A DNA stretch of 64,000 bases from Candidatus Marinacidobacterium sp. (lineage in GTDB: Bacteria; Acidobacteriota; Vicinamibacteria; Marinacidobacterales; Marinacidobacteraceae). Both the position numbers and the translations under genes were made by a program. Positions 1 through 64,000 of the stretch are shown here, one piece after another (the stretch's first letter is position 1; the number at the start of each line of letters is the position of its first letter). Location: NCBI GenBank assembly GCA_965204755.1, contig OZ242011.1, forward strand, positions 2,656,001-2,720,000, written 5' to 3'. The notes below the pieces were generated by a model that was given only the letters and a program-made list of their open reading frames with translations, searched no databases and was not told where the DNA came from.

Positions 1-589
1 CCCCGGCCAGCCCGGCGTTCCCGTAGGAGTCGTCCTGGCGCAGGATCCCGATGCGGGAGATGCCGAAGTCGTCCACCAGCCGCCGGACCATCTCGTCGGT
101 CTCCTGGAAGTAGGAGGCCCGCACATTCACCACGGTGGGCGACTGCGCCTGGTCGCGCAGGAACTCCGCCCCGGTGAACGGGCCGATGTACGGCGCCCCG
201 GCCTCCCGGGCGAGCGGCTCCGCCGCCCGGGAAGTGGGGGTCCCGACCGCCCCGATCAGCGCGAACACGCTGTGCTCGTGCAGCAGCGCCCGCGTGTTCT
301 CGATCGCCCGCTCCGGCTCGTAGCCGTCGTCCAGCGAAGTGAGTTCGAGCCGCCGGCCGTGGACGCCGCCCGCCTGGTTCGCTTCGTTGAAGGCCGCGTT
401 GAGCCCGTGCCTCATGCCGACGCCGAGCGCCGCCGCCGGCCCGCTGAGCGCGGCGGACTGCCCGAACAGGATCGCTTCCTCGGTGACCCCGGGAACCCTC
501 CGCGCGGACTGCCCGGAGGCGGCGCCGGGAGCGCCCGCGCCGAGAACCGCCGCGAGGCCCGCGGCCGGGAGCCCGACTCGGAAACGCAC
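1..589 (-). CDS. ABC transporter substrate-binding protein, LivJ/branched-chain amino acid type (3' end outside window)
   Basis: Manual translation from GTG 589: MRFRVGLPAAGLAAVLGAG...PGVTEEAILFGQSAALSGPAAALG...GGVHGRRLELTSLDDGYEPERA...VFALIGAVGTPT. Signal peptide plus LivJ-like motifs. Confidence 0.85.
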   Translation of the reverse strand, partial: MRFRVGLPAAGLAAVLGAGAPGAASGQSARRVPGVTEEAILFGQSAALSGPAAALGVGMRHGLNAAFNEANQAGGVHGRRLELTSLDDGYEPERAIENTRALLHEHSVFALIGAVGTPTSRAAEPLAREAGAPYIGPFTGAEFLRDQAQSPTVVNVRASYFQETDEMVRRLVDDFGISRIGILRQDDSYGNAGLAG

Positions 590-596
590 CGGCGGA

Positions 597-1748
597 CTAC
601 TCCGTGTACCGGAGGGTCAGGCAGGTGATGTCGTCGGACTGGTGTTCGCCGCCGGTGAACTCGCGGACCTTCGCCACGACCGCCTGGTTCATCTCCTCCG
701 GCGTCCCGTCGGCCACTTCGGAGAGGGCCTTCTCCAGCCGCTCGTTCTCGAACAGGACCTTGTCGTCCCGCTCGGCCTCCGGGACGCCGTCGGTGTAGAG
801 GAAGACGCTGTCCCCGGACTGCAGGGCCACCGTGTCCTCGCCGTAGGCGAAGTCCGGCGCGACGCCGAGGGCGATCCCCGCGGTCAGCGGCATCTCCCGG
901 GGCTCGCCGCCGGGGCGCACCAGGTAGGGGGCGCAGTGCCCGGCGTTCGCGTAGGTGAACTTGCCCTCGGCGTCGAGCACCCCGTAGAGCAGGGTCACGA
1001 ACATCGCGGACTCGTTGTCCTCGACGAGGAGGTTGTTGATCCGGGTCAGGACTTCCCCCGGGCCGAGCGCGCTCACCGCGTGCCCCTTCACCAGCGTCCG
1101 GCTGACCATCATGAACAGCGCCGCCGGGACGCCCTTGCCGGAGACATCGGCCATCACCACCCCGACCCGGCTGTCCGGCAGGTGGAAGACATCGTAGAAG
1201 TCCCCCCCCACATCCTGCGCCGGGGTCATCACCGCGTGGGTCTCGCAGTGCTCGGTCTTCGGGAACTGCTGCGGCAGGATGGACATCTGCATGTTCCGGG
1301 CGACCCGGAGTTCCTGGTGGAGCGCCACCAACTGGTTGCGGTGCTTCAGGGCGTCCCGCATCACCTCGAGGTGGGTCAGGGTCTTCTCGATGGTGAGTTC
1401 GAGGTCGGAGAAGTCGATCGGCTTGGTGACGAAGTCGAACGCCCCCCGGTTCATCGCGGTGCGGATGTTCCGCATGTCGCCGTAGGCGGAGACCACCACC
1501 GCCCGCACCCGGGGCCGGTTGTTCTTCAGTTCGTTGAGCAGGGTGAGCCCGTCCATCCGGGGCATGTTGATGTCGGTCATGATCAACTCGATGTCCTCGT
1601 GCTTCTCGAGGGCTTCGAGCGCCTGGACGCCGTCGTGCGCGAAGACGAAGTTCAACTCGCCCTTGCGGATGCGGCGGCGGAACCGCTGCCGGATGAGGCT
1701 TTCGAGATCGGGCTCGTCGTCCACGACCAGGATCGTTTGGGGTGCCAT
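597..1748 (-). CDS. Response-regulator receiver + PP2C/SpoIIE (RsbU/RsbP-like) phosphatase
   Basis: ILVVDDE...TDINMPRMDG...KP receiver motifs; VGGDFYD, ADVSGKG, LYTDGV, SDDIT PP2C motifs. Start taken at MAPQT. Confidence 0.92.
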   Translation of the reverse strand: MAPQTILVVDDEPDLESLIRQRFRRRIRKGELNFVFAHDGVQALEALEKHEDIELIMTDINMPRMDGLTLLNELKNNRPRVRAVVVSAYGDMRNIRTAMNRGAFDFVTKPIDFSDLELTIEKTLTHLEVMRDALKHRNQLVALHQELRVARNMQMSILPQQFPKTEHCETHAVMTPAQDVGGDFYDVFHLPDSRVGVVMADVSGKGVPAALFMMVSRTLVKGHAVSALGPGEVLTRINNLLVEDNESAMFVTLLYGVLDAEGKFTYANAGHCAPYLVRPGGEPREMPLTAGIALGVAPDFAYGEDTVALQSGDSVFLYTDGVPEAERDDKVLFENERLEKALSEVADGTPEEMNQAVVAKVREFTGGEHQSDDITCLTLRYTE

Positions 1749-1984
1749 GGCGCGGGTATTTTCGCAGATGGCGCCCCGCTCCGGTAGCGTCTTTCCGCGG
1801 GGGGCGGGAGGGCCGCCGCCGTCCCGCCGGCCCGGGGGCGCCCCGCGCCGCCCGCCCGCCGGCGCCGCCTCCCGGGGCCCCCGCGGCGTTCTCCCGGTTG
1901 AAGCATCGAGCCGGTTTCCGGTAGGTTCGCCGGCCGCCCGCCCCCTCCCGGTGGCCGGGCCGTTCCTCCGGAGGAGGCCCCCCC

Positions 1985-3304
1985 ATGTTCGCAAGTTCCC
2001 TCTCCCGCCGCCGGTTCCTCGGCGCCTCGGCCGCCGCGCTCGGCGGCGCCGCCCTCCCCGCCTCGCTCGCCGCCGGGCAGCAGCGGCCGGTCCCGCCGCT
2101 CCCGCTCGCCGACCTCACGCCCCCGGCGGATCCCGGCGAGGACTACTGGTGGAAGGTCCGCTCCCAGTTCAATGTGGTGGACGGGATGGCCTTCATGAAC
2201 AACGGCACCCTGGGGCCGAGCCCCCGGATCGTCGCCGACGAGGAGGCCCGGATCTACGCCGAGATCGCCGCCGACCCGACGAACGGCTACCGCCGCGCCG
2301 AACTCCACGAGCACCGGGAGACCCTGGCCGCCTTCATCGGCGCCGAGCCCGACGAAGTGACCTACACCCGGAGCACCACCGAAGGGATGAACATCTTCGG
2401 CCGGGGCCTCGACTGGAAGAGCGGCGACGAGATCCTGATGTGCACCCACGAGCACAACGGCGGGATCGAGCCCTACATCCACGCCGAGGAGCGCTACGGG
2501 GCGGCCATCCGCTGGGTGGACATCCCCTCGCCGCCGGAGAGCGTGGACCAGATCGTCTCGATCTACGAGCAGGCGGTCACCCCCCGCACCCGGGCGATCA
2601 TGGTCAGCCACATGACCTATGTGACCGGCCTGCTGATGCCGGTGAAGGAACTCGCCGACCTCTGCCGCCGGAAGAACCTGCTCCTCACCGTGGACGGCGC
2701 CCACCCGCTGGGGATGATCGCCCTCGACATGAAGGCCCTCGACTGCCACCACTACGCCGGGGCGGGCCAGAAGTGGCTCCTGGCCGGCACCGGCACCGGG
2801 CTCTCCTACATCCGCCGGGACACCATCGGCGAGGTCTGGCCGCTCATCGGCGCGGGCACCTACAAGGTGGACGGCGAGCGGCAGTTCTACGAGGACTCCC
2901 GCAAGTTCGAGAACACCGGCCAGCGCCATACCCCCTCCGCCTTCGCCCTGGTCAAGTCGGTGGAGTTCCAGAAGGTGATCGGCAAGGCCCGCATCGAGGC
3001 CCGCGTCCGGTCGCTCTCCCGCCGGTTGCGGGACGGCCTGGCGGAGATCCCCGGCGTGAAGACCTGGACGGCGAACCGCGACGACCTGGCCGCCGGCCTG
3101 ACCCTGTTCTCGATCCACGACCTGCCGATGGACAACATCCAGCAGGCGCTCCTGGAGCGCGACCGGGTCTTCATCCGGACGATGGGCACCGGGAACCTGA
3201 ACGCGGTGCGCGCCTCCACGCACTTCTACAACATGCCCCACGAAGTGGACCGGCTGCTCGCCGGGGTCCGGAAGATCGCCGGGAACCCGACCTCGGTCGC
3301 GTAG
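1985..3304 (+). CDS. Class V PLP-dependent aminotransferase (isopenicillin N epimerase/cysteine lyase-like) with Tat signal
   Basis: SRRRFL Tat motif; NNGTLG, TRSTTEG, VDGAH, GAGQKWL (PLP Lys), VRASTHFYN. Confidence 0.88.
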   Translation: MFASSLSRRRFLGASAAALGGAALPASLAAGQQRPVPPLPLADLTPPADPGEDYWWKVRSQFNVVDGMAFMNNGTLGPSPRIVADEEARIYAEIAADPTNGYRRAELHEHRETLAAFIGAEPDEVTYTRSTTEGMNIFGRGLDWKSGDEILMCTHEHNGGIEPYIHAEERYGAAIRWVDIPSPPESVDQIVSIYEQAVTPRTRAIMVSHMTYVTGLLMPVKELADLCRRKNLLLTVDGAHPLGMIALDMKALDCHHYAGAGQKWLLAGTGTGLSYIRRDTIGEVWPLIGAGTYKVDGERQFYEDSRKFENTGQRHTPSAFALVKSVEFQKVIGKARIEARVRSLSRRLRDGLAEIPGVKTWTANRDDLAAGLTLFSIHDLPMDNIQQALLERDRVFIRTMGTGNLNAVRASTHFYNMPHEVDRLLAGVRKIAGNPTSVA

Positions 3305-3355
3305 CGGGTTCCGGCCCCGCCCCCTCCGGCCCCGCCCTCCGCGGCGGGGCCGGAC

Positions 3356-4057
3356 CTACCGGAGGAGGGCTTCCCGGAAGCCGGGGTCGCTCAGCCCCGG
3401 CGCGTCGGCGGCGACTTCCGGCAACTCCCCGTTCCACGCGCCGGCCGCGGACTCCAGCCGGCGCCGCCGCTCGTCGGTGAGCGCGCCCTGCGGCGACGGC
3501 GTTCGTTGGTCGAACCAAGTGAGCGCCGCGACGACCCGCGGCAGGAGTTCCGGTTCCGGGTAGAACGCCTGCATCGCGGCGAGGGCGCGCGGCAGGGACT
3601 CCCCGGCGGCGAGCAGGGCCGCGAGGTCCGCCGCGTCGTTCTCCTCGTGCCGTTGGTAGGCCATCGCCGCCTTGAACCCGGCGAGGTCGAGACGCGAAGC
3701 CACCCGCGGCCCGTCCGCCGCGGCGAGCGGCGCCCCGAGGCGCGGATGCGGGAGACCCCCGAAGAACGAGAGGAGCACCGGGCCGGCGCCGGTGTCGAGC
3801 CGCAGGCCGAGCGTGTTCTTCTTGTCCTGCGTCACCGGCGCCCGTTCGAGATCCAACCGGCGGCGCAGCGCCCGCTTCCCGGCGTCGTCCAGCGGCAGCG
3901 ACGAGAAGAAGTCGAAGTCCACGGAGTCCCGGTGCGCCGCGTGGAGGGCCACCGCGGTACCGCCGTAGAGGACGAAGTCCTCGCGGGTCGGGGTCAGTCG
4001 GCGCCAAGCCTCTCGCTGCGGCGCGGGCAGGCGGCTCAGGTGGAGCGCGGGAGGCAC
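3356..4057 (-). CDS. Nucleotidyltransferase AbiEii/AbiGii-family toxin (type IV TA-like)
   Basis: FVLYGGTAVALHAAHRDSVDFDFF motif, later KAAMAYQR...DAADL. GTG start overlaps the upstream gene. Confidence 0.8.
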   Translation of the reverse strand: MPPALHLSRLPAPQREAWRRLTPTREDFVLYGGTAVALHAAHRDSVDFDFFSSLPLDDAGKRALRRRLDLERAPVTQDKKNTLGLRLDTGAGPVLLSFFGGLPHPRLGAPLAAADGPRVASRLDLAGFKAAMAYQRHEENDAADLAALLAAGESLPRALAAMQAFYPEPELLPRVVAALTWFDQRTPSPQGALTDERRRRLESAAGAWNGELPEVAADAPGLSDPGFREALLR

Positions 4058-4542
4058 TCCGCGTAGCCGCGCTTCCGGTCGGGGTAGAGCGGAGGCCAGA
4101 CCGTCGGCGCCGGATCCTCGGTGTCCGGCGGCAGCGCGCCCGCGGCCTTCATCTCCGTGACCATGGTCGGCGCCGGTCGGCGGGGCCGCTCCCCGTGGAG
4201 CCGGAGGTGCCAGTACTTCCACTCGATCGGGCTCATGGCGCCCGGCCGGGCGTGGTGGAGGGCGATGCGGAAGGCGCGTTGGCCGAAGAGGTCGAGCCCG
4301 AGGAGCGCGTGTCGGCTCGGCCCCTGCCGCATCAGCCCGCAGAGCAGCGTGACCCCGTCCCGCGCCAGCCCCACCCGGTCCGCCGGCCCGCACCGCCAGG
4401 TGCTCTCCTGCTCCAGCCGCCGCAACTCCGCCAGCCGCTCCGGCGGGCAGCCCGCGACCAGGTCCATCCACGGGCGCTCCCCCGGCGGCGCGTGGCGGGC
4501 CGAGGGTTCCGCGTAGCGGTCCGCCGCCCCCTCGTCAGGCAT
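4036..4542 (-). CDS. Hypothetical protein, putative cognate antitoxin of the AbiEii-type toxin
   Basis: 168-aa ORF overlapping both the amidase stop and the toxin start; contains ARPGAMSPIEWKYWHLRL. Confidence 0.55.
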   Translation of the reverse strand: MPDEGAADRYAEPSARHAPPGERPWMDLVAGCPPERLAELRRLEQESTWRCGPADRVGLARDGVTLLCGLMRQGPSRHALLGLDLFGQRAFRIALHHARPGAMSPIEWKYWHLRLHGERPRRPAPTMVTEMKAAGALPPDTEDPAPTVWPPLYPDRKRGYAECLPRST

Positions 4543-6370
4543 CCGCGTCCCCGAATCCCGGCGGCATCCGCCGGTGGTAGTCCGTCACCCCCTGGAACGC
4601 GTGGGCCAGCGTCAGGACTTCGGAGTCGCCGTAGAGCCGCCCGGTGAACCGGAGGCTGGTCGGCGACCCCTCGTGGAACCCGCTCGGCACGGAGACCTCC
4701 GGGTGCCCGGTCAGGTTCGTGAGCCCGAGATGCGAGCCGACGAACAGGTCGAGGTCGCCCAGCGCCTCGTCGAACTCCTGCATGATCCGGGTGCGGACCC
4801 GCATCGCCTGGATGTACTCCACCGCCGGGACGAACCGGTGGAGCCGGAACGAGTCCGGCCAGCGGCTCTCCTCCGGCGGCTCCTTCATCGCCAGGTCCGC
4901 CCCGCTCCGGGCCAGCGCGTCGTGCGCCGCCGCCGACTCGGTGGTGAGCACGAACCCGAGGTCGTCGGAGCCGAAGTCCGGCAGGTCGAACGGCGCGATC
5001 TCCACCCCGATCCCCCGGAGCGCCTCCAGCGCCGCCCGCGTATTCGCCTGCGTGGCCCGCCGCAGCGCGGTCTGCTCCGGGTTCTCCGGGTCGTCCTCGA
5101 CTTCGTCCTCGACCGCCGCCCGGTCGTAGCCCACGCGCAGCCGGGTCGGGTCGGCGCCGGCGTCCCAGGCGAACGGCGGGTCGTTCACCGCCCGGTCGAG
5201 CCCGTCCGCCCCCCGGATCGCGTCGAAGACCAGCGCGCAGTCCTCGGCGCTCCGGCACATCGGCCCGATCTTGTCCATCGTCCAGGAAAGCGCCATCGCC
5301 CCGGCCCGGCTGACCCGGCCGAAGGTCGGCCGGAGGCCGCTGACCCCGTTCCGGGTGGAGGGCGAGATGATCGAGCCGCGGGTCTCCGTCCCGATGGCGA
5401 ACCCGACCAGTCCGGCGGCGGTGGCGGAACCCGACCCGGCGGAGGAGCCGCTCGACCCCTGCTCGGTGTTCCACGGGTTGCGCGTCCGGCCGCCGAACCA
5501 GCGGTCCCCCTGCGCCAGCGCCCCCATGCTCAACTTGGCCACCAGCACCGCCCCCGCCTCGGTCAACTTGGAGTAAACCGTCGCGTCCTCGGGAATCTCC
5601 CGGTCGCGGTAGGGCGAAGCGCCCCAGGTGGTCTTCGTCCCGCGGACGGAGAGGAGGTCCTTCGCGCCCCAGGGGATCCCGTGGAGCGGGCCGCGGTAGT
5701 TCCCGGCGGCGATCTCCTCGTCGGCCCGCGCCGCCTGCTCCCGCGCCAGGTCTTCGGTCAGGTTCACCACGCAGTGGAGCCGCCCGTCGAACCGGCGCAG
5801 CCGCTCCAGGTACGCCTCGGTGAGTTCCGTCGAAGTGAGTTCGCGGGTCTCGATCAGCCGCGCCAGGCGGGTCACCGGCAGGAACGCCAGTTCCGCGTCC
5901 GACGCCGGCCGGGCGGCCTCGGGCCGCGACGGGCGCATCCCCCCCGCGCCGGTTTCCGGCATCGCCTTCCCCGGCGGCAGCGGGTGGAAGACGAAGGAGG
6001 GCGGCAGGTGGTTGTGGACTTCCGGGTCGCGGATGCCCCGGTAGGAGTCCAGCAGGCTCCGCTCGCCGTTCAGCCGCTCGGCGACCACGGACAGTTCGTC
6101 GTCCGAGAGGTCGAGCCCGGCCAGTTGCTGCGCGGTGCGGAGCATCCCGACGGAGACCTGCTCGGCCTCGGCGGCGCAGGCGGTGAGCGCGCCGGGGAGC
6201 AGCGTCCCGCCGAGCCCCAGCCCGGAGAGCCCGGCGACGAACCGCCGCCGGTTCCATTCGAGGCGCTCCGGGCCGGGCGGAGGCGCGGCGCGGGAGTCGG
6301 CGCGGGACGGGCCGTCGGCGGCCGGTCGGGAAGGGGAGGGGAGGGCGGGATCGGACGAGGAATCGGGCAT
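4535..6370 (-). CDS. Amidase signature family enzyme (GatA-like) with Tat signal
   Basis: NRRRFV Tat motif; GPLHGIPWGAKDL, GSSGSSAGS, IGTETRGSIISP. Confidence 0.9.
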   Translation of the reverse strand: MPDSSSDPALPSPSRPAADGPSRADSRAAPPPGPERLEWNRRRFVAGLSGLGLGGTLLPGALTACAAEAEQVSVGMLRTAQQLAGLDLSDDELSVVAERLNGERSLLDSYRGIRDPEVHNHLPPSFVFHPLPPGKAMPETGAGGMRPSRPEAARPASDAELAFLPVTRLARLIETRELTSTELTEAYLERLRRFDGRLHCVVNLTEDLAREQAARADEEIAAGNYRGPLHGIPWGAKDLLSVRGTKTTWGASPYRDREIPEDATVYSKLTEAGAVLVAKLSMGALAQGDRWFGGRTRNPWNTEQGSSGSSAGSGSATAAGLVGFAIGTETRGSIISPSTRNGVSGLRPTFGRVSRAGAMALSWTMDKIGPMCRSAEDCALVFDAIRGADGLDRAVNDPPFAWDAGADPTRLRVGYDRAAVEDEVEDDPENPEQTALRRATQANTRAALEALRGIGVEIAPFDLPDFGSDDLGFVLTTESAAAHDALARSGADLAMKEPPEESRWPDSFRLHRFVPAVEYIQAMRVRTRIMQEFDEALGDLDLFVGSHLGLTNLTGHPEVSVPSGFHEGSPTSLRFTGRLYGDSEVLTLAHAFQGVTDYHRRMPPGFGDADA

Positions 6371-6478
6371 GGCGCGCCCATTCTCTCCGGTTCGCGGAGA
6401 GTTCCGCCACCCGCGCCCCGGCCTTACCCTCTCCCGCCCCTCGCCCGACTTCCCACCTCGCCCCGCCGCCCCGTCCGC

Positions 6479-7504
6479 ATGACCGCTTCCCCCTCCGCCC
6501 GCCGCCCCTCCCCGCCGAAGACCCTGCGCGTGCACCTCGCCACGGACCCCGGCGACGACAGCGGCTACCGGCTGGACGAGGAGCGGTTCCGCGCCGCCGG
6601 TCGGGAGTTCCCGGAGACCTTCGCCCGCCTCCGCCCGACCTACTCCGACGACGAGGCCGGCTTCCGGCGCGGCGTCCGGGACGCCGAAGTGCTGATCGGC
6701 TGGAAGTTCCCCCGGGCGGGCCTCGCCGACCTGGCCCCGCGTCTCCGCCGGGTGCAACTCATCGGGGCCGGCGTGGACCACCTCTACCCGCTCGACTGGC
6801 TGCCCCCGGGGGCGAAACTGCTCACCGCGAGCGGCGTCCACACCAAGAAGTGCTTCGAGTATGTGCTCATGGCGCTCGTCGCCCTCCGCACGCGCCTCCC
6901 GCAGTTCGTCGTTTCCCAGGCGCGGCGGGAGTGGACGAAGATCCAGACCGGCACGCTCGAAGGCAAGACCGCGCTGGTCATCGGGCTGGGCGCCGTCGGC
7001 GCCGGCGCCGCCGAGGCGGCCCGCACCCTGGGGATGCGCGTCCTGGGCGTCCGCCGCACCGCCCGCCCCCACCGCTTCGCGGACGAACTCTTCCGCCCGG
7101 AGGAGTTGTCCCGCGCCCTGCCGCGCGCCGACCATGTGGTGCTGGCCGCGCCGCTGACCCGCGAGACCACCGAGATCCTGGGAGCGGACGAGATCGCTCT
7201 CCTCCCCCGGGGCGCCGGCGTCGTGAACCTGGGCCGGGGCCGGCTCGTCTCCCAGCCGGCGCTCGTCGCCGCCCTCCGCAGCGGCCAGGTCGGCGGCGCG
7301 TTCCTGGACACGGTCTGGCCGGAGCCGCTCCCCCCGGAGAGCGACCTCTGGGACGCCCCGAACCTGATCCTCACCCCCCATGTCGGCGCCGACGACATCG
7401 AGCGCTATGTCCCGATGGTCTTCCGCATCGCCCTCGACAACCTCTCCCGCTACTTCGCCGGCAAACCCCAACGCAATGTCGTAAACCCCCGCCGCGGCTA
7501 CTGA
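6479..7504 (+). CDS. D-2-hydroxyacid dehydrogenase (NAD-binding)
   Basis: GAGVDH, IGLGAVG Rossmann motif, VNLGRG, LDTVWPEPLP, ILTPHVG. Confidence 0.9.
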   Translation: MTASPSARRPSPPKTLRVHLATDPGDDSGYRLDEERFRAAGREFPETFARLRPTYSDDEAGFRRGVRDAEVLIGWKFPRAGLADLAPRLRRVQLIGAGVDHLYPLDWLPPGAKLLTASGVHTKKCFEYVLMALVALRTRLPQFVVSQARREWTKIQTGTLEGKTALVIGLGAVGAGAAEAARTLGMRVLGVRRTARPHRFADELFRPEELSRALPRADHVVLAAPLTRETTEILGADEIALLPRGAGVVNLGRGRLVSQPALVAALRSGQVGGAFLDTVWPEPLPPESDLWDAPNLILTPHVGADDIERYVPMVFRIALDNLSRYFAGKPQRNVVNPRRGY

Positions 7505-7816
7505 GGCCGGGCGCGGCGGCGGGGGCGGTCTTCGATCCCTTCGGCCGGGCGAGCCGCGGCGCCGGGAAGGCGGCGCGCGGAAGGGGTGAAGTTTCTTGTC
7601 CGGGCGCGCCGTTACCTTTCGCCCAGTCACCCCGTACGGATGCCGCTGCGTCGAGGCGGCGCCGCCGGTGACGGAGGAAGACCGCCCATGACCGCCCGCC
7701 GAGCCGGCGCTCCGACGCCGATGGCGAACGCGCCGGTGGCGTCCGGCGGCCCGGTGCCGGGCTTGGCCGGGAGAGGCCGGCGCCGGGCCCCCGATGTTCT
7801 ATCCTTGCCCCATCCG

Positions 7817-9082
7817 ATGGCAGTCCCCGGAGACGCGCCCTCCGGCGGCCGGCGCGTGTACTTGGACTACGCCGCAACGACGCCGGCCGACCCGGGCGTG
7901 ATCGCCGCCATGACGGAGTGCCTCGGGCGGGAGGGCGTGTTCGGGAACCCCGCGTCCCGGACGCACGCCTTCGGGCGGGAGGCGTCCGAGCGGGTGGAGA
8001 CGGCGCGGGAGTCGGTGGCCTCCCTGATCGGGGCCGAACCCTCCGAGGTCGTCTGGACTTCCGGCGCGACGGAATCCACGAACTTGGCCGTCAAGGGCGT
8101 GGCGTTGGCCGCGACCGCGTCCGGAGCCGGCGAGCGGCGACGCCACATCGTCACCTCCGCCGCCGAGCACAAGGCGACCCTGGACTGCTGCGGCTGGCTG
8201 GAGGGCCGCGGCTTCGAGGTCACCCGCCTGCGCCCGGACTCCGCCGGCGCCATCACCGCGCGGGCCGTGGAAGCGGCCCTGCGCCGGGACACCGTCCTCG
8301 TTTCGCTGATGGCGGTCAACAACGAAGTCGGGACGATCACCGACCTCGGCGCGATCGGCGCGGTCACTCGCGCTCGGGGCATCGTCTTCCACGCTGACCT
8401 GGCGCAGGCCGCGGCGCGGCTTCCCGTGTCCGTTGATTCGCTCCGGCTGGACTTGGCTTCGCTCAGCGGGCACAAGATGTACGGCCCGAAGGGCGTGGGG
8501 GCGCTCTATGTCCGCCGCTCCGTGCGGGACCGCATCGAACCCCAAGTCCACGGCGGGGGACAGGAGTTGGGCCTGCGCGCCGGCACCCTCCCGACGCACC
8601 AGATCGTCGGGATGGGCGCGGCGGCGGAGTTGGTCCGGCGCCGGCTGGACGAAGACCGGGAGCGGGTGGCCGCCCTGGAGCGGCGCCTGCTCGACTCCCT
8701 CGGCGGCGTGGACGGCTTCTTCCGCAACAGCGACGGGGCGGACCGGGTCCCGGGGATCGTCAGCGTCGGCTTCGAAGGCGTAGCGAGCGAGTCTCTCCTT
8801 GTGGCGCTTCCGGACCTGGCGCTCTCCACCGGGTCCGCCTGCACCTCCCGCCGAGTGGAACCGTCGCATGTGCTCGCCTCCCTGGGTGTCCCGGAAGACC
8901 GGGCGCGTTGTTCGGTTCGGGTGAGCCTCGGGCGGTACGCCACGGAAGCCGATGTGGAATACGCGGCCCGGCGACTGGCCGCGTGCGTCACCGGTCTGCG
9001 CGCCCTCGCCTCGGTGGCGCCCGCGGCGCCGCGCTATCTCGCCGAAGATCCGGCTGACCTGCCTGTCGGAGTGTCCGCCTGA
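7817..9082 (+). CDS. dndA: Cysteine desulfurase, IscS/DndA type
   Basis: YLDYAATTP, FGNPAS, TSGATES, SGHKMYGPKG (PLP Lys), GSACTS (catalytic Cys). Stop overlaps the dndC start (TGATG). The dndA symbol rests on context. Confidence 0.88.
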   Translation: MAVPGDAPSGGRRVYLDYAATTPADPGVIAAMTECLGREGVFGNPASRTHAFGREASERVETARESVASLIGAEPSEVVWTSGATESTNLAVKGVALAATASGAGERRRHIVTSAAEHKATLDCCGWLEGRGFEVTRLRPDSAGAITARAVEAALRRDTVLVSLMAVNNEVGTITDLGAIGAVTRARGIVFHADLAQAAARLPVSVDSLRLDLASLSGHKMYGPKGVGALYVRRSVRDRIEPQVHGGGQELGLRAGTLPTHQIVGMGAAAELVRRRLDEDRERVAALERRLLDSLGGVDGFFRNSDGADRVPGIVSVGFEGVASESLLVALPDLALSTGSACTSRRVEPSHVLASLGVPEDRARCSVRVSLGRYATEADVEYAARRLAACVTGLRALASVAPAAPRYLAEDPADLPVGVSA

Positions 9083-10260
9083 TGCCCTTCCCGCTCCCCG
9101 TCCTCGACACGGCGCCACCGGATGTATCCGGAGTGGCTGACCGCTTGGGCGAGACGATGCAGGCGATCCGGCAGGCATATCTCCGGCGGGACCGGCATCC
9201 GTGGGTCGTGGCGTACTCCGGCGGCAAGGACTCGACGCTCCTCCTGCAACTCGTGTGGGAGGTCGTCGAGTCGCTGCCGGAGTCCGACCGCCGCCGGCAG
9301 ATCGTGCTCGTCGGCAACGACACCCTCGTCGAGTCGCCGCTCGTCATCGGTCACCTGCGGGGAAGTCTGGAAACCATCCGGCGGGTGGCCCGGAAGCGGA
9401 GCCTTCCGATCAATGTGCGCATCACGAAGCCCCACATCGACCAGACCTTCTGGGTCAATGTCATCGGCCGCGGTTACATTCCTCCTACCCGCAACTTCCG
9501 CTGGTGCACCGACCGGATGAAGATCCGCCCGACGAGTCAACTTCTCGAACAGTTGGTGCGGGCGAACAAGAAGGCGGTCCTGCTCGTCGGAACGCGCAAG
9601 GCGGAATCGGAAACGCGCCGGCGCAACATGAAGAGGCACGGCGCGAGCGCCCGGCGCATGAACCGCCACAGCAGCGTGGAGGGCTGCTGGATGTTCGCTC
9701 CGCTGGCCGACCTCAGCGACGAAGAGGTCTGGATGATCCTGATGCAACGCAACCCCCCTTGGGGCGGCACGCATCAGGACTTGATCACTCTCTATCGAAA
9801 CGCTGGCGGCGGAGAGTGCCCGCTCGTCCTCACCAAGGCCGATGCGCCCTCGTGCGGGACGACTTCGCCCCGTTTCGGCTGCTGGACATGCACCGTCGTG
9901 ACCAAAGACCGCAGCCTCCGGGGCCTCATAGACTCCGGCCACCGGGACGCCTCCGCCATGGAGCGGCTCTTCGAATTCCGCGAGTGGCTTGTCGAACTTC
10001 GGGAAGACGACCGAAACCGGGACCGGACGCGCCGCGACGGAAGCGTGAAGCGCCGCAGCGACGGCTCCTATGTCATGGGCCCCTTCACGCTCGAGGTTCG
10101 CGAAAAAATCCTGGAACGGCTGCAGCAACTCGAGAAGGCGGTCGGGGTCGACCTGATCCAGCGCGGCGAGATGGATCTCATCCACGACATCTGGCGCCGT
10201 GATCGAGTCCAAGAAGAATGCCGCTCGGCGTTCCGTGAAGCCTTTGCGATTTCCGCGTGA
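9082..10260 (+). CDS. dndC: DNA phosphorothioation sulfurtransferase DndC (PAPS reductase family)
   Basis: PWVVAYSGGKDS PP-loop, DTLVESP, FWVNVIGRGYIPPTRNFRWCTDRMKIRP, ECPLV...PSCG...RFGCWTCTVV, GPFTLE; these match DndC signatures. Confidence 0.9.
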   Translation: MPFPLPVLDTAPPDVSGVADRLGETMQAIRQAYLRRDRHPWVVAYSGGKDSTLLLQLVWEVVESLPESDRRRQIVLVGNDTLVESPLVIGHLRGSLETIRRVARKRSLPINVRITKPHIDQTFWVNVIGRGYIPPTRNFRWCTDRMKIRPTSQLLEQLVRANKKAVLLVGTRKAESETRRRNMKRHGASARRMNRHSSVEGCWMFAPLADLSDEEVWMILMQRNPPWGGTHQDLITLYRNAGGGECPLVLTKADAPSCGTTSPRFGCWTCTVVTKDRSLRGLIDSGHRDASAMERLFEFREWLVELREDDRNRDRTRRDGSVKRRSDGSYVMGPFTLEVREKILERLQQLEKAVGVDLIQRGEMDLIHDIWRRDRVQEECRSAFREAFAISA

Positions 10261-10303
10261 TCCTGTGAATCTGATCCCTCGGACTTCCATTCGAGCGGAG
10301 GCC

Positions 10304-12070
10304 ATGTCGTTCTCGGACCTTTTCGAGATGGGGACATTCTCCGTTCCGTGGCACCAGCGGCACTATGATTGGGACAAGCCCCATGTGACGGCCCTCCTCA
10401 ATGACATCGAGGAGGCACGCCGGGAAAGCCGGGTCTGCTATTTCCTCGGTTCGATCATGTTGATCGACTCGGGTGGCGACCACTGGGAAATCAACGACGG
10501 GCAGCAGCGAATGGTCACGGTTTCCCTGATCATCGCCCGGCTCTGTCGACTGGCGTTCGACGAGAACCCCGACGCGCAAAGAGTGAAGATCGCCTTGAGC
10601 AAGTTGTTCGTCGTCGAACGCGACGCAGTGTGTAGTCTCGACGACGCCGACGGCTACCAAGCACGCATCACGCCTCCTCGGAACGATCTCACTCGATATC
10701 ACCAGATCATCCGCGGCAACCCCATCGGCACGAATGGGAAACTCACCACTGCATGGAAGGAGATCGATGCGTTTTTGACCAGTATGTCGCTCTCCGACGC
10801 CTATCGGTACTTCGACTATTTGGTCAAGAAGACAGAAGTGGCAGTGCTTCGCGTTCCGAAAGTCGTGGACCCGAACGCGGTCTATGAAACACTCAACTTC
10901 CGAGGTAAGAACCTGGACGATGTGGATCTGATCCGGAATCACCTCTACTCGTTCTTCTCCGATGACGCAGACGAACATCGGCGTGAGGTGGTGCGCGAAA
11001 ACATCGAGAGGATCGGCGATGCCCTCACCCGAAGAGGAAAGTCTAGGAACAGGAGTGCCGAAGAGTATCTGAGGTGTCATACGCAGTGCCTGTTCGGTCA
11101 CATGCGTAGCCAGCACTTCTATCGCGACTTCCGAAGAGAGATGCGGGCGTATCTGAACAACCAGCGGACGTCCAGACGCACAGACGCCGCCTTGGTGTTC
11201 CAACTTATCGAGAAGTTGTCCGATCGCGCGGCTCTGCGCCTATTCCGAACGATCACCACACCAGGGCCGGACCCCGAGGCCGTAGAGGGCTTCGAGCGTC
11301 GCGCGGGGACAACGGGAAGCCGCCGGCGGCTGGCAGTGTTTCTGAGGGAACTGCGTAACTACACCGTAGTACAACCGCTGCTGTTCTCCATGCTCATGGT
11401 GTACCGAAGGGAGAGTGACGGTCGCCGGCTGCGTCGCATTGCGAATGAGGTCAACCGGAGTGTCGAGCGGCTTACGGCTTTCGTGCTTCGGACGGCTTTT
11501 GTCGTTCCGAAGTTCGAACCTTCCCATTATGAGGAGAAGTTTGCGGATCTCGCGCGACAGATGATGGATGCGGGTGAGACGTCGGAAGAGGCAATCATCG
11601 ATCTGCTCCGTGAGTGCGATGTGCACGGAGTCTTGGATGACCAGCAGTTTCGGGAATCCATGAAACGCGTGAAGAGAATGACCGGATCCGCAAGGATCAG
11701 GTCGTTCCTCCTTGGTGTCAATGCGACCGTGGCAGGTGACCCGAGCCTGTTGAACGAAGAGCGGTGCACGCTGGAACATATCCTCCCAACGGGTGCTGAG
11801 CATTGGAGCGGCTGGACGGGCTTCAAGACAGTGGACGAGAGCGAGTATGCTCATCGCTTGGGGAATCTGACGCTGATGGGCCCCGATGACAACAAACCGG
11901 GTAAGCGGTTCAATGCGAGTTTCAATGCCAAGAGAGGCAGTTACGAGCAGAGTTCGGTAGCGATGACGAGAGAAGTTGCCAAGCAGGACGAGTGGAACCC
12001 GGATGTGATCGCGCGTCGGGAGGATGACCTGATTGAGCGGGCGATCGAAGTATGGACCTTCGAGGCCTGA
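10304..12070 (+). CDS. DUF262 + DUF1524 (HNH) protein, GmrSD/SspE-like nuclease
   Basis: FSVPWHQRHYDW, YFLGSI, EINDGQQR, VYETLNFRG (DUF262); TLEHILP...LGNLTL...N (DUF1524 HNH). Confidence 0.88.
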   Translation: MSFSDLFEMGTFSVPWHQRHYDWDKPHVTALLNDIEEARRESRVCYFLGSIMLIDSGGDHWEINDGQQRMVTVSLIIARLCRLAFDENPDAQRVKIALSKLFVVERDAVCSLDDADGYQARITPPRNDLTRYHQIIRGNPIGTNGKLTTAWKEIDAFLTSMSLSDAYRYFDYLVKKTEVAVLRVPKVVDPNAVYETLNFRGKNLDDVDLIRNHLYSFFSDDADEHRREVVRENIERIGDALTRRGKSRNRSAEEYLRCHTQCLFGHMRSQHFYRDFRREMRAYLNNQRTSRRTDAALVFQLIEKLSDRAALRLFRTITTPGPDPEAVEGFERRAGTTGSRRRLAVFLRELRNYTVVQPLLFSMLMVYRRESDGRRLRRIANEVNRSVERLTAFVLRTAFVVPKFEPSHYEEKFADLARQMMDAGETSEEAIIDLLRECDVHGVLDDQQFRESMKRVKRMTGSARIRSFLLGVNATVAGDPSLLNEERCTLEHILPTGAEHWSGWTGFKTVDESEYAHRLGNLTLMGPDDNKPGKRFNASFNAKRGSYEQSSVAMTREVAKQDEWNPDVIARREDDLIERAIEVWTFEA

Positions 12071-13467
12071 CGGACGCCGCGAGTGTGCGGCGTCGCGTGG
12101 AATCGGACCTGAAACTGCCGGCGCCACTTCTGCCGTATCAGTGGGAGGGAGTGGCGTTTCTTTGTCGATCACCGGCCGCGCTCTTGGCGGACGAGATGGG
12201 GCTGGGGAAGACGGTGCAGGCCGCCGTAGCGCTGGCGCTGTTGTTGAACGGCGGATCGAGCGTACGGCGCGTCCTGGTCGTGGCTCCGGCATCCCTGACT
12301 CTGAACTGGATGGAAGAGATCCGTCGCTGGGCACCATCGGTGACCGTGCGGCGTCTGACCGGGAGCGACCGGGATCGGGCGGCCTGGTACATCCTTCCGG
12401 TACCGGTTCTCGTGGGATCGTACGAGCAGATTCGGGAGGACGGTCTGGACCGCATACCGCGGGGCGCTTTCGACCTGGTGATTCTGGACGAGGCGCAGCG
12501 CATCAAGAACGAGGCGTCGCGGACTTCACTCGCTTGCCGACTCTTGCCCCGGGAGCGGGCTTGGGCACTGTCGGCGACACCTCTCGAGAATCGGGAGGAA
12601 GACTTGGTGTCGATCTTCGGGTTCCTTAATGTACGGGCCGATGGAGGGCGGCCGGAGGATCTGGGAAGAGCCCTTGAAACCGTGATGCTGCGCCGTCGAA
12701 AATCGGAGGTTCGGGCGGATCTGCCGCCCGTCATCATCCAGGATGTCCGGGTGGAGATGGATCGGCCTCAACGAGAGCGGTACGACCGGATGTGGGTCCA
12801 TCGGACCGAGGGGCTGGAAGCGGGGCGGAATCGGAGTGAGATCCGGGGGATGCTGCTCGGGCTGATCACGCGTTTGAAGGCGGTGTGCAACTTCGACGAG
12901 CGCACGGGCTGCTCGGCCAAGTTGGAGGGGCTGGAGGCGGTCATCGATGGGGCCGGCCCGACGGCGCGCATCTTGGTCTTCTCCCAGTTCGTCTCGACTC
13001 TGCGGTGGATTTCTGATAAACTCAGAGTTCCACATGGTCTCGTCATCGGGCCGATGACGATGGAGGCTCGGCAGGAGGCCATGAGCGATTTTCGGCTGAA
13101 GCCGTCCCCCAGAGTCCTGCTCGTGTCCCTGAAGGCGGGCGGTGTCGGCCTCAACCTTGGAGAAGCCACTCACGTAGTGATGTTCGATCGGTGGTGGAAC
13201 TCTGCCGTGGAGTCGCAGGCCATTTTTCGCGCCCACCGGCACGACCGCCCGGATCCGCTCCATGTGATCCGGTTTCTCACCGTCGAATCCATCGAGGAGC
13301 GAATCGCAGCGATCATCGAGCGGAAGACATCACTGTTCGATGAGGTGGTCGAAGGCGCGAGCAGCCGACGACCGAAACACGACGGGCTCACGGAAGCAGA
13401 CCTGAGATACATGCTCGACTTGGCTTCCGCCGGGCCAGACCACGAGTCGCACTCAGTCACGGCGTAG
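12052..13467 (+). CDS. Compact SNF2-family helicase/translocase
   Basis: LLPYQWEG, LADEMGLGKT, ILDEAQRIKN, LSATPLEN, LVFSQF, GGVGLNL, DRWWN, QAIFRAHR. Confidence 0.92.
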   Translation: MDLRGLTDAASVRRRVESDLKLPAPLLPYQWEGVAFLCRSPAALLADEMGLGKTVQAAVALALLLNGGSSVRRVLVVAPASLTLNWMEEIRRWAPSVTVRRLTGSDRDRAAWYILPVPVLVGSYEQIREDGLDRIPRGAFDLVILDEAQRIKNEASRTSLACRLLPRERAWALSATPLENREEDLVSIFGFLNVRADGGRPEDLGRALETVMLRRRKSEVRADLPPVIIQDVRVEMDRPQRERYDRMWVHRTEGLEAGRNRSEIRGMLLGLITRLKAVCNFDERTGCSAKLEGLEAVIDGAGPTARILVFSQFVSTLRWISDKLRVPHGLVIGPMTMEARQEAMSDFRLKPSPRVLLVSLKAGGVGLNLGEATHVVMFDRWWNSAVESQAIFRAHRHDRPDPLHVIRFLTVESIEERIAAIIERKTSLFDEVVEGASSRRPKHDGLTEADLRYMLDLASAGPDHESHSVTA

Positions 13468-13484
13468 AGCGCTGGGAGGCGCGT

Positions 13485-14312
13485 ATGGCAAGCATCAAAG
13501 AGTATCGGTCGCTCCCGCTGGGCGACCTGGTCATCGGCAAGGCTCAAGTTCGGGTAAGCGAACTCGGTGCCGGCATCGACGAACTGGCGGAGAGCATCCG
13601 CGTACAGGGCCTGTTGCAGCCGATCGTCGTCTGCCAAGCCGAGGACGGAGAGCGGTGGGAAATCCTCACCGGTCAGCGCCGTTTCCTGGCTCACCAGCGG
13701 TTGGAGCGCGACTCCATCTACGCCGCGATCTTGGACGAGCGCGTCGGCGAGGCCGAGGCCAAAGCGATCTCGATCACGGAGAATCTGGTTCGCCGGAAAC
13801 TGACTGGACGGGATTTGAAGGACGGAATCCTGTTCTTGTACAACCGCTACGGGAGTGTTCGGGATGTGGCCGACAAGACGGGGATCTCCCAGAGCCAAGT
13901 GCGGGCCAATGTGAAGTATCCGCGGCTTCACCGCCGTCTTCAGCAACTGGTCGACGACAACGCTGTGCCGATCAATGTGGCGGTCAGGGCAAATGACGCC
14001 GCAATGGACGCGAGCGGTGAAGTCAACCCGGACGAGGCCGAGAAACTCGCCCGGGAGATGGACCCGATGGCCGATGTCCAGCGCCGCAAGTTGGTTCAGG
14101 ATCGCCGAGCACATCCGGAGAAGTCGGTCGACGATGTCATCGAACATGCCAAGACCGGTGGACAGATCTTCCAAGTCACTACCACCGTCTCGGCGCAGAC
14201 GCACGCCGCGATCCAGAGAGTGGCGAAGGAAGAGGGACTCAACCAGGACGAGGCGACCTCGATGTTGATCGAGGAAGCACTCGCAGGTCGAGGCGCCTTC
14301 GAGGAGGAATGA
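13485..14312 (+). CDS. ParB/RepB/Spo0J-family protein (ParB N-terminal domain + HTH)
   Basis: ELAESIRVQGLLQPIVV, EILTGQRRFLA (GxRR), ITENLVR, HTH SVRDVADKTGISQSQV. GGGAGG RBS upstream. Confidence 0.85.
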   Translation: MASIKEYRSLPLGDLVIGKAQVRVSELGAGIDELAESIRVQGLLQPIVVCQAEDGERWEILTGQRRFLAHQRLERDSIYAAILDERVGEAEAKAISITENLVRRKLTGRDLKDGILFLYNRYGSVRDVADKTGISQSQVRANVKYPRLHRRLQQLVDDNAVPINVAVRANDAAMDASGEVNPDEAEKLAREMDPMADVQRRKLVQDRRAHPEKSVDDVIEHAKTGGQIFQVTTTVSAQTHAAIQRVAKEEGLNQDEATSMLIEEALAGRGAFEEE

Positions 14313-15031
14313 TGACCGCGCCCCGATCCTGGGATCTCGGGCGTCTTCGGATGTCTGTGGGGTACGGCAGGCAGAAGCGCGGACGGCACTACTCTCCGGT
14401 CGAAGTGGGCGAGTGGGTGATGCAGGAACGGAGACGCGGGGCGTCGCTCGCCGATTGCGCGGCGACTCTCAACCTCGATGGCGTCGGCCATATCGGGCGG
14501 TTTCCTCGTCTTCTGAGACTGCCTGAAGATGTCCTCCACCTCGTGGATTGGGGTACGCCGCGAGGCGGCATCGGTTTCTCGGCGGCGGTGGAACTGGCGA
14601 AACTGCGAAGCCAGGGTGACCAGCGGGAAGTCGCGGATGCCGTACTGAAACATGGCCTCACGAGTCGAGAGATTCGGCAGATGGGCCAACTGAGGCAGCG
14701 GTCTGACCGCACCGTGACGGAGGCGATCGAGGACGGACTCCGGATGCGTCCGAAGGTCGTGCGCCGTCATGTCTTCCTCGGAAGTGTCTCGGCGCGCATT
14801 CGCGACTACATGGCCGATCGAGAACAATGTCAGCGTGACGCCCTGCTGCGGCACAGCATCGACAAAGTTGGACTGCGAGAAGTCACCGGCAGGTTGGGCC
14901 CGCAGATCTTCACACTGGTCGGCGGCGACGTCTTCGCGAAGTCGATGCGCGACATCGGTGTCGACGACATTGAGTCGAAGTTGCTCGATGCGATGGAAGA
15001 GGAGGTTTCTCGTGGGCGAGCCGAAGGTTGA
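14309..15031 (+). CDS. Hypothetical protein resembling a ParB/KorB-type HTH region without the N-terminal ParB domain
   Basis: SPVEVG...SLADCAATLNL...RLLRLPEDVLHLV...IGFSAAVELAKL...QREVADAVLKHGLTSREIR resembles the ParB central domain. ATGA overlap with the upstream gene. Confidence 0.6.
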   Translation: MMTAPRSWDLGRLRMSVGYGRQKRGRHYSPVEVGEWVMQERRRGASLADCAATLNLDGVGHIGRFPRLLRLPEDVLHLVDWGTPRGGIGFSAAVELAKLRSQGDQREVADAVLKHGLTSREIRQMGQLRQRSDRTVTEAIEDGLRMRPKVVRRHVFLGSVSARIRDYMADREQCQRDALLRHSIDKVGLREVTGRLGPQIFTLVGGDVFAKSMRDIGVDDIESKLLDAMEEEVSRGRAEG

Positions 15032-16040
15032 TGTGTTCGCCAACGGCGCTGTTGCTCTTGGCGATCACATAGTGTGCGACGGGTATGTGATGGGGCGGGC
15101 CTATCGTGTCCAGACACATATACATGACGACCACATGGCGGGCTTCAACACGAGCAAGGGGGAACAGGATTTCCTGTTGAGTCCCGCGACTTACGATCTC
15201 TTGGTCGCCGAGAAGGATGCCGAGTTGCCGTATCGGAGCAACTTTCACGCGTTGGACGCGGGCGGCAGCAAGTCGTTGTTCGATGGCTCCTCGGTGGAAC
15301 TGGCGCCGTCGAACCACATGCTCGGTGCGTGTCAAGTGGCTGTGACCTTGCCCGGCGGCGGCCGGCTGGGGTACTCCGGCGACTTCGGATGGCCGATCGA
15401 GCAGGTCATCGAAGTGGACGAGTTGGTGGTGGACAGTACTTACGGTAGTCCGCGGAGCGTGAGGTCTTACGGCCAAGAGGAAGTGGAGGCGCGACTCTGG
15501 GAGATCATCTGCGCTGCGCTGCGGGTGGGGACCGTCCATATCCGCGCGCACCGGGGAACGATCGAGCGAGTGCTGCATCTGCTGGGTCAGGGGACGGGGG
15601 TTCCCATTTTGGCGTCGGATCGCCGGATTCGAGAGGTCGAGGTCTACCAGAAGTACGGCTACGCGGTTTGTGACTTGGTTTCGATCGAGTCGGAGGCCGG
15701 AAGGGAGGCGCTGAAGGAGAGGTCGTATGTGCGCGTGTACTCGAAGGGTGACGGGTTTCCGAATGAACTTCTGGAGGGCACTTCAGTAATCTGCAGTGCC
15801 TTCATGTGCGGGCCTGACGATCCGGTGCTACAGCACTCGGAACGGGTCTTTCGCGTGGCCCTCTCGAACCATGCGGATTTCGAGGAAACGCTGGCGTACG
15901 TCCGGGAGACGGGAGCGAAGCGGGTGGTTACGGACAACACGCGCCTTCACGGATGCGAGTTGGCGCTGGCGCTGAACGAGCGGCTCAGTGGCGTGGAAGC
16001 GTCACCGTCGTCCAATCGGCCCACCCCGCGACGGGAGTAG
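15012..16040 (+). CDS. Metallo-beta-lactamase-fold beta-CASP nuclease
   Basis: THIHDDH (HxHxDH), NHMLGA, GYSGDF, VDSTYG, LSNHADF. GTG start after GGAGG, overlapping the upstream stop. Confidence 0.82.
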   Translation: MGEPKVDVFANGAVALGDHIVCDGYVMGRAYRVQTHIHDDHMAGFNTSKGEQDFLLSPATYDLLVAEKDAELPYRSNFHALDAGGSKSLFDGSSVELAPSNHMLGACQVAVTLPGGGRLGYSGDFGWPIEQVIEVDELVVDSTYGSPRSVRSYGQEEVEARLWEIICAALRVGTVHIRAHRGTIERVLHLLGQGTGVPILASDRRIREVEVYQKYGYAVCDLVSIESEAGREALKERSYVRVYSKGDGFPNELLEGTSVICSAFMCGPDDPVLQHSERVFRVALSNHADFEETLAYVRETGAKRVVTDNTRLHGCELALALNERLSGVEASPSSNRPTPRRE

Positions 16041-16096
16041 CGCGGCCGAGTAGGTGTGGCCGCGCGCGGACCCGGGCGGCCGCCGGCGGGGGCCGG

Positions 16097-16924
16097 TTAC
16101 TCGGCTTCGACCGGGTTGCGGAGCGTTCCTACGCGTTCGATTTCGACTTCCACGAGGTCGCCGGGTTTCAGGTAGAGGGGCGGTTTCCGGGCGGCGCCGA
16201 CGCCGGAGGGGGTGCCGGTGGCGATGACATCGCCGGGCCGGAGCGGGGTGATGCGGGAGAGGTAGGCGATGAGTTCCCGCACCGGGTAACTCATCCGGGA
16301 GGTATGGCTCCGCTGGACGACTTCGCCGTTCAGCCGGGTTTCGATGGAGAGCGCCTGCGGGTCGGGGATCTCGTCGGCGCTCGCGATCCAGGGGCCGAAA
16401 CCGCCGGTGCGGTAGAAGTTCTTCCCGGGGCCGAACTGGGTGCTGTGGGCCTGGTAGTCGCGCACCGAGGCGTCGTCGAAGCAGGAATACCCGGCCACAT
16501 GGTCGAGCGCCCGGTCTTCCGGGATGTGGCGGCCGGGTTTGCCGATGACGACCGCGAACTCGCCTTCGTAGTCCAGTTTCTCCGAGACGCGGGGTCGCAG
16601 CAACGCCTCCCCGTGTCCGACGAGGCAGACCGGGAACCGGGTGAACAGGGTGGGGTAGTCGGCCTTGGCCTTGCCGGTTTCGATCCGGTGGTCCTCGTAG
16701 TTCAGCCCGACGCACCAGATGGCTCCAGGGCGGGGGATCGGCGGGGCGAACCGCGCCCCGTCCAGCGGCGCCCCGGCGGCCCAGTCCGGTTCCGACTCCG
16801 GGAGCCCCCCGTCGAGCCGCGCCCGGAGCGGGCCGTCACCGGGCAGCCGGACGAACCGCTCCCCGTCGGACGAGATGGCGACCGGCGTCTCCGCGCCGGC
16901 GAGGAGGAGTGTTGCGAATCTCAT
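16097..16924 (-). CDS. Fumarylacetoacetate hydrolase family protein
   Basis: CVGLNYEDH, LDYEGE, DASVRDYQ, GKNF, GDVIATGTPSGVG. Confidence 0.92.
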   Translation of the reverse strand: MRFATLLLAGAETPVAISSDGERFVRLPGDGPLRARLDGGLPESEPDWAAGAPLDGARFAPPIPRPGAIWCVGLNYEDHRIETGKAKADYPTLFTRFPVCLVGHGEALLRPRVSEKLDYEGEFAVVIGKPGRHIPEDRALDHVAGYSCFDDASVRDYQAHSTQFGPGKNFYRTGGFGPWIASADEIPDPQALSIETRLNGEVVQRSHTSRMSYPVRELIAYLSRITPLRPGDVIATGTPSGVGAARKPPLYLKPGDLVEVEIERVGTLRNPVEAE

Positions 16925-16951
16925 GGAGCGCGGATGCTATCTTCCTCCGTC

Positions 16952-18271
16952 ATGAGTACCGAACCCACGGCGCGCAAGGAGCACGTCGTCATCCGCAGCG
17001 AAAATCGAATCCGGTTTCTCGGGCGGGTGAACACTCGAGCCCATCGCGAATTTCTGTACTGTTTGTCGAACGGCGTCGAGCGCGGTTACAAGGACTTCGT
17101 CCTCGATTTCGCCGCCAGTGAACGGGCGTACCTGTGGGGGATGCTTCCCCTGCTTGCCGATGTGGAGCGGCTGCGGCGCGAGCATGTATCCGTCGAAGTC
17201 GTCTTGCCGACGGAGCCGAATTGCCGGCGCCTCTTTCTGAAGACGAATTGGGCGCACTATCTCGACCCCGCCCACTACGAAAAGGTGCATGCGGACCTCG
17301 TTTACACCGGGTACGGTCGCCATGTTCCGGCCCACCGCTTCACCGACGGAACGACTCAAAAAGCCTTGGTGGACGCCTCCTTGGATGTCCTCATGAAGAA
17401 TCTCCGGCTGGATCGCGTCTCCCTTCATGCATTGGAGTGGTCGCTGAACGAGATTACGGACAATGTCTTGAACCACGCGGAATCTCCGGACGGCGGGCTC
17501 GTCCAAGTGAATACCTTCTCCGAGGGGCTACGGGTTGAGATCGGTGTCGCAGACTCCGGTCAGGGTGTTCTTGCTTCCCTGCGACAAGGACATTCGCATC
17601 TCCGTACGCACGAAGAGGCGCTCTACGAGGCCATGAAGCCCGGCACGACCCGCGATCCGCGGGTTGGGCAGGGCAACGGGATCTGGGGCACGATGAGCAT
17701 TGCCAAGGCGTCCGGCGGTAGTTTCGAGATCACTTCGGGCTCGGCCGAACTCAAGGTGTCACAAGACGAGGTGAGACCGTACAAACGCTCTCGGCGATTG
17801 AGTTTCTGCGGCACCTTCGTTCGGGCCGATTTCCGGCTCGACTCCGGGGCTGCGTTCGAAGAAGTCTTGGGAGTGCCGGGAAGCCGCGCCGATCTCATCG
17901 AAACTTCGTATGAAACCGACGACGGTGACGCCGTGGTCCTGCGGCTCAATCGGGAGTCGTCCGGATTCGGCACCCGGTGGGCCGGGCGGGAGTTGCGGAC
18001 GAAGTGCCGGAACCTCCTCGACGCCGCGCCGGAGAAACCGCTGTTGCTGGACTGGGAGGGAATCGCCCTCGTGTCCAGCAGTTTCGCGGATGAACTCATG
18101 GGCAAACTGTTCGTGGAACTCACGCCGCTGGCGTTCGCGGCGAGGGTCCGCAGCAAGGGGATGGAGCCGCTCGTCCGCGGGCTCGTGGACAAGGCGATCC
18201 TGCAGCGGGCGGCGCAGGCCGCGGCGGAGAACGACGCGGCTTCCGGCGGGACGGAATCCGGCGCGCCCTGA
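16952..18271 (+). CDS. STAS-like + HATPase + STAS-like (DUF4325-type) protein
   Basis: EITDNVLNHA, VADSGQG, GQGNGIWG (GHKL boxes); C-terminal LLDWEGIALVSSSFADELMGKL. Confidence 0.7.
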   Translation: MSTEPTARKEHVVIRSENRIRFLGRVNTRAHREFLYCLSNGVERGYKDFVLDFAASERAYLWGMLPLLADVERLRREHVSVEVVLPTEPNCRRLFLKTNWAHYLDPAHYEKVHADLVYTGYGRHVPAHRFTDGTTQKALVDASLDVLMKNLRLDRVSLHALEWSLNEITDNVLNHAESPDGGLVQVNTFSEGLRVEIGVADSGQGVLASLRQGHSHLRTHEEALYEAMKPGTTRDPRVGQGNGIWGTMSIAKASGGSFEITSGSAELKVSQDEVRPYKRSRRLSFCGTFVRADFRLDSGAAFEEVLGVPGSRADLIETSYETDDGDAVVLRLNRESSGFGTRWAGRELRTKCRNLLDAAPEKPLLLDWEGIALVSSSFADELMGKLFVELTPLAFAARVRSKGMEPLVRGLVDKAILQRAAQAAAENDAASGGTESGAP

Positions 18272-18492
18272 GCGGCCTCGTCCGTCCCCTCTCCGCCCCC
18301 ACTCGCGGCGCCTCCGAGCCCGCTCCGTTCGGGCGGAGCCCGCCGGCGACCGGCCTTCCGCGCCCGTCAACCGCTCGCGCCGCGAAGCCGGCGATACTTC
18401 CCGGCTTCCCGCCCGCCCGCGGGTCTCCGACCCGCCGCTCTCGAACCGGCCCGCCCGACTTTCCTCTGCGCTCGCGCACCGACTCCCCGACC

Positions 18493-20256
18493 ATGCTCCC
18501 GCTCCGTTCCCGAACCGCCCGACTCCCCGCCGCCCTCCTCGCGTTCGCCGCGCTCGCCGCCTGCGGGGGTGGGCCGCCGCCGGATGGGGGGCCCGCCGAC
18601 CTGGTGCTCCTCGGGGGCCGGGTGGTCACCGTTGACGACGCGGTTCCGGAAGGAGAAGCGCTCGCTGTCCGCGGCGACCGGATCGCCGCTGTCGGTTCCA
18701 CCGGCGACATCGAGCGGTATGTCGGCCCGGGCACCGAAGTGATCGAACTCGACGGCCGGCTGGCCATCCCCGGGTTCATCGAGGGCCACGGCCACTTCAT
18801 GGGCGTCGGCGACGCGCAGATGATCCTGAAGTTGGGCGAATCGGAGAACTGGAACCGCATCGTGGCCCTCGTCGCCGAAGCCGTCGCCGAAGCCCCGGCC
18901 GGCGCGTGGATCGAAGGCCGCGGCTGGCACCAGGAGAAGTGGGACGAAATCCCGCCCGGCGCGGTGGAAGGGCTGCCGCACCACCTCGGCCTCTCCGAGA
19001 TCTCCCCGGAGCACCCGGTCTTCCTCCGCCACGCCAGCGGGCACGCCGCGTTCGCCAACGCGCTCGCCATGGAACTCGCCGGGATCACCGACGAAACGCC
19101 CGACCCGCCCGGCGGCACGATCGTCCGCGGCGCCGACGGCCGGGCCACCGGCGCGCTGCGCGAAACCGCCCAGCGCCTGGTGGCCCGCGCGCGCGACCGC
19201 GCCCTCGCCGAACGGAGCGAGGCCGAGATCCGCGCCGAGCGGGAACTCCAACTCGAACTCGCCGCCGAGGAATCGCTGCGGAAGGGCGTAACCAGTTTCC
19301 AGGACGCCGGCTCCTCGTTCGAGACCATCGCCTTCTTCCGGGAGATGGCCGAAGCCGGGCGGCTCCCGCTCCGGCTCTATGTGATGGTGCGCGGGGAATC
19401 GAACGAAGAGATGGACGCCCGCCTCCCCGACTACTTCCTGGAGAACCACGCGAACGGTTACCTCACCGTCCGCTCGATCAAGCGGGTGGTGGACGGCGCG
19501 CTCGGCGCGCACGGCGCCTGGCTGCTCGCGCCGTACGAGGACATGCCCTCGAGCGAGGGCCTCGTCATCGAGGAACTCGCGGACATCGAAGAGACCGCCC
19601 GCCTCGCCATCCGCCACGGCTTCCAGGTGAACACCCACGCCATCGGCGACCGGGGCAACCGGGAGATCCTCGACCTCTACGAGCGCGCCTTCGCCGAAGC
19701 GGGCGTGGACGGACGGGGCCTCCGCTTTCGCATCGAACACGCGCAGCACCTCGACCCGGACGACATCCCCCGGTTCGGCGAACTGGGCGTGATCGCTTCG
19801 ATGCAGGCGGTCCACGCCACCTCGGACGGCCCCTGGGTGCCGGAGAAACTCGGCGAACGGCGCGCCCGCGAGGGCGCTTACCCCTGGCGCGCGCTCCTCG
19901 ACAGCGGCGCGGTGGTGACGAACGGCACCGACGCCCCGGTGGAGGATGTGGACCCGATCGCCAGTTACCACGCCTCGATCACCCGCGAACTCGCCGACGG
20001 CAGCCGGTTCCATCCGGAGCAGGCGATGACCCGCGAGGAAGCGCTCCATTCCTACACGCTCGCGAACGCCTGGGCCGCCTTCGAAGAGGAGGTCAAGGGG
20101 AGCCTGACCCCGGGCAAGTACGCGGACATCGTGGTGCTCGACCGGGACATCCTCGCCGTCCCCGAAGACGAAGTGCGGGATGCCCGCGTCACCCTCACCA
20201 TCGTCGGCGGCCAAGTCCGCTACCGCGCCGAAGACGCCGCCGCCGAAACTCGGTAA
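18493..20256 (+). CDS. Amidohydrolase family 3 (YtcJ-like) lipoprotein
   Basis: LAAC lipobox; PGFIEGHGH, DGALG, HAIGD, RIEHAQ, GTDAPV, GKYADIVVL. Confidence 0.9.
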   Translation: MLPLRSRTARLPAALLAFAALAACGGGPPPDGGPADLVLLGGRVVTVDDAVPEGEALAVRGDRIAAVGSTGDIERYVGPGTEVIELDGRLAIPGFIEGHGHFMGVGDAQMILKLGESENWNRIVALVAEAVAEAPAGAWIEGRGWHQEKWDEIPPGAVEGLPHHLGLSEISPEHPVFLRHASGHAAFANALAMELAGITDETPDPPGGTIVRGADGRATGALRETAQRLVARARDRALAERSEAEIRAERELQLELAAEESLRKGVTSFQDAGSSFETIAFFREMAEAGRLPLRLYVMVRGESNEEMDARLPDYFLENHANGYLTVRSIKRVVDGALGAHGAWLLAPYEDMPSSEGLVIEELADIEETARLAIRHGFQVNTHAIGDRGNREILDLYERAFAEAGVDGRGLRFRIEHAQHLDPDDIPRFGELGVIASMQAVHATSDGPWVPEKLGERRAREGAYPWRALLDSGAVVTNGTDAPVEDVDPIASYHASITRELADGSRFHPEQAMTREEALHSYTLANAWAAFEEEVKGSLTPGKYADIVVLDRDILAVPEDEVRDARVTLTIVGGQVRYRAEDAAAETR

Positions 20257-20296
20257 CCCGGAAACGCAGCCCGCGCACCGGACACCAAACCCGCCC

Positions 20297-22138
20297 ATGA
20301 AACCCCCCTCCCGATCCAACCGCCTGGCGGCCGCCGCCGCCGCCCTCTCGCTCGCCTCGGCGGCTATCGCCTCCGCCCAGTGGACACCGGAGCCCGACCT
20401 GATCCTCCGGGGCGGCGAAATCCGCACCGTGGACGCCGAGGACTCCATCGTCGAAGCCCTCGCGGTGAAGGACGGCCGCCTCGTCGCCGTCGGCGCCGCC
20501 GCGGAAGTCAGCGCCCTCGCCGGCCCGGCGACCCGCATCGTCGAGTTGGACGGCCGCACGGTCATACCCGGCCTCCAGGACTCCCACATCCACTTCCTGC
20601 CGCTCGGCCTCGACATCACCACCGGCGTCGAACTCAGTTACGCCGAGTCCGCGGAAGAGATCGCGGAAGGCGTCCGCTCCCGGATCGCCGAGTCCCGCAT
20701 TCCCCCGGGGGAATGGGTGGTCGGCCGAAGGTGGGACCAGCACAAGTATCCGGTCATGGTCACCCGCCGGCAACTCGACGAAGCCGCGCCGGACAATCCG
20801 GTCGCGCTCTACCGCGTGTACCGCGGCGTCGCGGTGAACACGGAAGTATTCCGCCGGATGGGGATCGAGGACGGCGACTCCTCCACCTGGCCGGACTGGT
20901 GGCTGGAAGACCCCGCCGACTTCACCTTCGAGGACCAGATCCTCCGCGAGCCCCGCGAACTTGTCGTGGACGGGGAAACCGTGACCCGCGAAGTCCCGAC
21001 CGGCGTTTTCCTAGGCAGCCGGGCCTCGCGCCTGGTCACCGAACGGCCGCCGCCGAACGACTTCGAGGACGAAGTGGAGAGCGTCCGGCTGGGCGTGGCG
21101 GAGTTGCTCTCGCTGGGCATAACCGCGATCGTCGACCCCTCCTCGCGGATGGGCCACCACATGAAGATCTACCAGGAGGCGGCGAACCGGGGCCACCTGC
21201 GCGTGCGCATCGCCGCGGTGTACGAAGGCACCTTCAACACCCACCCGCCGGAGGAGATCGCCGGCTACCTCGGCGCGCTCCGCGTCAACAACCTGGGCGA
21301 CGACTTCCTCCGCTGGCGCGGCGCGAAGGTGTACGGCGACGGCGGCGTGGGCACGCGCAGCGCCTGGATGTCCGAGCCGTTCCACATGTGGGAGGAACTC
21401 GAAGGCGAGGAGAACCTCGGCAACCCGGTCGTCCGCGACTACGACCTGCGCGAGGCGCAGTACCGGGCGATCCGCTCCCACGGCTGGGACCTCCATACCC
21501 ACAGTTGCGGCGACCGGGCGATGCGCCAGACGGTGGATCTCTACAAGGTCCTCCTCGACGAACTCGCCGCCGAAAGCGGCGGCGAACTCCCCGACCTCCG
21601 CTGGAGCGTCATCCACGCGTACTTCCCCATCGAACCGAAGACGCGCGTCCTCGACGACATGGCGCGTTACGGCATCGTCGCCGCCACGAACCCGGTGTTC
21701 AACTGGCAACAGGGCTTCTCGTTCGCCACGAACTCCGGCCCCGCCCGCATGGCCCGGCTGCAGCCGTTCCGCAGTTACATGCGCGGCGGCGTCGTCATGG
21801 CCTCCGGCTCCGACTACGGCGTGACCACCCACGACCCGTGGATGGGGTTCTACGCCCTGCTCACCCGCAGGGACCAGAAGTCCGGCCTGGTCTTCGGCGA
21901 AGACGAGACGGTCACCATCGCCGAGGCGCTGCGCTCCTACACGCTGAACGGCGCCTACCTCACCCACGACGACGACGAACGCGGCAGCCTCGAACCCGGC
22001 AAGAAGGCCGACCTGGTGGTGCTCGACCTGCCGAGCCTCGACCGACTGGCGGAAGACCCGGAACTCCTCTTCTCCATGCGCGAACGCATCGTCGCCACGC
22101 TGGTCGAAGGACGGGTCGAGCACGGCGCGCTGGAGTAG
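20297..22138 (+). CDS. Amidohydrolase family 3, secreted
   Basis: Signal peptide; PGLQDSHIH, GDGGVG, THSCGD, GSDY, GSLEPGKKADLVVL. Confidence 0.9.
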   Translation: MKPPSRSNRLAAAAAALSLASAAIASAQWTPEPDLILRGGEIRTVDAEDSIVEALAVKDGRLVAVGAAAEVSALAGPATRIVELDGRTVIPGLQDSHIHFLPLGLDITTGVELSYAESAEEIAEGVRSRIAESRIPPGEWVVGRRWDQHKYPVMVTRRQLDEAAPDNPVALYRVYRGVAVNTEVFRRMGIEDGDSSTWPDWWLEDPADFTFEDQILREPRELVVDGETVTREVPTGVFLGSRASRLVTERPPPNDFEDEVESVRLGVAELLSLGITAIVDPSSRMGHHMKIYQEAANRGHLRVRIAAVYEGTFNTHPPEEIAGYLGALRVNNLGDDFLRWRGAKVYGDGGVGTRSAWMSEPFHMWEELEGEENLGNPVVRDYDLREAQYRAIRSHGWDLHTHSCGDRAMRQTVDLYKVLLDELAAESGGELPDLRWSVIHAYFPIEPKTRVLDDMARYGIVAATNPVFNWQQGFSFATNSGPARMARLQPFRSYMRGGVVMASGSDYGVTTHDPWMGFYALLTRRDQKSGLVFGEDETVTIAEALRSYTLNGAYLTHDDDERGSLEPGKKADLVVLDLPSLDRLAEDPELLFSMRERIVATLVEGRVEHGALE

Positions 22139-22212
22139 CGCCCCGCGCCGGGCGGCCGGCGCTCCCCGGCCCGCCTCCCGACCCCGCTGCCGGCGGGCGC
22201 TTCCGGGTGGAT

Positions 22213-22241
22213 TTGACACGGGCGTCCGGTTGGGCTAAAAA
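22213..22241 (+). promoter_or_regulatory. Sigma-70-type promoter
   Basis: TTGACA (22213-22218), 17-bp spacer, TAAAAA (22236-22241) in an otherwise very GC-rich intergenic region. Confidence 0.6.
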
Positions 22242-22321
22242 CGCGGTAACGGGCTGCGCCCGAACCGGAAACCCGCAGACACGAAGGAGGTCGGAGATGA
22301 ACGCACCGCCGGACGACTCGC

Positions 22322-22532
22322 TTCTCCGGGCTCCGGCTGCCGGTTTTCGGGCCGGCGCCGGAGCCCGGAGAAACCCGGCCGATCTCCCGGGGTCCTAGTT
22401 CGACCGAGAGAGGCGGCAGCGGCGCCGATTCGGGCCGGCGGCGGGGCGAATCCCCCGACCACCGCCCGATCAGGTTTCGCACCGCGCGGAAGCCGGATGG
22501 CTTCAATCGGACATGCGAAGGGACTCCGGGAG
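22322..22532 (+). ncRNA. Candidate structured RNA (16-bp hairpin followed by a ~150-nt rod; 6S-like or cis-regulatory leader)
   Basis: Perfect inverted repeat 22322-22337/22357-22372; CTCCCGGGGTCCT (from 22384) pairs with GGGACTCCGGGAG (to 22532), with nested TTCG/CGAA, CCGA/TCGG and GAGGC/GCTTC pairings. Confidence 0.4.
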
Positions 22533-22537
22533 TTTCC

Positions 22538-23761
22538 ATGTACGGCGGCGCCGGCGACCGCGCCGTTCCCCCCGATACCGACCCTGCGCGGGTAACCGGC
22601 CGCGCCGGCGGCCGCCGAGCCGCCGCGGCGATCCTCCCGCCGGCGCTCGTCTTGGCCGCGCTGGCCGCCGGCTGCGACGCCCGCCTCCACCTCTACATCC
22701 ACGGCGGCCGGGAGACCCTGCTCCCCGGCCGCGCCTACGGCGACGCCCTGGTCACCCAGGGCACGGTCGCCTCCGTGCCCCCCGGCCGCGCGCTTCCCCC
22801 GGGGGAACCGGCCCGCCGCTTCGTGCTCCGGCACCCGGCGCGCTTCCCCGACTGGAACGGCGCCTTGGTCATCGGCGCGCACCACGGTCTCGGCGGCATC
22901 CGCCGCGGCGCGGACGGCGAAGCGCTCGGAACCGGCGAAACCGCCCTCGACGGCCTGGTCGGCGCCTGGGCGCTGGAACGGGGATTCGCCTGGGCGAGTT
23001 TCGACCGCGCCGGGCTCGGCGCCGGGCCGGAGGCCTACCGCCTCACCGAGGCGTTCGCCCGCCTCATGTTCGAGCAGGTGCGCCCCCGCCTGGCGCAGGA
23101 GCCGGACCGCACGATCCTGCTCGGCTACGCCGAAGGCGGCGGCCTCGCCCGCTACGCCGCCGCCGCCGGGGACGAGACCTTCGACGGCATCGTCCTGGTC
23201 GCCGCCACGCTCGGCGACCCCGCCGGCGCGGCCCGCCGCCGCGAAGCGCGCCTCGCCCTCGGCATCGACTGGAACGCCCTCCCTTCGGACACGGGATCCG
23301 ACGACGTCCCGGCGAACGACGCCCTGCTGCGCGATCGCCCCGACCTCCGCGCCTACGCCGCCGCCGCCGGGATCGGCCTCGAAGGCCGGCGCTTCTGGCC
23401 GTTCCACGACGCCCGGGCCGCGGCCTACCCCGCTCCCGTGCTCCCCGCGCCCCCCGCCGGCCTCCTCCGCCCGGTGTTCGAAGTCGCGGGGACGCTCGAC
23501 GACTTCGTACTCCCCGAAGTCCTCGCCTACCGAGAGCGGGTGCAGGCCGCCGGCGCCGCCGCCCTCCACGACCTGCGCCTCGTCCCCGGCGCCTGGCGCG
23601 CGGGCCCGCGCGGCGACATCGCGGCCGAGTTCGCCGCCCGCGCCGAAGCCCTCGGCCTCGCCCCCCGCCACCGCGCCGCCCTCGCCACCGGCGCGCCCCT
23701 CGCCCCCGCCGTCCGCCAAGCCCTCACCGACCTCCACACCCGCCTCCGCTCCGGGGAGTAG
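22538..23761 (+). CDS. Putative alpha/beta-hydrolase-like lipoprotein (tannase/feruloyl esterase-like N-terminus)
   Basis: AAGC lipobox; RFVLRHP..DWNGALVI; LLGYAEGG at the nucleophile-elbow position. Start uncertain. Confidence 0.5.
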   Translation: MYGGAGDRAVPPDTDPARVTGRAGGRRAAAAILPPALVLAALAAGCDARLHLYIHGGRETLLPGRAYGDALVTQGTVASVPPGRALPPGEPARRFVLRHPARFPDWNGALVIGAHHGLGGIRRGADGEALGTGETALDGLVGAWALERGFAWASFDRAGLGAGPEAYRLTEAFARLMFEQVRPRLAQEPDRTILLGYAEGGGLARYAAAAGDETFDGIVLVAATLGDPAGAARRREARLALGIDWNALPSDTGSDDVPANDALLRDRPDLRAYAAAAGIGLEGRRFWPFHDARAAAYPAPVLPAPPAGLLRPVFEVAGTLDDFVLPEVLAYRERVQAAGAAALHDLRLVPGAWRAGPRGDIAAEFAARAEALGLAPRHRAALATGAPLAPAVRQALTDLHTRLRSGE

Positions 23762-23806
23762 CGAGCCCCCGGAAAACAGGCCGGTCTCCCTATACTGACT
23801 TCATTC

Positions 23807-24958
23807 ATGGCAAGGGGTTCGGGTAACGGGCCGTTCCGCCCCGGCGCAGGCGTTCCGCCGCCGGTCCTGGCCGGACGGGAGACCGAACAGGCGATGTTTC
23901 GCCGTACGGTGCAAGGCCTTTCGGCCCGGGTCCCGCCGCCGGCCGACGCCGTTCTGTACGGGCCGCGCGGCAACGGGAAGACCTCGCTTCTCGCCTGGTT
24001 GGCCGCCGAGGCGAAAGCGGTGCGCGGCGTGGACGCGCTCCTCTTGGATCCGTCGGAGATACCGGATACCGCGGCGCTGGCGGCGCGGCTCGCGCGGCGT
24101 CCGTTCCGGCGGCCGTTCGCGCCGGCCGAGACCACCGTTCGCGGAGTCACTTCGCAACGCTCCCCCGGTGAGGGGACGCGGTTGCTCCGTGAGACCCTGG
24201 AGCGGCGCGTTCGTCGGCGAGGTTCGATCCTGCTGTTCGACGAGGCGCACACCCTGCCGCCGGAAGTCGGGCGGCCCCTGCTGACCGTGAGCCAGCAGGT
24301 GCGGTCCCGCGGACTTCGATTCCTGTTGGTCTTGGCGGGCACTCCGGATCTTCGCGACCGGCTCGCGGAAACCGACGCCACCTTCTGGAATCGGAGCGAA
24401 ATCCACCCCATCGGGCGCCTGGGCGCCGAAGCCAGCGCGCAAGCGATTCGCGAGCCGCTTGCCGACGACGGGATCACGATTCCGGACGATGCGCTCGATC
24501 GCGTTCTGGCCGAATGCCACGGGTACCCCTTCTTCCTCCAACTCTGGGGTGACGCCTTGTGGAAGCGAGCCGACGCGGCGCGCCGCGACGGGGCCGCACC
24601 CGCGGTGACTGTCGAGGCCGTGGATCTCGCGGCTTCGGAGTCCGAGCGGCGGAAGCGCTTGTACTACCTCGACCGGTACCGCGAGATGGAGAAGGCTGAA
24701 CTGCTCGAGGTGGCCGCCTCGGTCGCGGAGGCCTTCGCAGAATCTCCGAAGGTCTCCTCGGCGCAACTTCGCGCGGCCATCGCCGCCGGGATCGGGGACG
24801 GCTCCGATCCCGCGCGCATCGACAGCGCCGAGACGACGCTGCGGCAGACGGGTTTCGTCTGGCGAGGGGGCGGCGACACCCGGTGGGAACCCGGAATCCC
24901 GAGTCTCATGGATTACATGCGGGAAGAAACCGCCAAGAACATCGTGGCGGCGCGGTAG
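23807..24958 (+). CDS. AAA-family ATPase (AAA_16/ORC-Cdc6-like, probable C-terminal winged helix), paralog 1
   Basis: PFRPGAGVPPPVLAGRE, YGPRGNGKT (Walker A), LLFDEAH (Walker B), LAGTP, GYPFFLQ, WEPGIPSLMDY. Confidence 0.85.
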   Translation: MARGSGNGPFRPGAGVPPPVLAGRETEQAMFRRTVQGLSARVPPPADAVLYGPRGNGKTSLLAWLAAEAKAVRGVDALLLDPSEIPDTAALAARLARRPFRRPFAPAETTVRGVTSQRSPGEGTRLLRETLERRVRRRGSILLFDEAHTLPPEVGRPLLTVSQQVRSRGLRFLLVLAGTPDLRDRLAETDATFWNRSEIHPIGRLGAEASAQAIREPLADDGITIPDDALDRVLAECHGYPFFLQLWGDALWKRADAARRDGAAPAVTVEAVDLAASESERRKRLYYLDRYREMEKAELLEVAASVAEAFAESPKVSSAQLRAAIAAGIGDGSDPARIDSAETTLRQTGFVWRGGGDTRWEPGIPSLMDYMREETAKNIVAAR

Positions 24959-25010
24959 CAGGCTCGCGCGTCCGAATCGGGGAGCCTCGAGGCGTCCCCG
25001 ACAGCGGGAA

Positions 25011-25529
25011 CTACGACGACAGGTAGCGGGATTCCAGGATGCGGCGGTGGTGGACGGCGTGGCCGACGGTGTGGAAGCAGAGCGCCCGCACGGTGAACTC
25101 GAAGCCGCTGGCCCGGCCGCGGCGGTCGAGGGCGGCCTCGTCGAACGACCGCATCAACGACACCGTGGCGCGGCGGACCGAGTCCAACTCGTCCACCAGC
25201 GACGCGAGGCGCCGAGCGCCGTGCCCGGCGGCGGCCGCGTAGTCGTCCTGCTCCATACCCGGCATCGGCGCGCCGTCCCCGCGGGCGAAACAGAGCGCTC
25301 GAACGGCCATGATCCGCTCCACATCGGCGATGTGGCCGACGACCTCCTTCACCGACCACTTCCCCGGCGCGTAGCCGCGCGAAGCCGCCTCGTCGGAAAC
25401 CCCGGCGAGCAACTCCCGCAGCGCCTCCATCTCCGCGAGCGCCGCCGCCGGCAAGTCGCCTTCCGGTACGAACTCGATGACATCGCGGTAGTAGGCCGCG
25501 CACTCGTCCGGCCCCGGTCGTTTCCACAT
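25011..25529 (-). CDS. DinB/YfiT family protein
   Basis: YAPGKWSVKEVVGHIADVER...GHAVHH His triad. Confidence 0.88.
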   Translation of the reverse strand: MWKRPGPDECAAYYRDVIEFVPEGDLPAAALAEMEALRELLAGVSDEAASRGYAPGKWSVKEVVGHIADVERIMAVRALCFARGDGAPMPGMEQDDYAAAAGHGARRLASLVDELDSVRRATVSLMRSFDEAALDRRGRASGFEFTVRALCFHTVGHAVHHRRILESRYLSS

Positions 25530-25575
25530 GGCCCGGCATCGTACCCGCCCGATTCGCTCCGCCCGCCGCGCGGCG

Positions 25576-25607
25576 CCGAACCGAACCGAACCGAACCGAA
25601 CCCGAAC
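25576..25607. repeat. (CCGAA)n pentanucleotide tandem repeat
   Basis: Five perfect CCGAA units at 25576-25600 plus one unit offset by 1 nt, between divergent genes. Confidence 0.85.
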
Positions 25608-25663
25608 CGGCTCCCCGCCCGGCGGTACCATCCGGCGCCGCCCAGGAGGCCCGCCCCACGCCG

Positions 25664-26173
25664 ATGACCCGTTCCCGCTCCCGCAACGCCTTCCCGTTCC
25701 CCCTCGCCGCCCTCGCCGCCGCCGCGCTCGCCTTCGGCTGCTCCGCCCCGCCGGCGGACCACGCCGAAGGCGAGGAACACGAGCGGGCCGCGATGGAGAA
25801 GACCCGCCTCAGCGGCCGGATCCCCCCGGTCGGCCCCTACTCCGCCGGGGTGGACACCGGCGGCCTGGTCTTCCTCGCCGGGCAGATCGCCCTCGACCAC
25901 GAGGGCGGCGGGCTCGTCGAAGGCGGCATCACCGAACAGACCCACCAGGTCATGCAGAACCTCGGGGCCGTCCTCGAAGAGGCCGGGCTCGGTTTCGGCG
26001 ATGTGGTCCGCACCGGCGTCTTCCTCGCCGATGTGGAGGACTTCGCGGCCATGAACGAGGTGTACGCGTCCTACTTCCCGGAAGGCGCCATCCCCCCGGT
26101 GCGCACCACCGTCGCCGTCGCCGCCATCCCGCTGGGAGCGCTCGTCGAGATCGACATGATCGCGACGCGGTGA
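25664..26173 (+). CDS. RidA/YjgF/UK114 family protein with lipoprotein signal
   Basis: LAFGC lipobox; GPYS, LAGQI, FAAMNEVY, PVRTTVAV (catalytic Arg), LVEID. Confidence 0.88.
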   Translation: MTRSRSRNAFPFPLAALAAAALAFGCSAPPADHAEGEEHERAAMEKTRLSGRIPPVGPYSAGVDTGGLVFLAGQIALDHEGGGLVEGGITEQTHQVMQNLGAVLEEAGLGFGDVVRTGVFLADVEDFAAMNEVYASYFPEGAIPPVRTTVAVAAIPLGALVEIDMIATR

Positions 26174-26505
26174 CCGCCCGCGGGAAGAGCGCCCCGCCCT
26201 CCGATTCTCGACGCGAGGGCGGGAAGTCCCCGTTCGGCGCCGCGGCGGGACGCTCCTCCCACGGGGCCGGCGGCGCGAAACGCTCCGCGATTCCCCCCGC
26301 CATCTATCGCGGGTAGGGAGTTGCCCCCTCCCGGCGCCCCTTCCCGGTCGGCGCTTCGCGCCGACGAGCGCTCCCCGGACGGTCTCCGCCGGCTGTTGAA
26401 GCCCGCGACCACCCGCCCGCGCCCCGAGCCGCCGAACGGCGCGGACGACCCCTGAGCGCCACTTCCGCCCGGCGGGGCATCGCCGGGAGGACCGCCGCCC
26501 TGTTC

Positions 26506-27852
26506 GTGGTGGCGAACATGATCGGGACCGGGGTGTTCACCACCCTCGGCTTCCAGGTCGAGGCGGTGCCCTCCGCCTTCCCGGTGCTCATGCTGTGGCT
26601 GGTCGGCGGCGCGGTGGCGCTCGCCGGGGCGCTCACCTACGGCGAGTTGGGAGCCGCCTTCCCCAGGTCCGGGGGCGAGTACGCCCTCCTCCGCCGCACC
26701 TTCCACCCGGCCGCCGGCTTCGCCGCCGGCTTCATCTCCGCCACGGTGGGTTTCGGCGCGCCGACCGCCCTCGCCGCCTACGCCCTGGCCACCTACCTGC
26801 GGGCGCTCTGGCCCGGCATCGAACCGACGCACTTCGCCGCCGCCGTGGTCGCGCTGTTCACCGCCGCGCACTCGCTGCCCCTGCGGTGGGGCACCGGCCT
26901 CAACGACCTCCTCACCGCGGCCAAGATCCTGCTCGTCGCCGGCTTCTGCGCGCTCGGCTTCTTCGCCGCCGGCGCCGGCGCCCCGCTGCTGCCCCGACCG
27001 GGAGACCTCGGCCGCCTGGCCTCCCCCGGATTCGCGGTGTCCCTGGTGTTCGTGTCCTACGCCTACACCGGCTGGAACGCCGCCGCCTACATCGTCGGCG
27101 ACCTCCGGCGCCCGGAGCGGCTGGCGCGGGCGCTGGTCGCCGGCACCCTGTTGGTAACCGCGCTCTACCTGCTCGTGAACCTGGTCATCCTGCGCGCCGT
27201 GCCGCTCGAGGAACTCGCCGGGCGGATCGAGGTCGGCTACCTGGCCGCCGACCGCATCCTCGGCCCCGTCGGCGGCCGGGTGATGGCCGGGCTCATCGCG
27301 CTGGTGCTGGCCTCCACCGTCAGTTCCATGGTCTTCCTCGGCCCCCGCGTCGTCCGGGCGATGGGCGAGGACGAGCGTTTCCTGCGCCCGCTGGGCCGCT
27401 CCGGCCCGAGCGGCATCCCCCGCCGCGCGCTCCTCTTCCAGGGAGCGCTGACCCTGGTCTTCCTCTACTCCGGCGCCTTCGAGCAGGTATTGCTCTACGC
27501 CGGCTTCTCCCTGAACCTGATGACCGCGCTCACCGTCGCCGGCGTCTTCCGCCTCCGTGGCGGCCTGTTCGGCCGCCGACCGACCCTCGCCCCCGACAAC
27601 CCCGCCGCCCGCTTCCGCGCGCCCTTCTACCCTTGGACGCCGCTCTTCTTCCTCGCCATGAGCGCCTGGGCGCTCGGCTACACCCTGCTCGAACAGCCGG
27701 TCGAGTCCTCCTTCGGCCTCGCCACCGCCGGCCTCGGCATCCTCCTCTACCTGCTCTTCGCCCGCCGCCCGCCCCGCTCCCCTTCAGACCGCCGACGCGG
27801 TCGCGCGTTCGATGACCCGACTCAGACCGGAAGCCCGAAGATCGAGTCCTGA
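26506..27852 (+). CDS. APC-superfamily amino acid permease
   Basis: ANMIGTGVF, YGELGAAFPRSGGEY, YAYTGWN, multiple TM segments. The true start may be slightly upstream. Confidence 0.9.
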   Translation: MVANMIGTGVFTTLGFQVEAVPSAFPVLMLWLVGGAVALAGALTYGELGAAFPRSGGEYALLRRTFHPAAGFAAGFISATVGFGAPTALAAYALATYLRALWPGIEPTHFAAAVVALFTAAHSLPLRWGTGLNDLLTAAKILLVAGFCALGFFAAGAGAPLLPRPGDLGRLASPGFAVSLVFVSYAYTGWNAAAYIVGDLRRPERLARALVAGTLLVTALYLLVNLVILRAVPLEELAGRIEVGYLAADRILGPVGGRVMAGLIALVLASTVSSMVFLGPRVVRAMGEDERFLRPLGRSGPSGIPRRALLFQGALTLVFLYSGAFEQVLLYAGFSLNLMTALTVAGVFRLRGGLFGRRPTLAPDNPAARFRAPFYPWTPLFFLAMSAWALGYTLLEQPVESSFGLATAGLGILLYLLFARRPPRSPSDRRRGRAFDDPTQTGSPKIES

Positions 27853-27929
27853 CCGTTCGCCGCCTGGAGAGCAGGGAGCCTCGCATCCAGCGTAGCCAGC
27901 CGCCCATTCACATCCAGAAGACAGATCAC
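27822..27929 (-). pseudogene. Internally deleted VapC (PIN) toxin remnant
   Basis: GTGA overlap with the antitoxin stop; translates MICLLDVN|GRLATLDARLPALQAANGQDSIFGLPV, i.e. the PIN N-terminal LLDVN motif fused to the C-terminal GRLATLD motif. Confidence 0.65.
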
Positions 27930-28153
27930 GGAAAGTCGCTCAACGCCTTCCGCACATCCTCCGTCGTGATCGGGCGGGCGTCGGGTCTCACTCGAACACG
28001 GGGCAGGTCGTCCTTGGATTCGATCCTGCTCCGCTCACTGAAGCCGCGGCGAGCCAGTTGGGATACCGCGTCGCCCAAACTCTTCCCGGTGCGCGCGGCG
28101 AGGGCTCGCGCGACGGACAGCACATCGTCGTCGATCTTCAGAGTGGTTCGCAT
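27926..28153 (-). CDS. VapB-like ribbon-helix-helix antitoxin
   Basis: MRTTLKIDDDVLSVARALAARTGKSLGDAVSQLARRG...PITTEDV. Confidence 0.8.
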   Translation of the reverse strand: MRTTLKIDDDVLSVARALAARTGKSLGDAVSQLARRGFSERSRIESKDDLPRVRVRPDARPITTEDVRKALSDFP

Positions 28154-28313
28154 CACTGCACCATAGCGTCACGAGCCAGCGCCGGAAGCCGCGGCCCTGC
28201 CGCTTGGGCTCCAACGGCCCGTCGGGGAGTCTCCGGATGGGAGCGCGGAATATGCCCGTCTCAACAAGCCGTATGTCAACGACTTTTCTCAAGAACCCGG
28301 CTGGAACTTCCGA

Positions 28314-29075
28314 CTAAAGGCGGCGGCGGGGGTTCATCATCGTGCGCCACATGTGGGCGGTCGGGCTGTTGTCGAACCCGAGGCCTTCCTTCGGCTGGCG
28401 GAAGTGGCGGCCGACGATGTCCACGAACGGTTCGATCGTCGGCTTCGCGTCCGGGTCGAAACTGTAGTCGTCGTGGAGGGTGATGGAGCGGGCGTCCATG
28501 TACCACTTGTGGTTCCGGGCGTAGTCGTGGGCGCGCTTCAGGTAGGGCTCCGGCTCGTAGTCGGGGCCGAAGATCCGCGCGTACATCTCCGGGTACTCGT
28601 AGTCCACCGCCGGGTCGGGGAAGAACCGCAGCGCCTGGTGGTAGCGGATCGCCCACGCGACGCGCTCGGGGACATACGGCTCGATCATCTGGGCGCACCA
28701 CCAGCCGTGGTCGGCCCGCACCAGGTTGGTCACCGAGATGTCGTGGAGGAGGCAGGCGAGGACGATCTCCTCGCTCATCCCGTGCTTCATCGCGCGGGTG
28801 GCGCTCTGGAGCACATGCGACGCCGGGGCGAACCGGTGCTCGAAGAAGTCGAGCAGCGTCGGCTTCTCCGGCATGACCGAGAGCGGCTCCTCCCCCTCGG
28901 AGCCCCGGAGCGGCGGGCGCTCGGGGCTCTTCGCCGCGGTCTCGCCGTCGAGCGCCTCGATCATCGCGTGCTCGAGCGCCTCCGCCCGGTCCGCGAAGGA
29001 GAGGCCCACCGCCGCTCCCCCGCCGCCGATCGTGGCCGCCGCCTTCAAGAAGATCCTGCGATCCAGGTTCGCCAT
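28314..29075 (-). CDS. HD-domain protein with Tat signal
   Basis: DRRIFLK Tat motif; SHVLQSAT...ACLLHDI...DHG...YHQ...HDD. Confidence 0.8.
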   Translation of the reverse strand: MANLDRRIFLKAAATIGGGGAAVGLSFADRAEALEHAMIEALDGETAAKSPERPPLRGSEGEEPLSVMPEKPTLLDFFEHRFAPASHVLQSATRAMKHGMSEEIVLACLLHDISVTNLVRADHGWWCAQMIEPYVPERVAWAIRYHQALRFFPDPAVDYEYPEMYARIFGPDYEPEPYLKRAHDYARNHKWYMDARSITLHDDYSFDPDAKPTIEPFVDIVGRHFRQPKEGLGFDNSPTAHMWRTMMNPRRRL

Positions 29076-29245
29076 GATTCCCGTTCCCTCCCGGTTCCGG
29101 TTTCCGGTTTCGAGATACCGCCGCCGGGGGACGGAGGCGCGGTCGGGCCGCCCCTCCGCCCGGCCTCCGGCGGCCGGCTCGCTTAGTATAGGAACGAGAG
29201 GCTACGACAGCGCGCGGCGGGCGAATCGGCGAGGAAATCGGGACG

Positions 29246-30556
29246 ATGACTCGGGCGCGGAAGAACCCGGCCGCGGCGGCGGGCGAACCCGGTTCGGCGG
29301 CGGACGCGTCCCCCGCCCGAAAGCCCCCGCGCCCGACCGGCGCCGAGACCGCCGCCTCTTCCGTCCCCTCCTCCATCCCTGCCGGCGGGCTCACCCGCCG
29401 CCGCGCCCTCGCCGCCGCCGCCCGCCTCTTCCCGGCGGCCGCCACCGCGACCGCCGCCGCCTGCGCCGGCCGCGCCCCGGCCGCCGCGCCCGACCTCCCC
29501 CCGCGCCGGCCGGACTTCTTCCTCCCCCCGGTGAAGGTCTCCCGCGACCGGGTGATCCGCACCGTGGTCGGGCTCCGCCCCTTCCGCCCCTCCGGCTTCC
29601 GCGTGGAGACGGAAGACCTCGGCGGCGGCCGGCGGCTCGTCCACAACTACGGCCACGGCGGCGGCGGCGTCACGATGTCCTGGGGCACCGCTTGGCTCGC
29701 CGTCGAGGAACTCCTCGGCGAAGGCCCGTCCCCGGCGCGCGCCGCCGTCCTCGGGTCGGGCGCGGTCGGGCTCGCCACCGCCCGCCTCCTGCAGCGCCGC
29801 GGCGTGGAGGTGACGATCTACACGAAGGACTTGCCTCCCCGGACCACCTCGAATGTGGCCTGCGCCCAGTGGTCGCCCTTCTCCGTCTCCGACCCCCGCG
29901 TCCACTCCGACGAGTTCCAGACGCGTTTCGAGCGCGCCGCCCGTATCTCGAACCGCATCTTCCAGGACTTCGTGGGCGCCCGCTACGGCATCCGCTGGCT
30001 CACGAACTACCCGCTGAGCGATGTCCCCTTCGGCGGCCCCACCCGCCCGGAAGCGCTCGCCGACCTCTTCCCGGACACCCGCGCGCTGCCGCCCGGCTCC
30101 CACCCGTTCCCCTCCCGCCACGCCCGGCAGTTCACCACCATGATGATCGAGCCCCCGGTCTATCTGGGCGCGGTCCTGCGGGACTTCCGCCTGGCCGGCG
30201 GCCGGGTCCGCATCCGGGACTTCCGCTCGCTGGACGAAGTGGCCTCGCTCCCGGAGCGCCGGGTCGTCAACTGCACCGGGATCGGCGCCCGCGACCTGGT
30301 CGGCGACGAGGAACTGACCCCGCTCAAGGGGCAACTGACCATCCTCCTGCCCCAGCCGGAAGTCCGCTACATCGCCCTGAACTCCGGGCTCTACATGATG
30401 CCCCGCGCCGACGGCATCCTCCTCGGCGGCACCCGCGAGTTGGGGGAGTGGTCGCTGGAGCCGAACCGGGAGGCGGAGGAGCGCATCCTGACCGGCCACG
30501 CCGACTACTTCGACCGGATGGCGGCCCTCCGCTCCCGGTTCCGCCGCCCGGCCTGA
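29246..30556 (+). CDS. FAD-dependent D-amino-acid oxidase-like protein
   Basis: TRRRAL Tat-like motif; VVGLRPFR, HNYGHGGGG, VLGSGAVG, VVNCTGIGA, KGQ. Start may be further downstream. Confidence 0.85.
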   Translation: MTRARKNPAAAAGEPGSAADASPARKPPRPTGAETAASSVPSSIPAGGLTRRRALAAAARLFPAAATATAAACAGRAPAAAPDLPPRRPDFFLPPVKVSRDRVIRTVVGLRPFRPSGFRVETEDLGGGRRLVHNYGHGGGGVTMSWGTAWLAVEELLGEGPSPARAAVLGSGAVGLATARLLQRRGVEVTIYTKDLPPRTTSNVACAQWSPFSVSDPRVHSDEFQTRFERAARISNRIFQDFVGARYGIRWLTNYPLSDVPFGGPTRPEALADLFPDTRALPPGSHPFPSRHARQFTTMMIEPPVYLGAVLRDFRLAGGRVRIRDFRSLDEVASLPERRVVNCTGIGARDLVGDEELTPLKGQLTILLPQPEVRYIALNSGLYMMPRADGILLGGTRELGEWSLEPNREAEERILTGHADYFDRMAALRSRFRRPA

Positions 30557-30893
30557 CCCGGCGCGGCGCGGACGCGCCGGGCGAATCCAACCCGCCGAAC
30601 CGATTTCGGAGATTCGGATACGAACCCCTGCGCGGAGGCGGTCCGGTTCGCGTTTTCCGCATATAACTACTAGGAAATAAAGGCGTTACGGGAGGGCGGC
30701 GCCGACGCCGTTTCGGCCCGCCGGTTGCCTTGCAGTTGTGCGCGGGGGCGGAAATCCCTTACCATCCCGCCTCTTTCCGCCCGGATCGTCCGATCCGGCG
30801 CCTATTCCATCGCTCGCTCGCCTTCTGTCCGTGTCGTTCGTCAGCAGGTTCGGGCGGGAGGCTCTTGCCCACATCGAACCCAGGAGAGGATTC

Positions 30894-33800
30894 ATGAGAG
30901 CGTATTTCTTGCGGAGCGTCGCGGCGCTCGGCATCCTTGGATTGGCCGCGGGCGCCTTTGCCCAGACCTTCCAAGGAAGCATCCGCGGCCTCATCACGGA
31001 CCCCGACGGCGGCGTCCTTCCCGGCGTCTCGGTGACCATCGAGAACGAGGACACCGGGGTCACCCGGACCGCCGTCTCCAACGCGGTCGGCGAATATGTG
31101 TTCGCCAACCTGCAGCCCGCCACCTACACGGTGCGCGCCGAACTCAGCGGCTTCGCCCCCTTCGCGAGCGAGGGGCTGATCGTCGGCATTTCCGCCGCCC
31201 TGGTGGTGGACGCCACCCTCTCGATCGGCGGCATCGAAGAGACGATCACGGTCATCGGCGAGACGCCGCTCATCGAAGCCGCGACCGCCTCCGTGGCGGC
31301 GGCGGTGGACCGGGCGCAGTTGGAAGTGCTGCCGACGCCCGGCCGCAATGTCTTCATCATGTCGGTCACCACGCCCAATGTGGTCCACACCGGCGACCCC
31401 TTCTGGGTCAAGCAGTCCGACCAGACGAACTCGTCCCTGCTGTCGCTCGGCGGCGGCCCCCTCCGCGGCAACAACTACACCGTGGACGGGATCTCCACCA
31501 CCGACCTGCGCAACCGGTCGGTGATCATCCCGGTGTTCGAGGCGGTGGAGGAGATGAAGGTGCAGACGAACACCTACGACGCCGAGATGGGCCGCACCGG
31601 CGGCGGCGTCTTCAATGTGATCCACCGCCGGGGCACGAACAACTGGGGCGGCAGCGGCCTCTACCAGTACCGCACGCCGAAGGTGAACACCTGGCTGCGC
31701 AAGTTGTACTACCACGAGCAGCAGGCGTTCAACGCCGGAGAGAGGACCCAGGAGGACTTCAGCGAGCGTCCCTACGGTCTCTACGGCGGGTCGTTCGGCG
31801 GCCCGATCCTCGAGGATCGGACCTTCTTCTGGCTGGCCACCGAGGGCTACGCCGACCACCAAGCCCGGAATGTGACCATCGTGCTCCCGAGCGCGGCGGA
31901 AGCGGCCGGTGACTTCTCGCAGAGTGGCGTCACGATCTACAACCCCTACGATCTCGACGCCAACGGCAACCGGCGCCCGTTCCCGGGGAACCGGATTCCC
32001 GAGAGCATGATCGACCCGGTGGGGTCCTCGATGGCGAGGCTGCTCACCACTCTCGGCACGGGCGGGGACAACAGCGCCTCCGGGATCCAGATCATCGACG
32101 CCCTCCAGGCGACCGGAAACCTGAGCCATTCGTTTGCCGACAACTGGCAGTCGTCGCTGACCTACCTCTACTACACCTCGGAGGAGCCGGCGTTCGGCCA
32201 CTACATGGACTTGCTGAACGCGGACACGCATCCCGACTTCGGCATCGGCTCCGCTTCCTTGGGGCGGGATGTCCATGCGGTGGCGTTCAACAACACCTTC
32301 CTCCCGACCGACACTTCGGTTCTGACTCTCCGCTACGGGCAGACCTACTTCAACGACACCGTGGGCAATCCGGCTTTCGGCCTAGAAGAGTTCCGCGGTC
32401 TCGGTTTCCAGGGCAATTTCGTGGACAGCCTGTACGCCCAAGAGAATTACGCCGGACAATTCCCGACAGTCACCGTAGAGGAATTCGGCAATGACAACTC
32501 CACCCACGGTTCCTGGACCAACAACGACATCCAGTGGACCTCCCGCGAGGTCGCCGGCACCTACTCCCAGTTCGTCGGGAACCACACGCTTCGGTACGGT
32601 GGTCAGTGGCGTCGCATGGGACTGCACTCCGTGAACTTCGCCAATGGGCTTCAACTCAATTTCCACCGTAGATTCACTCAGGGTCCGAATCCGACGGATC
32701 CGGCCGCCGGGTCCGGCAGTGCGATGGCCGACCTGTTGCTCGGCATTCCGAACGGTGGAAGGGTGACGATCGCGGACGCCGCTGATGTCTATATCGATTA
32801 CTTCGGTGGTTTCATTCAGGACGACTGGCGCCCGACTTCGAACTTGGTCCTCAACTTGGGGCTCCGGGTCGAGCACGAGTCCGGGCTCCAGGAGGAACAG
32901 AACGGGTTGGTGGTCGGTTGGGACCGCACGAACCCGTTCCCCGTCCAGGTGGCGGCGCCTTCGTCGCTCGCCGGAACCTTGCCCGGTTTCCCGCTCACTG
33001 GCGGGCTCATGTACGCCGGTGTTGACGGCAACCCGACCCACCAGTGGGACCCGCCGACCGTGAAGTTGGGGCCGCGCGTAGGCTTCGCCTACACCGTGAA
33101 TCCGGAGACGGTCGTCCGCGGAGGCTACGCGGTCTTCTGGGCGCCCTACGCCCTTCCGTCGGGAACGGGAGCGAGCAGCATCGGCACCTACGGTTTCACC
33201 GCCGAGACCAGTTTCGCGAAGTCTTTGGACGGTGTGACTCCTCCGACCGGCACGGCTTCGAATCCGTTCCCGGATGGCGCGGCCAACCCGGTCGGCAGCG
33301 GGAATGGCCGCTTCCAGAACATCGGCCAAGAGGTGTACTTCAACGAGCAGTTCCGTTCGTCGCCGTACATCCAGAAGTGGTCAATGGACCTGCAGCGCGA
33401 CATCGGGCAAGACTTGGTCGTCAAGATCGGCTATGTGGGGAGTCGCGGGTCGAGTCTGCCGATTGGCGGCACTGCGGACTCCCGCGTCAACATCAACCAG
33501 TTGGCCGACTCTTACCTCTCGCTGGGAGACCGGTTGAACGAACAGCATCCGAACCCGTTCCACGGTGACAGCCGCTTCGGACCCTTGTCGGGCTCGGAGA
33601 CCCTGCCGCTCGGCCAGTTGCTTCGGCCGTTCCCCCACTTCACCAATGTGTTCGCCCGGCATGTGAGTTCCGGCAAGTCGCTCTACAACTCCATGCGTTT
33701 CGAGTTCGAACGGCGTTTCCGCGGGAACTGGGGCGCGCGGATCAACTACACGCTGACCCGGCACAGCGACAACATCTACGAGAGCAACACCCGGCTGTCG

Positions 33801-34403
33801 GACGAAAGGTTCGACATCTACAACACGCCGGATGAGTGCGCTACCGGCAAGTGCCCGGTCCTCGAAGCCGATTACGGGCCGTCGCGCCTGCATGTGCCGC
33901 ACCAGGTGAACCTCAACGCGTCCTTCCGCACTCCGGGAGACAACCCGTTCACGAGTGGCTGGACTTTCTCGTTCGTGACGATTCTGCGCAGCGGCTTCCC
34001 GCTGAACATCGTGCAGGTCAGCAACGCGCTGAGTTCCTACGGGTTCGGCCACCAGCGCCCCCAGAGCGTGTCGGTGAGCGCCGGCGGCAACCCGGCGGGC
34101 AACCATCAGGGTTGGCTTAGCGGAAACGTGACCGAGACCCACGGGTTCGCCCTCGGCGGCGGACCCCAGACGACCGACATGGCGCGGAGCCCGCGGTACT
34201 TCAACTGGGACTTGTCCCTCGAGAAGACCACGACGCTCTACGAAGATCTGAACCTGATGCTGCGGTTCGAGATGATCAACGCCTTCAACCAGCCGAACTG
34301 GAACGGCCCGCGCACGCGCTTCGGCGCCGGCAACTGGGGACAGATCACCTCCACCGGCGGCTTCCCCCGCACCATCCAGTTCATGGCGAAGGTCACCTTC
34401 TGA
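30894..34403 (+). CDS. Oar-type TonB-dependent receptor (carboxypeptidase-regulatory-like N-terminal domain), paralog A
   Basis: Signal peptide; GSIRGLITDPDGGVLPGVSVT, NYTVDG, TYDAEMGRTGGG, QDDWR, C-terminal QFMAKVTF. Confidence 0.9.
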   Translation: MRAYFLRSVAALGILGLAAGAFAQTFQGSIRGLITDPDGGVLPGVSVTIENEDTGVTRTAVSNAVGEYVFANLQPATYTVRAELSGFAPFASEGLIVGISAALVVDATLSIGGIEETITVIGETPLIEAATASVAAAVDRAQLEVLPTPGRNVFIMSVTTPNVVHTGDPFWVKQSDQTNSSLLSLGGGPLRGNNYTVDGISTTDLRNRSVIIPVFEAVEEMKVQTNTYDAEMGRTGGGVFNVIHRRGTNNWGGSGLYQYRTPKVNTWLRKLYYHEQQAFNAGERTQEDFSERPYGLYGGSFGGPILEDRTFFWLATEGYADHQARNVTIVLPSAAEAAGDFSQSGVTIYNPYDLDANGNRRPFPGNRIPESMIDPVGSSMARLLTTLGTGGDNSASGIQIIDALQATGNLSHSFADNWQSSLTYLYYTSEEPAFGHYMDLLNADTHPDFGIGSASLGRDVHAVAFNNTFLPTDTSVLTLRYGQTYFNDTVGNPAFGLEEFRGLGFQGNFVDSLYAQENYAGQFPTVTVEEFGNDNSTHGSWTNNDIQWTSREVAGTYSQFVGNHTLRYGGQWRRMGLHSVNFANGLQLNFHRRFTQGPNPTDPAAGSGSAMADLLLGIPNGGRVTIADAADVYIDYFGGFIQDDWRPTSNLVLNLGLRVEHESGLQEEQNGLVVGWDRTNPFPVQVAAPSSLAGTLPGFPLTGGLMYAGVDGNPTHQWDPPTVKLGPRVGFAYTVNPETVVRGGYAVFWAPYALPSGTGASSIGTYGFTAETSFAKSLDGVTPPTGTASNPFPDGAANPVGSGNGRFQNIGQEVYFNEQFRSSPYIQKWSMDLQRDIGQDLVVKIGYVGSRGSSLPIGGTADSRVNINQLADSYLSLGDRLNEQHPNPFHGDSRFGPLSGSETLPLGQLLRPFPHFTNVFARHVSSGKSLYNSMRFEFERRFRGNWGARINYTLTRHSDNIYESNTRLSDERFDIYNTPDECATGKCPVLEADYGPSRLHVPHQVNLNASFRTPGDNPFTSGWTFSFVTILRSGFPLNIVQVSNALSSYGFGHQRPQSVSVSAGGNPAGNHQGWLSGNVTETHGFALGGGPQTTDMARSPRYFNWDLSLEKTTTLYEDLNLMLRFEMINAFNQPNWNGPRTRFGAGNWGQITSTGGFPRTIQFMAKVTF

Positions 34404-34421
34404 TCCCGGTCTGAACTCCCC

Positions 34422-34458
34422 CCGGCCCCGTCGCCGCGTTATGCGGCGGCGGGGTCGA
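34422..34458 (+). terminator. GC-rich hairpin after the receptor gene, possible terminator
   Basis: GGCCCCGTCGCCGC-GTTAT-GCGGCGGCGGGGTC inverted repeat between convergent genes; no clear U-tract. Confidence 0.4.
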
Positions 34459-34667
34459 ACTCTGTACACGAGGCGCGCGGAAGGCTCGCCCGTGGCGGGA
34501 TGGCTGGACGATCCGCGACTCGACGCTGTCCGTCGCGAAATTGTCGGTGACCGCTGCTGTCCTGTCGAGGAGTCCGTGACCGCTGCCGCGACGGATGGCA
34601 GTCGCCGTCCTGCAGCCGGGGTGGGGTGTGCGTCGCTCGGTGGCCGGAGCGACTCCCGGCGCATCGA

Positions 34668-36356
34668 TTACCGAGGTTGGCCGGGCTTGCTCCTGTCTCG
34701 TGCGTGGCGGGCGGCGACCAAACGGTCCTCGATAACAGAATCATTCGGGCGGAGTCGTTGGGCGCTTTCCAAGGCGGCTACTGCTTCAGCCGCCCGCCCC
34801 AGGGAGAGGAGCAGGTCGCCGAGGTCGAAGAAGGCCTGCGCGGAGTTCGGGGACTCGATCGTGGCCCGCTCGAGGATCTCGATGGCGCGATCTTCGTTAC
34901 CTTCGGCGCGGTAGATCGCGGCTGCCTTCAGGAGATCCTCGTACCGGGGCTCTCCTTCAAGCCCTCGCTCGATGGCTTCGAACGCAGCGCCTCTGAGTCC
35001 GGACGCCTGCAGGAGTTCGCCGAGGCCGATGCGCAGCCGAGCCTCGCGACGGGCATCGGCAGGTTTCACCAACTCGTTCCGGTAGAGGACTTCGAGGTAT
35101 TCGAGATCGGCGGCCGCGCTCGGGCTGTCGAGGCCCGGCGGGACGCCGTCCACCCGGATCCAGTGGTCGGTGAAGTCCGCGCCGGCGAAGACCTCGGCCC
35201 GGTTCGGCAGGTGGCAGCGGACGCAGTCCGACGAGGCAGTCACCCGCTCGTAGCGATGTTCTTCCGCCGGGGCCTGATGGCACCGGAGGCAAGTTGCGCG
35301 GCTGGCTGCCCGGACATCGGTGTCGCTCCGGTGCGGGTCGTGGCAGTCGAGACAGGTGACCGCCGCCTCCGCCGGTGATTCCCGGAAGCAGGCGCTCATC
35401 ATCAAACTCGCGCCGGCGTGGCGAGCGAGGACCCGGTCGCGCCCGAGCACCAGCAGCGGCTCGAAGTCTGTCGGGTTCCGGTGGCATTGGGCGCAGAAAC
35501 CGACCTGGGCCCGCGGGGACAGCATCCCCGGGTTGAAGATGCCGCCGCCGGCCCCTGACTCCCACCCGGCGGCGTGGGCGGCCCCCGGCCCGTGGCACCG
35601 CTCGCAACGAACCCCCCACTCGGTCTCGGTCGCCGCCGGCCGGCCGTCGCGCCACTCCACGGCGGTGGCGTGGCACCCGAGACACAGCCGGGTCTCCCGC
35701 GCCGGGTCTTCGTCCCCGAGCGGGTCGGTGTCCGTCTCGCTCCCCGGCGTCTCGATCCACGAACCCTTTCCGTGGGACCAGGTGACCCGGAGTTCCCGCA
35801 TCCTCCGCCCCGCCAGGAAACTGACCGGCGTCACCCCGCGAAGCCCGGACCCGAAGACGGCGCTGACCGCAGCCTCCCCCTCCGGCCCCTTCAACACGGC
35901 GCCGTCGGCCGCGCGGTCGTAGGCGATCGCGTCCCGGCCCGGAAACTCCGGGCTGCGCCACTCGACCGCCCCCGCCAGCCGCTCCGGTCCGAACCACCGG
36001 TCGGCGTTGGCGTCGTCCACCGCCGCGCCCGTCCGCGCCATCGGATGCGCCTCCTGGTCGGTGGCGATCCCGCCGTGACACCCGGCGCAGACGGCGGCGC
36101 CGACGACTTCGCTGTCGGCGCCGGACGGCCACGCTCCAAGCAGTTCCCGTCCGTCGTCGCCGGCATCGGCTGTTTGGGGTGCCGCCCCCGACGGTTCCCC
36201 GCCACCGGCGACCGCGACGATCCCGAGCCCGACGACCGCGCCCGCGGCCCCCACGACGAGAAGGAGCCGTCTTCCGGCCCCGGCGAGCCGACGGTCAGGT
36301 CGTCCGAACGCGGTGCGGCCGCCGTGTCGCAGCCCGCTTGGTTCCATCTCGCCCAC
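34668..36356 (-). CDS. Multiheme c-type cytochrome (7 CxxCH) with C-terminal TPR
   Basis: CAGCH, CLGCH, CERCH, CAQCH, CLDCH, CLRCH, CVRCH, FTDHWI; TPR-like C-terminus; N-terminal TM segment. Confidence 0.85.
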   Translation of the reverse strand: MGEMEPSGLRHGGRTAFGRPDRRLAGAGRRLLLVVGAAGAVVGLGIVAVAGGGEPSGAAPQTADAGDDGRELLGAWPSGADSEVVGAAVCAGCHGGIATDQEAHPMARTGAAVDDANADRWFGPERLAGAVEWRSPEFPGRDAIAYDRAADGAVLKGPEGEAAVSAVFGSGLRGVTPVSFLAGRRMRELRVTWSHGKGSWIETPGSETDTDPLGDEDPARETRLCLGCHATAVEWRDGRPAATETEWGVRCERCHGPGAAHAAGWESGAGGGIFNPGMLSPRAQVGFCAQCHRNPTDFEPLLVLGRDRVLARHAGASLMMSACFRESPAEAAVTCLDCHDPHRSDTDVRAASRATCLRCHQAPAEEHRYERVTASSDCVRCHLPNRAEVFAGADFTDHWIRVDGVPPGLDSPSAAADLEYLEVLYRNELVKPADARREARLRIGLGELLQASGLRGAAFEAIERGLEGEPRYEDLLKAAAIYRAEGNEDRAIEILERATIESPNSAQAFFDLGDLLLSLGRAAEAVAALESAQRLRPNDSVIEDRLVAARHARDRSKPGQPR

Positions 36357-36683
36357 GGTTCCGGGATTATCGGCGCAGTGGCGACGGCTTCGAGGCCGGC
36401 GGCCGAGCCGGACTCCGCCTCGCTGCGGCTCGATCCGCCGGTTCAGGATTCGCGCTGCCCGGTCGGCGAGGGAGGCGCGATCGCCCCCTTGACGCCGCCT
36501 TCCGGCGTGTTAGTTTCCCGGACAGAGGTTCTTCGGATGTCGTTCCGACGATCGGTTTCGTCGCGTATCGCGGGTTCGCGGCCTGTCGTTCGGCGTCGGC
36601 GGTCGGCTCCGGGGATGGGTTCCGCAGCCCCCGCGGGCGTCTCGCTTTCTTCGCGCGCGGGGCGCGGCGGTCGGTAGAGGCTG

Positions 36684-37646
36684 GTGGACGCCGTGGCGCG
36701 CTCTCCCGCCGAACGAAGCCGACAGCGTGGCGTTGGCTCTCGCCGCTCGCCGAGCGGCGCCGGCCGTTCGCCCGTGGAGCGCCGGCCGGAGGGCGAGGCT
36801 CCCCCGACGACCGGCGGCGGCCTCGGGGCGCTCGACATCTATTTGCGGCAGGTTCGCCCGCTCCCGGTCGTGACCCGAGAGGACGAGCAGGTCTGCGTTC
36901 GGACCGCGCGCGGCCTATCCGGCGCCGACCGGGGCGCTTCGACCGCCCCCGAATGCGGAGCCTGCGCCAACGGCCGCTGCCGCCTCCTCGACGGTTGCCT
37001 GCGCTTGGTGGTGGCTCTGGCCCGCCGGCATCAGGGGCTCGGTGTGCCCCTCGAAGACCTCATCCAGGAAGGCAACCTGGGCCTGTTGAAGGCGCTCAAG
37101 AAGTTCGACCCGGACATGGGAACCAAGTTCCCGACATTCGCCAGCAACCGGATCGTGCAGGAAATGCGGCGCGCACTCCCCCGGACGGCGACGCCGATAC
37201 CGATTCCCGTGCGGAAGGCGGAGGCGAAGCGGTTCCGTGCCCAGGCGCGGGCGGATGCGGCATCGCGGTCGGGCACTCGTGGCGCTTCGGCGCTTCGCGT
37301 TCCGTTGAACCGCGAAGACGAGATGCTTCCCGATCGCCAGTCGTTCGATTCGCTCGACGCACCCGCGACGCCGAACGGTCTTCTCCGTTCTGAACTCCTC
37401 GCGGATTCAGCCCAAATGGACGCTGCCGGCCTCTTGGAAGCAGCCGAATGCGAGCGGGACTTGGCGGAAGCGGTCTCCCGGCTGCCGGAGCGCCTGCGCG
37501 AACCGGCGGGCACGACCGGCGCACCGCAGCGGCGGATCAGGGTCGGCGGAGGAGGTAGTCGGCGAAACGGGGGATGCCCATCTCCCAGATGCCGAGGTCC
37601 GCTTCCCACAGCACGCCGAGGTCGGACAACTCGTCCCGGAGGCTGA
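36684..37646 (+). pseudogene. Degenerate/truncated RpoD/RpoS-like sigma-70 factor
   Basis: Region 1.2 LDIYLRQV, region 2 LRLVVALARRHQGLGVPLEDLIQEGNLGL..A..KFDP. Homology stops at AVSRLPERLRE (~37500), before the region 4.2 HTH. Confidence 0.65.
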
Positions 37647-38648
37647 TGGCATCGAAGGGAACCTCGTCTTCGGCTGGCGCGCGAAGCACCGGCGTCAACC
37701 GGGAATCGGTGAGTCGTCCGCCCTGCGCCGCGAAAAGGCCCGCCAGCGCCTCGAGGATCGGCGCGACGCGTCGCGCCTCGGCCTCCCGGTATCGGCCTTC
37801 GTAGAACTCCTCGATGTCGGCGGGGCACTCGGCGGCGCCCCGTTCTGCGTGCTCCAACGAGACCACGGAGCCCGTAGCGGCGGCATCCCAAGCGGCGCCG
37901 CCAGCATTTGGAGGAAGTACGGGTAGTCCTGCGACTCCTCGGCGAGGAATTCGGCGGCGTTTTCCGCGAGGGGTCGTCCGGCCTCCCGCGCCGGTTCTCG
38001 CAGGGCGGCGATGGTGTCCGGTCGGCGGAGCCGCCCGACTCGACACCTCCTGAAGCCCCGCTCGTTGGAGGTGGCGGCCTGCAGGACGCGGCGCGGGGCG
38101 TCGGGAGTGCCCGCGGCGACGATCAGGAACGGTGGCGCCTCCGATTTGGCCCGCTGGACGGCCTCGAAGAACCAGCGGGCGACCTCGGGCGACAACTCTT
38201 GGACCTCGTCCAGGACGATGACCAACGGAGGTGGTGAGAGGTCCGCTCCGATCCACGCGATCAGGAGCGCCTCGATGTCCTCCGTGGGCGCCCGAGGCGT
38301 GGCGGTCGCTCCGAACCCGAGGGCCTGAACGCCGGTGAACTGGCTCTCGAGCGCCCTGGCGCGCTCCTGGAGCACACGGACGAGTTTTGCGTGCTCGGCG
38401 AGCGCGGCAACCGGGAGCGTTTCGACTCGGAAGCCGCATACGCGGGCCCGACGCCCGATCTCCAGCAGCATGGTCGTCTTCCCGTTGCCTCGCGGGCCGT
38501 AGAACAGGAAGTCCTGCGATGGCGAACTCCCGTCGGCCAAGTCAGCGAGGCGCCGCTCGGCGAGCGCCAATTCTCGGTCCCGCCCGGCGACCAGCGGTGG
38601 CAGCACTCCCCGGCCGGGCCGGAACGGGTTTTTCGCCGGACGGGCCAT
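37537..38648 (-). pseudogene. AAA ATPase paralog 2, frameshifted
   Basis: MARPAKNPFRPG...YGPRGNGKT...YPYFLQML in one frame; GGAAWDAA...WEMGIPRFADYL in the next. One G is missing at ~37901 (CTG GCG instead of CTG GGC). Confidence 0.8.
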
Positions 38649-38734
38649 GCTTCGGAGCATGGCCAAACGGAGCGGCGCGCGACTCGATACCGCTGTCGGG
38701 CGGTCGGCGCGTTCGTTCCCGCCGCCGCGACGGA

Positions 38735-39337
38735 TCAGCCCCGGCGGAAGAGGTAGTCGGCGAAACTCGGGATGCCCAGTTCCCATGTTCCCGGCCGGAC
38801 CGACCACACCACTCCCAAGTCGGTCAACTCCTGCCGCAGCCCGAGATCGTCGAACGGGACGGAATCGCGCTCCGCGAGAGGCCGGAGCAGGGACTTGAGG
38901 GCGGAGGCCGGCACTTCGCCGCCATGCTCCGCGAAGAGCAGCGCCAAGGGCTTCAGTACGGGCTCGATGCGCCGGGATTCGGCCTCCTCGTAACGGCCCT
39001 CGTAGAACCGCTCGATCGGCGCCACCGCCTCGGCCGCGCCGCGCCGCGCGAGGGAGAGCGGGATGTCGGGGGCGCCGGCGCGGTCCGCGGCCTTCCAGGC
39101 GGCGCTGCCGAGGAGTTGGACGAAGTACGGGTAGTCCTGCGACTGCTCCGCCAACAGGGCGGCCGCGTCTTCCGCGATCGGGCGGCCGGCGGCACTCGCC
39201 GGCTCCGTCAGGGCCGCCTTCGTCTCGGGGCGCGCGAGGCGGCCCACCGGGACCTGGGCGAACCCGCGTTCGTTGTAGGTGGCGGCCTGCCGCAGCCGGC
39301 GCGGCGCGTCGGGAGTCCCGGCCGCCAGCACGAGGAA
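38735..39337. repeat. 603-bp direct repeat, copy 1 (3' half of ATPase paralog 3)
   Basis: Matches 39961-40563 at offset 1226, with about 6 mismatches by manual alignment. Confidence 0.9.
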
Positions 39338-39838
39338 GGGAGCGGCGCGGGGTTTCGCCTGCTGGACGCCGTCGAAGAACGCCGGCGCCACCTCCGGGGC
39401 CAGCGACTGCACCTCGTCCAGGACGATGACCAGCGGCCGATCGGGTGTGGCGTTGCTCCACGATACGAGCAGTCGCATGATGTTTTCGGTCGCCTCGTCA
39501 GGCGTCGCGGTCGCGCCGAAACCGGCGACCTGTACTCCCGTGAACCGGCCTTGCCGTCCGCCCGTATGTTCTTGCAGTTCGCGGACGAGTCGATCGACCC
39601 CGGAGAGCGCCGGGGTCGGCAGCGCCTCCACCCGCATTCCGCGCTCCCGGGCTCGACGCTCGATCTCCAGCAGCAGAGCCGTCTTGCCGTTGCCCCGCGG
39701 GCCGTAGAAGAGCAGATCCTCGGCGGGGGACCGGCCGGCCTCCATACGGTCGAGACGCTCGTCGGCGGCGGCCAGTTCGGAGTCGCGCCCCGCGAGCAGC
39801 GGGGGCAGGACACCTCTTCCGGGCTGGAACGGATTCAT
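38735..39838 (-). CDS. AAA ATPase paralog 3
   Basis: MNPFQPGRGVLPPLLAGRD, YGPRGNGKT, VLDEVQ, WELGIPSFADYL. Alternative start at 39850. Confidence 0.85.
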   Translation of the reverse strand: MNPFQPGRGVLPPLLAGRDSELAAADERLDRMEAGRSPAEDLLFYGPRGNGKTALLLEIERRARERGMRVEALPTPALSGVDRLVRELQEHTGGRQGRFTGVQVAGFGATATPDEATENIMRLLVSWSNATPDRPLVIVLDEVQSLAPEVAPAFFDGVQQAKPRAAPFLVLAAGTPDAPRRLRQAATYNERGFAQVPVGRLARPETKAALTEPASAAGRPIAEDAAALLAEQSQDYPYFVQLLGSAAWKAADRAGAPDIPLSLARRGAAEAVAPIERFYEGRYEEAESRRIEPVLKPLALLFAEHGGEVPASALKSLLRPLAERDSVPFDDLGLRQELTDLGVVWSVRPGTWELGIPSFADYLFRRG

Positions 39839-39960
39839 GGTGGCGATCATCCGCCGGAACAGCATAGCCAAGCCGATGCCCGGCGCGACGCCGCGGTCAG
39901 AAGCCGCGGGAGAGGCCGATCCCCGGGCCCCGGAACACGGCCAACCGCCCGACCGGAGTG

Positions 39961-40563
39961 TCAGCCCCGGCGGAAGAGGTAGTCGGCGAAACTCGGGATG
40001 CCCATTTCCCATGTTCCCGGCCGGACCGACCACACCACTCCCAAGTCGGTCAACTCCTGCCGCAGCCCGAGATCGTCGAACGGGACGGAATCGCGCTCCG
40101 CGAGAGGCCGGAGCAGGGACTTGAGGGCGGAGGCCGGCACTTCGCCGCCATGCTCCGCGAAGAGCAGCGCCAAGGGCTTCAGTACGGGCTCGATGCGCCG
40201 GGATTCGGCCTCCTCGTAACGGCCCTCGTAGAACCGCTCGATCGGCGCCACCGCCTCGGCCGCGCCGCGCCGCGCGAGGGAGAGCGGGATGTCGGGGGCG
40301 CCGGCGCGGTCCGCGGCCTTCCAGGCGGCGCTGCCGAGGAGTTGGACGAAGTACGGGTAGTCCTGCGACTGCTCCGCCAACAGGGCGGCCGCGTCTTCCG
40401 CGATCGGGCGGCCGGCGGCTTTCGCCGGCTCCGTCAGGGCCGCCTTCGTCTCGGATCGCGCGAGGCGGCCCACCGGGACCTGGGCGAACCCGCGTTCGTT
40501 GTAGGTGGCGGCCTGCCGCAACCGGCGCGGCGCGTCGGGAGTCCCGGCCGCCAGCACGAGGAA
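39961..40563. repeat. 603-bp direct repeat, copy 2 (3' half of ATPase paralog 4)
   Basis: Matches 38735-39337. Confidence 0.9.
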
Positions 40564-41076
40564 CGGGGCGTGGCCGGACTTCGCCCGCTGGACCGCGTCG
40601 AAGAACCCGCGGGCGGCTTCCGGCTTCAGGGCGTGCGCTTCGTCGAGGAGGATCACCAGAGGCCGGGAACCGGCGCCGGCCCAAGCGGCCAGCAGGTCGG
40701 AAGTGGCCGGCGGAGGCGCAGGCGGGGCCTTCGTCCCGCCGAACCCGGCCACCTGGACGCCGGTCACTTCCCCTTCGAGCGCGCCCGCCCGGTACTGCAG
40801 ATGGCGGACGAGTTCGGTCCGGTCGGTGAGCGCGTCGACCGGCAGGTCATCCACCCGGAGACGGCGCTGCCGCGCCCGCCGTTCGATTTCGAGCAGCAGG
40901 GTCGTCTTGCCGTTCCCGCGCGGGCCGTAGAGCAGCAGGTCCTGCGCCGGCATCTTCCCTTCGGCGAGCCCGTCGAGCAGAGCGTCGGCCTCGGCGAGTT
41001 GCGGCTCCCGTCCCGCGAGGAAGGGCGGAGCCACCCCGCGCCCCGGCGTGAACGGGTTGGCCGCGATTCCGCTCAT
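39961..41076 (-). CDS. AAA ATPase paralog 4
   Basis: NPFTPGRGVAPPFLAGRE, YGPRGNGKT, LLDEAH, WEMGIPSFADYL. Confidence 0.87.
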   Translation of the reverse strand: MSGIAANPFTPGRGVAPPFLAGREPQLAEADALLDGLAEGKMPAQDLLLYGPRGNGKTTLLLEIERRARQRRLRVDDLPVDALTDRTELVRHLQYRAGALEGEVTGVQVAGFGGTKAPPAPPPATSDLLAAWAGAGSRPLVILLDEAHALKPEAARGFFDAVQRAKSGHAPFLVLAAGTPDAPRRLRQAATYNERGFAQVPVGRLARSETKAALTEPAKAAGRPIAEDAAALLAEQSQDYPYFVQLLGSAAWKAADRAGAPDIPLSLARRGAAEAVAPIERFYEGRYEEAESRRIEPVLKPLALLFAEHGGEVPASALKSLLRPLAERDSVPFDDLGLRQELTDLGVVWSVRPGTWEMGIPSFADYLFRRG

Positions 41077-41355
41077 TCCTGCAGGATAACCCCGGCATCG
41101 CGAGTCCCGGGGGCTGCCCTCGACGAGAGGGCGCTCCTCGTCGTTTCACGAAAACTCGCCACCGCGACCTCCGGGGCGGTTCGGCGGCGCGGGCATCCGG
41201 GGCGGTCGCGCCGGGCTCGGCTGCCCCTGCCGACCGCGCCCGCGCTCCCGGCGGGGGGCGCTCGCGCCGTCCGCCGGCGTTTCTTGCTAACTTTCGGATT
41301 TCCGGCGGCGCCCTCGGACCACCGCGCCGCCGCGTTCCACGGGAGGGGACTCCGG

Positions 41356-44300
41356 ATGAAGACGACCGGGTTTCGATCGGCGGCGGCTCTGGCGGGTCTC
41401 GCGCTGTCGCTGGCCGCCGGCGCGGCGGCGGGGGCCGCCGGCGCGCAGACCTTCGAGGGGCGGGTCCACGGGGACATCCACGACCCCGACGGCGGTGTCA
41501 TGCCCGGCGTCACCGTGACCCTCACCGACGACGAGACCGGCGCGGCGCGCACCGCCGTCTCCTCCCGGGTCGGCGAGTTCAGTTTCGACCACCTGCGTCC
41601 GGGGACCTACACCCTCCGCGCCGAGTTGAGCGGGTTCGCCCCCTTCGTGCGCGAAGGCCTGGTCGTCGGGATTTCCTCGTTCGTGGTCGTGGACGCCGAG
41701 TTGGTCATCGGCGGCATCGAAGAGACGATCACGGTAACCGCCGAGACGCCGCTCATCGAGTCGGCCAGCGCCTCGGTGGCTTCGGCGGTGGACCGGGAAC
41801 AACTCGAAGTCCTGCCGTCGCCGGGCCGCAATGTGTTCATCATGTCCGTCGGGACGCCGAATGTGGTGCACACCGGCAACCCGGTCTGGGTGAAACCGTC
41901 CGACCAGACGAACGCCAGCCTGCTGTCGCTGGGCGGCGGGCCGCTCCGGGGAAACAACTACACGATGGACGGGGTTTCCATCACGGACCTGCGCAACCGG
42001 GCGATCGTGGTTCCTTCGTTCGAGTCCATCCAGGAGATGAAGGTGCAGACGAACACCTACGACGCGGAGATGGGTCGCACCGGCGGCGGGGTGTTCAATG
42101 TGATCCACCGGCGGGGGTCGAACCTCTGGAGCGGCAGCGCGCTGTTCCAGACCCGCCCCCGGCGCTTGAACACCTTCTTCCGCAAGTTGGCGTTCTTCCA
42201 GCAGCGCGACCTCGACCGGGGCGCGATCACCGAGGCGGACCTGGTGGAGGCGCCGTTCTATCTCGGCGCCGGCTCCTTCGGCGGGCCGATCGTCCGCGAC
42301 CGGACCTTCTTCTTCCTCTCCGCCGAGGGCTACTACGACGAACTGCTCGGGAACACCACGGTGCGCCTTCCGAGCGCGGCCGAGGCGGCGGGCGACTTCT
42401 CGGCGGGCGGGCGGACGATCTACGACCCGCTCGACCAGGACGCGAACGGGAACCGCCGCCCGTTCCCGGGGAATGTGATTCCGGCGGAGCGGATCGATCC
42501 CACGGGTTCCGCGCTGGCGCGGATGCTGACGACGCTGGGAAGCGGCGGGGTGCACTCCACCTCCGGGCCGGAACCCATCAGCGCGATCGTGACCACCGGG
42601 AACCTGAACCATTCCTTCTCTTCGACCCTCCAGGCATCGGCGACCTACATGTATTACAAGTCGTCCGACATCTTCAACAAGCACTACGCGGACCTGCTGA
42701 ACACGGACGATTCCCCGGCCTTCGGCCCGGGCGGCTCCGACCTGAGGCGCGTGGTGCGCGCCGGGGCGCTGAACACCACCCTGCTGCCGGACGACTCCTC
42801 GGTGCTGACGCTGCGCTACGGACAGACCTACTTCGACGACTCCTATGTGAACCTGCCGTACTCCGCCGCCGACTTCCGCAGCGAACTCGGCCTGACCGGG
42901 GATTTCGTGGACAAGTTGTACGCCCAACCGGACTACCTCGGGCAGTTCCCGCTGGTCGAAGTGGCCGACTACGGCGACGGCGGCCGCACCCACGGCGCCT
43001 GGTCCAACTCCGATGTGCAGTGGACTTCGCGCGAAGTCAGCGGCGCGTACTCCACCAGCCGGGGCCACCACACCCTGAAGGTCGGCGGCCAATGGCGGCG
43101 GATGGGCCTCCGCGCCACCGAGTACCGCAACGGCCTGCGCCTGGGATTCCGGCAGAACTTCACGCAGGGCCCGAATCCGACCGCGCCGGCGGAAGGCAGC
43201 GGCGACGCGCTCGCCGACCTGCTGCTCGGCATCCCCTCCTCCGGGCAGGTGACCCTCGCCCAGCCGGCCGATGTGTTCGTGGACTACTTCGGCGCGTTCG
43301 TCCAGGACGACTGGCATCCGACCCACGACCTGGTGCTGAATCTCGGTCTCCGCGTCGAGCGCGAAACGGGCCTCCGGGAGGACGACGACGGGTTCGCCGT
43401 CGGTTGGGACCGTGAGAACCCGTTCCCGGTCCAGGCGGCGCCGCCGGCCGGGCTCGATCCGGCATCGCTCCCCGGCTTCCCCCTGCGCGGCGGCCTGCTC
43501 TACGCCGGAGTGGACGGGAACCCCACCCACCAGTGGAATCCGCCGGCGGTGAAACTCGGGCCGCGCGTCGGTTTCGCCTGGACCGCCGGGCCGAACACCG
43601 TCGTTCGCGGCGGTTACGCGGTCTTCTGGGCGCCCTACGCCCTGCCTTCCGGAACGGACGCGAGCAGTCTCGGCACCTACGGCTACAGCGAGGTCACCAG
43701 CGTCCCGACCAGTTTCGACGGCGTGACCCCGCCGGAAGCGACGGCTTCCAACCCGTTTCCCGACGGGGTGTCCGACCCGGTGGGGAACCGGCGCGGGCGT
43801 TTCCAGAACATCGGGGGGAATGTCTATTTCAACGAGCAGTTCCGGGCCTCGCCGTACATCCAGAAGTGGTCGCTCGACTTCCAGCGCGAACTCGGCTTCG
43901 GTTTGGTCGCGAAGGTCGGCTATGTCGGCAGCCGGGGGACGAACCTGGGCATCGGCGGAACCGAAGACGCGGTCATCAACATCAACCAACTGCCGGACTC
44001 CGCGCTCGCGCTCGGCGAGGAGGCCCTGAACTCACCGGTCGCCAACCCGTTCCACGGCGACGACCGCTTCGGCGCCTTCGCCGGACGGGAGACGCTGCCC
44101 TACGCGCAGTTGCTGCGGCCGTATCCGCACTTCCGCAATGTCCTGGCGCGTCATGTCAGCGCCGGCCGGTCCTTCTACAACTCGCTCCGGATGGAACTGG
44201 AGAAGCGTTTCCGGGGGAGTTGGGGCGCCCGCGTGAACTACACCTTCACCCGCCACGACGACAACATCTACGAAGGGAACACGCTCCTCGAGAGCGAGAC

Positions 44301-44898
44301 CGTCACCGTGTACGACACTCCCGACGAATGCGCGTTCTCGAAGTGCCCGGTGGTGGAGGGCGACTACGGCCCGGCGCGCATCCATGTGCCGCACCAGTTG
44401 AACATCAACGGCAGTTACTACCTGCCCGGGGACCACCTGCTCTACGGCGGCTGGTCGCTCTCGGTGGCCGCCATCATGCGCAGCGGGTTCCCGCTGGTGG
44501 TGACCCAGGCCGCGAATCCGCTCGCCTCCTACGGCTTCGACCACCAGCGCCCGGCGAACCTGGCGATCGGCGCCGGAGGTTCCGCCGCCGCCGACCCGGA
44601 GAACTATGTGCTTCCCGGTTCCACCACCCCGAGCGAGGGGCTGACGGTCAGCGCCGCCCCCCACACCACCGACCAGGTGCGCACGCCGCCCCTGCTGAAC
44701 TGGGATGTCTCGCTGGAGAAGACCACCCGCCTCGGCGGCGACGCGGAACTGCGCCTGCGCTTCGAGTTCATCAACCTGTTCAACCAGGTGAACTGGCGCG
44801 GCCCCCGCACCGTGCTGGGGGCGGACACTTTCGGGAGCATCCCGGGAACCCGCGGGTATCCGAGAACGCTCCAGGTGATGGCCAAGGTCACCTTCTGA
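41356..44898 (+). CDS. Oar-type TonB-dependent receptor, paralog B
   Basis: MKTTGFRS signal peptide, same motifs as paralog A, ends QVMAKVTF. Confidence 0.9.
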   Translation: MKTTGFRSAAALAGLALSLAAGAAAGAAGAQTFEGRVHGDIHDPDGGVMPGVTVTLTDDETGAARTAVSSRVGEFSFDHLRPGTYTLRAELSGFAPFVREGLVVGISSFVVVDAELVIGGIEETITVTAETPLIESASASVASAVDREQLEVLPSPGRNVFIMSVGTPNVVHTGNPVWVKPSDQTNASLLSLGGGPLRGNNYTMDGVSITDLRNRAIVVPSFESIQEMKVQTNTYDAEMGRTGGGVFNVIHRRGSNLWSGSALFQTRPRRLNTFFRKLAFFQQRDLDRGAITEADLVEAPFYLGAGSFGGPIVRDRTFFFLSAEGYYDELLGNTTVRLPSAAEAAGDFSAGGRTIYDPLDQDANGNRRPFPGNVIPAERIDPTGSALARMLTTLGSGGVHSTSGPEPISAIVTTGNLNHSFSSTLQASATYMYYKSSDIFNKHYADLLNTDDSPAFGPGGSDLRRVVRAGALNTTLLPDDSSVLTLRYGQTYFDDSYVNLPYSAADFRSELGLTGDFVDKLYAQPDYLGQFPLVEVADYGDGGRTHGAWSNSDVQWTSREVSGAYSTSRGHHTLKVGGQWRRMGLRATEYRNGLRLGFRQNFTQGPNPTAPAEGSGDALADLLLGIPSSGQVTLAQPADVFVDYFGAFVQDDWHPTHDLVLNLGLRVERETGLREDDDGFAVGWDRENPFPVQAAPPAGLDPASLPGFPLRGGLLYAGVDGNPTHQWNPPAVKLGPRVGFAWTAGPNTVVRGGYAVFWAPYALPSGTDASSLGTYGYSEVTSVPTSFDGVTPPEATASNPFPDGVSDPVGNRRGRFQNIGGNVYFNEQFRASPYIQKWSLDFQRELGFGLVAKVGYVGSRGTNLGIGGTEDAVININQLPDSALALGEEALNSPVANPFHGDDRFGAFAGRETLPYAQLLRPYPHFRNVLARHVSAGRSFYNSLRMELEKRFRGSWGARVNYTFTRHDDNIYEGNTLLESETVTVYDTPDECAFSKCPVVEGDYGPARIHVPHQLNINGSYYLPGDHLLYGGWSLSVAAIMRSGFPLVVTQAANPLASYGFDHQRPANLAIGAGGSAAADPENYVLPGSTTPSEGLTVSAAPHTTDQVRTPPLLNWDVSLEKTTRLGGDAELRLRFEFINLFNQVNWRGPRTVLGADTFGSIPGTRGYPRTLQVMAKVTF

Positions 44899-47800
44899 TG
44901 CCGGGCCGGGAGGCGCGGGCCCGCCCGTTCGCGGACTCGAGGGTGAAGACCGCGGGCCGGTCGGCGGCGGCGACGCTGGCCGGCCTCCTCCTGGCCGCCG
45001 GCGCCGCCGGCGCGCAGACCTTCGAGGGGCGGGTCCACGGGGACATCCACGACCCCGACGGCGGCGTGATGCCCGGCGTCACCGTGACCCTCACCGACGA
45101 CGAAACCGGCGCGGCGCGCACCGCGGTCTCCTCCGGGGTCGGCGAGTTCAGTTTCGACCACCTCCGACCGGGCGCTTACACCCTCCGCGCCGAGTTGAGC
45201 GGGTTCGCCCCGTTCGTCCGCGAGGGCTTGCTCGTCGGAATCTCCTCGTTCGTGGTCGTGGAAGCGGAATTGGTGGTCGGCGGCATCGAAGAGACGATCG
45301 TGGTGACCGCCGAAACCCCGCTCATCGAGTCGGCCAGCGCCTCGGTGGCGGCGGCGGTGGACCGGGAGCAACTCGATGTCCTGCCGTCGCCGGGGCGCAA
45401 TGTGTTCATCATGTCCGTCGGAACGCCGAATGTGGTCCACACCGGCAATCCGGGTTGGGTCAAGCCGTCCGACCAGACGAACGCCAGCCTGCTGTCCTTG
45501 GGCGGCGGGCCGCTCCGGGGCAACAACTACACATTGGACGGGGTTTCCATCACCGACCTGCGCAACCGGGCGATCGTCGTTCCTTCGTTCGAGTCGATCC
45601 AGGAGATGAAGGTGCAGACGAACACCTACGACGCGGAGATGGGGCGGACCGGCGGCGGGGTGTTCAATGTGATCCACCGGCGGGGGTCCAACCGGTGGAG
45701 CGGGAGCGGACTGTTCCAAGCCCGCCCCCGGCGGCTGAACACCTTCTTCCGGGAGTTGGGTTTCTTCCAGAAGCGCGACCTCGACCGGGGAGTCATCACC
45801 GAAGCGGACCTGGTGGAATCCCCGTTCTATCTCGGCGCCGGATCCCTCGGCGGGCCGATCGCGCGGGACCGCACCTTCTTCTTCCTCGCCGCCGAGGCAT
45901 ACCACGACGAACTGCTGGAGAACACCACGGTGCGCGTCCCGAGCGCGGCCGAGGCGGCGGGCGACTTCTCGGCGAGCGGGCGGACGATCTACGACCCGCT
46001 GGAGTTGGACGCGGACGGCAACCGCCGCCCGTTCCCGGGGAATGTGATTCCGCCGGCCCGGTTGGATCCGACGGGTTCGGCGCTCGCGGGACTGCTGACC
46101 ACCTTGGGGAGCGGCGGGGTGCACTCGACTTCCGGGCCGGCGCCGGTCGATGCGGTCAACACGAGCCTCAACCTGAACCATTCGTTCACCCCGGCGCTCC
46201 AAACTTCCGCGACCTTCCTCTACTACCGGTCGGGCGACACCTTCCACCGGCACTACGCCGACCTGCGGAACACGGACGATCCTCCGCTTTTCGGGCCGGG
46301 CGTCTCCCAACTGAGGCGGACGGTGCGCGCCGGGGCGCTGAACACCACCCTGCTGCCCGACGACTCCTCGGTGCTGACGCTGCGCTACGGGCAGACCTAC
46401 TTCTACGACTCCTTCGTGGCGCAGCCGTACTCCGCCTCCGACTTCCGCAGCGAACTCGGCCTGACCGGGGACTTCGTGGACAAGTTGTACGCGCAGCCGG
46501 ACTATGCCGGCCAATTCCCGCTGGTCGAGGTGGACGACTACGGCGACGGCGGCCGGACCCACGGCGCCTGGTCCAACTCCGATGTGCACTGGACTTCGCG
46601 GGAAGTCAGCGGCGCGTATTCGACCCACCGGGGCCGCCATACGGTGAAAGTCGGCGGCCAGTGGCGGCGGCTCGGCCTCCGCGCCACCGAGTACCGCAAC
46701 GGCCTGCGGCTCCGGTTCCGGCGGAACTTCACGCAGGGCCCGAACCCCGCGGCGCCGGCCGAGGGCAGCGGCGACGCGCTCGCCGACCTGCTGCTCGGCA
46801 TCCCCTCCGGCGGTCAGGCGACCCTCGCGCTGCCGGCGGAGGTGTTCGTGGACTACTTCGGCGCGTTCGTCCAAGACGACTGGCATCCGACCCACGACCT
46901 GGTGCTGAACTTGGGTCTCCGCATCGAGCGCGAAACCGGCCTCCGCGAGGACGACGACGGGTTCGCGGTCGGCTGGGACCGGGAGAACCCGTTCCCGATC
47001 CAGGTGGCGCCGCCCGCCGGGCTCGATCCGGGGGCGCTCCCCGGCTTTCCCCTGCGCGGCGGCCTGCTCTACGCCGGCGTGGACGGAAACCCCACCCACC
47101 AGTGGAATCCGCCGGCGGTGAAACTCGGGCCGCGCGTCGGTTTCGCCTGGACCGCCGGCCCGAAGACCGTCCTCCGCGGCGGTTACGCGGTCTTCTGGGC
47201 GCCCTACGCCCTGCCTTCCGGAACGGACGCGAGCAGTCTCGGAACCTACGGTTACAGCGAGGTCACCAGCGTCCCCACCAGTTTCGACGGCGTGACCCCG
47301 CCGGAAGCGACGGCGTCCCGCCCGTTCCCGGAAGGCGTCGGCGACCCGGTGGGCAACGGGCGCGGGCGGCTCCAGAACCTGGGCGCGAATGTCTATTTCA
47401 ACGAACAGTTCCGGGCGTCGCCGTACATCCAGAAGTGGTCGCTCGATGTCCAGCGCGATCTCGGCCTCGGCCTGGCGGCGAAGGTGGGTTATGTCGGCAG
47501 CCGGGGTTCGAACCTGGGGATCGGGGGCACCGAGGATTCGGTACTCAACATCAACCAGTTGCCGAATGCCGCGCTCGCCCTCGGCGGCGAGGCCCTGAAC
47601 TCGCCGGTCGCCAACCCGTTCTTCGGCGACGAGCGCTTCGGCGCGTTCGCCGAACGAAGGGAAATCCCTTACGGCCAACTGTTGCGGCCGTATCCGCATT
47701 TCCGCGATGTCCTGGCGCGGCAGGTGAGCGCCGGGAAGTCCCTCTACCACTCGCTCCGGGTGGAGGTGGAAAAGCGGTTTCGCGGCAACTGGGGAGCGCG

Positions 47801-48467
47801 GGTGAACTACACCTATACCCGGCACGACGACAACATCTACGAGGGGAACACCCTGGTCGAAAGCGAGACCACCACCGTGTACGACACGCCGGACGAATGC
47901 GCGTTCTCCCGGTGTCCGGCGCTCGAAGCCGACTACGGGCCGTCGCGGATCCAGGTCCCGCACCAGTTGAACCTCAACGGGAGTTACACCCTGCCCGGAA
48001 CCCACCGGCTCTTCGGCGGCTGGTCGCTCTCGGCGGCGGCCATCCTGCGCAACGGCTTCCCGCTGGTGGTGACCCAGGCCTCGAACCCGCTCGCCGCCTA
48101 CGGTTTCGACCACCAACGCCCGGCGACGGTCGGCGTCGCCGTCGCCGGCCCGGCGTCGGCGAACCCGGACGGCTATCTGACGCCCGGCGCCACGACGCCC
48201 GCCGAAGGACTCACCGTCAGCGCCGCCCCGCACACCACCGACCTCGCGCGCACGCCGCCCCTCGTCAACTGGGATGTGTCGCTGGAGAAGACGACGCGGC
48301 TGGCGGGCGACCTCGACCTGATGCTGCGGTTCGAGTTCCTCAACCTCTTCGACCAGGTGAATTGGCGCGGCCCCCGGACCGTCCTCGGCGCCGACGACTT
48401 CGGCGCCATCCCGGGCACGCGCGGCTTCCCCCGCACGCTGCAGTTCATGGCGAAGGTCACCTTCTGA
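44898..48467 (+). CDS. Oar-type TonB-dependent receptor, paralog C
   Basis: TGATG coupling to paralog B (alternative GTG at 44943); close duplicate of B; ends QFMAKVTF. Confidence 0.9.
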   Translation: MPGREARARPFADSRVKTAGRSAAATLAGLLLAAGAAGAQTFEGRVHGDIHDPDGGVMPGVTVTLTDDETGAARTAVSSGVGEFSFDHLRPGAYTLRAELSGFAPFVREGLLVGISSFVVVEAELVVGGIEETIVVTAETPLIESASASVAAAVDREQLDVLPSPGRNVFIMSVGTPNVVHTGNPGWVKPSDQTNASLLSLGGGPLRGNNYTLDGVSITDLRNRAIVVPSFESIQEMKVQTNTYDAEMGRTGGGVFNVIHRRGSNRWSGSGLFQARPRRLNTFFRELGFFQKRDLDRGVITEADLVESPFYLGAGSLGGPIARDRTFFFLAAEAYHDELLENTTVRVPSAAEAAGDFSASGRTIYDPLELDADGNRRPFPGNVIPPARLDPTGSALAGLLTTLGSGGVHSTSGPAPVDAVNTSLNLNHSFTPALQTSATFLYYRSGDTFHRHYADLRNTDDPPLFGPGVSQLRRTVRAGALNTTLLPDDSSVLTLRYGQTYFYDSFVAQPYSASDFRSELGLTGDFVDKLYAQPDYAGQFPLVEVDDYGDGGRTHGAWSNSDVHWTSREVSGAYSTHRGRHTVKVGGQWRRLGLRATEYRNGLRLRFRRNFTQGPNPAAPAEGSGDALADLLLGIPSGGQATLALPAEVFVDYFGAFVQDDWHPTHDLVLNLGLRIERETGLREDDDGFAVGWDRENPFPIQVAPPAGLDPGALPGFPLRGGLLYAGVDGNPTHQWNPPAVKLGPRVGFAWTAGPKTVLRGGYAVFWAPYALPSGTDASSLGTYGYSEVTSVPTSFDGVTPPEATASRPFPEGVGDPVGNGRGRLQNLGANVYFNEQFRASPYIQKWSLDVQRDLGLGLAAKVGYVGSRGSNLGIGGTEDSVLNINQLPNAALALGGEALNSPVANPFFGDERFGAFAERREIPYGQLLRPYPHFRDVLARQVSAGKSLYHSLRVEVEKRFRGNWGARVNYTYTRHDDNIYEGNTLVESETTTVYDTPDECAFSRCPALEADYGPSRIQVPHQLNLNGSYTLPGTHRLFGGWSLSAAAILRNGFPLVVTQASNPLAAYGFDHQRPATVGVAVAGPASANPDGYLTPGATTPAEGLTVSAAPHTTDLARTPPLVNWDVSLEKTTRLAGDLDLMLRFEFLNLFDQVNWRGPRTVLGADDFGAIPGTRGFPRTLQFMAKVTF

Positions 48468-48539
48468 GGTCGGCGGCCGGCCTCGCTCCACTTATCGCGG
48501 CAGGCCGGACCGGTCGGCTTCGTTTCCTATACTCACCCC

Positions 48540-49691
48540 ATGACGATCCCGAGCGGCGTGGCGGTGGACTCCGGACCGTTCCGACCCGGCCCCGGCGGAC
48601 TTCCGCCATATCTCGCGGGACGCGAGGAGGAGCAGGCCCTGTTCCGGCTGCGACTCGACGAACTCCGGCGTGGCATCCCGCCCCAGGCGGAGGTCGTGCT
48701 CTACGGGCCGCGCGGCAACGGCAAGACAGCGTTGCTGTTCTGGCTGGAGGAGTTGGCGAAAGAGCGCCGTGGCGTCGATGTGATCGGATTGGCGCCGTCT
48801 TTCTTCGACGGCCCGACGGAATTGGCCCGCATGATCCAGCCTCGCTCGCGCTGGCGAGTCCTCGTTCCGAAGAAAGTCGCTTCCAGGCGGTTCACTTGGA
48901 GCCCCGACGCGCCGACGTCTCCGTCGTTGGTGGAGGTCTTGACGAAGCGGGTGTCCAAGAACCCGCTGATCCTCCTGTTCGACGAGGCGCACCGGCTGGA
49001 TGCGGACACCTGTCGGCTCCTTCTGGATGCGAGCCAGAAAGTAGGTCGGCGTTCGCCGTTCCTGCTGGTGCTCGCCGGGACGCCGGATCTCGAGGCTCGC
49101 CTCAGCGCCTCGGGCGCCTCGTTCTGGAATCGCGCCGACAGGCGGCGCATCGGCCGGCTCTCCGAGGCCGCAACGACCGCCGCGTTTTCCGAGCCGTTCG
49201 AGGCCGAGGGCGTCGCCGTGACGCCGGACGCGCTCGCGAACCTCGTCCGCGAGAGCCACGGCTACCCCTTCTTCATCCAGTTGCTCGGCGGTCAGGTGTG
49301 GGGGCGGTTGGCGACCCGGCCGGAGGAGACTCGCCAACGCGTTACCACGCGCGAAGTCGAAGCAGCCCTCCCGGGTTTCCGCGAGCGCCAACGCCTCTAC
49401 TACCTCGACCGCTACCGGGAGTTGGGGCGGCGGGGAGTCATGGCCCCGGCGCAGACGGTGGCCGCCCGATTCGCGGAGGGACGCGCCGAGTTGACCGACG
49501 GGGAGTTGCGCGAGGCGATCGCGCGGGGACTCGGCAAGAGTCCGGAGTCCCGCAAAGCCGCCGCCGCCGAGCGCGAACTGGCGGACCTCGGCTTCGTGTG
49601 GACTCCCGGCGCGGAACCCGCTTGGGAGCCGGGGATTCCGAGTCTCATGGACTATGTGATCGAGCACGCTCCGGTCGGCGGCGGCTCGTAG
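48540..49691 (+). CDS. AAA ATPase paralog 5
   Basis: PFRPGPGGLPPYLAGRE, YGPRGNGKT, LLFDEAH, GYPFFIQ, WEPGIPSLMDY; most similar to paralog 1. Confidence 0.87.
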   Translation: MTIPSGVAVDSGPFRPGPGGLPPYLAGREEEQALFRLRLDELRRGIPPQAEVVLYGPRGNGKTALLFWLEELAKERRGVDVIGLAPSFFDGPTELARMIQPRSRWRVLVPKKVASRRFTWSPDAPTSPSLVEVLTKRVSKNPLILLFDEAHRLDADTCRLLLDASQKVGRRSPFLLVLAGTPDLEARLSASGASFWNRADRRRIGRLSEAATTAAFSEPFEAEGVAVTPDALANLVRESHGYPFFIQLLGGQVWGRLATRPEETRQRVTTREVEAALPGFRERQRLYYLDRYRELGRRGVMAPAQTVAARFAEGRAELTDGELREAIARGLGKSPESRKAAAAERELADLGFVWTPGAEPAWEPGIPSLMDYVIEHAPVGGGS

Positions 49692-49766
49692 CCGGAAGTC
49701 CGGGCCGATCGAACTCGTCTCGGGCTACCGTAACCCTTCCGGAAATCATCCGAAGTGGAGTCCCCC

Positions 49767-50024
49767 ATGTCCCATCCGCATCCCGTTCGGCGGTCCTCCG
49801 CCTTCCTGCTCGGCGTCCTGCTGGCTGCGTCCCTGGCCGCCGTCTCGTTCTCCGGCTGCGAGTACCTCGCGCCCGATGTCTCCAAGGCGCTCACCGAGGA
49901 ACGCCAGCGCGAGATCATGGAGCGCGACCTCGAGATCGCGGAGGAGCGCCTCGAGTTGGAACGCCGCATCGCGGATTCCCTCGACCGCATCGCCGCCGCC
50001 CTCGAACGAACCGCCGACCGCTGA
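49767..50024 (+). CDS. Small lipoprotein with coiled-coil
   Basis: Hydrophobic signal ending FSGC, followed by a charged helical segment. Confidence 0.6.
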   Translation: MSHPHPVRRSSAFLLGVLLAASLAAVSFSGCEYLAPDVSKALTEERQREIMERDLEIAEERLELERRIADSLDRIAAALERTADR

Positions 50025-50100
50025 CGGGCAGCCCGCGCCGCCCACCGCCTCGGCGGGCGGCGTCGGGCCGCGTCCGCCGCGCCGGTGCTGTAATTCCGGC

Positions 50101-51396
50101 GTGTTGTCCGTGTTTTCGCCCGCGCTCCCGGCGGTCGCGCTCCTCGCCGCCGCGCCGGCGCAGGCGGCGTCCCTTCCCGCGCCGGAACTCGCGGCGATGG
50201 AGCCGCAGGTCGCGGCGCTGCTCGAGGACGCCCGCGCCACGGCCGCCGCCGCGCCGGAAGACGCCGCCGCTTGGCTGGCCTACGGCGAAGTCCTCCACGC
50301 CCACGAGTTGGCCGCCGAGGCCGCCGCCTGTTACCGGGAAGCGGCCCGCCTCGCCGACCCGTCCGGCCTGACCGCGCTGGCCGCCCGCTACCTCCTGGCG
50401 CACGCCGTCCGGGGGAGCGGCCCGGCGGAGTCGGCGGCGGCGCTCGAGGCGGCTCTCGCCGACCACCCCGGCTACCTCCCGGCGCGGGTGCTGCTCGGCG
50501 AGGTCCGGGACGACCTCGGCGACCGCCCCGCCGCGCTCGAAGCCTTCCGACAGGCGGCCGCCGCCGACCCCGGGGCGCCGCTCGCGGCCTTCCGGCTCGG
50601 CTCGGCGCTGCTCGCCGAAGGCCGGGTCGGGGAGGCGATCCCGCTGCTTCGCTCCGCGACCGCCGGGGCGCCCGAGGCGGGCGCCGCCCACACCGCCCTC
50701 GCCCGCGCCCACTACGCCGCCGGCGAACGGGCCCTGGCGGAGGCCGCCGCCGACCGCGCCGCCGCCGCGCCCGCCCGGCTGCCGTCCATCGAGGACCCCA
50801 TCCACCACCGGATGACCGGGCGCGACCGCTCTTCGCCGAGGTTGCTCGATCTCGCCGGGGCGGCGCGCGCCGAGGGTCGGTGGGCCGAGGCCGAGAGCCG
50901 GTATCGGGACTTGGCCGCGCTCCGGCCGCGGGACGCCCTGGTCCTCGCCGAGTTCGGCGCGGCGCTCGCCGGGCGCGGGAAGGACGACGAGGCGGAGCGC
51001 CGATACCTGGACGCCCTGGCGCTCGACCCGGGGCAGGCGCTCGCGCGGTTCGGCCTGGGGGTGCTCCGGGCGCGGGCCGGGGACTACCCCGGCGCCGAGT
51101 TCCAGTTCCGCGCCTCGCTCCGCGCCCGTCCGGACCACCCCGCCGCGCTCGCCGGGCTGGGGGAGACGCTGCTGCGGCAGCGCCGCTACGCCGAGGCGCT
51201 CGACGCGCTGCGGCGCGCGGCGGAGTTCGATCCGGAGAGCGGCGGCGTCCGGTTGCTGGAAGCCGCCGCCCTCGCCGAGTTGGGACGATTCGAAGAGGCG
51301 TGGGCCGCGGTCCGCGCCGCGGCCGCGCGGGAGGTGGAAGCCTCCGAGGAGTTCCTCGCCGCCCTCCGGGCCAAGCACCCGGAACCCGGTGGCTGA
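50101..51396 (+). CDS. Tetratricopeptide repeat protein, secreted
   Basis: Repeated TPR-like helices (AWLAYGEVL, ARFGLGVL, ALAGLGETL). Start uncertain. Confidence 0.8.
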   Translation: MLSVFSPALPAVALLAAAPAQAASLPAPELAAMEPQVAALLEDARATAAAAPEDAAAWLAYGEVLHAHELAAEAAACYREAARLADPSGLTALAARYLLAHAVRGSGPAESAAALEAALADHPGYLPARVLLGEVRDDLGDRPAALEAFRQAAAADPGAPLAAFRLGSALLAEGRVGEAIPLLRSATAGAPEAGAAHTALARAHYAAGERALAEAAADRAAAAPARLPSIEDPIHHRMTGRDRSSPRLLDLAGAARAEGRWAEAESRYRDLAALRPRDALVLAEFGAALAGRGKDDEAERRYLDALALDPGQALARFGLGVLRARAGDYPGAEFQFRASLRARPDHPAALAGLGETLLRQRRYAEALDALRRAAEFDPESGGVRLLEAAALAELGRFEEAWAAVRAAAAREVEASEEFLAALRAKHPEPGG

Positions 51397-53197
51397 CGGC
51401 GGAGCGTCCGAGCGGGGACGGGCTCCGGGGCCGCCGCGGCTGCGGGTCGTTCGCGGGCGGTTCCGCCCGACGGTCCCCGCCGCCGGACTCGCCGCCGGAT
51501 TCGTCGCCGGCCTCTCCGCCGCCTTGCCTCCGGGCCCGGGCGCCGCGGGCCGGCAGCCTCCCGAAATCCGTTTCGTCGAGACCACCGTCGACTCCGGCGT
51601 CTCCTTCCGCCACGACCCCGGCGACCTCGCCGCGTATCCGCTCCCGGTGATCACCGGCGCCGGGGGGGCGGCGCTCTTCGACGCCGACGGTGACGGCGAC
51701 CTCGACCTCTACCTGATCCAGTCCGGCCCGCTCCCGGAGACCCGGGCGGACGCCGCCGCTCCGGAGTTGCCGGGAAACCGGCTGTTCCTCCGGCAACCGG
51801 ACGGCTCGTTCCGCGACGCCACCGAGTCGAGCGGCCTCGGCGATACCGGCTACGGCAACGGGGTCGCCGTCGGGGACGCCGACGGCGACGGCGACCCCGA
51901 TGTCTTCCTCGCCAACTACGGCGCGGATCGCCTGTATCGCAACGAAGGCGGGGGGCGGTTCACGCTCGCGGAGGATGCGTTCCCTCCCGCCGCTTCCGAC
52001 CCGGAGGAAGCGCCCGGCGGGCGATGGTCCACCGCCGCCGCGTTCTGCGACATGGACGGCGACACCGATCTCGACCTGTATGTGGGGGGTTACCTGACGG
52101 GCGACGCCACCCGCGAATGCGTCTCCGCGTCGGGCGAACGCGACTTCTGCTCGCCGCAGAGTTTCGACTACGAACGCGACACCCTCTGGCGCAATGTCGG
52201 CGGCGGGAAGTTCGAGGATGCCTCCGAACCGCTGGGTATCGCCGGGGCGCGGCTCCCGGCGCTCGGCATCCTCTGCCACGACTTCACCGGCGACGGGCGG
52301 CTCGACTTCTATGTGGCGAACGACGGCGAGGAGAACCTCCTGTGGGAGCAGCGGGAAGACGGCGCCTTCCGCGACGCCGCGCTGTTCCTGGGCGTCGCGC
52401 TGAACGGGCAGGGGCGGGCCGAGGCGAGCATGGGCGTCGCGCTCGGCGACGCCGACGGCGACGGCGACCTCGACCTGTTCATGACCCATGTGCGCGCGCA
52501 GTCGAACACCTTCTACCGGAGTCTGGGGGACGGCGCCTTCCGCGACGACACGCCGGCGGCGGGTTTGGGAGTGCCCAGCCTGCGCCTGACCGGTTTCGGA
52601 ACGCAGTTCGCCGACTTCGACCTCGACGGCGACCTCGACCTGGCGCTGGTGAACGGCGCGGTGGCGCGGGAAGGGGGCGTGGCCGCGTCCGGCGAACTCA
52701 CCGAGTACGCCGAGCCCGCGCAGGTCTTCGCCGGCGACGGGGCCGGCGTCTTCACGGAAGTCGAGGCCGGTGACTTCACGGCGCTCGACGCCGTGGGGCG
52801 GGGTCTCGCCGCCGGCGACTGGGATCGGGACGGCGACCTCGACCTGGTGGTCACCGAGGTCGGCGGCCCGGCGCGGCTCTACGAGAACCGTTCGGTTCGG
52901 GGCGGGGGTTTCCTGGTCGTCCGCCCGGAGGAGTTCTCCCGTTCCGCTCCGGGGGCGGTGGTTACCTTGGAGTTCGCCGGCGGCGGTTCGCTCGTGCGCC
53001 CGGTCCAGCCGGAGGCCGGTTTCCTGACCAGCAGCGAACCGGTTGCCCACTTCGGCCTGCCGACGGGGGCCGAGATCGCGGGTCTGCGCGTCCGCTGGCC
53101 GGACGGCGCAGCGGAGCGCTTTCCCGCGCCGGAGCGCGATTCCTACGCGACCGTCGTCCGCGGCCGCGGTCGGTCGGTCGGCGCTCCGGGTCGGTGA
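51389..53197 (+). CDS. CRTAC1-family protein (FG-GAP/VCBS repeats + ASPIC/UnbV)
   Basis: Repeated DADGDGDLDL motifs, GRGLAAGDWDRDGDLD, C-terminal HFGL...VRWPDG. Confidence 0.88.
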   Translation: MADGGASERGRAPGPPRLRVVRGRFRPTVPAAGLAAGFVAGLSAALPPGPGAAGRQPPEIRFVETTVDSGVSFRHDPGDLAAYPLPVITGAGGAALFDADGDGDLDLYLIQSGPLPETRADAAAPELPGNRLFLRQPDGSFRDATESSGLGDTGYGNGVAVGDADGDGDPDVFLANYGADRLYRNEGGGRFTLAEDAFPPAASDPEEAPGGRWSTAAAFCDMDGDTDLDLYVGGYLTGDATRECVSASGERDFCSPQSFDYERDTLWRNVGGGKFEDASEPLGIAGARLPALGILCHDFTGDGRLDFYVANDGEENLLWEQREDGAFRDAALFLGVALNGQGRAEASMGVALGDADGDGDLDLFMTHVRAQSNTFYRSLGDGAFRDDTPAAGLGVPSLRLTGFGTQFADFDLDGDLDLALVNGAVAREGGVAASGELTEYAEPAQVFAGDGAGVFTEVEAGDFTALDAVGRGLAAGDWDRDGDLDLVVTEVGGPARLYENRSVRGGGFLVVRPEEFSRSAPGAVVTLEFAGGGSLVRPVQPEAGFLTSSEPVAHFGLPTGAEIAGLRVRWPDGAAERFPAPERDSYATVVRGRGRSVGAPGR

Positions 53198-53246
53198 CGA
53201 CCGGCGGGCCGGTCTCTCGGCCGGCCCGTCCCGGTGAGGCCGCGGC

Positions 53247-53819
53247 CTAAAGTCCTCGGCCGGACGCGTACTCGACCAGCAGGTCCTCCAGGTTCTCCAA
53301 GGCGTCGGCGACGCGCCGCGCCTGTCCGGCGAGCGCTACCCGGGACAGGGTTTCGATGACGCGCTGCTCCGCAGGGTCGGCGTGCTCGAGAAGCGCCGCG
53401 ACCGCATACAGGGCATCGTCAGGCTCGGCGTCCTCCGCGGGTTCCGCGAAGGCCCGCGCCAACTCGCGGAGCCGTTCCCGCGGGATCCCGCGGCTCGCGG
53501 GGCCGCCGGGGTCCTCCCCCGGCGCATCGGTCCGCCGGTGGCGGGGCTCGGTATCGGAGGCGGCCGATCGCGCGGCGGCCGATCGGGTGAACACCACGGT
53601 TTCCGCGGCGAGATCCACCCGCGCGGTCTTCCAGCCGACCGTCATCCATGCCGCGGATTGGCCGTCGGCGCCGCTGTTCCCCCACCAAGCGCGATGCTCC
53701 CTCGCGGAGCGCGGCAGCGCCTCTCCCATGACGGCCTCCACTTCCGCGAAGGTCGCCTCCCAAGGGCTCGTCGGGAGCGAGGCCAGGTGTTTGGCGAGGC
53801 GTTGGTACTTGTTGATCAC
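53247..53819 (-). CDS. Hypothetical protein with DUF7662-like N-terminal domain
   Basis: KYQRLAKHL...TFAEVEAVMG..LPRSA...AWWGN...AAW...GW...VDL....VVF pattern. Confidence 0.6.
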   Translation of the reverse strand: MINKYQRLAKHLASLPTSPWEATFAEVEAVMGEALPRSAREHRAWWGNSGADGQSAAWMTVGWKTARVDLAAETVVFTRSAAARSAASDTEPRHRRTDAPGEDPGGPASRGIPRERLRELARAFAEPAEDAEPDDALYAVAALLEHADPAEQRVIETLSRVALAGQARRVADALENLEDLLVEYASGRGL

Positions 53820-53824
53820 GAGCC

Positions 53825-54334
53825 TTACCGCCCGGCGCGGCGGAGGGCGTCGAGCAGGCGCGTGTTCTCGTCGTCTTCCAGGAAGGTCTCGAACTCCAGG
53901 AAGTAACCCTCCGGGTCGTAGGCGACGAAGTTGCGCGTGGGGTGGTTCGCCGAGTCGCGCACCGGCCCGCGCATGGGGACGCCCCGGCTCACCAGGTACT
54001 CGTACCACTCGTCCACTTCGTCCGTGATGAACGAGAGGGTCACCGCCTTCGCTTCCGATGCGCGGTGCATTCCCCGCTCCTCGTCCACCAGGCCGACGAA
54101 GGAGGTGGGCGAGATCTGGTAGATGTGGGTGAAGGCCTGTTCGACGACCAGTTCCAGGCCGAGGACTTCGCCGTAGAAGTCTTGGGCGCGTTCCGGATCC
54201 TCGTAGTAGAGGAAGACGAGCGTCGCGTCCACTCCGAGCGACGCCGGGCGCTGCGGCGGCGCCGGCGGTTCGGCGGCGCGGGCGCCGGAAGCGGCGAGCG
54301 AGAACGCGAAACCGAGAAGGGCGAGGTTCTTCAT
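53825..54334 (-). CDS. VOC/glyoxalase family protein with signal peptide
   Basis: MKNLALLGFAFSLAAS signal; AQDFYGEVLGLELV...FVAYDPEGYFLEF. Confidence 0.82.
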   Translation of the reverse strand: MKNLALLGFAFSLAASGARAAEPPAPPQRPASLGVDATLVFLYYEDPERAQDFYGEVLGLELVVEQAFTHIYQISPTSFVGLVDEERGMHRASEAKAVTLSFITDEVDEWYEYLVSRGVPMRGPVRDSANHPTRNFVAYDPEGYFLEFETFLEDDENTRLLDALRRAGR

Positions 54335-54420
54335 CGTAAGTCTCCGAAGGAATTGGGAGGGCCGGGGCAGGGAACCGCCCGGCAACGGGATGGTCAGCGG
54401 GGGCGACGAGATACTCCGTC

Positions 54421-56235
54421 TCATCGCTCCCCGACGGTGAGCGAGCGCTCGTGGCGGCCGGCGCGGCGGGCGTGGGCGGACACGGTGACTTCCATCGGCC
54501 CGCGGCCGCGAATCGTCCATTCCACGGTCTTCCGGGATTCGTCGGCGCCCGAGCCCCAGCGGCGGATGTAGGCCATCGGGCCGAGGATGTGCCCGGCGTC
54601 CTGCGTGCTTTCGCCGCCCACCACTTCGCCGCCGTCCACCCGGATCGCCGCCAGGATCGGGTAGTCCAGCCGGATCTCGAGCGCCTTCCGCGTCACATAG
54701 GTCGAGAGGAACCCGTGGTTCCGCAGGACGGCGGTCACCCGGTGTTCGTCCCCGGACAGCGGTTCCGCCCGCAACTCCTCGACGCGCAGCAGCGGCGACC
54801 ACCCGGCGATGTACATCAGGTAGCGGTAGTGGAGTTCGCATTCCAGCCGCAGCCGCTCGTCCACGCCCTGCGGCAGCCCCCGGTAACCGCCGATCTCCAC
54901 CGTCCCCAGTTCCGGGTGCTCGAACGGCGTCCACGGAGCGAAGTACCGCCCGTCCTTCTCCTCGTCGTTCCACCGCAGGATCTCGTACTGGTCCACATAT
55001 CCGTTGCGGTCGTAGTCACGCCCGGCGCCGGAGATCTCCGGGAGGAGGCTGTGGATGCCCACCTGCATGTAGGCCCAGTCGTTCGAGAATCCGTGCATCG
55101 TCTCCCCGTACCGCCCGGCCTTCACTTCCTGGGCGTAGTAGTTGTTGTTCATCACGCCGCCCCCGCTGAGCGCCGACCAGATGCCCCCGATCCGGGTATA
55201 GAAGTCGTTGTCCTCGGGCGGCATGTACTCGAACGGATGGCTCATCGGCGGACGCACGATGTAGTTCTTCGCGCCGCCGCCGGAGTGGATCGTGTAGGTG
55301 AAGAAGATGTTCGGGCGCCCGGTGATGAATTCGGCGACGGCCCGCACCTCCGGCAGCGAGAACGGGTACGGGCCGGCGCCCGGTTCGTTCCGCTGCCACT
55401 CCGCCGACCAGTTCCGGTTGAAGTTCGGCGGCTCGCGTTCGTCGGTCACCGGCCGGGACAGCGGCGCGCCTTCGGTATGGATCCGGTAACGGCCCTCCGG
55501 CGGCGCCAGCGGCTCGAAGGACTCCGGCTCGTCGCGCGTGGTGGGAACGAAGTTCCACCGGCCGCCGGTCCGGTCCCGCACCCGCAGCATCAACCGGGGA
55601 TCGCGCGGACTCGGGTAGAAGTCCCCGTCCGGGTCGGGGATCCGCATCTGCGTCAAGTACCCGTCGCCGTCGAGGTCCCGACCGTCGTGCTGCTCCGGAC
55701 GGTGTCCCGGCCACGCGGGATGCCGGGTCAGCGCCGCTTCGCCGCCGTCCACATCGAACACCGGCATCACATAGAAGACGCGGGTGTCCAGCATCTCCGT
55801 GGCGATCGGGTCGCTTCCATGCGAGGCGACCGCTGCTTCGACGAAGTACAGCAGCATCTGCCGCCCGGTGACTTCGCGGGCGTGGATGTTCCCGTCGAGC
55901 CAGAGGCCGGGTTTCTCTTCGCCGGGGCCGGTGTCGCGATTCGTGAGTTCGAGCACCCGCAGCGGCCGTCCGCTGCCGCTCGCCCCGATCACCTGGAGCC
56001 GCGCGAGGTTCGGATGGCGCCGCGCGAGCGCTTCCATGCGCTCGGACACTTCGTCGTAGAGCGGGTACGGCCACCGGCCGAAGTCGAAATCGAGCCCCTC
56101 CGGGATTCGGGCCATTCCCGGCCCGGTCTGCGCGGGCGCCGGCAGAGCGCCGGCGAAGAGACCGAGCGCGGCGAACGCCCACGCTCCCTTCGGACGGGGT
56201 CGCCGGCGTCGTCGCGGCATGGTTTCCTTCGTCAT
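54421..56235 (-). CDS. M14 zinc carboxypeptidase, secreted
   Basis: DGNIHARE, NFNRNW, YPFSLPE, TIHSGG. Confidence 0.88.
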   Translation of the reverse strand: MTKETMPRRRRRPRPKGAWAFAALGLFAGALPAPAQTGPGMARIPEGLDFDFGRWPYPLYDEVSERMEALARRHPNLARLQVIGASGSGRPLRVLELTNRDTGPGEEKPGLWLDGNIHAREVTGRQMLLYFVEAAVASHGSDPIATEMLDTRVFYVMPVFDVDGGEAALTRHPAWPGHRPEQHDGRDLDGDGYLTQMRIPDPDGDFYPSPRDPRLMLRVRDRTGGRWNFVPTTRDEPESFEPLAPPEGRYRIHTEGAPLSRPVTDEREPPNFNRNWSAEWQRNEPGAGPYPFSLPEVRAVAEFITGRPNIFFTYTIHSGGGAKNYIVRPPMSHPFEYMPPEDNDFYTRIGGIWSALSGGGVMNNNYYAQEVKAGRYGETMHGFSNDWAYMQVGIHSLLPEISGAGRDYDRNGYVDQYEILRWNDEEKDGRYFAPWTPFEHPELGTVEIGGYRGLPQGVDERLRLECELHYRYLMYIAGWSPLLRVEELRAEPLSGDEHRVTAVLRNHGFLSTYVTRKALEIRLDYPILAAIRVDGGEVVGGESTQDAGHILGPMAYIRRWGSGADESRKTVEWTIRGRGPMEVTVSAHARRAGRHERSLTVGER

Positions 56236-56240
56236 GTGCT

Positions 56241-57380
56241 TCACCGTATCGGCGTGGAGAGCGCGCCGATTCCCTCGATCTCGATATGGACGGTTTGCCC
56301 CGCCTCCAGGAACTCCGGCGGGTTGCGGGCCGAACCCACGCCGTCCGGCGTCCCGGTGGCGATCACATCCCCCGGCTGGAGCGTCATGATGGAACTCGCG
56401 TAGGAAACGAGATGCGCCACCGTCCAGATCATGTCCGCGGTCGTCCCGTCCTGCACCACCCGGTCGTCCACCCGGGTGACCAGCGAAAGCGACTGCGGGT
56501 CGGGCAGGAACTCCGTCGGCGTGATGAACGGCCCCATCGGCGCCGCCCGGTCGCCGCTCTTCCCGGAGAACCAGTCCGGCCCGGGGAACATCGGGTCTTC
56601 GCGGAACCGTCCGCCCCGGTCGCTCACATCGAAGACGACGGTGTACCCGAACACCCGGTCGAGCGCTTCGTCGGTCGAGACGCGGAGCGTCGGTTCGCCG
56701 ATCACCACGCCGAGTTCGCCTTCCCAATCGATGCGGTCGCGCCCCGGCGGTATCCGGTATTCCTCGCCGGTTCCGATGATTCCCGAACGCGCCGACTTGG
56801 CGAAGAGGTACGGCGCGTCCCGGCCGGGGACGATGTTCCGCGCCACATCCATCTCGGCGGCGTGCATCCGGTAGTTCGCGGCGGCGGCCAGCAGGTTGGC
56901 CGGGTAGAGCAGCGGCGCGGTGAGCCGGTGCGGCTCGACGCGGAACCGCAGCCCGCCCACGCGCCCGGCGAAGTGGTTGGCGATCCCGTGGAGCCGCGCC
57001 TTGGCGTCCGGGCCGGCGGCGATGACTTCCAGCAGGTCCTCCGCGAGCAGCGCGTCGCCGCCCCCGGTCTCGCTCAGGAAGAGCGCTTCGGCGGCCATGA
57101 GGTCGAGGATCTCCCCTTCGATCACGATGGCCGCCCGCGGGTCGCCGTCCCCGGAGTCGGAAGAGCGGTAGGTGGCCACCTTCCACGGCGTCTCCGGCGC
57201 CGTCGATACGCTTGCGGCGGGCGTGTTCCCGCCCGCCCCGCAGCCGCCGGCGGCGGCGACGCCGGCCGCGGCGAGGCCGAGCGCGGCCGCCGCCGCGGCC
57301 GCCGGGTAAGGGAAGCCGGACCGAAGTTCCCTGCGGCGCGCCCGGCTCTCGCGCCGCGTCCTCGACGAGCACACGAACAT
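56241..57380 (-). CDS. Fumarylacetoacetate hydrolase family protein with lipoprotein-like signal
   Basis: AAANYRMH, IDWEGE, DVSDRG, GDVIATGTPDGVG; N-terminal Ala-rich segment ending AGGC. Confidence 0.88.
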   Translation of the reverse strand: MFVCSSRTRRESRARRRELRSGFPYPAAAAAAALGLAAAGVAAAGGCGAGGNTPAASVSTAPETPWKVATYRSSDSGDGDPRAAIVIEGEILDLMAAEALFLSETGGGDALLAEDLLEVIAAGPDAKARLHGIANHFAGRVGGLRFRVEPHRLTAPLLYPANLLAAAANYRMHAAEMDVARNIVPGRDAPYLFAKSARSGIIGTGEEYRIPPGRDRIDWEGELGVVIGEPTLRVSTDEALDRVFGYTVVFDVSDRGGRFREDPMFPGPDWFSGKSGDRAAPMGPFITPTEFLPDPQSLSLVTRVDDRVVQDGTTADMIWTVAHLVSYASSIMTLQPGDVIATGTPDGVGSARNPPEFLEAGQTVHIEIEGIGALSTPIR

Positions 57381-57484
57381 GCGCCTTAGCCTACCCGACC
57401 GCCGACGCCCCGCCCGCGTTCCCGCCGACCCGGCCCCGCCGCCGGGGATTCCGTAGGAAAATCCACCCCCCGGAGGAATCCACC

Positions 57485-57859
57485 ATGCTGCTTCGCCTCG
57501 TCCTCGTCCTGTCCGTCGGGCTCCTGCTCGGCTTCGCGCTCGGCTCCCGCGCCGCCCCCGGCCAGGAGCAGCGCACCCGCCGCGTCCCCCAGTTCGAGAA
57601 CGAACACCTGCGCGTCTGGAAGACGATCATCCACCCGAACCAGCCGCTCGCCATGCACCGCCACGAGAACGGCCGCGCCATCGTGGCGCTCAAGGGCGGC
57701 ACGCTCCATGTCGTGACGGAGGCCGGCGACGAAAAGGCCATGACCTGGGAGTCCGGCCGCGCCTACTGGCTGGATGCCGACCCGCCGGGCGAACTCCACG
57801 GCGATGTCAACCGCGGCGCCGACCCCATCGAAGTCATCGTCCTCGAACTGAACCGCTGA
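57485..57859 (+). CDS. Secreted cupin-like protein
   Basis: Signal peptide; FENEHLRVW, MHRH, HGDVN...IEVIVLEL. Confidence 0.75.
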   Translation: MLLRLVLVLSVGLLLGFALGSRAAPGQEQRTRRVPQFENEHLRVWKTIIHPNQPLAMHRHENGRAIVALKGGTLHVVTEAGDEKAMTWESGRAYWLDADPPGELHGDVNRGADPIEVIVLELNR

Positions 57860-57894
57860 CCCGCCCGAACCGCAGTCAGCCCCGAACGCCACCG

Positions 57895-59250
57895 ATGCGC
57901 GCCCGAGACAGCGACCCCGCCGGTACGCCCATGCGCCCCGACGACGGGGGATTGCTCGCGGAGGCCCTGGCGGCGCTCGACGAGCGGAAGCGTGAACTCG
58001 ACACGTTGTCGCCGCTGACGAGCGAGATCTACGCTCCGGTGCGGCGGAGACTCCGCATTCTCGCCGACCATCATTCGAGCGCCATCGAGGGCAACACGCT
58101 GACGCTGGGAGAGACCGCCGAGTATCTGCGCAGCGGAACCCGCCCTCCGGGCAAACCGGAGAGCGAGGTCATGGAGATCCGGGGCCACGACGACGCTGTG
58201 GAGGCCGTGGAGGAAGCCCTGCGGACCGGCGAGGCGCTCACCGAGGAGTTTCTCCTTCGGCTTCATCGTGTCCTGATGTCGCCCGTCGTGAATCAGGAAG
58301 CCGCCTTTTCCGGCCTCCCGCCGCCCTCGACTCGACCGGTCGGAAGTTACAAGACTGTTCCCAACTCGGTACGGACCGCTCGCGGAGAGAGGACCTTCAC
58401 GCCTCCGGAGAAGACGCCCGAAGCCGTGCGCAATCTCTTGGCTTGGCTCACGGCGCAGCGGGAAGCGGCCCCGCACCCGGTCGCGGTGGCCGCCGGGTTC
58501 CACTGGCGGTTCGTCGAGATCCATCCATTCTACGACGGCAACGGCCGAATGGCGCGGCTGTTGATGAACCTGATCCTTCGTCAGCGCGGCTATCCGGAGG
58601 CCGTGTTCCGAGTGCAGGATCGCGATCTCTATCTCGAACATCTCGTGCAGGCGGACGCGGGAGAGATCTCGGGATTCATTCGGTTCATCGCGAACTACTG
58701 CGGTTACGCGATGGACCTGTACCTCCGCTGCGGTCGAGGAGAGTCCATCGAGGAACCCGACGACATCGACTTCGACATCGCGGACTTCGTGAGTCGCGTC
58801 CGATCGGAAGGGCGGCGAAGCGAGGTCCGGTCCGCCCGCGAGTCGGCCGAGACGCTGCTCTTCCCGTTCTATCGTCACTTCCGCTCCAAACTACGACTGA
58901 TCTTCGAGTACTTCGAGGAGAACGACTTGTCCCTTGAAGTCTCCGGAGTGCTGGACTCCGGAGAGTCCTTCAAGCGGAGTTTTCGAGATCGGCTGGATGG
59001 CGAGGATCTACCGAGCGAGTCGAGAGTCACCTTCGTGGAAGCGAGTTGGGTCGCGAAACGCGGTCTCGCCAATATCACGGTGCGCGGAGAACCCTCCTCG
59101 GGTGAGGTCGGAGCCTGGACTTGGAGATTCGGGTCGGATGGCTGGGAAACCGTGCTGACGGCCGAGGAGTCGGAGGCGGGCGCCAAGAGTCTGAAACTCC
59201 GGTTCAACGAGGAGTTGCGGCGCGTGATGAAGAAACGACTCACCGACTGA
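57895..59250 (+). CDS. Fic family protein (class II, with autoinhibitory motif)
   Basis: HPFYDGNGRMAR Fic motif; SSAIEGN inhibitory motif. Start may be 57930. Confidence 0.9.
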   Translation: MRARDSDPAGTPMRPDDGGLLAEALAALDERKRELDTLSPLTSEIYAPVRRRLRILADHHSSAIEGNTLTLGETAEYLRSGTRPPGKPESEVMEIRGHDDAVEAVEEALRTGEALTEEFLLRLHRVLMSPVVNQEAAFSGLPPPSTRPVGSYKTVPNSVRTARGERTFTPPEKTPEAVRNLLAWLTAQREAAPHPVAVAAGFHWRFVEIHPFYDGNGRMARLLMNLILRQRGYPEAVFRVQDRDLYLEHLVQADAGEISGFIRFIANYCGYAMDLYLRCGRGESIEEPDDIDFDIADFVSRVRSEGRRSEVRSARESAETLLFPFYRHFRSKLRLIFEYFEENDLSLEVSGVLDSGESFKRSFRDRLDGEDLPSESRVTFVEASWVAKRGLANITVRGEPSSGEVGAWTWRFGSDGWETVLTAEESEAGAKSLKLRFNEELRRVMKKRLTD

Positions 59251-59627
59251 GTCTGCCACCGGGAACTCCTGCGACGGACGACTTTCCGTAGATTCGTTCG
59301 ACGGTCATCGAACGGCTCTGCTCAGTCCACGCGGGGCGGAAGACGCACGGTGCCCGGGATCCGACGGCGTGGCCCTCCCCGCCCACCCCCGACCGCCCCG
59401 AGGCGGGCGGCGACGGGTCCGGCGGGGACGAAGGTTCCGGCGACCGTGAGATCCGGCGCCACGGTCGAGACCCCCGGGAAGAGGGGTGCCGCGTAGGGTT
59501 TGGGCAGGGCGTCGCGCTCGCGCCCCGCATCGGTGCTCCGGCCGAGGCGGCCGTGCCGATCCCGTTCGCAGAAGATTTCGGCCCATGGACTGATCGCCCT
59601 GTTTTCGGGCCATAATCCGCGCCGGAG

Positions 59628-62600
59628 ATGACTTCCGGCGACGGCGGACGCGGCCTGTTCATCGTCGACAACAGCATCTCCGGTTGGACCGGGCTCCGGT
59701 ATCTCGAGCAGTGGGCGGACATCGCCCGGAAATTCGATGTGGCCACGGGCTTCTTCGAGATCGGCGCCCTTCTGGCCCTCGACGGGAAGTGGCAGGGGCT
59801 CGAAAAGGTCCGCATCCTGATGGGGGCGGAGACGACCCACCGGACGCGCGGACTGCTGCGGAAGTCGGTCGAGGAGCGGGTGATCCGCGAACTCGACCGG
59901 AGCATCGAGTCGAACCGGACCGACAACCCGTTCCTCCACGGCGTTCCCGGGATCGTGGAAGGCCTCCGGAGCGGACAGATCGAGTGTCGCATCTACGACC
60001 GCGCCAAGTTCCACGCGAAGGCGTACATCACGCACGCCAAACTGGACATCATCGGCTCACAGGCATTGGTCGGTTCGAGCAACTTCACGAAGCCGGGCCT
60101 CACGCAGAACATCGAACTCAATGTCCAGATCCAGAGCGCCCGGGAGGTGGGGCAACTCCAGGAATGGTTCGAGGAGCACTGGCGGAAGGCGCGGCCGGTG
60201 ACGGACGATGTGATCCGGACGGTCGAGCGGCATGTCCGGCCGTTTTCGCCGTTCGAGATCTGGGCGAAGGCGCTTCAGGAATTCTTTCGCGGGCACGAAC
60301 TGACCGCGACCGAGTGGGACGAGGGCGAGTCGAAGATGTTCCCGCGCCTCGACCGCTACCAGAAGGAGGCCTACTGGGCGTTGATGAAGATCGCCCGCCA
60401 GCACGGCGGCGCGTTCCTGTGCGACGGCGTGGGACTCGGCAAGACCTTCGTCGGCCTGATGCTCATCGAGCGCTTGGTAGTCCACGAGCGCAAGCGCGTC
60501 GTCCTGTTCGCCCCGAAGGCCGCGCGTGAGGGGGTTTGGGACCCGCACATCGAGCGCTTTCTCGCTCACATCGGCGGTGGATCGGACTTCAGCAACCTCG
60601 CGGTCTTCAACCACACCGACCTGAGCCGCGGCGGCGAGTTCCCGGAGCGATTCGAGCGGATCGCGGAGATGGCCGATGTCGTAGTCGTGGACGAGGCCCA
60701 TCACTTTCGCAATCCCGGAAGTCCGGGAAATGCGGAAGTGTCGCGATCTCGGTACTACCGGCTCTACGACCTGCTTGATCCACGCCGCCGCCCAAAATCG
60801 GTTTTCCTGTTGACGGCGACGCCCATCAACAACCGACTCGCCGACTTTCGACACATGGCTGAACTGTTCACTCGTCGCGACGAGCGGTATTTCGGCCGGA
60901 CGCTCGGTGTCAACGACCTGCCGGCGCACTTCCGCAAGATGGAACGTGCTCTGACCGAACGAGTCGGTCACGACACCCCCGATGTATCGGAACAGTCAGT
61001 CGAAGCGATGGATGTTCTCGCCGGAGACAGAGTCTTCCGGGAACTCGTGGTACAGCGGAGCCGTGCGTACGCGAAGGAGAGTCAAGAGCGGGAGACCGGT
61101 CTCTCGGCGTCGTTCCCCAAGAGGGAGCCGCCTCAAGTGGAGCCCTACTCCATCGAGAAGACCTACGGCGGCTTGCTCGAGAAATTCGGCACATCCTTCG
61201 CGGGCTCGAACCCACTGTTCACCCTTCCGATGTACTACCCGTTGCATTGGTACATCGGACCCGACCAAGACATCGACCGAAGGGAAGAGAATCGCCAGAA
61301 GCAAGTCGTCGGGTTGATCCGCACCAACTTCCTGAAGCGGTTCGAGAGTTCCGTGACGGCGTTCGAGTTGTCCTGCGTCCGACTGATGGGCAAACTGCTG
61401 GCGTTCGTGGAGGTCCACAGCGAGGGCGACGGGGCGAAGGATCGGCTGGTCCGGTGGCGCACGAGGAACGAGGCGACGATCGAGCGGGCGACTGCCAAGC
61501 GGGACGAGTACTGGAGCGAGGAGGATGAGATCGAGGGAGACGACGACTTGGTCCTTCCCGAGATGATCGAGGAGGTCGGACGACTGAAGGCGACCGAGTA
61601 CGCCCTTTCGGAGATGCTCGACGAGACCTACGGCGACCTGGACCGGATCGTCGGGTTTCTCGAAGAGATGCAGAAACTCGATGTGAGGAGCGACGACAAA
61701 CTGCAGTCGCTCGTGCGTTTGCTTCGTTCGGACGAGAATACCGGCCGGAAGATGCTGGTCTTCACCGAATTCGCGGACACGGCGAAGTACTTGGCAGGAC
61801 ACCTGCGCGAACAGGGTGTCGAGGGAGTGGAGCAACTCGACGGATCGTCGAACAAGAACCGGGCGGAGATCATTCGGCGGTTCTCGCCCTACTACAATGG
61901 CAGTTCCGTAGCAGACTTGCGAATGACCGGCCGGAAGGAAATCCGCGTGCTGGTGTCCACGGATGTCCTGTCCGAGGGGCTCAACCTCCAGGACGCGAGC
62001 CGGATGATCAACTACGACATCCACTGGAACCCGGTCCGGCTGATGCAGCGAATCGGGCGGGTGGACCGGCGGATGGATCCGGCCATCGAGGAGAGACTTC
62101 TTCGAGACCGGCCGGAGGAGGCGTCGCAGCGGGGAACCGTCCGCTTCTGGAACTTCCTGCCGCCCGAGGAACTGAACGACCTCCTGTCCCTCTACACGAG
62201 TGTCACCCGGAAGACGCTGCTGATCTCGGCCACGCTCGGCATCGAGGGGCGGAAACTGCTGACGCCGGAGGACGACTTCGAGGCCCTGAGGGAGTTCAAC
62301 GACGCCTACGAGGGGACGAAATCCGCCGTCGAGGAGATGCATCTCGAGTACCAGGCGCTCGTCCGGGATGACCCCGGTTTGGAGCAGAGTCTCCGCGATC
62401 TGCCGGGGGGCGCGTTCAGCGGGAGGCGGCGTGTCTCGAAGGACGCCCGGGCGGTGTTCTTCTGCTACGGCCTGCCGGCCTTGGACAAGGAGAAGGGCGA
62501 GTTCACGGAGGAAGCGGGGCTGACCCGGTGGTATCTCCATGACCTGGGTCAGGGCGCGACCTTTGAGGATGCCGCCGAGATCGCGGGGAGCGTACGGTCG

Positions 62601-62756
62601 AAGCGGGACACGGAGCGCCGCTGCGAAATCCCGGAGGAGACGCTGCTGGAGGCGCGGCGAAAGATTCTCGCGCACATCCGGGACACCTATTCCAAGCGCG
62701 TGGACGCCCCGATCGGCGCCGAACCGGTCCTCCGCTGCTGGATGGAACTGAACTGA
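59628..62756 (+). CDS. PLD-like nuclease + SNF2/SF2 helicase
   Basis: FHAKAY...GSSNFT (PLD), DGVGLGKT, VDEAHHFRN, LTATP, SEGLNLQ, NPVRLMQRIGRVDR. Confidence 0.9.
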   Translation: MTSGDGGRGLFIVDNSISGWTGLRYLEQWADIARKFDVATGFFEIGALLALDGKWQGLEKVRILMGAETTHRTRGLLRKSVEERVIRELDRSIESNRTDNPFLHGVPGIVEGLRSGQIECRIYDRAKFHAKAYITHAKLDIIGSQALVGSSNFTKPGLTQNIELNVQIQSAREVGQLQEWFEEHWRKARPVTDDVIRTVERHVRPFSPFEIWAKALQEFFRGHELTATEWDEGESKMFPRLDRYQKEAYWALMKIARQHGGAFLCDGVGLGKTFVGLMLIERLVVHERKRVVLFAPKAAREGVWDPHIERFLAHIGGGSDFSNLAVFNHTDLSRGGEFPERFERIAEMADVVVVDEAHHFRNPGSPGNAEVSRSRYYRLYDLLDPRRRPKSVFLLTATPINNRLADFRHMAELFTRRDERYFGRTLGVNDLPAHFRKMERALTERVGHDTPDVSEQSVEAMDVLAGDRVFRELVVQRSRAYAKESQERETGLSASFPKREPPQVEPYSIEKTYGGLLEKFGTSFAGSNPLFTLPMYYPLHWYIGPDQDIDRREENRQKQVVGLIRTNFLKRFESSVTAFELSCVRLMGKLLAFVEVHSEGDGAKDRLVRWRTRNEATIERATAKRDEYWSEEDEIEGDDDLVLPEMIEEVGRLKATEYALSEMLDETYGDLDRIVGFLEEMQKLDVRSDDKLQSLVRLLRSDENTGRKMLVFTEFADTAKYLAGHLREQGVEGVEQLDGSSNKNRAEIIRRFSPYYNGSSVADLRMTGRKEIRVLVSTDVLSEGLNLQDASRMINYDIHWNPVRLMQRIGRVDRRMDPAIEERLLRDRPEEASQRGTVRFWNFLPPEELNDLLSLYTSVTRKTLLISATLGIEGRKLLTPEDDFEALREFNDAYEGTKSAVEEMHLEYQALVRDDPGLEQSLRDLPGGAFSGRRRVSKDARAVFFCYGLPALDKEKGEFTEEAGLTRWYLHDLGQGATFEDAAEIAGSVRSKRDTERRCEIPEETLLEARRKILAHIRDTYSKRVDAPIGAEPVLRCWMELN

Positions 62757-62769
62757 CCGGGGCAGGACG

Positions 62770-64000
62770 ATGGGCACGGTGGAGCGAGAGGAGTTGGCCT
62801 CGATCCGGGACTTCGAGGCACTGACGGAGTATCTCAAGGAGAAACTGGACTGGCCGATCTCGGAGCGCCACGAAGAAGTCTTCTTCGAGTACTCGCCCGA
62901 GGAACTGGGCATCCGCGACGACCATCGCGTGGACATCGAAAAGATCCACCGCGCGAGCATCGAGAAGATTCGCCGCCTGCGGTCCCCGATTCCGAACTCG
63001 CCGTGGGGGATCTTCTTCGTCGAATTCGCGAAGAAGCGGCTTCCGGTGGTCGCGCTTCGGCGAATTCTCAGCCGGGTGACGATCAAGAAGCGAACCGCCA
63101 CCGGCAGCGCCGACCTGCCTTCGTGGCGCTTGGGAGACCTGCTGTTCATTTCCTTCTCCGGAGCCGACAACGACCGTGCGATCAATTTCGCCCACTTCAC
63201 CGAGGCTGCGAGGAGCCGCGTGCCCACGCTCAGAGTCCTCGGCTGGGACGGGAAGGACGCGAATCTCCATCTCGACCATGTGGCGGAGGAACTGAAGACC
63301 CATCTGAAGTGGCCGGAAGACGGGGAGGATGTGGAGTCGTGGAGGAGCCAGTGGCGGGCGGCCTTCACGGTCGCCCACAAAGAACCGATCAAGACCGCCG
63401 GGGCATTGTCGTCCCGCCTCGCCGTGCTGGCGCGGGGCATACGGGAGCGCGTCGGAGCCGTACTCGACATCGAAAACGAGGACGGCTGGGTGACGAAGTT
63501 GATGGGGTCGTTCGAGAAGACCCTCCTTCAGGGCCTGACGAAGCGCGCGTTCGCGGACATGTACGCGCAGACGGTGGCGTACGGACTCCTTTCCGCCCGT
63601 ATCACGGATCCCGCCGCAGCAGCCAAGAACAGCCTCGCCCGGTACCTGCGGACGAATCCGCTTCTTCGGGACATGCTGAAGGCTTTCTTGGCAGGAGAAC
63701 CGGGAAGTGCCGCGACGGAGGCGTCGAGGGACATCGACTTCGACGAGTTGGCGGTTTCGGAGGTCGTGGAACTGCTCGACTCCGCGAACATGGACGCGGT
63801 GCTGCGTGACTTTCGCAGACGCTCGGAGAACGAGGATCCGGTCGTCCACTTCTACGAGTCCTTCCTGCAAATGTACGATCCGGAAATGCGGACGGAACGC
63901 GGCGTCTTCTACACGCCGCGGCCGGTCGTGCGATACATCGTGCGCTCCGTAGACGCCCTGCTCCGGTCCGAGTTCGGCTTGGAGGACGGCCTCGCGGACA
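62770..64000 (+). CDS. N6-adenine DNA methyltransferase / type ISP- or IIG-like restriction-modification enzyme (3' end outside window)
   Basis: Manual translation from ATG 62770: MGTVEREELASIRDF...FADMYAQTVAYGL...DPVVHFYESFLQMYDPEMRTERGVFYTPRPVVRYIVRSVD. Confidence 0.82.
   Translation, partial: MGTVEREELASIRDFEALTEYLKEKLDWPISERHEEVFFEYSPEELGIRDDHRVDIEKIHRASIEKIRRLRSPIPNSPWGIFFVEFAKKRLPVVALRRILSRVTIKKRTATGSADLPSWRLGDLLFISFSGADNDRAINFAHFTEAARSRVPTLRVLGWDGKDANLHLDHVAEELKTHLKWPEDGEDVESWRSQWRAAFTVAHKEPIKTAGALSSRLAVLARGIRERVGAVLDIENEDGWVTKLMGSFEKTLLQGLTKRAFADMYAQTVAYGLLSARITDPAAAAKNSLARYLRTNPLLRDMLKAFLAGEPGSAATEASRDIDFDELAVSEVVELLDSANMDAVLRDFRRRSENEDPVVHFYESFLQMYDPEMRTERGVFYTPRPVVRYIVRSVDALLRSEFGLEDGLAD

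Follow-up and report, generated by a model that had tools for sequence, protein, structure and literature searches.

The question raised by this locus is whether the seven genes at 7817-16040 of the window (the whole 64-kb stretch of DNA that was analyzed) form a single DNA phosphorothioation (PT) system, in which, as the initial annotation suggested, a writer of DndA and DndC without DndD and DndE is coupled to a new effector set and the SNF2 protein possibly supplies the DndD/SspC-type motor. The genes are designated A to G (A, dndA; B, dndC; C, DUF262-HNH; D, SNF2; E, ParB; F, ParB-HTH; G, beta-CASP nuclease). All seven ORFs are intact and located on the + strand. The stop codon of dndA and the start codon of dndC share TGATG at 9080-9084, B and C are separated by 43 nt (10261-10303), C and D overlap by 19 nt (12052-12070), D and E are 17 nt apart (13468-13484), E and F are joined by ATGA at 14309-14312, and F and G overlap by 20 nt (15012-15031). 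This layout exactly matched the earlier description when it was measured again, and the domains proposed for all seven genes were supported by HMM, motif or fold. The suspected low-GC island was also confirmed, as genes B-G have GC contents of 0.574-0.651 (dndC 0.651, DUF262-HNH 0.574, SNF2 0.637, ParB 0.615, ParB-HTH 0.629 and the nuclease 0.619) compared to 0.717 for the whole genome, and the sliding profile drops to 0.58-0.63 at ∼10-16 kb. The GC content of dndA (0.731) resembles that of the host.

Genes A-C (module 1, 7817-12070) start with an IscS-family, DndA-like cysteine desulfurase (7817-9082, 421 aa) that matched Pfam Aminotran_5 with 258 bits, the PADLOC models of SspA and DndA with 472 and 464 bits, and TIGR03235 (DndA) with 390.5 bits, which is under the cut-off of 480. 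DndC (9082-10260, 392 aa) is a short PP-loop sulfurtransferase that reached 364.2 bits against TIGR03183 (cut-off 290.4; profile positions 3-365 of 447), but only 30.6 bits against the PADLOC SspD model. Alignment with the long DndC proteins of loci L142 and L134 showed that a C-terminal tail of ∼100 aa is missing. Its SGGKDS motif and Cys142, 202, 246, 258, 267 and 270 are invariant among 32 clade members, and the genome encodes no other DndC. In a quick IQ-TREE analysis of 103 DndC sequences, the 32 DndC proteins from DndA-DndC-DUF262-HNH trios formed one side of a branch with SH-aLRT 99, nested among short DndC proteins whose genes are followed by DndD/PbeC-like and DndE-like genes. The trio is a monophyletic, widely transferred clade. 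In 22 of the 29 clade loci, a dndA homolog immediately precedes dndC.

Whole-genome searches identified neither DndD above the cut-off nor DndE in the 3.98-Mb genome of the window, as expected for the proposed writer of DndA and a 392-aa DndC. The same search recovered DndE in a control genome (G020), and DndD was detected with 234-270 bits in three control genomes with a DndD-linked short DndC. Of the 29 other genomes with this DndC clade, 28 likewise had no DndD above the cut-off. None of the genome-wide searches (DndD, DndE, DUF4007 and DGQHR) had a match inside the window, and PADLOC, run on eight island proteins, found neither SspB nor SspC at the cassette locus. The claim that dndB, dndD, dndE and sspBCD are unrecognizable in the window therefore stands for what the genome-wide searches and these eight proteins cover. 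An sspB(frameshifted)-sspC-sspD-sspA locus is present ∼210 kb upstream of the window; it is not the missing half of a split canonical Dnd locus, and no dndDE was found elsewhere. Two DndB-like proteins and another SNF2 protein are encoded at this Ssp locus as well. PT in this organism may therefore also be written by Ssp.

The DUF262-HNH protein (10304-12070, 588 aa) combines a DndI-like DUF262 domain (ParB-fold NTPase; GmrSD_N, 87 bits) with a DUF1524 (HNH) domain (GmrSD_C, 72.5 bits), and matched the SspE models with only 25-49 bits. Its closest relative among solved structures is DndI (9jfl, E 3.9e-16, mainly residues 1-233). Among 30 sequences, E491, H492, N521 and N537 are invariant and DGQQR is invariant or nearly so. 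In 27 of 29 genome loci the gene comes directly 3' of dndC, in the position that DndD-DndE take up in the closest relatives of this DndC. When start codons are assigned heuristically, 12 of the 29 loci show a 4-nt overlap of this gene with the stop codon of dndC. A complex model of DndC and the DUF262-HNH protein scored 0.63, compared to 0.02 for the best of three controls, with a contact agreement between runs of at least 77% and a partner pLDDT of at least 82. Of the solved complexes, 58 of 80 attained this mark, as did 2 of 110 mismatched pairs, a calibration that is only rough because own alignments were used. No PDB chain of a solved DndC- or TdpC-like structure matched gene B, so that a memorized structure is unlikely to explain the result. 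As the predicted interface comprises residues 360-391 of DndC, the model supports binding of the DUF262-HNH protein via the C-terminal helix of DndC.

Judged from DndI and SspE, the DUF262-HNH protein is probably a PT-gated nuclease. That it is also required for PT writing is suggested more tentatively and is rather doubtful. In a narrower reading it would be only a DndI/SspE-like restriction nuclease, and DndA and the short DndC would write alone in the manner of TdpC. The relationship to DndI and the conserved NTPase and HNH residues agree with this, and tdpC alone is described as sufficient for PT synthesis, which sets a precedent for a single-gene writer, although in the same account all other established Dnd, Ssp and BREX-4 writers require a P-loop ATPase partner (PMC12914056). 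A related strain keeps dndA-dndC but has lost C, D and the 5' portion of E (10415 joined to 13997), the sequence of losses one would expect if gene C served restriction. This deletion indicates that the cassette can decay and that gene C is dispensable for viability. On the other hand, gene C took exactly the DndD-DndE slot, its 5' end often runs into the stop codon of dndC, and its product is predicted to bind DndC at the C-terminus. Restriction subunits frequently bind their modification enzymes, so these three observations are also compatible with pure restriction, and the binding is equally expected for a mere restriction subunit. A role in restriction only is considered rather unlikely.

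Module 2 (genes D-G, 12052-16040) starts with a minimal SNF2-family dsDNA translocase core (12052-13467, 471 aa; SNF2-rel_dom 145.7 bits, Helicase_C 63.3 bits), with the Snf2/Rad54-family helicase 1z63 as best solved relative (E 4e-41). The ParB/Noc-type protein E (13485-14312, 275 aa) has N-terminal nucleotide-binding motifs and an HTH, exceeds the cut-offs of ParB_N (54.3 bits, cut-off 26.3) and TIGR00180 (68.8 bits, cut-off 58.45), and aligns to Noc 7ng0 (E 9.3e-12), keeping QPIVV, GQRR (GERR in Noc) and ENLxR. Gene F (14309-15031, 240 aa), ParB-HTH-like and without the GxRR motif, gave only weak HTH_ParB and DUF7119 matches; its AF2 model (pLDDT 89.1) had its best Foldseek hits to the DNA-binding region of Spo0J, ParB, Noc and KorB (E 4e-3, prob 1.0, ∼110-125 columns). 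In L125, F and G are fused, and the F ortholog reached 33.2 bits against HTH_ParB (cut-off 22.6). Gene G (15012-16040, 342 aa, GTG start) encodes a beta-CASP metallo-beta-lactamase nuclease with HxHxDH (H36, H38, D40, H41), H102, D124 and H287 invariant in eight sequences, and its AF2 model (pLDDT 82.8) resembled Artemis, SNM1A, Apollo, CPSF73 and RNase J (Foldseek E ∼3e-14, TM 0.6-0.7). As the initial annotation had proposed, this effector set is new in that it is not DndFGH, Pbe or SspE/FGH; genes D-G did not match the PADLOC Pbe, DndFGH and SspFGH models, and a description of module 2 was not found in the searchable literature.

When the same neighborhood was searched in other genomes, the full A-G order was found in nine other loci (L004, L006, L009, L017, L024, L027, L095, L099 and L179), so the gene order is not due to chance. 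Genes D-G are wholly missing in 18 of the 29 loci with a DndC of the same clade, and three more contain only fragments. In L019 the D-G block lies 5' of the trio on the opposite strand. In place of module 2, trio loci that lack it contain a GIY-YIG gene (10 loci) and a gene of the DndB family (15 loci; 125 bits against Pfam DndB). For a census of module 2, a nuclease alignment built from DndC-linked copies was used as query, which gave 80 metagenome loci; 15 had flanks of 5 kb or more in both directions and were judged, the other 65 being too short, and near-duplicates (L134/L174/L138; L167/L168) reduce the 15 to ∼12 distinct loci. Module 2 was located beside a long DndC in eight (L142 and L134 confirmed as DndB-C-D-E by PADLOC), the trio in three, SspB-C-D in two (L167/L168) and a lone PAPS reductase in one; the remaining locus, L172, has a DndA-like gene only and no writer. 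Hence 14/15 loci adjoin a PAPS-reductase-family writer of one of four kinds, mostly at most 1-2 genes away and co-oriented, a much higher share than the few per cent of genomes in which such genes occur (dndCD 4.3% and sspBCD 3.0% as given in PMC12914056). Module 2 looks like a so far undescribed add-on, present next to other DNA-sulfur systems as well, and is best interpreted as a plug-in effector associated with PT writers.

Module 2 might also be an independent defense that does not read PT and is found near PT genes through clustering in defense islands. The separability of the two modules, the absence of a writer in L172 and the other SNF2 gene beside the Ssp locus, which indicates that such genes are common in these islands, are in line with this, and PbeAC, formerly thought to be PT-dependent, is reported to co-occur with dndCD only 42% of the time (PMC6459918). 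However, the four kinds of adjoining writers, and the concentration of module 2 in sub-clades of the DndC tree, which points to inheritance together with the writer, make independence improbable. It is probable instead that module 2 depends on the mark of the writer, although, with SspBCDA in the genome, it could read Ssp-made rather than DndC-made PT.

A locus without PT, either a decaying remnant or one whose short DndC makes another modification or acts on RNA, is quite improbable. The missing ATPase partner, the natural deletion variant, an internal stop in dndC of L015 and the truncated module 2 of L021 would fit it, as would the isolates with a PAPS reductase but no dndD described as giving no PT signal (PMC12914056). 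Against this, all seven ORFs are intact, DndC exceeds the curated cut-off, PT-typical partners are present (DndA here, DndB-family proteins in sister loci), and the catalytic residues of genes B and C do not vary between phyla at 59-69% identity, a sign of purifying selection. The integrated seven-gene system, with SNF2 replacing the DndD/SspC motor and the ParB proteins and nuclease as dedicated effectors, is very improbable despite the compact co-oriented genes, their recurrence and the absence of DndD/E, because module 2 is missing from most trio loci, is inverted 5' of the trio in L019 and adjoins complete DndBCDE(A) and SspBCD writers with their own DndD or SspC, and the natural strain without SNF2 keeps dndA-dndC, so that module 2 is better regarded as a plug-in effector than as a substitute for the DndD motor.

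Taken together, PT-based defense is a likely function of the locus, and a horizontally acquired PT-type modification/defense cassette of two modules, often joined yet separable, is slightly favored as its organization. In such a two-module cassette, DndA would draw sulfur from cysteine, and the short DndC would activate the backbone phosphate with ATP and then insert the sulfur. The DUF262-HNH protein would clamp the C-terminal helix of DndC, might also lend DndC its grip on DNA and, with its ParB-fold NTPase and HNH nickase, would read PT and nick PT-free DNA, as DndI and SspE do. The ParB/Noc-type protein and its ParB-HTH partner would engage DNA, the bare SNF2 core would translocate and the beta-CASP nuclease would degrade unmarked DNA.

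Among known systems, the Salmonella IscS-DndBCDE-DndI system, of which DndI is described as a PT-sensing nickase, likewise combines a cysteine desulfurase, DndC and a DUF262/DUF1524 protein with DGQQR and an HNH nickase (PMC11662687). The cassette differs from it by the absence of DndB, DndD and DndE, by a DndC that is ∼100 aa shorter and by a DUF262-HNH gene directly 3' of dndC, the product of which is predicted to bind DndC. SspABCD-SspE shares the desulfurase, a PAPS-reductase-family enzyme and a DUF262-DUF1524 PT-sensing nickase, but here the enzyme is of the DndC type and SspB and SspC are absent from the locus. In the Dpd 7-deazaguanine system, DpdB is a ParB-like ATPase and DpdE an SNF2 protein, so this modification-based defense also pairs a ParB-fold NTPase with SNF2 helicases. 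Gene D matched the PADLOC DpdE models with 150-172 bits across the helicase core, but it is a bare 471-aa core compared to ∼850-1300 aa for DpdE, and the cassette has DndC as modification enzyme and lacks DpdA/TGT and DpdC. TdpA and TdpB of TdpABC, a system reportedly published in Nat Chem Biol in 2025, are said to be a hexameric translocase and a nuclease, and would thus differ from the ParB, SNF2 and beta-CASP proteins. TdpABC is nevertheless the described precedent for a PT writer free of DndD/E and SspB/C (PMC12914056). The domain content of module 2 differs from that of the Pbe, DndFGH and SspFGH effectors, as PbeA is described as a PLD and helicase protein, PbeC as SMC/ABC-like and PbeB and PbeD as proteins of 66 and 152 aa (PMC6459918), and DndH and SspH are FtsK/HerA-like (PMC8092258, PMC10853773). 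Like DndCDEA-PbeABCD, DndFGH and SspFGH, module 2 is a multi-gene effector cassette beside PT writers that is exchanged horizontally and co-evolves only loosely with its writer, and in L142 it holds the same place after dndCDEA as these effectors.

The candidate phosphorothioate (PT) cassette at 7817-16040 consists of seven open reading frames, all on the plus strand. The first three, dndA, dndC and a DUF262-HNH gene, form a trio (7817-12070), and the genes for an SNF2 protein, a ParB protein, a ParB-HTH protein and a beta-CASP nuclease form a second module (12052-16040, module 2). All seven labels given in the initial annotation were upheld by profile matches, motifs and fold models, and the gene junctions it listed proved exact (TGATG at 9080-9084, a 43-nt gap, a 19-nt overlap, a 17-nt gap, ATGA at 14309-14312 and a 20-nt overlap). 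The GC content changes from 0.73 in dndA to 0.57-0.65 across the remaining six genes; that of the genome (G000, a single contig of 3.98 Mb, in which the window spans C1:2656001-2720000) is 71.7%. The next gene beyond the cassette (16097-16924, minus strand, GC 0.70) encodes an FAA hydrolase and is host-like. It stands between the cassette and a gene at 16934-18271 (plus strand, GC 0.626), outside the cassette, which encodes a HATPase_c and DUF4325 (STAS-like) protein matching the N-terminal part of the PADLOC DrmA model (116 bits) and phrog_3364, and which might be an acquired defence gene in its own right. No tRNA that could mark a mobile-element boundary was found at 1-30000 of the window, and no convincing direct repeats flank the island, only short two-copy families.

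The first gene encodes an IscS-family desulfurase. It scored 472 bits with the PADLOC SspA model and 464 bits with DndA; with TIGR03235 (DndA) it reached 390.5 bits, under the cut-off of 480, and IscS models scored alike. The second gene was identified as dndC by TIGR03183 (364.2 bits, cut-off 290.4). Its 392-aa product covers positions 3-365 of the 447 in the profile and lacks the C-terminal ∼80-100 positions; it is the sole DndC in the genome. The SGGKDS PP-loop and six cysteines are invariant or nearly so across the clade of related DndCs described below. The 588-aa product of the third gene, here called protein C, matched GmrSD_N (87 bits) and GmrSD_C (72.5 bits), and its best PDB match was DndI (9jfl), a PT-sensing nickase. 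DGQQR and the residues E491, H492, N521 and N537 are conserved in 30 sequences. Judged by sequence, protein C fits the layout of DndI/SspE-type proteins, with a predicted N-terminal DUF262 domain carrying the DGQQR NTPase motif and a C-terminal DUF1524 HNH domain.

A scan for DndC that took a single genome from each species yielded 80 loci, 29 of which encode a DndC that is 59-69% identical and 383-410 aa long. These clade loci are drawn from many phyla. The DUF262-HNH gene lies directly 3' of dndC in 27 of the 29, and dndA directly 5' in 22. Apart from the window's own genome, 29 genomes hold the clade, and 28 of these have no DndD above cut-off; in the remaining one, G020, a canonical dndD-dndE stands apart, ∼35 kb away. 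When 103 DndCs were placed in a quick maximum-likelihood tree, the 32 trio sequences fell on one side of a branch with an SH-aLRT of 99. Their sister is the DndC of L054, a locus where a distant DUF262-HNH gene is present too, and they are nested among short DndCs which, in the loci L038 and L066, precede DndD/PbeC-like and DndE-like genes. This points to a replacement of DndD-DndE by the DUF262-HNH gene in the trio lineage; because the tree was rooted at its midpoint only, the direction is one that we infer. The missing C-terminal tail was considered as a docking site for DndD/E, the loss of which would have released DndC from these partners. This was rejected, since the 50 next-closest DndCs (44-52% identity) are equally short and those of L038 and L066 nevertheless precede DndD/PbeC-like and DndE-like genes. 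Tail loss is common to DndD-linked short DndCs and is thus not what freed DndC from DndD/E.

Several of the related loci deserve mention of their own. The short DndCs with 44-52% identity (Rhizobium, Kingella and others; L038:11050-17519, L066:11228-14956) precede a DndD/PbeC-like ABC ATPase, to which L038 adds a gene resembling dndE and another PbeC-like ATPase. Next comes an FtsK/HerA-like protein, matching the C-terminus of SspH models and mad8. The arrangement in L038 and L066 is another little-described Dnd variant. Signs of decay were also seen in relatives: dndC of L015 has an internal stop, in L021 only the SNF2 gene and 44% of the ParB gene remain from 14401, and in L011 dndA-dndC is followed by the ParB-HTH gene without the DUF262-HNH gene.

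A complex of DndC and protein C was modelled with a score of 0.63 (runs 0.61, 0.63 and 0.72), compared with 0.02 for the best of three controls. Of 80 solved complexes 58 attained the mark of 0.63, as did 2 of 110 mismatched pairs, a calibration that holds only roughly because own alignments were used here. The runs shared at least 77% of contacts, with a partner pLDDT of at least 82. On the DndC side, the interface comprises residues 360-391 (the last helix), 316-324 and 118-121; on the side of protein C, residues 116-160, 236-244, 307-330 and 364-368, in the region that separates its DUF262 domain from its HNH domain. The PDB copy searched contained no solved DndC relative. The model supports a physical coupling of the two proteins, and both a role of protein C as an aid in writing and one as a tethered restriction subunit would fit.

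The initial annotation had recognized neither DndD/E nor SspB/C in the window. For DndD and DndE this could be extended to the whole genome, but SspB, SspC, SspD and SspA are encoded elsewhere in it. With TIGR03185, the best DndD match in G000 was 20.7 bits against a cut-off of 245.85, compared with 234-488 bits in control genomes. For DndE, TIGR03184 gave no match in G000 and was silent on the controls too; PADLOC PDLC02669, which detects the DndE of G020 (75 bits) beside its DndD, found none in G000 either. That the cassette is part of a split canonical Dnd locus is thus ruled out.

The second PT-type locus (L093, G000:C1:2434740-2447383, minus strand) lies ∼210 kb upstream of the window, with sspBCDA at 2.440-2.447 Mb. 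It encodes SspB (DUF4007), SspC (792 bits), SspD (360 bits) and an SspA-like desulfurase 40% identical to that of the cassette, as well as a 615-aa protein with a weak DGQHR match, a 587-aa DndB-family protein and a 552-aa SNF2 protein. Its SspB is encoded in two different frames, with the break close to a run of proline codons; this reflects a frameshift or a sequencing error in a homopolymer. The DGQHR and SNF2 genes of this locus were considered as SspFGH and rejected, as published SspF has a Walker A motif and SspH is FtsK-like. Among the eight island proteins, PADLOC gave no SspB or SspC match and an SspD match of only 30.6 bits on DndC. For BREX type 4, the BrxP model scored only 49.9 bits on DndC, and BrxC, BrxZ and BrxL had no match among these proteins.

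Module 2 starts with a bare SNF2 core. The second protein matched ParB_N (54.3 bits, cut-off 26.3) and TIGR00180 (68.8 bits, cut-off 58.45), and QPIVV, GxRR and ENLxR are kept in its alignment to Noc; it is assigned as a putative ParB/Noc-type (CTPase-fold) protein with N-terminal box motifs and an HTH. The model of the third (pLDDT 89) had its best Foldseek matches, at a modest E of 4e-3, in the DNA-binding region of Spo0J, ParB, Noc and KorB, and an orthologue fused to the nuclease exceeds the HTH_ParB cut-off. The nuclease is predicted to have the two-domain MBL and beta-CASP fold: H36, H38, D40, H41 (HxHxDH), H102, D124 and H287 are invariant, and in Foldseek the model aligned over 330-450 columns (E ∼3e-14) with Artemis, SNM1A, Apollo, CPSF73 and RNase J. 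Its family comprises at least 1190 protein clusters, named just 'hypothetical' or 'putative mRNA 3-end processing factor'.

Within the 29 clade loci, module 2 is complete in 8 (in L019 on the opposite strand), fragmentary in 3 and absent from 18. A DndB-family gene is present instead of module 2 in 15, and a small GIY-YIG gene in 10. Trio loci without the SNF2-ParB block (L005:13078-14690 and 14 more, e.g. L007, L013, L018 and L026) continue with a ∼110-aa GIY-YIG protein and a ∼425-aa DndB-family (DGQHR) protein; L006 and L019 have both a DndB-like gene and module 2.

A metagenome search with the nuclease alignment found 190 relatives. In the best 80 loci, which were examined, the SNF2, ParB, ParB-HTH and nuclease genes almost always stood in this order as far as the contig reached. 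Flanks of 5 kb or more on each side were available in 15 of the 80, the other 65 being too short to judge, and with the near-duplicates L134/L174/L138 and L167/L168 these 15 represent about 12 distinct cases. Module 2 adjoins a long DndC in 8 of the 15; L142 and L134 were verified to have DndB, DndC, DndD and DndE plus DndA, with DndC tails of 55-116 aa. The short trio is the neighbour in 3, SspB-SspC-SspD in 2 (L167/L168), a lone 279-aa PAPS reductase in 1 (L125, with the ParB-HTH and nuclease genes fused), and in the last (L172) only a DndA-like gene. The lone PAPS-reductase type lies directly 3' of the nuclease gene in 8 of the best 80 loci. The compact module of L125 (5169-10401) encodes a fused ParB-HTH and beta-CASP nuclease of 582 aa, followed by the PAPS reductase (BrxP-like, 56 bits) and a transposase.

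The initial annotation had suggested that SNF2 might supply the motor otherwise provided by DndD or SspC. This was not supported, since module 2 also stands beside canonical Dnd and Ssp clusters that already have DndD or SspC, for which SNF2 cannot be the missing motor. An identity with PbeABCD was rejected too, as Pbe consists of PLD-helicase, 66-aa, SMC-like and 152-aa proteins. No Pbe, DndF/G/H or SspF/G/H family was among the PADLOC matches to the four proteins, with PbeC and SspH models included in the library. In its gene neighbourhoods, module 2 behaves like an exchangeable effector cassette, comparable to DndFGH, Pbe, SspE or SspFGH.

Near-identical copies of the cassette were found in DNA sequencing runs of several studies; none of the 18 runs was RNA. 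In run X8 (record 28, a 17,147-nt contig), position 10415 is joined directly to 13997. This clean 3.58-kb deletion (10416-13996), in a related strain, takes out the DUF262-HNH and SNF2 genes together with the 5' portion of the ParB gene; dndA-dndC and the ParB-HTH and nuclease genes stay. In run X5 (record 21), 10062-13804 shows 503 differences and 16 gaps, compared with 1-4% in the flanks, which may reflect allele exchange, misalignment or pseudogenisation. Run X3 covers 8784-15997 only, at depth 2 and with zero differences. The nuclease was found in 1 of 24 same-family genomes (G055), and the single same-genus genome is without it; six weaker matches (20-30 bits) are probably other MBL proteins. 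The cassette of G055 has all seven genes, which are 44-63% identical and lie in a stretch of lower GC. Among 72,556 records of plasmids and 50,697 of phages, none matched the nuclease, and module 2 seems restricted to environmental bacteria that have not been cultured; together this would explain its escape from screens of cultured strains.

From the gene content, the gene associations and the modelled interface, we infer all of the enzymology in the following scheme. PT would be written by DndA and the short DndC. Protein C, bound to DndC, would act as a PT-gated NTPase-nickase by analogy with DndI/SspE, and is probably also the DNA-engaging partner of DndC. Module 2 would be a second effector that depends on the mark of the writer: its ParB-type proteins would engage DNA, SNF2 would translocate and the beta-CASP nuclease would cut unmarked DNA. 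Two such effectors would parallel SspE and SspFGH, which pair additively with one writer (PMC8092258).

A joint reading goes further and is put forward as possible rather than probable: one ParB-fold NTPase-HNH protein would have replaced DndD-DndE, bound to DndC, both guiding writing and reading the mark, and the widespread SNF2/ParB/ParB-HTH/beta-CASP cassette would be a universal PT-dependent effector that plugs into Dnd, Ssp, trio and lone-PAPS-reductase writers, with a ParB-type clamp telling marked from unmarked DNA. PT is, to our knowledge, the sole natural modification of the DNA backbone. How its writers find DNA and how effectors read the mark at a fraction of sites are open questions, and a writer of DndA, DndC and one DUF262-HNH protein, if confirmed, would be far simpler than DndBCDE-FGH for dissecting both steps. 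Through module 2, immune sensing would be linked to ParB-type nucleotide-gated DNA clamps, and part of the numerous 'orphan' clusters of dnd and ssp genes may find an explanation in it: ∼84% of sspBCD are stated to be without a known restriction partner (PMC8092258), and most Dnd modules to be without DndFGH (PMC10853773).

In the main texts searched, no paper was found on DndC with a DUF262-HNH protein without DndDE, nor on an SNF2-ParB-beta-CASP cassette; such loci may be listed in the supplementary neighbourhood tables of PMC12914056 or in Dataset S1 of PMC10853773. What comes closest in print is a single sentence in PMC12914056, which names as a 'potential' system small DndC clusters accompanied by P-loop genes and a DUF262 gene. 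A PT-type system is of a known kind, and it is the writer architecture and the effector cassette for which no description was found. Compared with canonical DndABCDE, the cassette has DndC but neither DndD nor DndE, and its desulfurase gene is a candidate dndA. It differs from Ssp in that SspB, SspC and SspD are not part of the locus, the set of this genome being located in L093. The domain content of module 2 is unlike that of DndFGH, Pbe, SspE and SspFGH, and if the joint reading is true, it would add a fifth restriction module for PT to DndFGH, Pbe, SspE/DndI and SspFGH.
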